DNA of 64,000 bases, taken from contig JAWMAR010000421.1 of assembly GCA_036785375.1 (NCBI GenBank), forward strand, positions 1,612,001-1,676,000, written 5' to 3'. Each line of letters opens with the position of its first letter. Within the stretch, counting starts at the first letter, position 1. Of this stretch, positions 1-64,000 are shown piece after piece. The stretch is from Leucoraja ocellata (taxonomy: Eukaryota). The position numbers and the translations under genes were made by a program. A model generated the notes under the pieces. The model saw nothing but the letters and a program-made list of their open reading frames with translations. It was not told the DNA's origin and made no database searches.

Positions 1-974
1 GAAGAGTTGACTTTGTTGGACCACCTGGTCTTTGGGTGCATTCCATATGAGTAAGTCACTTCCTTCTTTTTAGACTTCCTTCATGTCAGTACAGAGGTGG
101 CTGATGAGGCTTCTGTGGGATCTGCAGATTATGCTTCAGGTGTTTGACAGGGCAGTTGGTTGGGTAGTATGGGAGATGTGTACTCCTTCATTGGTGTGTT
201 TGGCTTCCCTTTGCGCCCTACAAAGAGACACCGAGTGCTCAGTGCCTTCCTGAATGCTCCTTCAACATGCATATCAGTCATGAGACAAGGATTCCCAGGA
301 GTCAGTGTGGATGTTGTATTTTTCCAAGAACATCCTTGAAGCATTTTTGTAGTCTAGTTACTCTCTTACTGTGATAGAATATGAGGTAGAGGGCATGTTC
401 TGAGTACGTAAACAAAATGACTTGGTGATGAAACTTCCAAACCTTGATGTTGGGATCATTGCACTGGGGGAAGTTCAGAATCGGCTTGCCTATCATCTAA
501 TGGACTAAGAAGATTTTGCAGAGGTAGAGCTGGAGGTACCTCTCCAGTGCTTTGTGGTCAGATGTACTAGGCATAAAGGAGGGTGGAGGCCAATGCTGCA
601 CTGTGGATCATGAACATGGTGGTATGTTTGTGGGTGTTGATCTTCAAACACTCTTTTCTTCGGATGACCTAAAGCTTGTTGGTATACTAGCGAGCTGAAG
701 ACTAATTCATGTAGTTTATTGGTCCTTTTGGCCCATCTGGATTATACTCTTGATCGGGCTCTAGAGATGGCCTTTAATTTCTCTTTTCTCTTAACAGCTA
801 CAAGCACCTTCTCTGCTCCATCCTAAAAATGGTGTTTGCAATTTAAATATCTCTATTGATTTATCTCTCAATCTCCCCTTATCTAAAGAGACATTTCCAC
901 ATTACAAGGTGCAGGAAAACGTTAATCAGAAAATATCACAGAATAAAATGTTCACTTATTTGTTTTCTATGCAG

Positions 975-1059
975 GGAATTTTTTGGTCAAGGTTGGATGA
1001 AACCTGAGAAGAACGAGAGAGCACCCTACATTATGAAAACCACCAAACATTTCAATGAT
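975..1059 (+). CDS. RASGRF1: RASGRF1 internal exon
   Basis: tatgcag|G...GAT|gtgagt; encodes [28 protein letters not shown]. Confidence 0.92.
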
Positions 1060-4000
1060 GTGAGTGCAGCCATTGAACAAACTGTATACATTGCGTTTCT
1101 TCACTGAAGTGTCCTTTGTCTCGAGTGCAAGGCTCAATGAAGTTGAGAGGAATTTAGCTTCTTTGGGTAAATGAGATCTGACGTGATGTGATGGAATAGT
1201 AGTGTCGACAAGCTTGAGAGTGTCGGTCATGCTCCGAGCATTAGAACATTGCATAAAGGAATTGTCAACTGGCATAAAAACCTCTTGAGAATCAAGTACT
1301 TATTTTAAAATCCCCCAGCTAATACAGATCTATTCCCAAGACAATGAGTGACACTCTGCATGTTGTAAGAGAGCTATCTTCTTGCTAAACTCATCAATTT
1401 GACATTATTTTTACATGCCAGCCCATCCTGATTCCCAGCATGGAGTAATCTTAAACTTCCTTTACCCTACTTCTAACAGAGAGTTCTCCTCCACCTGACT
1501 TGCTTCATATCTTCCTTCATAGAAACATAGAAATTAGGTGCAGGAGTAGGCCATTCGGCCCTTCGAGCCTGCACTGCCATTCAATATGATCATGGCTGAT
1601 CATCCAACTCAGTATCCCGTAGCTGCCTTCTCTCCATACCCCCTGATCCCTTTAGCCACAAGGGCCACATCTAACTCCCTGTTAAATATCGCCAATGAAC
1701 TGGCCTCAACTACCCTCTGTGGCAGAGAGTTCCACAGATTCACCACTCTCTGCGTGAAAAAAGTTCTTCTCATCTCGGTTTTAAAGGATTTCCCCCTTAT
1801 CCTTAAGCTGTGACCCCTTGTCCTGGACTTCCCTAACATTGGGAACAATCTTCCTGCATCTAGCCTGTCCAACCCCTTAAGAATTTTGTAAGTTTCTATA
1901 AGATCCTTTCATCTCATTATTTCAGAAAGGTTTGTATCTCAAACAGTTTTCCATTAAATTTTAAGCAAATTGGGAAAATAATACCATTATACTACAAAAA
2001 ATAAGTGTGTTGTGCACTTGATACCGAGTCCATAGTAGATTGTTATCACGGTACGGTTGTGGTCAGGGTTGTGTAGTGTGGTTTAAGAGCCTAATGTTCA
2101 ATGGTTAATAACTTTGATGATAATGTTACCTTCTTACTGTTCTCCTCAGATCAGCAACTTAATTGCTTCAGAGATTCTGAAGAGTGATGACGTGAATTTC
2201 CGAACAGCTGCCATTGAGAAATGGGTGGCAGTGGCGGACATCTGCAAGTGTCTACACAATTACAATGCCGTGCTGATGATAACCTCGGCACTGAACAGAA
2301 GTGCCATCTTCCGGCTGAAAAAAACATGGCTGAAAGTATCCAAGCAGGTGGGTGGATGGGGATTTATTTTAGTAATTAAGTGGCTTTAGGTGCAGATGGC
2401 CAGACCTGTGATCAGATTCTCCTCTCTCTTTCTTGTTCCAGACCAAAGCATTAATCGACAAGCTGCAAAAACTGGTGTCTTCTGAAGGGCGATTCAAAAA
2501 TCTCCGGGAGGCACTGAAAAAGTATGTTTCCATTCTCAACCAGATATTAAATGGAGTAATAGGAATTAGAATACACCAGATGCATTTTCTAGATGTCCAT
2601 CTTTCAAGTGTCGGCCAGCAGATACCATTCTCGACTCTAAATCAGACATTGTGGGTTCAAACTCCTCTTGAATAGAAAGACCTAGACTGATGCACCGGTA
2701 CAGTCCTGAGAGAGAAATACACTGGCCGCTATGTAATCTTCCAGATGAGACATGAAACCCAAACTATATCTGTTCCTGTTAATGGACGTAAACAATCTCA
2801 TGGTCTTTCTTTGAAAAATAGCAGGAGAATTCTCCTATGTGTCCTGGCCATTATATATTGCTCAGTGAAATCATATTCTTACTATTTTTCTTGCATATGT
2901 ATATGTGCTAAGGTTTAATGTTTAACCAACAACTTTTTTGTTGTTGTCTGAAGTTGTGATCCTCCGTGTGTTCCTTACTTGGGAATGTACCTGACCGACC
3001 TGGCATTCATTGAGGAAGGAACACCCAATTATGCTGAAGATGGCCTAGTCAACTTTTCCAAGATGAGAATGGTAGGTCAGCAGATCTCCTTTGTTTAATC
3101 ATGTCTCACTCTGCTGCATCTTGTTTTCTGGCAGATGATGTGGTAAGTCTTTTGTAATAAGGCTTGAAGGGCCGAATGGCCTACTCCTGCACCATTTGTC
3201 TATGTTTCTATGTTTGTGTCACAGTGATGGTTTCCAGTTTTCCCCAAACCCATTTTCATTAAAGAGATCTAAATGAAACTATTTGAGCGGAGAGCCAAAG
3301 AGATAGATGTCATCTGCCACTAGTAATCCTCTCCATTACTGAAGGCGTTGATTGCAGAGGATACTGATTATCCTGTGATATTGTTTGTAAAAGGGCTATT
3401 TGGCAATAGGAGCATTGCACTAAAGCCTAGCTCTAACGTATTAATCAAGGCTGGATCTGTTGCAGACTCATTGGTTAGAATCACAACTCCAATGCTTCTG
3501 TAACATATATACATTGCTGAGGGCAGCCACATCCACCAATCCTCCACCAATCCTTTTAGTTAATGGAATCAAAGGGATTATGAGTTCAAGAAAGACCATG
3601 TACCGTGGTTGATGTTCCATGAATTTCTCTTGGATTCATCAAACAGTGAAGATCACATCCATTGTATCTCTAGATGTATGGAACTCGCACTGTAATTTGA
3701 AAGCAGTTTTTCATAGCTAGTGGTAGCAGGCAGTTGTGGAGAAACCTTATGATGACTTTCCCTGTGGCATGTATCATTTTCCTTAGAGTTGCAAATTATA
3801 GGATTCTGGTACCTCTCAAATACTGCAGTTGCAATCAGAGCGTTCCTACTGTATCTGAACTAAAGGCCTCATTTTAATTTTGGTTCCTTTGTACTGTTTA
3901 TGAGTTGGCAGATTTAAAAATTCCACATTGTCTGAATGGATCAGAACAGGACTCATTTCCATTTCACTGACTAATGCACCAAGCACAATAGTGGATCATA

Positions 4001-6653
4001 TTACAATGCTATAAATGTATCAGAAAATCCATACAATTATAACTTTTTAACAGGAAATGCTAGCAATACATAAAACAGGAAGCACTAGTGGGAAAAGAAA
4101 TAACATTTCAGGTGGGTTGACCTTTTGTCCAACCTTTATGATGCTCTGGCCATTTGTTATATTTTATACTTTAACTTTAGATTTTCAGCATTTACAGTTT
4201 AATGCTTCAGAATATTTTAAACATTCATTTTTCAGAATCACATGGTGCTGGTAAGACTGACATTTGTTACCCAAACTTGTCCTTGAACTGAATGGTTTAC
4301 TCAGTCATATCAACAGGCATTGAAAATTCAACCATGCTTTTAAAAAATCTTTCACTAAATTTCAGAGGTGAAATGTGGATTCAGTTGAATTCTGCGGAAC
4401 AGGAGGGAATGAGGGAATCAATTGGGACACAAATTACAATGTTTTTGTAAGTTGCACAAAGATTTCAAAGAGCAGTGAATGTTTTTAGAAAACCTTCTAT
4501 GGTAGAGTTATATGGTACTCATCAGACATCCCATAACCCACACAAATGGAGTGGACAAAGATTATCCTTCATCTTAAGGGATTGCTGAGGAAAAAGACGA
4601 GGCCTCAAAAGGCTCTAAACTCAATGGAATTGTAAATATTTGATAATATGTCTTGTACAGGGGTAACCTACAGGATAAATGAATAGCCCTTTTTCTTATT
4701 ATGACCTTATGCTACACACGATATTTAGACATACATAGATTTATTCAGCTGTTAACTGGCTTTGAAAAGTTATGGGAAGACTCTGTAAGCACGATTGATT
4801 GTGGAATGCATTTTCACCCATGGTTTACATTAACAGATATCTCACATAATCCGAGAAATCAGACAATTCCAGCAGACGTCCTACAAGATAGAGCAACAAA
4901 TCAAGGTCAGTTCATTTTGTGTTAATTGAGTAGCTTCACCAAATATTCCCCTGACAGATAGAATAATGTAGTTTCTGATGAAGAAATATTGGTGAGGACT
5001 CTCAGGTAGATTGTTCAAATAGTGCTGTGAGATCCTCAAGAACTATCTGAGATCCTCAAGAACTATCTGATCCAGCAGGCAGGTGCTCAGCCTTATTCGA
5101 AGCATCGTACTTCTGACAATGCAGCACTTCCTCATTAATGCAGCAAAAGCCATTTGACGTTCACATCTTATGCTCAAATTTAGAACATTTTTAAATCTTA
5201 TCTTTTCCATTAATCTCTAATGTTCTCAAAGCCACCAACTGAATGAGTTAGCATGCTGATTATTCCGATTACTTTCTCCCCAAGTCACACACTATCCTAA
5301 CTAAATAGGTAGTGCTGTTCCTTCATTGGTTCTAGCCAGAATCTTGACTGAATGACATTGAGCAAATGCCATCACCATGCCAGTTGCACTTCTCTGGGGA
5401 ATAAATACAGGCCTTGTTACATCCCTAGAATTTTAGATTAGCAGAGGCTCCAAAGAGCTGGTCCTTACACACTGCTGAGCTGGGAGGTAAACATAATTGG
5501 AACAATTCAAAAGATTGAAATTGCAAATGGGATCAGGTTTATATATCACAATTTGTTTGTCAAATTATATTGAACAACTCAGAAAGCCATCAATTTTCAT
5601 AGCCTGCTGCTGCAGAGAAAAATATATTCGCCACTTCCAAACATTGCTTGCATTGTGATTTTAACCAACGGTGTTATTTTTAGACCTGTTGGGAGGGGCA
5701 CTAGCCCTTAGAGACATTTGCTATGGAGAATGGGGGGGGGGGGGGGATGAGAACTTTTAACCTCTGCGCTACTATTTCAAAGAAAATCCCATTGTTTATT
5801 CATCATCCCGATTGCCTATGAACTGAGAGGTTTCCTGTGCTGTTTCAGAAGGCAGTTACAGAAAGTCTTGAGTCGCATAGAGGCCAGACCAGCTATTCTT
5901 CTCCAGCAGAAGGTGGCTTCATCTGTTGTTTCTATCTCAATCCAGTAGTTCCTTGATTACCATGCCTTTGAAGGTTTGAATTCATATCTCCGAATCGTTA
6001 GAGTGTTGCCCTTTGGATTAACAAAAACATTGAAGATGTCAGATAGCCACACAATGCTGGAGATAAACTCCAAAACTAGCTGCACTTAACATCCACTTAG
6101 GAATCCATGTTCTACACCTCTGGGTTTTGTAGGAAGTACTATCGCTGCTGGGTCAGAAGATTGTGGACTCGTGCCCCTCCAGAGACCTGAGCACAAATAT
6201 CTAGGCATCATTCCTTATTCAAAGGGAATGTACGAAATGTTGAAATGTTGCCTTTCGGAAAAATTGTCTGAAATGTTGCCTTTAGGAAAAAATGCTAAAG
6301 TCATGTCCTGTCTGCTCCCTCAATGGAAGCAAGAGCGATCTCATGGCAACACTTTAAAGAACAGCAGTAGAAAGGCAACGATAATGTCCCCGAGATTTAC
6401 TGGCTCAGGCTGTGAATTGAGTGTTGGATATGGATTATTTTAGCTGGATGTTGATGTATAATCACAACACAGTGGTGAACTTAACTCTAGTTAGTATGTG
6501 GAATCCACGTGTGGTCACCAGCTGGTACAACCTACTAAACTCATGTTTTTCTTCGATTAGGTGGCACGGTATTTATTAGAGCAGTCTAACGTCATGGATG
6601 AAGAAAGCCTTTATGAAGCATCTCTGAGGATAGAACCAAAGCAGCCAACCTGA
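975..6653 (+). CDS. RASGRF1: Ras-specific guanine nucleotide-releasing factor 1, 3' part (CDC25/RasGEF domain), 6 exons; 5' part lies outside the window
   Basis: join(975..1059,2150..2347,2442..2521,2954..3071,4837..4905,6561..6653). All junctions are GT-AG with matching phases. RasGEF motifs include [19 protein letters not shown] and LVNFSKMRM. The C-terminus [19 protein letters not shown] fits RASGRF1 better than RASGRF2, and CTSH is adjacent as in mammals. Confidence 0.93.
1518..1906 (-). mobile_element. 5'-truncated CR1-clade LINE (ORF2 C-terminus plus 3' UTR)
   Basis: Minus-strand [11 protein letters not shown]...[14 protein letters not shown] is the typical CR1 ORF2 end; 3' tail ggcctactcctgcacc...(ctatgttt)n; closely similar to 24827-25487. 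Confidence 0.9.
2150..2347 (+). CDS. RASGRF1: RASGRF1 internal exon
   Basis: ctcctcag|ATC...CAG|gtgggt; [10 protein letters not shown]...[10 protein letters not shown]...[12 protein letters not shown]. Confidence 0.94.
2442..2521 (+). CDS. RASGRF1: RASGRF1 internal exon
   Basis: ttccag|ACC...AA|gtatgt; [26 protein letters not shown]; preceded by a 94-bp intron. Confidence 0.94.
2625..2870 (+). mobile_element. Old Deu-domain SINE (SacSINE1/AmnSINE1-like), degenerate
   Basis: Resembles the Deu core as I recall it (tcttccagatgagacatgaaacc...ggacgtaaacaatctcatgg...gcaggagaattctcc..gtgtcctggcca). Similar copies at about 4940-5170 (-), 6150-6380, 40715-40930 and 63570-63870. Confidence 0.6.
2954..3071 (+). 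CDS. RASGRF1: RASGRF1 internal exon
   Basis: ctgaag|T...ATG|gtaggt; [39 protein letters not shown] (not in the ORF track). Confidence 0.94.
3161..3214 (+). mobile_element. CR1 extreme 3' tail only
   Basis: ggcttgaagggccgaatggcctactcctgcacc-atttgtctatgtttctatgtt matches the ends of the longer copies. Confidence 0.8.
4837..4905 (+). CDS. RASGRF1: RASGRF1 penultimate exon
   Basis: taacag|ATA...AAG|gtcagt; [23 protein letters not shown]. Confidence 0.93.
6561..6653 (+). CDS. RASGRF1: RASGRF1 last coding exon
   Basis: gattag|GTG...TGA; [30 protein letters not shown]. Confidence 0.93.
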   Translation: MARYLLEQSNVMDEESLYEASLRIEPKQPT

Positions 6654-8966
6654 ATCACAATCATCCCTCAGCATCAGAAACCTTGCATAACTGATGATAT
6701 CGCTGGTCTCCTTCAATGTGCTGTGCATGGGCCATCGCTGAAGAGAAGACACTACTAAATAATACACGGAGTGCACCATCCGTCCACCTGCTCCAGAGGG
6801 CCATTTGACAATAAAACAGCTGCTGGACTTTTATTGTAGAGCAAATCTTTTTGAAAAAAAAATAGTGCAGCAGTTGTTGCTATTTAAGTTACAACTGAAC
6901 CATTTCAGCATTCTTTAGAAAATCTACACAGTTCTCCAACACTATCCCAGAACGGATGGTATAATGGGCCAGAACATGCCCTTTCACTTCCAGTGGCTTG
7001 GATCCAATCCAGCCCTTGGTGCAGGGCCCACGGTATTAAAGTCTTCCCTATCTCATGGACTCCTTTTCACCACTGGGAACCACTGATGTGCTGAATGACC
7101 CTTACCACTTACAAAGGGTTGTGTGATGTTCTCATCCACACTTGGTCTTGTTATCACAGGCTTAAGGCTAAACCTGACAGTCACCTCTTCTCTGATGGAG
7201 GTTTCCTTTCACCACTGGAGGCACTGTGATGTAACTGACCAGCACATCATCCTTTCCTGGGGAGGATCTGAGTTCATTACCCAGATTGAAAGCTTCATCT
7301 CTCTAGCTCACTCACCTTCTATCTCTGGGTCCACATTAAGATTACCTTGATGGGTCGTATGACTCCTTTCCAGTGTTAAGGCTGGATTAGCCCCCCTGGG
7401 ACCCTGGTTTGAATCCTCTCCTTGCTGATCTGATAAATAATAAGGCTCAGACTACTCAGTCAAGAAACAGGAGCCTGTCGCATAGAAGCCCACTTGATGT
7501 AGCACCAATTTCCAGTTGATGCCCACGGATAGTGTGGGGGATGTCCACACACTCCTACTGAAGCTAACACACATAACTAAAACATATCAAGAGATTATTA
7601 GTTTGCACCTATCCCATGCTCTACCTAACTGCAGAACACTGAACACCAACATTTCTCAACTCATTAAGATGAGAATTACCAAGATAAACCTCACCTTAAT
7701 GAGGACCAAAGAAAACCTCTACCCCCAATACAGAAACAAAACTCCCTTACAAACAATTCTGGGATAAGAGTTCTGCTGAAGCTCAATCTCCAGGCCAGTG
7801 CTTCTCTGTTGACCCCAAGCTGCTTTAAGTTTCTCTGGGATTGCTTTGGCTGACACGAGATGCTCTGCACTCACAATGTCCAGGATAAGGTTCATCCACA
7901 GTGGCTTTGGGCAGCTCCTGGAGTCTCCGGGCAGTGATGAGAAACGCAAATAGGCTGGATCTTTGCTCTGCGTGTACTTACATTATTTTATGAGTAAAGA
8001 GATTTTTCACTAGTCTGTCAACATTTTCTTGGGTATTATTTTATTTTAACTTCATAGTAAATGTGTGCAATAATGATTCAGTCAAAAATGCAAACAGAGG
8101 AAATCAGGTTTTGAGCATGATTATCTGTTAAAAATCACTCCTCGAATACATAACCAGGCCTCTCCACTGATTCAGCTTAGTGTAATGTGTCGTACACATC
8201 TTCAGTCTGCCTCTCCAAGCCAACGCCTGCTGCTGCTTATAGAATGCAGAACAAACGGGTAAAATCATTATATTCAAGCCAAACTGCTCAGGTGAAATCA
8301 GGAAGTGCTTCATCACCAAAACGTGGAGAGGAACTCTGGCTTTCAATGTAAAAAGCTACAGAACTGCCTATAGATGGAGCAGGGGATGGTGTGGATATGG
8401 TAAATGGTCTAAAGTGCGATCAGGTAAGAAAAAAAAAATCAAAGTGGAGATTTTTATTAAGCAACTATATTGGCGATTGCACAAACCATTCAGTCCATTT
8501 AGTCAATGCTGGAATTTATTGTGCACTCCAACTTCCCCACACCCTACTTCATCTCACTTGCTCCGGATATCCTTCAGTTTTTCTTCTCCCTTACACATTT
8601 GTCCAACTTCCCCATCAATATATGTTGTTATTTGTTTCAATCAATTCCTTCAGGATCTTGGTTCACATACCCACCACTCTCTGGGTAAGAGTTCATTGTT
8701 GGATTTACCAATGACTCATATTCCGATAACCTCTAGATTTTAGGTCCCTACAAATGATAATTGTTTTTCCACGTTTCATTAAATGCTTTCATAATTTCAA
8801 AAGCCTCTCTGAACCCTAAGCTACCCTTACTATCGGTAATGGGTCAATAGCCTCACAAGTCTAGATCTAAATGTTAGGAGACGACTACGGGGCTGTGCAA
8901 TCCCCTCAAGTTCCTGTGTTCCTATCACTGTTTAATTTCTATTGTTAGTTTCAGTTCTTCAACAAA

Positions 8967-8972
8967 AATAAA
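8967..8972 (+). terminator. Candidate distal poly(A) signal of RASGRF1 (3' UTR about 2.3 kb); a proximal AATAAA is at 6810-6815
   Basis: AATAAA followed about 35 nt later by a GT/T-rich tract (gtgcttttctaatgtttgtgctttt); a LINE begins shortly after. Confidence 0.5.
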
Positions 8973-9049
8973 TGCAGTACAAATGAAAGCATGGTTTAAG
9001 AAATAGTGCTTTTCTAATGTTTGTGCTTTTCACGGCCATGAAGGTCATC

Positions 9050-10330
9050 ATGTCAGATTAATGCAGCACAGAAACAGGCCAACGCATCTGTGCCAATGAA
9101 GGTGCTTACCTACACTAGACCCATTTATCTATGCTGTGCCCACATCCTTCTAAACCCATCCAAATGTCTTAAACGTTGTAATTGTACTTGCCTCGACCAC
9201 TTCCTATGGCAACTCATTCCATAAACCCAACCTCTGAACGGCAAACCTGCCCCAGTCAGATCTCTTTTAAATCTTCATCTTTACACTTTAACCCTATGCC
9301 CTTTAGCCGTAGACTACCTTATCCGAAGAAAATGACTGTGACTATCCATAATATTATAACTGTCTTTAAGGTCTCCCCTCAGTCTCCTTTGTTCCAGGGA
9401 AAATACTCCCAACCTGTCCAGTCTCTCCTTATAATTCAAATCCTCCATTCCAGGCAACATCCTGCTGAATTTATCCTGCACTTCATCTAGCTTAATCACA
9501 TTCTTTCTAAAGTCTGGTGATCAGAAACCCATAGAAGACTCCAATTGACTTGTACCATTGCAACATATTGTCCCAGTGTTGTTCTTAATGTCCCTACTTG
9601 TGAAGGAAAGCACTACCCTGTCTACCTGTGTCACCAGTTTCAGCGAACTGTGTCACCAATTTCAGGCAACTCAATTTCTCTGGTCAACGATATTCCTCAG
9701 AGCCCAGCCATTTACTGTATATGTCCTGCCCTGATTTAACCGACCAAAGTTCATCACTTCGCGCTTACTAAGTTAAAGTCCATCTGCCATTCCTTTGCCC
9801 ATGTACTCAGTTGGTCTAGAACCTGGTGTAACCATGGACAACATTCTTCACTGTCCATTAAAGTAACAATTTTGGTGCCTTCCATAAATGTACTAATCAT
9901 GCCACCTAAATTCTCATCCAAATCATTGATGTGTGACAAATAACAGGAACACAACCCTGTGGCACATATTTGGTCACCAGCTTCCAATTTGAAAAACAAC
10001 CAGCCATCACCACCCTCTGCTTCTTACCATCAAATTAATTTTGTTTCCATTTGGCTAGTTCTCCTTTTATGAGTAAACTAACATTCAGACCAGCATACCA
10101 TGCAGGACCTTGTCAAAGGCTGAGGTCCATGTACCAACATCTATCGCCCAACATCATCAATTCTCCTGATCGCCTAAAGAGACACGTTTTCTCACGCACA
10201 AAGCCATGCTGATTATCCCTAATAGGTCCTTGCCTTTCCAAATGCAAATATATCCCATCTCTCAGAATTATTACCAACAATTTTCCCAACACTTTCCCCC
10301 AATCTTGGCCTAAACTCATCTGCCTACCTG
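9050..10330 (-). mobile_element. Degenerate CR1 LINE (RT region to 3' end)
   Basis: Frameshifted minus-strand ORF pieces QHGFVREKTC, INDLDE..GGMISTF..GTKI, WAKEWQMDFN and YKERLDRLGVFSLEQRRLRGDL. Confidence 0.85.
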
Positions 10331-11230
10331 TCAGGCTTCATGCATTAAGATAAATGCAGTTTAGTTACTCCAACCTTCCTGTCTCCTGCTTACTTGACTT
10401 AATCATTTTTATAGCTATGTTTGCTTCAATTTTCCCATCTGCTTTGGGTCTCACTCCCTACCAAACTAATTTAAACCCACCTAAGGTCATTAGTTTTTTC
10501 TTGATCCTTTGCTTTAATATCTTTATTGATACCAAACTCAAATGTTAATTAAAAAAACATCACTTTTATTTTCAAATAGTTAAACCATTCCAGCAAATTC
10601 CACGGACAATCGTCTTTAGAATCATAAAAGGAGTTTACCAGATGTGACCAAAGACAGAGGAGGTTTAGAATCATTACATGTTCTCTCAAGTTACAGTGTC
10701 CATCAGTATCAGTGACTGCTCTATCTGTCACCTGATACTTAAGGTATCAAAATCCATTTCCAATCTGTAGATCTCATTGAAGGAGATGACTGCCAAGTCT
10801 TGCTGCTATACTCCTGGCCTTAATATGAATAGGAAACAAATTGGAAGTAGTTGATATTGCATCCTGTTTTAACTCTTCCATCGTCATTTTCATATGCGCA
10901 GAATATGACTTTGTTCTTGCTGCAGCTTTACAGGCTCATTAGATGCAACAATAACAACACAATATACAGTAAATTAAAAGTTATTTTACACAAACTAGAC
11001 AATGATAATGCAAAAGGCCAATGTATTGCAAAATCTGTTGCAGTTTGCTGCTGAGGTCGTGTTGTGCACAATTGTTCAAGAACCTCATGGTTAATGGGAG
11101 GAAGCTGAGGTAATGTTTCTGATGCTTCTGTACCTTCTTCCCAATGGTGGCGGTGAGAAGAGAACGTGGCAAGATATTAGTTGTCTTCTTGAGGCAACAC
11201 TTCCTGTAGATCCCTTCAATGGTGTTGAGT

Positions 11231-11532
11231 CATAGAGTCATAGAATGATACAGTGTGGAAACAGGCCCTTCAGAACCAACTTACCCACACCAGTCGATAT
11301 GTCCCAGCTACACCAGTCCCACCCGCCTGCGTTTGGTCCATATAACCTATATACCTCCAAACATGTCCTATCCATATACCGGTCTAACTGTTTCTTAAAT
11401 GTTGGGATAGTCCCTGCCTCAACTACCTCCTCTGGCAGCTTTTTACATACACCCACCTCCCTTTGTGTGAAAAAGTTCCTCTTCAGATTCCTATTAAATC
11501 TTTTCCCTTTCACTGTAAACCTATGTCCTCTG
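11231..11532 (-). mobile_element. CR1 3' fragment, second subfamily, next to a decayed Rex1/Babar remnant (about 10960-11230)
   Basis: [28 protein letters not shown]; tail (ctctatga)n; same family as 23497-23632 and 30760-31423. Confidence 0.85.
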
Positions 11533-12436
11533 GACACCTGGGAGGTCAATGTCTGTGATGTCCACTGCTGTATCATAGATAGCAGCACAGGGATAACAGC
11601 TCCAGCAATGCTCCCTTCATTACCAAAGCTGCCTGTGTTGAGGCTGTGGGAAGGTGATTTGTTTATATAACCATTTACCTTATATAGCCACACTGTTTTG
11701 GACCCTTTCCCACATTGCCATAATTAGCAGCTTCGTGAAAATAGCTAAGAAATTCCACCTTCAAAAATCTTTTGATACCAGTGCATTTTTAAAAAAGTGA
11801 CTCAAGGAGAAGGTTTAAATGCAAATGATTACTTTCTTCAGCTGCATTTAGAGAATCATCTGCCTATAGTCTGCAGACTGTTTTGTGATTGTTGGCTCAT
11901 TGAACATTATCTTGCCTCAACGGCCATGTATATCACTGAAGCTACATAGGATTCAAGTGAGGAAACCTGGTGTTTAATGCAGTCTCCGTACATGTCTGCA
12001 TATCAGTAGAATTCCTGGGCTAATAAGATGACAAACTGCAATATTGTATAATGCCGACAGACAATTCTGCCTTGCACGTGAGCTTTACAGATAACAGATA
12101 GTCAGCAATGAATAATGTTAAGATAAATGACATAGCAAATAGCAAACTTATCACTGGTAATGACCTGAGTGCCCTCGTCTCTTAATGTTCCTTCTGTTTA
12201 TGAGTATGAAGTACTTGCAATATGGCCCCGACCCAAAATGTCACACATTCTTTCTCTTCAGAGATGCTGCCTGACCCACTTAGTCCAGCACTTTGTGTTT
12301 ATCTTCAGTATATACCAGCATGTCCAGTTACTTTCTACTAAACTGCATGTATCACTTTTAAAAGCATTTACAAATGATTACACTTTTCTAATAAAATAAG
12401 CAGAATGTAAAGACCACGTCAATTTTTAAACCCTTA

Positions 12437-12893
12437 AGGGCCTGTCCCACGAGCATGCGACCTGCATGTGGCAAGCACGACCAAACCAGAAGCAGGGGCT
12501 GCATGGAGGTCGAGTGATCCCCGTACAAGGCCGGTCCCACCAGCATGCGACCTGCATGCGGCAAGCGCGACCAAACCGGAAGCAGGGGCCGCGCGGAAGT
12601 CGAGTGAGTGACGTGAAGTTCGAGCGAAGTCCGTGGGAAATTTGCACGTGACGTACGGCGTCGAGACGCTGCGCACGCCGTCGAGGCGGCTGCGGGCTGG
12701 CAGGCCGTTGCCGCGCGGACTTTTTGAACACGGTCGGTTTTTCGGAGCCCCGTGCGATGTCGGGACCAGATCCACACAACTCCACACGGCTCCGGCGATC
12801 GAAGTGGAACCGGCCCCACGAGGCCATACGGTTCAAGCGATCACGTTAGGTCGCGCTTGCTGCATGGAGTCGCATGCTCGTGGAACAGGCCCT
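12437..12893. mobile_element. Non-autonomous DNA transposon (MITE), CpG-rich, probably PIF/Harbinger-type
   Basis: TIRs agggcctgtcccacgagcatgcgac / gtcgcatgctcgtggaacaggccct with TTA/TAA flanks; internal 90-bp duplication of the left end. Confidence 0.85.
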
Positions 12894-13420
12894 TAAAGCA
12901 ATTATCTATGTGAACCATATTGATAAACTAAACTCAACTGAACTGTAACATGAGCAGGTTTGATTGGATGAATGTGTTTTTACAGAACTTGAAACATTAT
13001 TAACATTCGAGTACGAGAGCCTTATGTTTTTAAATTGAGATCTTGAGTAATGCAAATAACAAGAATGGTGGGTTGCTGATTGTCACACTAATATCATTGA
13101 TAACAACTTTGAGCATTTGTTTTAAATACCGAGTGTATTTAGTGGGGAAAAAGACTAGAGTAATACAAATGGGAAATAGTTCATTGAATTTAATTTTGCT
13201 TAAATATTTATTACAGCAGCACAGAATTTAATGCAAGTAAGGAACATAATAAAAGTTTTGCATTCTGTATTATTATAGTTGATTTCAAGTGGCAGACATG
13301 AAACATGAAATGATTCATCAGGTAATTGTAATTATTCTGCTAAACATGATATTCTAAAGCAAACAAAAATTAATATGCTGGAAATCTGAAAAAGAAAATA
13401 CTGAAAATATTCAGCAGATC

Positions 13421-13965
13421 CAAGATCAAGTTTAAGTTCAAGAGAGTTTATTGTCATGTGTCCCTGATAGGACAATTAAATTCTTGCTTTGCTTCAGCAC
13501 AACAGAACATAATAGGCATTGACTACAAAACGCATGAATAAATATACTGATAAAGTGCAAATAACAAATAATGGGTTATTAATGTTCAAAGTTTTGTCTG
13601 AACCAGGTTTAATATCCTGATGGCTGTGGGGAAGTAGATATTCCTGAACCTGGTCGTTGCAGTCTTCAGGCTCCTGTACCTTTTACCTGAAGGTAGCAGG
13701 GAGATGAGTGTGTGGCCAGGATGGTGTGGGTCTTTGATGATACTGCCAGCCTTTTTGAGGCAGCGACTGCGATAAATCCCCTCGATGGAAGGAAGGTCAG
13801 AGCCGATGATGGACTGGGCAGTGTTTACTACTTTTTGTAGTCTCTTCCTCTCCAGGGCACTCAAGTTGCCGAACCAAGCCACAATGCACCCGGTCGGCAT
13901 GCTCTCTACTGTGCACCTGTAGAAGTTAGAGAGAGTCCTCCTTGACAAACCGACTCTCCATAATC
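13421..13965 (-). mobile_element. Rex1/Babar-clade LINE 3' fragment
   Basis: 120-aa ORF FYRCTVES..TGCIVAWFGN...LQKVVNTAQSIIG..LPS...DPHHPGH...LLPSGKRYRS...RFRNIYFPTAIRILN; (cttgaa)n-like tail. Confidence 0.88.
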
Positions 13966-15335
13966 CAGCAGCATTTGCGAAGAGAAAAACAGTATTAACA
14001 TTTCAGGTCAATGAGTTTTCATCAGAACTAGTTTGTGGAGAGAAAAACTGACCTTGCATGAGGCCTAATCAACATGGAACATTTTCTCTCTCTCTGCAGA
14101 TGTACCTGACCTGCTGAGTAGTTTCAGTATTATTTTTTATTTAAGTTTTTAGAAAATGCGTTTCTCTGCATTTCACAGTTCCAGCACCATCTTTCACATT
14201 TTCTCATCTCCCCTGTCCTCACTCATCGCCCACCATTTATACCTCCTCCACACAGCCCTTTTTAACTCCCTTGTACATCACCAACAGCACTTGTATCACC
14301 TGGGCAATCTTGGCTCCAACCTGTCACAGACATTCCCTCTGTTTTCTCCAGACCTCCTTTCCCCAGCACTTTAAAACCCACTTGTTTGCTCAAGGTTTAA
14401 AAGTACATCAAACTGAAATGTCAACTTTATTTCTCTCTCCCGACCTGTTGATGCCAGGTGATGTATGGAAGACCATTAAGTGTGAAAAATTCTATGATTT
14501 TTTTTGTAGTTTACCCATATTGTATCAATAAATATTTTATTTAATTGACAAAATAGGTTTTATTCTCAGTGATATGGGGTGGAAGATTGCAACCTTCAAG
14601 TGGTCCATCCTGTTTCAACTAATGCAATCAAACGGAAGATCAAATAGAACAAGTTGTCCTACAACTTTAGGCTGTGCACACCACACTAAAGAAGAAGTCG
14701 GTGATATAATGAGTGAACACGTTAAAATGGGCTATAAACACAAGTGTGCATCAGTTGGACTGAATGGGATGTGAAACTAACCTTAAGGTTACATTTCTTG
14801 CTCAGTTATTTAATTTGATCTTAGATCATGAGAATTTTAGCCCAGCTGTTTTGGTGTTTTGTGTCGTGATTATTGTCAAGTTTTTAATAGCACTGCCCTG
14901 CTGGTAAATGGCACTTCTGGTAAATGGCGTGATTATAGGTGATCTATTTTGTCACGAAGCCAAATTATTAAAGAGCAATACATCCTTCATCCACACGATG
15001 GCACCAACCTCAATCATCCCCCCTTACTAATTGAAAACACATAGGGTTTGCAACTTTATCTCTCTTCCAGCACAGACCAGGGTTTGTAAAATTCAACATT
15101 GACAGCATTTAGAAAACGCGCTTCATTGCCCCCTCCCACTATTTCGCCGAACAGCCACCAATTAGAAGTAGGATAGGATATTCCGTCATTTGTCCACAGC
15201 TCTACATTGACTTCTCTCTCCAAGTTAACAGTTGCTTGTTGTTTGGCAACTGCTGTACAGTAAGAGGAAGTAGAAGCAGTGAAATTCAGCAGAGGAAGGA
15301 GAACGGTGCTAGTTCTGCTCAGTCACCTCCTGAAA

Positions 15336-15408
15336 ATGTCGGGAATAGTTATCCCATTACTGCTGTTTTTTCATTCCGTCTGCAGCTTGCCCGAGTTTTC
15401 TTTCAAAG
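15336..15408 (+). CDS. CTSH: CTSH exon 1 (signal peptide)
   Basis: aaaATG; [24 protein letters not shown]; donor AAG|gtaagg in phase 1 (duplicate donor after 15429). Confidence 0.85.
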
Positions 15409-18400
15409 GTAAGGCATTTTCTTTCAAAGGTAAGGAATTTTCTTCAGAAGCTCAGAAATAGGAATCATATTTCTGATTGTTCCGAAGCCTCTGGCATGAA
15501 TTTTCCAATAAACGCGACGGGAGTTTTGTGCAAAGAGGGCTTTGTGCAGGGAGTCGTGGTGAGAGCTTCTGATGGGGAAAAAACTTGTTTAACACGGCAA
15601 ATTATTACCTAGAAATCACAGCCCGGGGGTTTGGTGGATATCAGCAGGTTTTCAAAAAAAAGGAAGTAGATATGCTTACAAGAAGGATATATATCTTTAG
15701 GGCCGCGGTTATAGAGCAAAGGAGCTGGGTAATTGGAAAACTTTCAAAAAATCGCTGACACAATGGGCAAAACTATCTTCCGTTCCACATTATTTTATAA
15801 TTTTTTAACTCAAATTGCTGTGTGTGGTCAGGCCATTCGACATTAACCCGTCTCATAGCTCGCGTTTAATTTTTAGGCAATTGCAGACTGTACTGAGACA
15901 GGTTCGACCGGTACCAACTTATTTCCAGATTGTTGGAAACCCCCTTGTATGTTCCCTTAATACTGGATGCTCTGGCTGCTCTCTCGTCGTTTCTTCTGCT
16001 ATTGTTCCCGGTGGCTACACAAAATAAAATATTTGTTTTTTCCATTGCATCATTCAAATCCCTTTCAGAACAATCCAACGCGCTTTAACACTAATTGAGG
16101 ATTTTTTTTTAAAATGTTGTCATTACTGTTGTTAGGGAAATAAAATCAGGGCCTGGGTTTCAAGTGTGGAGCATTTTTCACTCTGAATCAGTCGTTCTTC
16201 AGAAGCCAGGGCATCAAAACCCGGGCTGTAGCTGCCAGTATTGGCAGGTTAATACGTCAAACAGAAATGTCCTCCTGTCGATATTTTTCCACAGATCCCT
16301 TTGCGAACCTGTGTATGGCCTTTGTTGTGTGTAATATTGGTGGGGTTACCTTGTACTAGGTTGTGCTGCTGGTGAACTTAATATTAATGAATAGACATGA
16401 ATAGTGTATGAAGAAAGCCAAACAACAGACCAAGTAGTTTAAGACCAGTAATGGAGAAAGTTTCAGAAACAATAGTTAGCAGACAGATGGATAAGTCAGA
16501 GTCGTACAACATGGAAACGGGTCCTTCAGTCAATTGGGTCCATGCCCATCATTGAACAAACATTTATACTACTCCTATTTTGTTCTCTTCCCCCCACCCA
16601 TTGCAGGTTCTATCACTCATTTACACATCGGAGGCCATTTACAGTGGCCAATAAACCTATCAATTGACACATCTTTAGGATGTGGCAGGAAACTGAACCA
16701 CAGGGGAATCATGCACACAACACACACAACATCGAAGGCTAGGACTGGCCCCTGATTTACCGCAGCTGCTCTGCTGCACCGCTGTACTGATTAGAAAAAA
16801 GGAAGCTGGCAGTATGAAAGATAAATCACATCCACTTAGCAGTAACGTGGTTGATGTATATATGGACTTCCAAAAGGTATCTGATCGTGCCATTTAGCAT
16901 TTTGCTAAATTCAGGCAAATAGGACTAACTCAGGGGCACAGCACAGCAATGGAGTTGCTGCCTCAAAGTGCCAGAGATCTGGGGTTCGATCTTGACTACA
17001 GGTGCTGTCTATGTGGAGTTTGCACATTCTCCCTATGGCCGCATGGGTTTCCTCTGGCTGCTCCAGACATGCAGGTTAATTGTAGGTTTGTAGGTCTGCC
17101 TTGTTGAAGGTACACAACGATCTGCTTCTCGCCATCGACTCCGTTGACTGTGCAGTCCTGCTCCTTCTCAACCTCAGCGCAGCGTTTGATACAGTGGACC
17201 ACACCATCCTAATTGACCGTCTCCAGTATGCGGTTGGTGTTGATGGCATTGCCCTGAGCTAGTTTGTTTCCTACCTCAAAAATAGGAGTTTCTCTACCAA
17301 CATAGGCAATTCTTTCTCTTCCCCAGCTAGCCTTTTCTGCGGGGTGCCACAAGGCTCCATCCTTGGTCCCAATCTCTTCTCTCTGTACATGCTGCCCCTC
17401 GGCCAAGTCATTCAAAGGCACGGCATTTGTTTCCACTGTTATGCAGATGACACAGCTCTATCTCTCCCTGAAACCCAACGACCGGTCAAATTTAATCAGC
17501 CTCATGCACTGACTCGAGGACATAAAATGTTGGATGGCCCAGAACTTCCTTCAACTAAAGGAGAGCAAGTCTGAGGTCATCCTACTCGGCCTCTCCAACT
17601 CCATCAAAACTAGGCAGCCTTTGAAAAGCCTTGATTCCTTAGTCAAACCGCACGTCAAAAACCTTGCCATGATATTTGACTCCGCATTAAAGTTTGACAA
17701 ACAAGTTAACTCTGTGGTAAAAGCTAGTTTCTTCCAGCTTCGTGCCATAGTTAAAATCAAACCATTCCTCCAATTCGACGACCTTGAAAAAATCATCCAT
17801 GCATTCGTCTCCTCCTGCTTTGACTACTGCAACTCCCTATACTCTGGCATCAGCCAATCATCCCTGTCCCGCCTGCAATTGGTTCAAAACGCTGCAGCGA
17901 GACTTCTGACGGGCACTCGTAAAAGGGACCACATCGCCCCGATCCTGGCCTCTCTCCACTGGCTCCCAGTATGGTACAGAATCAACTTTAAGCTCCTCTT
18001 ATTCGTATAAAAAGCCCTTAATAGGCTTGTTTCTACACTGTATCTCTAAGATAAACGAAAGGATGGGCAACTTTGTTTGTATGGCCGTGCATAACTCTTT
18101 GGCTTTAATCTCGGTCCTGACAAGTGGGACAGCATTGATTTGGATGAACAGATTCCAATTAGGGAAGAATTGATAGAAATAGGAATTTTTGATACAAACA
18201 GTATTGGTAACATGGAGACCTTGGGAATGGAGGGAGGGCAATAATTTAAATGCCATAACTGGAGTTAATTTTCTTTATTTTGTTTTACAGAAATAAGTTA
18301 TTTCAAAGAGTGGATGATCATGGTAATTATTTCTGTGCTGCGTTGATCCTTTCTGCCATTCTGTCAGAACCAATCGTACTTGTATTTCTGCCGTGTTTTA

Positions 18401-21400
18401 TACCTTGGTCCCTCTACCCGAGATGGATTCCAAGTCAGAGTTTTGACTGAGTCACCCATGTACCAATTACTTGAGAAGCAAGATCCCTCTTGTATTTTAA
18501 AGAAAGCCTATGTGGGAATATGACATTTAAAAAGAAGAACATTTCTCAGAATAGGAAAAAAGATTTGTTAAGGCCTTGTAGAATTCTTGCTCTTGATTTG
18601 CCAGCGACTGGACAGAATTAAGGGGACTTTCCATCAGACAAAATTAGTTCCTTCATTGTGGGAAGACTGGAATTAGACAAAGCTACTAAACGTTCAGTGG
18701 GTCATGTTGTCTTCACAGTTCATCTTTTACACAAATGTTTTTTTTTAAATTCAAGCCTGTCTTCCTGCTCTGTTGCTAAGGTGGATGTTAAATATCCCAC
18801 GGCCTCTTTTGGAAGATCAGTATAAAACTGGATCTGAAATTGCAGAGGAACGTAGGTAGGAGTAAAGAACAAAAGTGAAGGTCCATTATAGAAAGGCCCA
18901 AGGCAGAAAAACAAGTAATGATAATGGTGCTGCAGGGACAAACTGCATTGGTAATAGGAAAATAAATAAAAGACTGTTGTAGAGCAAATGTAAATACAAA
19001 CCGAACCCATACCTACCCAAAACTGTTGAACTTGCTGTTTGGTTCAGAAGGGTGTAAAAGACTAGTGAGTTAAAGAGAGCTTTATGGTAACAGAATGGGA
19101 GGCTATGGAAAGGGAGGTCAGGGTGGAAATGGGAGGGAAGTTAATGTTATCAGAAACTCAGGGTCACAATTGGGCAACAAAGGAGAGCATTCCATAAATT
19201 TGTTAGCCTATCTGTTACTGACCATTAAATATATAATCGCAGGTCAGCAAAGCAATTCATGTTGAACTGCACAACACGTGAGCCTTGTTGGCTTGGCTAA
19301 GATTTATTATGGCTAGATTAGCTTTTATTGCCCATCATTCTCTAACCTTGTACAAAGTATCAGGCTGCGCCACATCAGAGAACTGTTAAGAATTAATCAC
19401 ATTGCTGGGATTTTAACAAGTCTCAGATTTAGCCGAGACCTCTGGATTATTAATCTAGTAATTAAAACTTTTTTTTTAAATGCTAACAAAATACAGATTT
19501 ATTTCTAGGAGAATAGAATTGAAATGTTATAAAGTTGTATAAAACTTGGGAAGGGCACGTTCGGCTGGAAATAGACCCCCATGGAGACATGGCACAGCAG
19601 TCTTGTATCTCCAGAGACATGGCTTCAGATCAGACCTCAGATGCTGTCTATGTCTGCCCAGTTCTCCAATTTCCTACCAATCTCCGAAGATGTGCAGACA
19701 CAAAATGCTGGAGTAACTCAGCGGGACAGGCAGCATCACTGGAGAGAAAGAATGTGTGACGTTTCGGGTCGAGATCCTTCTTCAGACGTGAGATTCCAAA
19801 GAGGTGCAGGTGGATTAACTGGCCTCTGTATAGTAATCTCTTAGTGTAGGTGGCAAAAAGAATCAAAGGGGCCTAGTTAGATGTGGGAGTGAATGAGTGC
19901 AGAGTTGTGGGGAGATGAATAGCTGGTGAATGGGACTGATGGGATTGCTATGCTGAGTGTACCATGGACCCAATAAGCTTACTGGCCTCCTTTTGCTTCA
20001 GAGTAAGTTTAGTTCCACCACTGTAGTATAAAATAGAATGGAAGCTGTGGGGAAAGTGCACAAAGCAGACTGAGAAATGAATTGTTGTAATGAAAACAGT
20101 GAGTAGATCGGGCTTTGTTTCCTTTAGAAATGGCTTAAAAGTGACATGGTAGAAATCTAAAATTATGAATGATAAGTCAAGATTGTTAAAGAGAGAATGC
20201 TTCTATTTGTTGGCAAACCCAGAACTTAGCCTGATAAATGCAAGGTCGTTTCTAATAAATTCAATGGGAACTTCAGAATACATTTCTCTTGTAGTGTAAT
20301 TAGAAGTTGGAACTCTCTGCCTCTGGGAATAATTAACTTGTATACTTTGGATGCTTTCTGAAGGAAATTAGAATGTTGAGAGAGTTTGATGCGATAGACT
20401 AGGTCTAAGGCTCCTTTGGTTTATAAACACCAGCATAAATTAATTGGGCCAATTGGCTTATCATTGTGCCGTATATTCTATGTGTATCTATATTGTAAAT
20501 GAACGCAATCAACTCTCTATTGAAAGTGATTCCGTTTACAAAGGGATGCAAATCAATAACTGACAACACTGATTTGAGATAATTGGCAAGAGATCAAAGG
20601 ATGGATTAGAAGATGGTATTTAATTCAGCAATTTGTTGAAATCTGGATGGTATCGTGTGAAAGAGTATTATAAATCATTCAACCGCACACAAAGGAAATT
20701 GAACAGATACTTGAAAAGGAATTACGGGTCCATGTAAAAATAGAATACAGCGGATAGTTGGTGGTGGTTAGGGAGAGAGGACTTTGAAAAGCTAAAGTCC
20801 TTGGTATGCTGTTTGCCCAAAAGATCTTTTGTGATGCATGATCTGCATTGGTCTACAAATGTTGTGACCCATCTCGTGTCTTTTATCATTTTATTTGTTT
20901 CAGACATTTAGACGGGTAAATGAATAGGAAAGGTTAGATGGATATGGGCCAAATGCGGGCAAATGGGAATAGCTCAGATAGACATCTTGATTGGTATGGA
21001 TGATGTTGGGCTGAAGGGCCTGTTTCCATGCTATATAATTAAATGACTCTGAAGACAATTCACAATAGTGACTTAACATGGAGTTTAGTAACGCATTTTA
21101 TTTGATTATGCTTTCTGGGATGTTTTACTGCATTATAAGATGATACGTAAATCAAAATTCTTGTTGATTCAAGATAATATTTTGCTTGATTCCATTTTTT
21201 GCGAGCAGAACAACAAAGACTACAGCTCGGAGGAGTACACCCACAGGCTGCAAACCTTCATCCAGAACAAGAGAAGGATTGATGACCACAACGAAAGCAG
21301 TCGTACCTTTCGCAGTGAGTTCACTCGAATATACAATGGCTTGCAAAAGTATTCATACCCCTTGAACTTTTCCACATTTTGTCACGTTACAACCACAAAC

Positions 21401-24400
21401 GTAAATGTAATTTATTGGAATTTTGTGATAGACCAACACAAAGTGGTGCATAATTGTGAAGTGGAAGGAAAATGATACATGGTTTTCAAATTTTTTTACA
21501 AATAAAAAACTGAAAAGTGTGGCGTGCAAAAGTATTCACATGTTGAGGGTCAGATTAGTGAAGATTTAATCCTGTGGTAGAATGGGTTTTATAGACAAAT
21601 CATCCAACCCTTATTCAAGTTCCTCCACTTCATCTGTTCCTAAGTACCCTACACACTTAGATTGTATGAAGACCACGGTCATGACGCAGAGATCAACAGA
21701 TTATAAAAAATAGTTTATAGTTATTTTTATTGACCGTTTAATAAAACATCATGGATTGAAGTAGCTTCATTTTAACGATTGCCGTGCGAATTATAATCTC
21801 CATGTACAACAGCTGAAGGAACTTCACAGACTTAGTCCAACAGTTTGGAGGAAAGCACTGCACTCTGTCAACTTTACAGTTGTGAATTAATACCATCAAT
21901 ATAAATGTTTAAGAAAGAACTGCAGATGCTGGAAAATCGAAGGTAGACCAAAATGCTGGAGAAACTCAGCAGGTGAGGCAACATCTATGGAGCGAAGGAA
22001 ATGAGCGATGTTTCAGGTCCGAAGAGGGGTCTCGACCCGAAACGTTGCTTATTTCCTTCGCTCCATAGATGCTGCCTCACCCACTGAGTTTCTCCAGCAT
22101 TTTTGTCTACCATCAATATAAATGTTGTGTTTTGCAGCATGCAAGCTTTACTATTTACACTGTAATACCATTTTGGAGGAATAATGTCTAAGGTTTAACT
22201 TCTCATATTTTGAATTCCCTTTCTACAGTGGGTCTCAACCAATATTCTGACATGACCTTCAGTGAGTTTAAGACACTGTACTTGATGAAAGTACCACAGG
22301 TAACGGCTTCTTTCCGCTCTTTGCTGCTAAATTTCTACCTGGATTTCATGCTAATTCACTGCCTTCAAGTTTCTCTGCCCATTACTTATGGTTTCCCTTA
22401 AAACAGGCACCATTGTGAAAAGATAAGGTCACTATAGTAATTGGATATCCATGTGTAAAACACACAAAAAAATATAGAGCAAGTCAAAAATTAATGGCAA
22501 CTACAGAGGGTTGTGACAGTATGTTTAACCTCAAATGAACTTTGTCTCCTACGCTTGCCCCTTAAGTTGTACAGTTTTCTTTTGAAATGCTTCTCTGGTG
22601 GGCACCTCTCTTGTCTCTAGTTTAGATGATCATGAGTTCATTACATGAACATGAGTCCAGCTACATATACAATCAATGTCAACATTCCCGATCCCAATAC
22701 AATGGAGAACATTAGAAGTACTATTGATTAGATTTTCTTTAACCAAATTCAATCCACCATTACACATGGTCAGAAGATGAAACAACGCAATTTCAAAAAT
22801 AAAACCCACAGCCCTGGCCCCTACTCCCAACTTTATCACATTGCCATCCCCAAATCGGCTGCTGCCTTTCCTACAAAGCATTTTGAGACATCCCTAATGA
22901 AAGGTGCTTTGGAAATGCAAATGCTTTCTTTCACTTGCTCTATAGTTGGTTTTCAAGCGTTCATGGCTCATTCATCCACATACTGATTTAAATCCTCTGT
23001 CGTGATATTGTATAGAAATCACCAGGGGTATGCTGTATATATGTATATATTTTATATATATATTTTCCCAGTTGTGTGGTTATTGCGGTATCTTATGTTG
23101 TTTCAGTAGTAACCAACTAACCAGGTTGTACAAGGCAGGGAGCTTGTCAAATGTGTATATAATATCTTCATAATTATGTTAACAAGAACATTATTGTACT
23201 TGACAGTGGAGAAACTCTTTAAAACTAACAGGATTATCTTGAACTTAAGAGTTGATGATTCAACATATGCTATCGCATGAAACATCCAAGTGCCTCACTA
23301 GAAAGAAAAGTGCAATAGTGCGGGTAGGATTGGATGCAGAATGATTCAAGGTATCATCTTTCAAATGAGATCTTGACCTGTTCCCCAGGCCACCCTCCTT
23401 CTCAGTTGCAGACAATAGATTCCAAGGCACTATTTGCAGCAAGTTCCCCCAGTGGCAAAGTGGACATTTGATGCCATTGTTGAACTTCCCCAATATATAG
23501 ATGGATAGGACCGGTTTGGAGGGATTTGGACCAAATGCGGGCAGGTGGAACTAGTGTAGCTGGGACATGTTGCCGGTGTGGGCAAGTTGGGCTGAAAGGC
23601 CTGTTTTTACACTGTATCACTCTATGACTCTATTAGGAACCAACACTTGTCGCTGAGCTAAAGAAAATAAAGTTTGATATACATCTGAGTGATATGCCTG
23701 TAGGTACTACCCTGGTGACAAGGTCTTTCATGACAAAAGGGGCTTCTATCTATAATGTGGGGAAAGATTGACAGCGGGCTAAACCATGCCACCTTCATTA
23801 GCTTGATTGTCAAAACAGTTGACCTCTTCAAAATATTCCCAAACTTTTCAGAAACATCTCAAATTTTAGCAAAAGGAAAAAGTCAGAAGTAAAGATTCTA
23901 AAATGCTTACACTTCTTAACATTATAAAAACAAAAAAAATTAAATGTTAAAGATTTAAAAAATGTTAAGATTATATGGTTTTACGTAAATAACATATGTA
24001 TAAGTCTTTATATAATATCACTTGTCCAAGGCTTTTCCAATCAAGCCACTGGGTTTCCTGGTAATATTACCTGTTTTCAGGGAAGCTAGTCTGTTTCTTT
24101 GTGGTCTTCATATGGAGCCTATAGTTGGAGCTGGGGGCTTTCCAGTGCCAAATTGCTTGATGAGGCACTAGTTCTTCTATTCACACATGTACAGAAGCCT
24201 TGAGCTGGAATGCTGGAATCCTTGCTGTAAACTTCCTAGAAAATCCAAGCCCTAAATACAAAATTAAAATATTCCAGGTGCTGGGAATCTGAAATGAAGA
24301 GCTGGGTTCCAGACTGCAGTGAATAACTATCCTCGTGCCTTGATAGCTTTGGGTTTATCTTTGCAAAATATAAATTGTTTTCTCTGTCTCATAGAACTGC

Positions 24401-27400
24401 TCGGCTACACGAGGGAACCATTACTCAAAACACGGCCCGTTACCAAAATCCATTGATTGGAGACAGAAAGGAAAATTTGTCACGCCCGTAAAAAACCAGG
24501 TAAAGACAAATGATTCACTCAATCAGGTAACAAAAAAACATAGTCAGTGGATGCTGGAAACCTGAAATAGAAACAAAATGCTGAAAGTATTAATCTGGTT
24601 ACACTGCATATATCGGGGAGAAACAGATATAACACATCTTTTTAATCAATTGCAGATAAGGATAAAGCACACAGTGTCTGTTAGCATTGTGTTGTTAGCT
24701 AATGACTTGGTGCTGAAGTGGATCCTAAAGCAAGATGCACATAAAGTAGTCTGATTTTACAGCCATGTCTCGTTACTCAGCAAAACATCTGTACAGCCAA
24801 CAGATGGCCAAAACTGGAGAAAAGCAGCAGTGAAGAAAGCGAATGGCATGTTGGCCTTTATAACAAGAGGAATCGAATATAGGAGCAAAGAGGTCCTTCT
24901 ACAGTTGTACAGAGCCCTATTCAGACCACACCTGGAGTTTTGTGTACAGTTTTGGTCCCCTAATTTGAGGAAGGACCTTCTTGCTATTGATGGAGTGCAG
25001 CGTAGGTTTACAAGGTTAATTCCCGGGATGGCGGGGCTGTCATATGCTGAGAGAATGGAGCAGCTGGGCTTGTACACTCTGGAGTTTAGAAGGATGAGAG
25101 GATATCTCATTGAAACATATAAGATTGTTAAGGGCTTGGACACGCTAGAGGCAGGAAACATGTTCCCGATGTTGGGGGAGACCAGAACCAGGGGCCACAG
25201 TTTAAGAATAAGGAGTAAGCCATTTAGAACGGAGACGAGGAAACACTTTTTCTCACAGGGAGTGGTGAGTCTGTGGAATTATCTGCCTCAGAGGACGGTG
25301 GAGGCAGGTTCTCTGGATGCTTTCAAGAGAGAGCTAGATAGGGCTCTTAAAAATAGCGGAGTGAGAGGATATGGGGAGAAGGCAGGAACGGGGTACTGAT
25401 TGCAGATGATCAGCCATGATCACATTGAATGGTGGTGCTGGCCCGAAGGGCCGAATGGCCTACTCCTGCACCTATTATCTATTGTCTAAAAGCATACTAT
25501 TATTACAACTGTAATACTTAGAAGATGAAAGCAGAATACAAAATTATGGTTATAACATACACTTTTGTGCATTTAGAACGGGTAATGGTGATAGAAAAAG
25601 TTCCCAACTACCTTTTTTTAACCAGGAGAGACATCAATTATGTGGCTTTAACGTAATGTCATTCGACCCTCTCCAGCCTGCATGCCCAACTTGGGATTGA
25701 TCATAAACAATGGGGAAACTATTGTCCTAAACTCATATTGGTTCCTTGAGCTAGAGTTTCAGGCAGTATTTACTCTCAACATACAGACTAAGATGGTGGT
25801 CAGGGCAGTGTCTACAGTCCTTGTCAGAAACTGATCCACCTTCTCCTTGAACGCAGTGAGTCAACAACTACAGTAGCAGGTAGCAACACATTTCTCTCAG
25901 GAAAACAACTGGCCATCATCGCAGTACACTTACACCAATGGAGTTTAAGCTCGGTTTCTTTCTTCTTCATTTGTTAAATTGAAGTAATCTATAATTATTT
26001 CATACAACTATGGCAGTTTGCCTTTAATTTGCATTTAACCAGTCCCTATAAAATAAGAAAGTTTCCTAAACCGCTTCACACAAGTGTTATTAAAATATAT
26101 TACAGAAGAAGGGTTTCGGCCCGAAACGTCGCCTATTTCCTTCGCTCCATAGATGCTGCTGCACCCGCTGAGTTTCTCCAGCATTTTTGTGTACCTTTTA
26201 TTAAAGTATAATTCTCATTTAACGATGCATTAAGGCAAATTGGTAAGAGAGGTAGATTTTTAAAGATCAAAGAGGTAGAGAGGGAGATTGCCTTAGGTTT
26301 AAGGGCCTGTCCCACTTTCCCGAGTTATTCACGAATTCTCCCAAGTTTTCAAACTCGCAGAATGTTCGTAACGAGTCCGTAGAAGGCCGTAGGAGTCTGT
26401 GGATATATCATAGCGGCTCGTTATGCCAGCCACAGGTACTCGGGGCATCAGGTAAGTCGGGACGTTTTTTCAGCATGATGAAAAATGTCTACGAGTAAAA
26501 AAAAATAGCCCCGAGTACCTACGGCTGGCATAACGAGCCGCTACGATATATCCACAGACTCCTACGGACTTGTTACGAACATTCTGTGAGTTTGAAAACT
26601 CGGGAGAATTCGTGAAAAACTCGGGAAAGTGGCACAGGCCCTTTAGGGTGTTAGCCCTCTAAGGAAGGTCTAAGTGGGATTGTAGGAGCAACTCCACTGA
26701 CAGCAAAAGTACGTTTGGCTTCCAATCATGTCTATTTTCTGGTTTGAGTAACGTTAATTACAGATTGCAATCTCCACAGGGTGGGTGTGGAAGCTGTTGG
26801 ACCTTTTCTACTACAGGATGTTTGGAATCTGCAGTTGCAATACATTCAGGAAAACTTTTTTCACTGGTAAGTGTTGTTCCCAAACTTTGTTTATCTGAGT
26901 TATTGGACAACTTTCCAAAAATTGCACGAGGCTAACATATTTTCAAACTTCTTGTAGGCAGAACAGCAACTTGTAGACTGTGCTCAGAACTTTAACAATC
27001 ATGGATGCTCTGGGTGAGTGAATGTGCAATGTGTTATACATTTTCAAATTGGACTGTTCGAATGTGGAACTAAGAAATTATTATCTGGTTCTTTTTATAA
27101 GGACCTATCATCCTTACCACAAAGCCTTTCTAAGGAAGAATTTATCTTCACACAATCTTTATTCCATATCTCTCACTTCTCAGAGCATTGGGAGAAATCT
27201 CTCTCTTGGTTCTGAAGAATTCAAGTACTCTGCATGGAATCAAAATTGGAAAAGTCTATCCAAAAGTAAAGTACTTTATGATTAAAATGCTTTTGATCTA
27301 AAATAGGGACTCGTTTTGTAAAGAACTCCATGCCTATTTCATATTTTACACTATTGTTTTCAATATTTCGCCAGGGGACTACCAAGTCAAGCCTTTGAAT

Positions 27401-30400
27401 ACATTAAGTACAACAATGGGTTGGAAACTGAAAAGGATTATCCGTATGAAGGAAAGGTGAGATTTTACATTTGTGACTACACAGTTAAATAGAATTGATG
27501 TCCTTGTTCAATCACTTAAATTTTGCAAATGGACAAATAAATTGCTGGACAAGTTTTATAAAAATGGCACCAAAATATACCTGTAAACTAAATTGGAGGA
27601 TAGTAAAACCCGTGAAAACTCGAAATGAAAATAATGTGAATGTTGAAATTTAAGCATGTAATTATAATTAGTTGACTCTGATGCTCTTCAGCATGTGCAC
27701 TTTTATGATATCAACAAGCAAGTCTCGTGTAACTATTTCCTTCTGGACTTGTCACAGAATGATTATTATTGTTTTTCCAATAAATGAGACAGCGGGAGTG
27801 CAAGGGAGGGGAGAGGCCCATGTTAGACCCATATTTAATCTTGGCTAGTGCTCACTTGGCTGATCTTGGTCAGGGTCTTAAAAAAAAATTAGTTTGGTTT
27901 ACTGCGAGAGCTCAAATAAGTTAAAGAAGATTTCACTCAAAGGATGCAGGCCTCAATTGGGAAGACCAGCATTCATGCCCATCAATAAATGCTCATGAAT
28001 GATTGGCTTGCTTGGCCCTTTCAGAGAACAGTTAAGATTCAATTGCTTGTGGGTCTCGAGACACAAATATCAGACTGGGTTAATATGATGCACTATCTTC
28101 TGTATTGAAATGGATGTGTTATTGTAACAACCAATAGTACAGGACATGGGAACGTACATTTTGTATAGTGCAATCTGATCACAGGAACTAATGCTGAATT
28201 ACAGATGTAGTTAATTGATTTGACATTGATTCTAATACAATACTGCAAATGTGGATGAACCAAAGTCCTGTAAAGCTACATTAGGACTCTCTGACTCTTG
28301 TACTCAACGCCCTGACCTATGGAAGCATATTCCTTATTTGCCACTTTCAAGGAGCTATAAACTTGGACACCAAGATTCCTCCACATCAATGCTGTTATAG
28401 TCAAACCACAAATGTATATATTTCCCCTTAATATTGACCTCACAAAGTGGAACTTTGGCTTGCATTTTAATGGTTTGCTTACCTCGTATAACTATTAATT
28501 CCTTGTCTTAATAATTAGCGTATATTTATTTATTTGTTTGTTTTGTTATTGCATTAACGTGTCTGTAAAGCTACAGCAAATAAGAATAGCATTGTTCTGT
28601 TCCCAGTGTATATGATAATTAAACACACTCTTTACTTATCTTGAGACTGGATAGGCTGGCCTTGTTTTCCCCAGAGCAAAGGAAACCGAGGGACACTAAG
28701 AAAAGACATAGGTTTAAGTTGAGAGGAAGGAATTCTCAATGAGATTTGAGGGAAAAGTTTATTTTTGCAGAGTATGTTTGAAAGAATGCCAGCCGTCAAC
28801 ACGCCTCAGACTACGTATAAATCCCACGCACATAATTACAGGCAGATAAAATTTAAAAGTAACTGGTCATAGTTATAACATACTGAGTTAAGCTAAATGG
28901 CTACTACATCTGGAACATTGCCAGGGAAGGTGTGGAATTGAATACAATAATTACTTTGAGATACTTAGACTCTTCCACAAGCAAGGATATGGTCTAAATA
29001 GGGGCACATGGGATGTGTAAGTGGGCAGGAAGATGGGCAAGAAGGTCGACTGGCTTGGATGAAGAGCAAAAGGAACTGTTTCCTTGCTGTAAAACTACGA
29101 CTCACAAAAGGCATAGAATCAGGGCACTCAGTCCCAATAAAACTAAGCCGAATCAGCATGGTTTTAAAGATCAGAACTTGTGCTTCACTAACCTATTAGA
29201 GCTTCTAAAAATATAACCAGCATTTAGAAGACAGGAACGAGCCAGAGGGCATGTAATTTTGGATTTGCAGTAGGCCTTTGATCAGATGTCATGCAGTGGA
29301 CTATTGAACTAGATTAAAATTTGAGGTTGTGTATATATGTTGAAAACAGCATGAATTTGGATTCAGCACACTGACAGACTACAGAGTAAGAATACACAGT
29401 TCATCCTTTGGGTAGCATAGATACATGCCACGAGGGCATGGTTGGGTCTATTTTTATAATTTACTTTAACTTCAATGAGAGGACAATGTAGTATATTCAT
29501 GATACATTATTGATCATAAAATACTAGGTAAGATTAGGAGGAGTCTACAAAGATGCATTTTGAGTGGGCAAAATTATAGCAGGTGGAGAATAAGGTGGTG
29601 AAGTGTGAAATTATCTGCTGGTAGGGTTTTTTTTGAAGTGTGAGACAGAGAAATGCAACGGAGAGATGTCTGTGCTCTTGTGTATAAAGCATAGATGAGT
29701 AACAACTGGATTCAGCATGTAGTGGGTTTGGATGTTACCATAAGGAAGGCTGGTTGCAGCTATACAGGGTTTTGTTAAACCAAGAGATCACAGGTGCTGG
29801 AATCCAGTACAAGAAGGATCTCGACCCAAAACATTACCCATTCCTTCTCCCCAGAGATGCTGCCTGTCCACTTGAGTTATGCCAGCATTTTGTGTCTATC
29901 ATCGGTTTAAACCATGATCTGCAGTTCCATCCCACACGAAAAACAAACTGCTGGAAGAACTCAGCAGGTCAGGATGTGGAGGCAGAGATGGGTCAACATT
30001 TCAGGTTGAGAACCTGCATCAGTACAAGATGCTAGGTCTTGACCCAAATCATCAACCATCCCTTTAGCCGCTGATATTGCCTGGCCCTCTGCCTTCCTCC
30101 AGCATTTTATTTATTGCTAGGCCCAACCCTGGAGTACTTTGTACTGCTTTAATCTCTCCACTTTAGGATGCAAGTTTTTGAAGGGGTGCAATGGAGATTA
30201 ACTAATCTCACAAAGTAATAAAGTTTAATACATTCATCTTCAAAATGCTGAGAGTAAAACTCAGACCCAGAATCTTGTCCAACTTAAGCCGAGTGAAAAA
30301 GCAACCAAACTGCAGTTAATATTCCTATTATAATCTTCTTTCACTGCTCATGTTTCTACCAGAATGGATCTTGCAGGTTCCAGCCAAGCAAAGCAGTTGC

Positions 30401-33056
30401 ATTTGTCAAAGATGTGGTGAACATTACAGAGGTAAGTTGCTAATCTTCCTGGACTACAACATTCACTCACTCCTTTCTAAACACAACTGAATTAAATTGG
30501 ACCAGAACTCAATGCTCAAATTAATTTCAAGCAAGAAGGACGGAATGACCTTGTATTTTTTCCATTGATCAAAAGGGAGCCATGGTAGCTTCGGAAGGGA
30601 TGGACCATGCTTGATTATAGTTATGGACAGGGAAATGATTATAGATGTCCTCACAGATTTCTACAAGCCATTTGATAGTCTCTCTTAATGTTATTAATTT
30701 ATAGGATGTGGGCAGTGCTGGTAAGAGCAGCATTTATTTCCCACACATAACTACTTGAATGTGATCTACATCAATGATTTGGATGAGAACATACAGGGCA
30801 AGATTCGCAAGGTCATCAGAGAGTATTGAATATAGCAGTTGGAAGGTCATGTTGCAGTTGTATAAGACATTGGTGACACTGCATTTAGAATAATGTGTTC
30901 AGTTCTGGGCACCATGTTATAGGAAAGATATTGTCAAGGTTGAAAGGGTTCAGAAAAGATTTACGAGGATGTTGCCAGGACTAGAGGGTGTGGGCTGTAG
31001 GGAGAGGCTGAGTAGGCTGGGTCTCTATTCCATGGAGTGCAGGAGGATGAGGGGAATATCTTATAGAGGTATACAAAATCATGCGAGGAATAGATCGGGT
31101 AGATGCACAGTCTTTTGCCCAGAGTAGGGGAATCGAGGACCAAAGGACATAGGTTCAAGGTGAAGGGGAAAAGATTTAATAGGAATCCAAGGGGTAACTT
31201 CTTCACACGAAGATGGTGGGTGTATGGAACAAGCTGCCAGAGGAGATGGCTGAGGCTGGGACTATCCCATTGTTTAAGAAATAGTTGGACATGGATAGGA
31301 CAGGTTTGAAGGGATATGGACCAAGCGCAGGCAAGTAGGACTAGTGTGGCTGGGACATTGTTGGCCGGTGTGGACAAGTTGGGCCAGAGGGCCTGTTTCC
31401 ACACTGTATCACTCTGACTCTATGGTGGTCACTACCCTCGTCCTTCTGCAGAGGGCTCAGGATAAGATGCACAGGCAGTTCTTGCAACAATTTCAAACAA
31501 GATTGACAAAACCATCTCTAAACAGCATGTGAAAGGCGGCACATTGATGTAATGTTAAAAGTTACAAATACAGTATTTGATTGTTCGAGGTGTAGCTGAC
31601 ATAATATGTGACAGTTCAAAAGAACATAGAAATAGAAGTAACTTTCTAATTCAGCCCTTTTTCCTGCTCTGAAAAGTTTTATGGATTTATGTATACAAAA
31701 TTAGTACACAATTAATTAAAAATAATAAAGACCCTGGATATACAGATTAAGGGGAACAGTTATGCTTCAGTTATACTCAAACACCTCTGGCCTGGTCAAA
31801 TTAGTATGCATTGGTCTTGAAAAAAGTAGTTGTTTTACCAGAATGAGAATCTCAGGAAATTAAGAATCAAGCTTTTTAGTAGTTAATAAACAAATACACA
31901 CAAAAGGAATAATAAGTTTGAGACCAAATGTAAATTGATGCTCAATTATTAATTTGAAACATGACCATAATAGCTTATTGGTGATCAAAACTATCAAAGA
32001 ATATGCCATTATTTAACGGAAATATTATGATTCATTAGACCAAACAGACCCAACAGGTTGAAAGCCTTAATTACAATTCCATGTCTAGTGTGTTATTGCA
32101 GTACTTGTGGAAGTACATCAGTCTAACACCTTGTTTGTTTTACAGTATGATGAAAATGGCATGGTGGATGCTGTGGGAAGATTGAATCCTGTCAGTTTGG
32201 CATTTCAAGTGACTGATGATTTTTTAAGCTACACAAGTGGTATTTATTCCAAGTAAGTCACTTGAAGCCATAAGTACACAGTTCAGTTTCAAACAGCTCA
32301 GGTGTCACAAAAGACGTTTTGCTTATCAGCATAAATGGAAAGTCTGAACTGCCTTAACGTCCAAGTGTAAATGCTGGGAGATCTGCAGGGAACTCGGCAT
32401 CTCCCGGGAAGTTAATGCATTTTTCTAATGAAGTTGGTGGAAGTAAAATTATTAGAGGCAAGTACTCCCCTCCACTGGATCCAGTATAACTGCGTGCTAG
32501 TTCCTCTCTTGTTAGGTTGCAAACCGTAGTGTCTCCAGTGATCCAGGGCCACTGCTGAGTTTTGTGTTCACAGCAGGTTCATGTCACATTTAACTAATCA
32601 ATAGGCATTGTGGGTAAAATCTCTCAGTAATTATTAAATACCTTAGAGTCACGGTCATCCCTCAAGTTTCCCATCCCCACCTCTTAAACCCCAATACTAT
32701 GATCAAGCCAATCCCTCCAACTTACCCCTTCATCCACACTAAAACTTTATGGCCTTGTGTATGTCAGGTGCACTCCTGACCATGTATTTAATAATGTAGA
32801 ATTTTGGGCTCAATTTATTATAACTGGAAGGCTTCCATTTATTAACAAATATTTGATTACCAAAATACACCAACTATACCAAATAACACCAACATCACTA
32901 CAGTGGGGTTGAATGCCTGTTTTGGTCTGTTCACAAATGCCTGTGTCAATCATGATTGCTCTGCACATCAACATACCCATTTACCCTTTTGCTTATTTGA
33001 TTATATAGATTCACAGAGAATCATGAGAGGCTTAGATAATGTCAATAGTTATAAAC

Positions 33057-33094
<38 letters not shown>

Positions 33095-36000
33095 AGGAGT
33101 CCAGAACTAGAGGGCATAGGCTTAAGGTGATTTGGGAAATATTTAAGTGATCTGAGACTAACAGTTTCTTCACACAGACCTCAGTGCATATATAGAGTGA
33201 GCTGCCAAAAGGTGTTATTGAATCGGGTATGCTGGCCATATTTAAAAAACATTTAGTCAGGCACATGGATGGAAAGGTTTAGAGGCTTAGGGGCCAAAGT
33301 CAGGCAAATGGGACCATCTCAGCTGTAAAACCTGATTGGCGTGGACATGTTTGGCAAAGGGCTTGTTTCTTTACTGTATCACTATATTTATGTAACTTCT
33401 GTTTAAGTGCTTCTGAACTGATGGCCTCCGTCTTGTAGTGGAGAACTCCATATTCTCATCATTCCCTGTGTATGGAACTTTCTCCTGAATTACTTAATTC
33501 GATGTATTAATGACTTTCTTAAATTTACAGTTACTAGTCTCCGTCTTCTCCACAATGGAAACATCTTCTCCACGGCTACTCTGTCAAAATTTTATTTAAA
33601 CTTAAAGATCTCCATAAAGTTATCCTTTAACCTGTTTTTGAAGGGTGGGTCTGGAATCCCAAGACAGAGGATTTTGAGGGAATACAAACATCCATGTATT
33701 TGGAATAATAAATTAAGTGAATTTGTCTCACTTCCGGTTTCAAACATTTTCACGTCCTCTAAAGCATGCAGTTGAGTTGATGTCTCGTAACCCAGCGCAT
33801 AGTCCTCTCATTCTTCAAGTGAAAAGATTCAACTTAGCAAAAATCCTCTGGTGTTCACTTCTGGGTTATTTGATGTTTTAGATACTTTTAGTAGGTTTGC
33901 CTTTCTAAAGAACTTATTAAAAATATATATATTTAGCTGACCTCATGTTTCGCATACAAGGACTGAGGGTATAAGAGATGTTTGAACTGAACCAGGGCAC
34001 CAAAATTCAGTGCCAGATCCCAGCATGAATTTCTGAATTTATAATGAAGAATCCCCATCTAAACCTGTTATCCTGCAATGAAATATTCTGTCACTGGCGA
34101 TGTTGTAATTAGCGTGTTAAGTTTCCGGGGACAATTCCCATTGTAACTATTGACAAAGCAATTTATACTACAATGGGAAATGTTAACCTATGCAGGAATG
34201 TATGAATTTTATTTTTTCAAGTTATTGAAACTTATGGTATTTAAACAATTCTTTGACAGCAAAAACTGCGATTCGACTCCAGACAAAGTGAATCATGCTG
34301 TGTTAGCTGTGGGCTATGGAGTATCTAATGGGACCAAATACTGGATTGTGAAGAACTCGTGGGGACCCAAGTGGGGAATCAATGGGTCTGTAAATTTCTT
34401 CAATGTCTTAACAAATAGTTTTTTGTCAAATAACTGCATACTTGAATCAATGAGATTATGATTAACTGGCAGTAACATATACCAGTAACACTGTTTAATA
34501 GCTGAGCAATGAATACGGAAGATTACTGGCCTGCAATTTGATTCGCTTTATGTTGCTTTTTCAATTCCTGGTCCCATATGTTGATCAGTTTGTACGAAGG
34601 TTCAAAGGTAATTTTGTTGAAGGCTCTAAACCCCTCAAAATATCATTTAATAAGATCATGAGTGGTCTTCTTCTGCCAAATCCCCAATTTAAAAATATAA
34701 ATATATTTAGTCTTCAAAAATGTAAGTTCGTACCAGTGCTCATTTTTGCACGTGTATTTTAGCGGTGATCTGCAATGATAAGATAAACTAAATCTAGGAC
34801 GAGGCCATTAGGTTCAAGTGCAAGCCTTGCTTAGACATGGGGGGGGCATGAGATGGGGGCAGAAAAATATTGGTGTTTGAAGTCTGAGCACTGGAGTCAA
34901 ATAAACTAACTCAACACTGACTGTAAGGGGAATATGGAAAAAAGAGGTTGAAAAACATGCCTTTGAAGGACACGGATTCATTCAAGGAATGTGCCCTAGC
35001 TCAGTTAAACTGAAGTCAAGGTGAACAATATCAGATGGTCAGAGAGAGAGGAAAGCAGATGGCTGTAAGACAAAGATCAAAATTGTGTCTATCCATGAAA
35101 GGCAAGATTCTTCCCAACAGAATGGTGCAGCACAGGAGATCATTCAGCACATCATGGTTTTGTTGGTTCTTTGAAAAGCTTCCATTAATGTTGCTCTTCA
35201 CCACAGTGCCATGATTCCCGGCCCTTTTCAACTATTCATTTGGTTAATTACCCTTAGATTTGTCTACTACTACCAGGTGTATCCTACCTGCTACCACCCC
35301 CACTTGCACGCACGCACAACTCTTGTATGTCAGTTGTTAAATCTGTGTTCTCTAGTTAGCCATCATTCTGTCTGCTAACACCCTTTACAACTACTCTGAA
35401 GTGTCCACAATCCATGTGTGTTTGAAATAAGTATTTTAAATGTATATTGGTTTCCACATCGCGTGTCAATCATCATTATGAAGAGAGTACTGTGGAAACT
35501 GTAACATCGCTCTGTGTAATAGTTCACAGTCAAGCAGGATTTCTTGTGCTTATCCATGAGAAATGATGGATACTGAGTGTGATAAATTGCACACCTACAT
35601 CCGGTGATGTCCCTCGGACCACAGCAGTCATCTGGAATCCATGGGAATCCCTGGTTAAACAAAGAAGATGTGGGATGTTCTACAAAGTTTAGCCTGGGGC
35701 CATGACAGTGATATGCCAAATTAAAGTAAAACAAAATCAAAAGGTAACAAATTAGATTGTATCCAGTGACCACTGTGTCCTGTGGTTTTAGCAGTGTCCA
35801 CTGTTGCAAAAGTGCAAGGCCTTGACTATATGAAAGTGGTCAAAAATCACAGACAGAAGATTCCTCCAACATATCTGCATCTGTTTCCTGATACCTAGTT
35901 CAGACAATAAATATGTTCCCTGTCCCTTCATTGAGAAGATTCCCAACTCTGTATTCTCCCTACTAGAGCAGACTTTCAGAGACCAGGAGTGCGTGATGAC

Positions 36001-36877
36001 TAAAGATTGGATTTGAGCTGCAGGTCTGTGAGATTTTGAAATGGGAGTTGTACCTTGATTGAAAGATACAGCATGGAAACAGGCCATTCAGACCATGGAA
36101 ACATACCAAGTCCACACCGACCTGTTCACACTAATTCTACATTACCATACCTTCCTTCCACTCCCTACATACTAGGGGCAATTTTACAGAAACCAATTAA
36201 CCTGCAAACTTGCTTGAGTTTGGGACATGGGAGGAAACCGGAGCACGTGTGGGGAAACGCACACGGTCAGAACGTGCAAACTCCAAGCACTCAAAATCAG
36301 GGTCGAATTTGTGTCTCTGATATTCTGAGGCAGCAGTTTACCAGCAATGTCATTGTGTTGCCCAAACTTCTCAAACTGTAGGTAAATGTGACAGACAAGC
36401 AGCCTGACAATGAAGAGTCAGAGTTCTTTCATAGCAAACACTTCTGAGACACTGAGTTTTATTTTGGAGAATAATAAAAATGTAGGGGAGTGTAACTGGC
36501 CTTAATGGATTGGTTTAGTGGATGCAAAGATTTTAATGCAATAACAAAAAGCTGTTTAGCGACAGGCATGGATGCTCAAAAGACAATGTCTGCATCCTGC
36601 AGTTTATGGAAGTTTGGTGTGGGCAACATTGGCAGGTGTATATATGAACATATGAAATGGGAACATAAGTTGACGACCTGGCCCTTCTGCCATTTAAGGA
36701 AAGCGTGATATGATTGTTCATTCCATTACAACTGTAACCACATTTCGAATTAACTTAATTTGCTATCTGACACTTAAATCTGTGTTTTATTTTAGCTATT
36801 TCTACATTGAAAGAGGAAAGAACATGTGTGGATTGGCTGCATGTGCATCCTACCCCATCCCCCAGCCCCTGAAATGA
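15336..36877 (+). CDS. CTSH: Pro-cathepsin H (papain family C1A), complete, 12 exons, 996 nt, 331 aa
   Basis: join(15336..15408,18291..18322,21209..21314,22229..22299,24395..24499,26780..26866,26958..27013,27375..27456,30363..30431,32146..32252,34260..34385,36796..36877). Contains a signal peptide, ERFNIN ([20 protein letters not shown]), GLNQYSD, the cathepsin H mini-chain PQNCSAT, catalytic [14 protein letters not shown] and KNSWG, and the C-terminus [12 protein letters not shown]. Confidence 0.97.
16495..16787 (-). mobile_element. Degenerate V-SINE (tRNA-derived, HE1-like)
   Basis: Similar to 43612-43913 (attaacct...acatctttaggatgtggcaggaaactg). Confidence 0.65.
16933..17092 (+). mobile_element. 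V-SINE 5' part
   Basis: tRNA-like head with B box ggttcgatc, then the V domain gtctatgtggagtttgcacattctccc...gggtttcctc. Confidence 0.75.
17095..18030 (+). mobile_element. L2-clade LINE fragment (RT domain, frameshifted) in CTSH intron 1
   Basis: [53 protein letters not shown]...[13 protein letters not shown]...LASLHWLPV. Confidence 0.92.
18291..18322 (+). CDS. CTSH: CTSH exon 2 (32 bp)
   Basis: ttttacag|AA...ATG|gtaatt; [11 protein letters not shown] (start of the I29 prodomain, FxxW). Confidence 0.88.
21209..21314 (+). CDS. CTSH: CTSH exon 3
   Basis: gagcag|AAC...A|gtgagt; [35 protein letters not shown]. Confidence 0.93.
21334..21538 (+). mobile_element. Solo terminal IR/DR of a Tc1-family transposon
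   Basis: TA|CAATGGCTTGCAAAAGTATTCATACCCCTTGAAC start; 14-bp direct repeat TGCAAAAGTATTCA at 21342-21355 and 21525-21538; about 205 bp long. Confidence 0.82.
21910..22110. mobile_element. Fold-back Penelope-like element 3' fragment with target-site duplication
   Basis: Inverted arms of about 75 bp; direct repeat taccatcaatataaatgtt at 21891-21909 and 22108-22126; homologous to 62722-63125. Confidence 0.85.
22229..22299 (+). CDS. CTSH: CTSH exon 4
   Basis: ctacag|TG...CAG|gtaacg; [24 protein letters not shown]. Confidence 0.93.
24395..24499 (+). CDS. CTSH: CTSH exon 5
   Basis: tcatag|AAC...CAG|gtaaag; [35 protein letters not shown]. Confidence 0.95.
24827..25487 (+). mobile_element. Young 5'-truncated CR1 LINE in CTSH intron 5
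   Basis: Uninterrupted 189-aa ORF2 C-terminus ([10 protein letters not shown]...[13 protein letters not shown]...TRGHSLRI); complete 3' UTR; candidate TSD aaaagca at 24820-24826 and 25488-25494. Confidence 0.93.
26302..26642. mobile_element. Hairpin MITE, probably PIF/Harbinger-type
   Basis: TTA|agggcctgtcccactttcccgag...ctcgggaaagtggcacaggccct|TTA; inverted arms of about 135-145 bp. Confidence 0.9.
26780..26866 (+). CDS. CTSH: CTSH exon 6 (catalytic Cys)
   Basis: ccacag|GGT...CTG|gtaagt; [29 protein letters not shown]. Confidence 0.96.
26958..27013 (+). CDS. CTSH: CTSH exon 7
   Basis: ttgtag|GCA...GG|gtgagt; [19 protein letters not shown]. Confidence 0.95.
27375..27456 (+). CDS. CTSH: CTSH exon 8
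   Basis: cgccag|G...AAG|gtgaga; [27 protein letters not shown]. Confidence 0.95.
30363..30431 (+). CDS. CTSH: CTSH exon 9
   Basis: taccag|AAT...GAG|gtaagt; [23 protein letters not shown]. Confidence 0.94.
30760..31423 (+). mobile_element. CR1 LINE 3' fragment with internal deletion
   Basis: tgtgttcagttctgggcacc (CVQFWAP), [17 protein letters not shown], tail cactctgactctatg. Confidence 0.88.
32146..32252 (+). CDS. CTSH: CTSH exon 10
   Basis: ttacag|TAT...AA|gtaagt; [35 protein letters not shown]. Confidence 0.95.
33015..33390 (+). mobile_element. Decayed CR1 3' fragment containing a C36 run (33058-33093)
   Basis: gagtccagaactagagggcatagg...ttcttcacacag; CR1-type 3' UTR. Confidence 0.75.
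34260..34385 (+). CDS. CTSH: CTSH exon 11 (catalytic His and Asn)
   Basis: tgacag|C...GG|gtctgt; [41 protein letters not shown]. Confidence 0.95.
36060..36362 (-). mobile_element. V-SINE
   Basis: attaacctgcaaac...gggaggaaaccggagcac...gaacgtgcaaactcca is the reverse of the V domain; CR1-like tail. Confidence 0.8.
36796..36877 (+). CDS. CTSH: CTSH exon 12 (last)
   Basis: ttttag|C TAT...TGA; [26 protein letters not shown]. Confidence 0.95.
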
Positions 36878-37564
36878 GGAATGATCCAGCTGCAACATGG
36901 AATCTCAAAAATGGAGTGCTGATTACTGCTTTAGCAAAATGCATTTATATTTCCAAATCAATTTAGTACTATTTACATTTTTGTAAAAAAAAAAAGAGTT
37001 TTCACACAATTTAAGGACTCTTATGAGTGCAAAATAATCTATTGCGTCCAGATTTCTAAATTCTTCATGCACTAAAATCAGTCAAACTGGAATCAAATGC
37101 ATATTTTAAAAAATGAATCTCAACTGACAAATGAATATTGATTTTTTTTTCCTTAAATCTAAATCCTGACTGACTTGTTGAATGGAAGATTAATAGCAGC
37201 AAATAAGGGACAATGCTACTTAGAAGTCAACAAAACAGAGTAATCTGATCTGGATTCTGATCAGGTTTAGTAAATAAAACCTAAGATTTAAAAAAGTGTT
37301 GTAAATTTGAAGCACAATTAAGAGCTGTTTGAAATCGACAACAAAATCGCAACAAGCATGAGAGGAGCAAAAGCACTTTAAAGTTTCAGATGTAGACCTG
37401 TTAACAGAACTGGAAAAGAGGGGTGACATAACCCATTTCATGAAACTTTCAAGGAGAGAATGCCAAAGGTACGGGATGAGAGCACACACAGTATAACAAG
37501 TAATATAAGCATTTTTAATCATTCCTGTAGTTCCTTTCTCTAACCAAGCAGCAACCAAACCCCA

Positions 37565-37570
37565 AATAAA
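37565..37570 (+). terminator. Candidate CTSH poly(A) signal
   Basis: First canonical AATAAA I noticed after the stop codon (about 690 nt downstream). Confidence 0.4.
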
Positions 37571-38176
37571 AATTACCCTGCTCGCACACTTTCAACAACC
37601 AATTAAAGAAAATCTTAAAAAGGAAGGAACCTTTATAAAACTAAATAGTTAGATTTTAAATCAAAAAGCAAATTATTTCATGTTAAAAATCTGAAATAAA
37701 AATGGAAAATGCTGGAAATTCACAGGTCAGGGGAAATGTACAGGATTAATGTTTTGGGTTGGTTATGTTGGAACCATCAGAATCTTGTTACCCTTGTTGA
37801 CCATACTTTAAATCCTCCATTATCCAATGGTTGTGAGATTCAAGTTTCATGGTGGACTTCATGTCGTCTCCCCAAACTAATTTGTCATGAAAGAGGGGTA
37901 GGAATTTGAGTGTCCCACAAACAAAAAGCCTGTGAACAGAAACATTAGGCAGTACATGAATGCCACTTTAATCAATTGATAACTAATTTGTTGTGGATTT
38001 CAAGCATTTTCTGTTTTTATTTTCAAATGCAAAATGTGAACCACATTTACACTGCAAATACTCTTGCTGTGTGTGGCAAGAAAAGCATACATTTACATTT
38101 GCTGTAATTTGATCATACAGCCAGTTTACTATTCTGTTTCAATCGCAGCTTCCAATCAGTCATGCAGGATGCCTTG

Positions 38177-38372
38177 GGTAGAAAGGAACTGCAGATGCTG
38201 ATTTACACCGAAGATGACACAAAATGCTGGAGTATCGCAGAGGGACAGGCAGCATCTCTGGAGAGAAGAAATGGGTGACTTCTGAAGAAGGGTCTCAACA
38301 GGAAAAGTCACTTATTCCTTCACTCCAGAAATGCTGCCTGGCCCGCTGAGTTACTCCAGCATTTTGTGTCTA
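38177..38372. mobile_element. Fold-back Penelope-like fragment
   Basis: Inverted arms; flanking direct repeat atgcaggat(g/a)cctt at 38162-38175 and 38372-38385. Confidence 0.82.
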
Positions 38373-39044
38373 TGCAGGATACCTTAATGTTTGCTGTTAG
38401 TTATATTCATTAGTTGAAAGATTACAGGCTAGAATCTTGAATCAAAATTGCTTTTATTGAAATGCTTAAGAACAGTGACCAGAGGAATCAATTCAACCAA
38501 TTGAGGCTTTTGATTTAAGCTTGATCTATATTAGTTCCAACTTGCTTCAATAACACTTAATATCCTTCATTAATACATCAATTTAAGATTTACATTTTCA
38601 ATTGACTTCTATGCTCTGCATCTTTTAAAAAGGGTGAGTTTCTAAGACCTGCTTAATGCTTTCACAGTTATCCTCACTCAAGCAGAGTTTTAATTGTTAA
38701 GTATTTTTATGCGAATCATATTTCTTTCACAGAAATAAAGATTGTATCTTTTTGAGAACTTGCTGGGTTTTTTTTCATGCATGAAATGGCATTGTCATTA
38801 TGTTAAACTTTATATTTCCAGCAATTGTTATTTAATGTTTATATTTTTATTGTTCAGTCAACAAATGGAAAGCATTTTCAATTTCAATTCTGCAAGTTTT
38901 ATGCAGTTTTCCCTAATTTGTACCAACAGTGTATTGTAATTCCTACCTCAAAACATTGTGACTTTCCAGTTTTCTATACAACTATTTGTGTTCTCTGCAA
39001 ATATGTTGATGATGCTGCTGTAAAGAATTATGAAAGTCCTGATA

Positions 39045-40410
39045 TACAACCATCAAGAGTGTTTAATTGTCAAATGTACTTGCATCAGAACAATGAAATT
39101 ATTACTTGCTGCAGCTTAACAGGCCCATAAATGCAATAACACAAAATATATAATAATCAAAATACATTAAAGTAAATGACTGTAATACTAGGCAATCATC
39201 AGTGCAAAAGACCAAAGTCCACAATTCAACCAAAGACAGTCCATAGAAGATCATAGTTGCTGAGGTTAGTGTTTTGTAGTGTTCAAGATCCTGATAGTTG
39301 CTCGGAAGAAGCTGTTTTTGAACCTGGTGTTCATGGACCATTTTCCTGATAATAGGAGTAAAATGAGAGCATGTCGGGGTGGTGTGGGTCTTTGGTGATA
39401 TTGGCTACTTTTTTTGAGGTAACTCCTCTAGATCCGTTCGATGGTGGAGCGGTCCACACCGGTGATGGACTAGGACTGTTCATCATTCTCTGTAGTCTCC
39501 TTTGTTCCTGGGGCTTCCCGGGCGAACCAGACTGTGATGCAACCAGTAGGTTTGCTCTCTACCATACACCAATAGAAGTTTGATAAAGTATTTTTTTGAC
39601 AAATGTAATCTCTTCAATCTTCTAAGTAACTAGAGGCGTGTTGAGCTTTCTCTATCATTGCATCATTGTTCTACACCCACGACACAACTTTGGACATAAG
39701 CATGCCCAAGACTTTAGTTTAAAGATACAGCATTAAAACAGGCCAATCAGCCCACCGAATCCATGCTGACCCTAGTTCCACGTTATTCCATTTTCTAATC
39801 CACTCTTCAAACACTGGGAGCAATTAACAGAGGCCAATTAGCCTACAAACCCACACGTCTTTGGGATGTGGAAGGAAACGAGCACCTAGAGGAAATTCAT
39901 TCGGTCACAAGGAGAATGTGCAAATTCCATACAGATAGCACCAAGGTCAGGATCAAACCTGTGTCTCTGGCACTGTAAGGCAGCAGCTCAACAGCTGTGC
40001 CACTTGAAGCTATTGATTCTGTCCACCACCGACCCATTGATAAAGGCAGATTCGTGGATCCCCAGCTTGTTGCTCCTGAAGGCAACAATCAGCACCTTGG
40101 TCTTGTTAACATTGCAAGCAAGATTCTTGTTATGGAATCTCATCTTATTCAATGAGATTATCAATCTCCCTTCTGTACTCTGTCTCATTGTTACCCATTA
40201 TTTGTGCAACAGTGATATCATGAGTGAATTTAAAGATGGTGTTGGAGCTGCGTCTAGCTACGGAATTATGGGTATAATAAAGAGCAGGGAACTGAGCACA
40301 CAGCCTTGAGCTGATCCTGTGTTGACGGTTATCGAGGAGGAAGTGCTGTTGCCAATTTGTACCAATTGCAGTCTGTTGATGAAGAAATTGAACATCCAAT
40401 TACACAGGAA
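39045..40410 (-). mobile_element. Decayed Rex1/Babar LINE interrupted by a V-SINE (39716-40003, -)
   Basis: Minus-strand pieces ITVNTGSAQGCVLSSLLF, IFKFTHDITV, NLACNVNKTKVLIVAFR; the SINE has a tRNA head and V domain. Confidence 0.82.
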
Positions 40411-41015
40411 TAATTTTAATTTAATTGATTTACAATGAATTTTCTCAATGCAACTAATAACCATCTGCACTTCAACATAGCTAAGAACACACAAATAACT
40501 TTTACAATTAAATTTCTAATTTTGCCTCCAAAGATTAAAAATAAGCTTTTTTGAGGATGAATTTCAGGAAACTGCATTTTGCACAAATTACAATTCTATT
40601 GAAAGCAAAAATACAACACCATTAGTTAATAGCTTTATTCTGATTTTTTTTTCACTATCAACCATGACTTGTATAAAATTACCTAAGTCTCACCCCTGAA
40701 CACTTGGAATAAAAACCCTGACTGACACAGTACAGAGAGAATGCTGAACTGTCAGAGATGCCCTCTTTCAGCCGAGATATTAAGCTGCCCTCGTGGTGAA
40801 CACAGCATTACTTCATAGAAGACGTCCCATGGATGTGGGCCAAACGCCAAACATCCATCAGGGACAGTATCTGGGAAGCGATGTTTGTGGGAGCTTGCTA
40901 TGTACAAATTGGCAAAAAAAGCTTGCTTGTCAGGTTGGGCCAAAGGGTGTGTTTCCATTCTGTTTAGACTATGATTCGAATTCCTTTTTCACTAACTTAA
41001 CAACGTATGAACTGG

Positions 41016-41254
41016 AGGTAGACAAAAATGCTGGAGGAACTCAGCGGGTGAGGCAGCATCTGTGGAGGGGAGGAAACTGATTGTCTACCTCCAGTTCATA
41101 TGTTGTTAAGTTAGTGAACAACAGTCTGAAGAAGGGTTTCGGCCCGAAACGTTGCCTATTTCCTTCGCTCCATAGATGCTGCTGCACCAGCTGAGTTTCT
41201 CCAGCATTTTTGTGTACTTTCGATTTTCCAACATCTGCAGTTCCTTCTGAAACA
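41016..41254. mobile_element. Rearranged Penelope-like fragment upstream of BLM
   Basis: ctgaagaagggtttcggcccgaaacgttgcc...ctgcagttccttctgaaaca on +, plus an inverted partial arm at 41016-41070. Confidence 0.82.
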
Positions 41255-41539
41255 CAAGGAATTAGAATCATAGAGTCTAAACAGAATGGAAACACGCCCT
41301 TTTGCCCAACCGGACATACCGATCAAGATGCCCCATCTACACTAGTCCCATGTCCCTTTAAACTTTCTCCATCCATCTTCTACCTGTGCAAATATCCTTC
41401 AATTGTTGTTATAGTACCTGCCTCATCTAACTCCTCTGGCAGCTTGCTCCATATATCGACCATCTGTGTGGAAAATGTCCCCCTTGAGATTGTTTAACCC
41501 ATTGATTATCCTATAGGATCTTTGGCTTAGCCTTTGATG

Positions 41540-41744
41540 GTCTTTTTCCGCCTGGCGTCATTTCTTTATCCTGCCCGCTGGGGGGCGAGAGAGAGCGAGC
41601 GCTCCGACGCACTTCCTGGACACGGCGGAGGAGCGGGCGCGGGAATTTGATCGCTGGAGAGTGGTCGTGGGCACCGGGCCTAGCGGGCAGCACCGGGCTG
41701 TCGATTTGCAGGCGTAGCAGCTTCAGCTGAGATGCGGTGTGGAG
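41540..41744 (+). promoter_or_regulatory. BLM: BLM CpG-island promoter and non-coding exon 1
   Basis: Short non-repeat CpG-rich stretch 1.7 kb upstream of the coding start. It contains an ETS-like ACTTCC, an E2F-like GCGCGGGAA and a consensus donor GAG|gtaagt at 41744/41745. Confidence 0.8.
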
Positions 41745-41797
41745 GTAAGTTTTTAATTCTTGCAGACAGCAGCCAGCGGGTAAACAAGCAGCAAGCT

Positions 41798-42012
41798 CAC
41801 AAAAAGCTGGAGTAACTCACTCAGTCAGCGGGCCAGGCAGCATCTCTGGAGAGAATGAATGGGTGGCATTTCAGGTCGAGACCCTTCATCAGCCTGAAGA
41901 CGGGTCTCGATCCGATTCCTTCTCTCCAGAGATGCTGCCTGTCCCGCGGAGTTACTCCAGCTTTTTGTGTCTATCTTCGGTGGAATCCAGCATCTGCTGT
42001 TCCTTCGCACAC
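41798..42012. mobile_element. Fold-back Penelope-like fragment, about 55 nt into BLM intron 1
   Basis: Inverted arms around gagacccttcatcag|cctgaagacgggtctc. Confidence 0.82.
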
Positions 42013-42466
42013 AGCAAGAGACCCTGGTCTCTGCAGGGCCTGGGAGGAATAAATAAGGCTAACTACCCTTTGTTTTATTATTTAAAAAAGAGCATTTATT
42101 AGCTGGTCAGTTAGTTATTTTTCTTTTCACAGAGCGTGGTGTGTATTTGAAACAAACTCCCAGAGGAAGTGGTAGTGTCAGGTACAATTAAGGCATTTAA
42201 AAGGTGCTCGGATAGGTACATGCATAGAAAAGGATTGACAGAAGATGGACCAGCTGCAGGCAAGAGAGACTGGCTCAGTTAGGCAACTTATTCAACATGG
42301 ATACTTTGGGCCGAAGGGGCTGTTTCCGTGCTGTATAACTCTCTGACTCTGAGCATGGATTCCTCACTACTGCATGTCTCGTCCTGTATTATGTGATTTA
42401 ATCATTGAAATAAGCCTTGAAATCTAAATCTGCATGTAGCTGTAGAGAAATGACATTCAGACTAAA

Positions 42467-42668
42467 TGTGTAGGAAGGAACTGCAGATGCTGGTTTAAAC
42501 CGAAGATAGACACAAAAATCTGGAGGAACTCAGCAGGTCAAACGGAATTTCTGGAGAAAAGGAATATGTGATGTTTTGGGTCTGAAGACGGTTCTCGACA
42601 CTAAACATCAACTATTCCTTTTCTCCAGAGATGCCCTCTGACCCACTGAGTACCTCCAGCTTTTTGTG
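42467..42668. mobile_element. Fold-back Penelope-like fragment
   Basis: Inverted arms; flanking direct repeat tgacattcaga at 42451-42461 and 42667-42677. Confidence 0.82.
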
Positions 42669-43430
42669 ACATTCAGATTATCTGTTCAAATCTAAAGCTA
42701 TAGAATTCTGACTTGGTGGTGATTAAACTCATCATCTACTGTTTGATTGGAGTTCTGTGAGACTCTCTCTGACTGCATCTTTTCTGTGATTCCTACTGTT
42801 CTCCTGCTCCTTGACCATGTTCTTACCTAGACTTGCTCCTTCCACAGTTCTTTGCTGGCATCTTATTCCACAAGGATTTCCAGGTGTTCTGGTTCATGCC
42901 CAGTCAGTGTCTAAACGTCTTCTACCGAATATCCCTCCCTTTGGATTATATTTTACTCCGTTCCATCCTTATCAGATTTCACCCTTTTGTCTTCCCCACT
43001 TATTACCCTTAGCTTTGGTTACGATCTCCACACTTTTCTCTCCCACCTCACTCATCTGTAAATCCACCTATTACTTGCTAACTCTTTCCCCGCCTGTGCC
43101 TCTCGCCTCATTCTATCAGTTATTACTTGTCTACTCCATCAGGTTGAAGAAGGGGCCTGACTCCAACTGTCATCTGTCCATTTCCCTTGAAGATGCTGCC
43201 TGAGTTCCTCCAGCTGTGTGTTTTGTTTAATTTAGAGAGTACAGTGCTTGGAAAATGGTAGAAAACCAGATGGAAGTTCAGTTGCTTGGTCAAATTGCTG
43301 CATTGTGATACAAATCCTCGGCTAGCAACTTTTGGTAAACACCTGGATGTGATTACCAAAGTGTAAAATAAGCCAAACTCTAAAAATGTGATCACAAATT
43401 ATTCTTATTTGATTTGATTTGTTCTGCAGA

Positions 43431-61084
<17,654 letters not shown>

Positions 61085-61839
61085 TAGATTCATAATATTT
61101 ATTACACACTATTACCTATTCAATTGAAAACATATCTTCTGCTTTTTTTGGTGTCAAATTATTTCCTTGCATTTCTTCAGAATTGAGTAAGGGTTTCTTT
61201 ATCTAAAAGCAAGTGTCAATCCAGTGGCAAGCCCCATGCCCATTAGATCTGTGACTCGAGATGCACAAGTTTCACCTGTTTGCAGAATAATGCTCCAATC
61301 CTTCATAATCCCCTGTCCTCCAACTCCCCATCAGAATTGCCACAGAAGTACTATAACCTGTATACATTCCAAAAATTACAGATGGTTTATAGTCTTTCAG
61401 TTGGACACAATAGAAAGCGCTCTTCAAAAGCACCAGACTTTGACTCCACTGCCTGGGGTTTGGAGTCTGGAATTTAAAATATTTTCCTACTAATTTAGCC
61501 TTTTCTGTGCGAAGGACCATTCTTTCCTTTAAATATATCCAAATTGTTCTTTTTTTTTTAAAAGAAAAATGTAAAGTGAACGTGTGAGATGGATGTAATA
61601 GTTAAAATCGAGGGGTTTGGATAAGACAGATAGGGGGGTGGTAAAATAAGAGGGCACAGGTTTAAATTGAGAGATAGAATGTTTCTTGTAGTTTTGGGGC
61701 CAAATTCTCTTTGTGAAGTGTGGTTAGATTCTGGAATGAACTGGAAATGGTTGAGATCTTCACGTTCCTTGGCAATAATATTTTCAACGATCTGTCATGG
61801 ATCAACCTTATTGATATGGCAGCCTAGAAGGAAAACCAA

Positions 61840-62450
61840 CACCTCTATTTCATGAAGAGATTGAGGAAATTTGGATGTGTCTTCATTGATTCTCACAACT
61901 TTCAACAAATGCACCATAGAAGGCATACTGTTGGATTGCATCACAGCTTGGTTTGGGAACAGCTCTGTCTAAGACCACAATAAATTGTAGAGTTGTAGAC
62001 GTAGCCTAGTCCTTCACACAGACCAGACTTCCCACCTTTGACTTCATCCACACTTTCCACTGCCCTGGAAAAGCAGCCAACATAATCAAAGACTTGTTCC
62101 ACCCCAATCATTCCTCCTTCCCCCTACTCCAGTCCGGCAGAAAATACAGAAGCTTGAAAGAGCGCTCCACAAGGCTCTGGAACAGTGTCTTCCCCTGTGT
62201 TATGCTTCTGAACAGTCCTTCCGTTTGCTAGGGTACTGTCCAATTTATCTCTCCCCTTTGTGGACATTAAACTTTGTCTATGGAAGTGAAGTGCTACAAT
62301 GCTGTAAACTATATTCTGCACAATGTATCTTCCCCTTTGCTCTATTGTACATGTGTTTGACTCAATTGTATTTATTTATGGTATATTTGTTTGGATAGCA
62401 TGCAAAACAAAGCTGTACATCGGTACACATGACAATAACAAATCGGAATC
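61840..62450 (+). mobile_element. Decayed Rex1/Babar LINE 3' fragment
   Basis: tgcaccatagaaggcatactg..ggattgcatcacagcttggtttgggaac (CTIE.IL.GCITAWFGN); homologous to 13421-13965. Confidence 0.8.
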
Positions 62451-62721
62451 TAGACCTGACGAGGTTTTGGAGACAGATAATCTAATGACATTTAAGAAGC
62501 ATCTAGTCAAGTACTTAAATTGTCAGTTTGTGTAGTGCCACGGATCTATTTGTAAATAGGTTCAGTGTAGATGAGTACAGTGGACAGCATGGACATGGGG
62601 AGAAATTGAGCTGTTTCTGTGTGTACGAGTTGACTGTATGCCTTTATTCAGAAAGTAAGAAAAATTTGTATTTCTATTTCTCGTCATCTCAAAACACCTT
62701 GCAACCAATATTGTGCATGTA

Positions 62722-63125
62722 ATGTGTAGGAAGGAACAACAGATGTTGATTTAAAACGAAAATAGACACAAGAAGCTGGAGTAACTCAGTGGGACACGCA
62801 ACATCTCTGGAGAGAGGAATGGGTGACGTTTTGGGTCGGGACCCTTCTTCAGACTGGTTGGGGAAAAGGGAAACGAGAGATATAGGCGATGATGTGGAGA
62901 GATAAAGAACAATGAGTGAAAGATGTGCAAAAAAGTAACGATGATAAAGGAAACAGGCCATTGTTAGTTGTTTGTTAGGTGACAACGAGAAGCTAGTCCG
63001 ATTTGGGTGGGAGAAGGATAGAGAGAGAGAGAGAGAGAGAGAGGGAATGCCAGGGCTATCTGAAGTTAGAGAAATCAAACTGCCCAAGCGAAATATGAGA
63101 TGCTGTTCCTCCAATTTAGCCTGAC
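62722..63125 (-). mobile_element. Penelope-like element 3' end including the endonuclease C-terminus and 3' UTR; internal (GA)n at 63020-63042
   Basis: Minus-strand peptide AKLEEQHLIFRLGSL is typical of the end of the PLE GIY-YIG domain. It is followed by a pyrimidine-rich UTR, the CTGAAGA-GGGTC..GACCC-xAAACGTC motif and the family 3' end. Confidence 0.85.
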
Positions 63126-64000
63126 TGTTGTGAGGTAATAAAATTGTTAACCCAGTCTGCTTGCAGCAAAATCCCGTGATCAGTGACATAATAGTGATTT
63201 CATGATCTGTTTTGTGATCGTTATTGAGCGGTAAATGTTGGTCCAGTTCCATTGTTCCATTTTTTTTATTCATGTAAGAAAGAAGGTAACGTATCTGTTT
63301 AGTGTATCACCTTAAAAGTGATGCTAACGTAACACTTTCAGTATTGTAGATGATCCCCAGATCCTGCTACACAGTACATGTAGTGTTCACCACTCATTGT
63401 GTAATTCTATGCATTGAGCAGTCATTTGGATATGTTGCATTGTTCAATAGCAGCATATTCACTGTATTGAAGATCATTTTCCTTTCAATAGGGATTGGAG
63501 TTTTGACAGAGGTTTATTTTAATTCTTCCCTTTTGCCTCGAGTGTCATCTTTCAGGCATTCAAAGTAGAAATCTGTGGGGTCGGGTGCTATACCAGCCTT
63601 CAATACATGACTCCTGCTCATATTCCAGGGCAACACTGAGCAAGTGTTGCATGCTGGTGATGCCACCTTAAGATGTTACACTAATAATCCTTCTTTCTCC
63701 CTAAGGTGGACTTAAAAAGGCCTGTTGCTCCATTTTGAAGAGGGCAAGGTAGTTCTTTCAGTGTCCTGGCCAATAGTAATCCCTCAATTAACATCTCTAA
63801 CACAATACTTGGGCATCCGTCTGTTTGTGAGAGTTTGCTGTGTGCATATTAGCATTTACATCACAACCAATTACAGTTAAAGATATTGTCTGTAAAAGGA
63901 GGACTCCATCATGTCTGTGCCATGCCTGGAAGGAATGTGAAAACCATGAAATAAATCAAATTTTAAAGTTACCCATTTACACCCTTGGGCACTACTGACA

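What the first reader, a model, noticed from the sequence alone, without database searches (positions are those of the whole stretch)
21910..22110. Family of fold-back Penelope-derived insertions whose inversion point always sits at a hammerhead-like core
Seen in sequence: six insertions (21910, 38177, 41798, 42467, 55875, 60255) each consist of two head-to-head copies of the same PLE 3' end. Four have 11-19 bp flanking direct repeats, e.g. taccatcaatataaatgtt at 21891 and 22108. In every case the + arm starts at or within a base or two of the (t)ctgaaga motif (tccgaaga at 21910), while the opposite arm is truncated at a different position in each copy. Established: PLEs often insert with an inverted 5' pseudo-LTR and carry hammerhead motifs. 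Inference: either the reverse transcriptase repeatedly stalls or switches template at this RNA structure, or a palindromic non-autonomous master element is being mobilised by the PLE enzyme, i.e. a hairpin SINE-like partner of Penelope in elasmobranchs.
Basis: partly seen in the sequence, partly recalled or inferred. Interest (0 to 1): 0.7.

Follow-up and report, generated by a model that had tools for sequence, protein, structure and literature searches.

The report
Twin-primed Penelope retrotransposon stubs
These short mirror-image insertions are real, but they are stubs of a known kind of jumping gene (Penelope-like) in a layout already described, likely stitched together anew at each landing from two separately started copies of one RNA, and the one unexplained extra is that about half of one young subfamily's ribozyme-bearing copies, mirror-image or not, end within nine bases in front of the ribozyme motif.

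Summary
All six head-to-head insertions exist, but the turn of the first lies at 22017-22019, not 21910, and 'always' is too strong: 40 of 57 unselected pairs have an arm reaching the CUGA edge. They are the shortest insertions of an autonomous, Neptune-type Penelope-like element (3.9-kb unit, RT + GIY-YIG) found in the same genome. A palindromic master is rejected: arms group by locus, junctions differ (94 types in 107 pairs), and arm pairs up to 3 kb follow the same rule. All 53 TSD-flanked pairs join one tailed and one tailless arm, matching the two RT start sites shown in vitro for an anole PLE; in 24 of 45 pairs the tailless arm is longer, which snap-back of one cDNA cannot give. The stop is shared by solo copies, peaks 2 bases before CUGA and is about 30 bases upstream of the predicted cleavage site. 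Its cause is open: an RNA 5' end (strong-stop-like) is my best guess, but no cap-G, RNA start peak or splice was found. The layout is published; this scan noted it before on other DNA (128 notes, at least 14 genomes).

The parts
21891..21909 (.). left target-site duplication (19 bp; last 4 bases also match the element's tail end)
21906..22019 (-). tailed arm of the PLE end, element positions +129 back to about +15
22017..22019 (.). junction; GTC fits both arms (3-base microhomology)
   Evidence: read directly
22017..22111 (+). tailless arm, positions -2 to about +92, starting just before the CUGA core (here CCGAAGA, core U changed to C)
22019..22046 (+). minimal hammerhead-like motif (CUGANGA, helix II, GAAAC-GUH); predicted cut after 22046
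   Evidence: motif read from sequence against PMC4209133; helix II U-G/U-A in 394 of 407 copies; no Rfam hammerhead match
22108..22126 (.). right target-site duplication (first 4 bases also match the tailless end)
38175..38373 (.). pair: tailed arm (-) cut at about +25, tailless arm (+) from -1; 14-bp TSD with one mismatch
41798..42013 (.). pair: tailless arm (-) to -4, tailed arm (+) from 0 with an internal deletion; 7-bp flanking repeat only
42465..42668 (.). pair: tailed arm (-) cut at about +15, tailless arm (+) from -2; 14-bp TSD with one mismatch
55873..56081 (.). pair: tailless arm (-), tailed arm (+) from +1; no convincing TSD
60255..60470 (.). pair: both arms reach -4 and overlap in the TCAGTCTGA palindrome; 12-bp TSD with one mismatch
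19681..19790 (-). solo copy starting at about -2
26103..26197 (+). solo tailless copy starting at about +2
29808..29937 (+). solo tailed copy starting near the core
40985..41254 (.). complex insertion: short inverted arm, inverted copy of host flank, then a tailed arm from -4
62723..63130 (-). longer tailed copy that reads past the hot spot into the pyrimidine-rich 3' UTR and a remnant of the endonuclease C-terminus

Best explanation
These are dead, very short insertions of an autonomous Neptune-type Penelope-like retrotransposon, likely made at each landing by reverse transcription primed from both cut DNA strands, one copy starting at the end of the 38-base tail and one at its base, likely on the same RNA, and likely joined head to head by end joining. 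Shown: parent element, two fixed 3' ends, one of each per TSD-flanked pair, locus-specific junctions, arms sharing rare variants, a pile-up of 5' ends at 0..-8 in solo and paired copies alike. Inferred: staggered nicking gives the 11-19 bp TSD; the RT that starts at the tail follows behind the other and so is cut short more often; joins are biased to self-complementary spots (TCAGTCTGA at the core edge, TTTCGGGCCGAAA in helix II). The stop itself is most likely the 5' end of many element RNAs, so that priming in the upstream pLTR yields a strong-stop-like cDNA of 95-135 bases (about 45% likely on its own; not shown).
For: Parent: full partial-tandem copies with a 3.9-kb unit and 1,189-1,241-aa open frames; RVT_1 E 8e-5 and GIY-YIG E 0.012, both below Pfam cut-off; DKG, YIDD and CX4CxxC motifs read. 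3' ends bimodal near +93 and +130. Tail+tailless in 53 of 53 pairs with a TSD score of 9 or more, and 45 of 57 unselected pairs against 50% expected, p 8e-6; 7 of 7 long inverted pairs, arms up to 3.3 kb, obey the same rule. 117 head-to-head against 6 tail-to-tail pairs. Tailless arm longer at 5' in 24, tailed in 6, equal in 15 of 45, p 0.0014. Rare variants shared by both arms 20 against 5.4 +/- 2.3 in within-subfamily shuffles. PMC11167929 shows in vitro that a PLE protein cuts and extends both strands and starts at two sites that bound the tail. Genome-wide exact counts 36,465 / 30,775 / 24,939 / 21,383 / 19,392 / 16,891 / 12,739 for matches to 0, -2, -3, -4, -5, -6, -9 give 48-63% of ends within 0..-8 and a mode at -2 of about 20%. 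Short to long about 1:1 (33:34), as two priming sites per transcript would give. Same edge in an older subfamily with a different upstream sequence.
Against: No added G before -2 genome-wide (1,406 seen, 1,440-1,700 expected by chance, about 3,700 if half were capped) or before -3 in 131 solo copies. Only 2 of 14 near-full-length copies that reach the zone start there, against 33 of 67 short-primed copies, p 0.019, so many templates extend upstream. RNA reads of a related organism show no place where many molecules begin. In D. virilis Penelope the start site lies about 120 bases upstream of the ribozyme (PMC2377424 with PMC4209133). PMC11167929 saw no difference in start site between strands in vitro. 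Gene conversion between arms could also give shared variants. The -2 mode is inflated by microhomology. 12 of 57 unselected pairs were scored tail/tail or tailless/tailless, none with a TSD score of 9 or more.
Confidence: 0.72

Rival explanations
1. Same twin priming, but the stop is a block on a continuous (tandem or circular) RNA: protein bound at the ribozyme, or helix I formed with a second ribozyme copy, halts the RT as it leaves the core.
For: The edge coincides with the 5' strand of helix I; 37-52% of copies read through; 12 of 14 near-full-length copies extend upstream; no cap-G; PMC11167929 finds the ribozyme protein-assisted and uncut RNA the main template.
Against: Helix I is only 2 base pairs here and its 3' strand is already copied when the RT arrives; the motif region folds no better than shuffles (z 1.1, -0.3, 0.0); a block should act on the second pass as often as on the first.
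Confidence: 0.35
2. One cDNA folds back on itself at the TCAGTCTGA or helix II palindrome and is copied (self-priming, as proposed for Adineta PLEs); the tail difference comes from endonuclease resolution.
For: Perfect palindromic centres exist (60255; several -4/-4 and +10/+10 joins); arms share rare variants; PMC3846280 proposes self-priming and PMC8557442 endonuclease resolution for the tail.
Against: A copied arm cannot hold sequence that its template lacks: in 24 of 45 pairs each arm has sequence the other lacks (tailless longer at 5', tailed longer at 3'), also in long pairs L214, L218, L224, L225. It can hold for at most the 21 pairs with equal arms or a longer tailed arm.
Confidence: 0.1
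3. A palindromic non-autonomous master element (hairpin SINE) is mobilised as a unit by the PLE enzyme.
For: Outer ends are fixed; the best genome matches to the 21910 copy span its whole length; one recurrent join (GG-GTCTGAAG) occurs at several independent TSDs.
Against: Arms group by locus and subfamily, not by side; 94 junction types in 107 pairs; continuum with solo and long copies; the one side-specific site vanishes in unselected loci.
Confidence: 0.05
4. The ends are set by ribozyme cleavage, by a splice acceptor at CAG/T (-1), or by a stall at the C-rich tract upstream.
For: A few ends at +28, the predicted cut (L158, L260, L279); polypyrimidine tract plus CAG before -1, where the D. 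virilis intron ends (PMC4209133); 82% of young long copies have 4 or more C-runs upstream.
Against: The main pile-up is 30 bases upstream of the cut; 0 of 131 solo copies carry a spliced-on upstream piece or common first exon and there is no GTRAG donor in -200..-5; no joint to that acceptor among the 15 RNA joints shown, 100 not shown; the older subfamily with a weak C-tract is short more often (59 of 69 against 54 of 95, p 8e-5).
Confidence: 0.1

Closest known systems
Complex insertions of EN+ Penelope-like elements: direct pLTR, adjacent inverted 5'-truncated copy, one-sided 30-40 bp tail, TSD (Pen2a_Av, PMC3846280; general scheme, PMC8557442)
   Same: Head-to-head inverted copy, tail on one arm only, TSD, palindromes at the junction, partial tandems.
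   Different: Here both arms are often only 95-135 bases, in very high number, and the 5' ends pile up at one place; the passages read do not report such a pile-up or the strict one-tail-per-pair count.
Poseidon_Ac (PAc) of Anolis in vitro (PMC11167929)
   Same: Two RT start sites bounding the tail; both strands cut and extended; ribozyme just upstream of the start sites.
   Different: Different clade (this one has the CX2-5CxxC linker); ATG lies at about +164, not in the ribozyme; the paper does not treat inverted insertions or a 5' stop.
Minimal hammerhead ribozymes of PLE pLTRs (PMC4209133)
   Same: CUGANGA core, bulged base before helix II, GAAAC-GUH with no helix III; mostly single truncated copies, some in opposite strands 100-700 bp apart.
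   Different: Cleavage not tested here; ends do not map to the cut site.
L1 twin priming (recalled)
   Same: Two target-primed events on opposite strands joined with microhomology.
   Different: L1 arms do not overlap in sequence and the second primer anneals by homology at variable sites; here both arms copy the same stretch from two fixed starts.
Minus-strand strong-stop DNA of LTR elements (recalled)
   Same: Short cDNA from a priming site near the RNA 5' end, if the RNA-end reading holds.
   Different: Target-primed and integrated directly; RNA end not shown.

Membership tests
EN+ Penelope-like element | Single ORF with RT followed by GIY-YIG endonuclease in the parent | tested here: met
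   (both Pfam hits below the curated cut-off; motifs DKG, YIDD, LIYCVRC..IYIGET read directly)
EN+ Penelope-like element | Partial-tandem pLTR structure | tested here: met
   L210, L211, L212, L228
EN+ Penelope-like element | 30-40 bp tail on one end; inverted 5'-truncated copy; TSD | tested here: met
Neptune/Nematis rather than Penelope/Poseidon | CX2-5CxxC linker upstream of GIY-YIG (PMC8557442) | tested here: met
   CNRKRCNTC in L210-L212
Neptune/Nematis rather than Penelope/Poseidon | RT phylogeny with reference PLEs | not tested
   no reference set fetched
Minimal PLE hammerhead | Core letters and helix II | tested here: met
   CTGAAGAAG in 260 of 407 copies, next variant 12; closing pair U-G or U-A in 394 of 407; Rfam gave no hammerhead hit
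Minimal PLE hammerhead | Self-cleavage | not testable with these tools
   needs an in vitro assay
Non-autonomous palindromic master (SINE-like) | Fixed internal junction and side-specific variants shared across loci | tested here: not met
TIR MITE | Symmetric terminal inverted repeats and fixed short TSD | tested here: not met
   ends asymmetric by the tail; TSD 11-19 bp, variable
Catalogued repeat (Dfam/Repbase) | Entry for this family | not testable with these tools

The most novel reading that the evidence does not exclude
Penelope-like elements insert by obligate twin priming: a dimeric enzyme starts two cDNAs on one RNA at the two ends of the tail, one from each cut strand, which explains tail, inverted pLTR and TSD at once; and the upstream pLTR yields a strong-stop cDNA ending at an RNA 5' end at the ribozyme edge, which is either integrated as a stub or jumps to the downstream pLTR as in LTR elements.
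Probability: 0.3. Interest if true: 0.7.

Novelty: new member of a known kind. Interest (0 to 1): 0.42.

Why it matters
How Penelope-like elements make their inverted repeats and one-sided tail is an acknowledged open question (PMC8557442, PMC11167929). These stubs are a large fossil record of the reaction: one tail per TSD-flanked pair, a longer tailless arm and a sharp 5' stop are three predictions that the existing in vitro system can test at once. As elements they are ordinary dead copies; they also matter for annotation, since they mimic MITEs and miRNA hairpins.

Tried and rejected
Rfam scan of the window: only sub-threshold miRNA-type hairpin hits, no hammerhead. Pfam on the 418-aa fragment: nothing. 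Folding of the ribozyme region: no stability beyond shuffles. Apparent side-specific base at +30: selection artefact. Cap-G, spliced first exon, C-tract stall and ribozyme cut as main cause: not supported. Run search: no RNA holder listed; raw RNA reads of a related organism are dominated by copies inside host transcripts and gave no start peak. Empty site for 21910: none seen; the paralogue L002 and contigs of organisms B and D run into the element (only the best-supported joints were shown). Literature searches without a hit: 'Penelope + strong-stop + truncation', 'Penelope + Neptune + shark + hairpin'; 'Penelope-like + twin priming' gave 3 papers on other subjects, seen as listings only; 'Penelope + skate + transposable + Leucoraja' gave 1 unrelated listing. 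These searches cover only the held open library; no supplements were read, and those of PMC11167929 (Figs S1-S2) may bear on the 5' ends. A comparison with solved structures gave no result.

Full report
Coordinates on the element: C of the CUGA core = 0.

1. Observation. Self-comparison of the window finds the six named head-to-head pairs and six further pieces of the same repeat. At 21910 the order is: 19-bp repeat (21891-21909), reverse-complement arm from +129 back to about +15, a GTC overlap at 22017-22019, forward arm from -2 to about +92, 19-bp repeat (22108-22126). The motif quoted 'at 21910' is at 22018. Four of six have 12-19 bp flanking repeats. In three the tailed arm is cut at +12 to +25; in three both arms reach the core edge.

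2. Parent. In 600 kb of arbitrary blocks (15 x 40 kb) there were 97 unique core-bearing copies under a strict pattern: 49 solo, 27 arms of pairs, 21 long. Long copies run into a reading frame with RT and GIY-YIG motifs. A protein search listed 100 copies at 96-100% identity; I fetched 20 with long frames, of which L210-L212 are partial tandems with a 3.9-kb unit, open frames of 1,189-1,241 aa and an ATG near +164. Pfam gives RVT_1 and GIY-YIG, both under the curated cut-off. The CX4CxxC linker places it with Neptune/Nematis by the criterion in PMC8557442 (passages read); no tree was built. A 26-mer of the young subfamily has 58,290 exact matches.

3. Ends. Of the first 100 matches on contig C1, 85 remained after dropping 15 duplicates. 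3' ends fall near +93 or +130. 5' ends: 33 at -11..+6 (25 solo, 8 in pairs), 34 further upstream, 18 further downstream. Nested genome-wide counts, deconvolved with assumed mutation and background rates, put 48-63% of core-bearing copies of that subfamily within 0..-8, mode -2. Letter frequencies of solo copies agree: T at -1 68%, G at -2 58%, A at -3 52%, C at -4 31% (98 unselected). The predicted cut is at +27/+28; only three independent copies began at +28.

4. Pairs. Across all sequence held there were 117 short head-to-head pairs, 107 after removing duplicates, and 6 tail-to-tail. 87 of 107 join a tailed and a tailless arm; 45 of 57 in unselected DNA (p 8e-6); 53 of 53 among those with a TSD score of 9 or more, raw TSD length 11-19. 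Seven long inverted pairs follow the same rule. On 64 loci with both arms covering +30..+88, arms within a locus differ by 0.090, arms of different loci by 0.170-0.185 regardless of side; concordance at 13 of 14 polymorphic columns is 0.83-1.00; the 14th is explained by how L001-L030 were chosen. Rare variants are shared by both arms 20 times against 5.4 expected. The tailless arm reaches further 5' in 24 of 45 unselected pairs, the tailed arm in 6. In those 24 each arm holds sequence the other lacks, so neither is a DNA copy of the other; both must come from RNA, unless later deletion is strongly one-sided.

5. Mechanism. PMC11167929 (parts 1-2 of 4 read: main text and start of methods) shows a PLE protein cutting and extending both strands, predicted to be a dimer, and starting at two sites that bound the tail. 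Joined with section 4 this gives twin priming with end joining as the best account (inferred). Joins favour self-complementary spots and often carry short templated or untemplated inserts. For the stop, tests were mostly negative: no added G, no spliced first exon in 131 solo copies, no dependence on the C-rich tract, no start peak in RNA reads of a related organism, of which about 1-5% per run were read. An RNA 5' end fits the sharp upstream boundary, the 1:1 ratio and an initiator-like TCAGTC (consensus recalled); against it, 12 of 14 near-full-length copies that reach the zone extend past it (81 motif hits read of 86) and the D. virilis start lies upstream of an intron (PMC2377424, passages). 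I put RNA end at 45%, protein or structure block at 35%, others 20%.

6. Known versus new. The inverted truncated copy, one-sided tail, TSD and junction palindromes are described (PMC3846280, passages; PMC8557442, passages); minimal hammerheads in PLE pLTRs, including opposite-strand pairs, are described (PMC4209133, parts 1-2 of 4). I did not find the 5' pile-up or twin priming of PLEs in four searches of the open library. Earlier notes of this scan reach the same reading on other DNA; they are not independent evidence, and my reading was written down before I saw them.

7. Verdict. Real, abundant, ordinary as elements, useful as a record of an unsolved insertion mechanism. New member of a known kind; interest 0.42.

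Noticed in passing
window 44041-44862 and 52641-53564 (+): Exons of a Bloom syndrome helicase (BLM) gene: BLM_N E 5.5e-14 for the first; the second is assigned by resemblance only. Some of the insertions likely lie in its introns.
   Followed up: partly
window 26301-26643: Unrelated 343-bp element with about 90-bp terminal inverted repeats starting AGGGCCTGTCCCACTT, MITE-like; a weaker relative at 54150-54360.
   Followed up: no
window 40928-41316: The complex PLE insertion at 40985-41254 sits between 43-bp inverted repeats and includes an inverted 41-bp copy of its own flank.
   Followed up: no
L237, L243, L260, L270, L276, L278, L280, L286, L298: Small head-to-tail repeats in which element position +187..+279 is joined back to -129..+28; may be template jumps or small circular RNAs. 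L260 rejoins at +28, the predicted ribozyme cut.
   Followed up: partly
window 21906-21909 and 22108-22111; many of L001-L030: Both 3' ends often overlap the TSD by 1-4 matching bases, whereas the in vitro study reported priming without homology; not quantified.
   Followed up: no
G000 contig C1, L091-L126: Many loci recur at 92-99% identity with their flanks (15 of 100 hits), pointing to segmental duplications or uncollapsed haplotypes; L002 is such a copy of the 21910 locus.
   Followed up: partly
solo copies, position -7: A is enriched (43-46% against about 28%), possibly a target-site preference.
   Followed up: no
window 21509-21927 and 22090-22500: Contigs of organism D with about 3% differences run from both flanks into the element, so the insertion appears older than that split.
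   Followed up: partly
window 24755-25482, 58526-58937, 17513-18010: Fragments of other retrotransposon reading frames (CR1/L2-like by recall; no Pfam hit).
   Followed up: no
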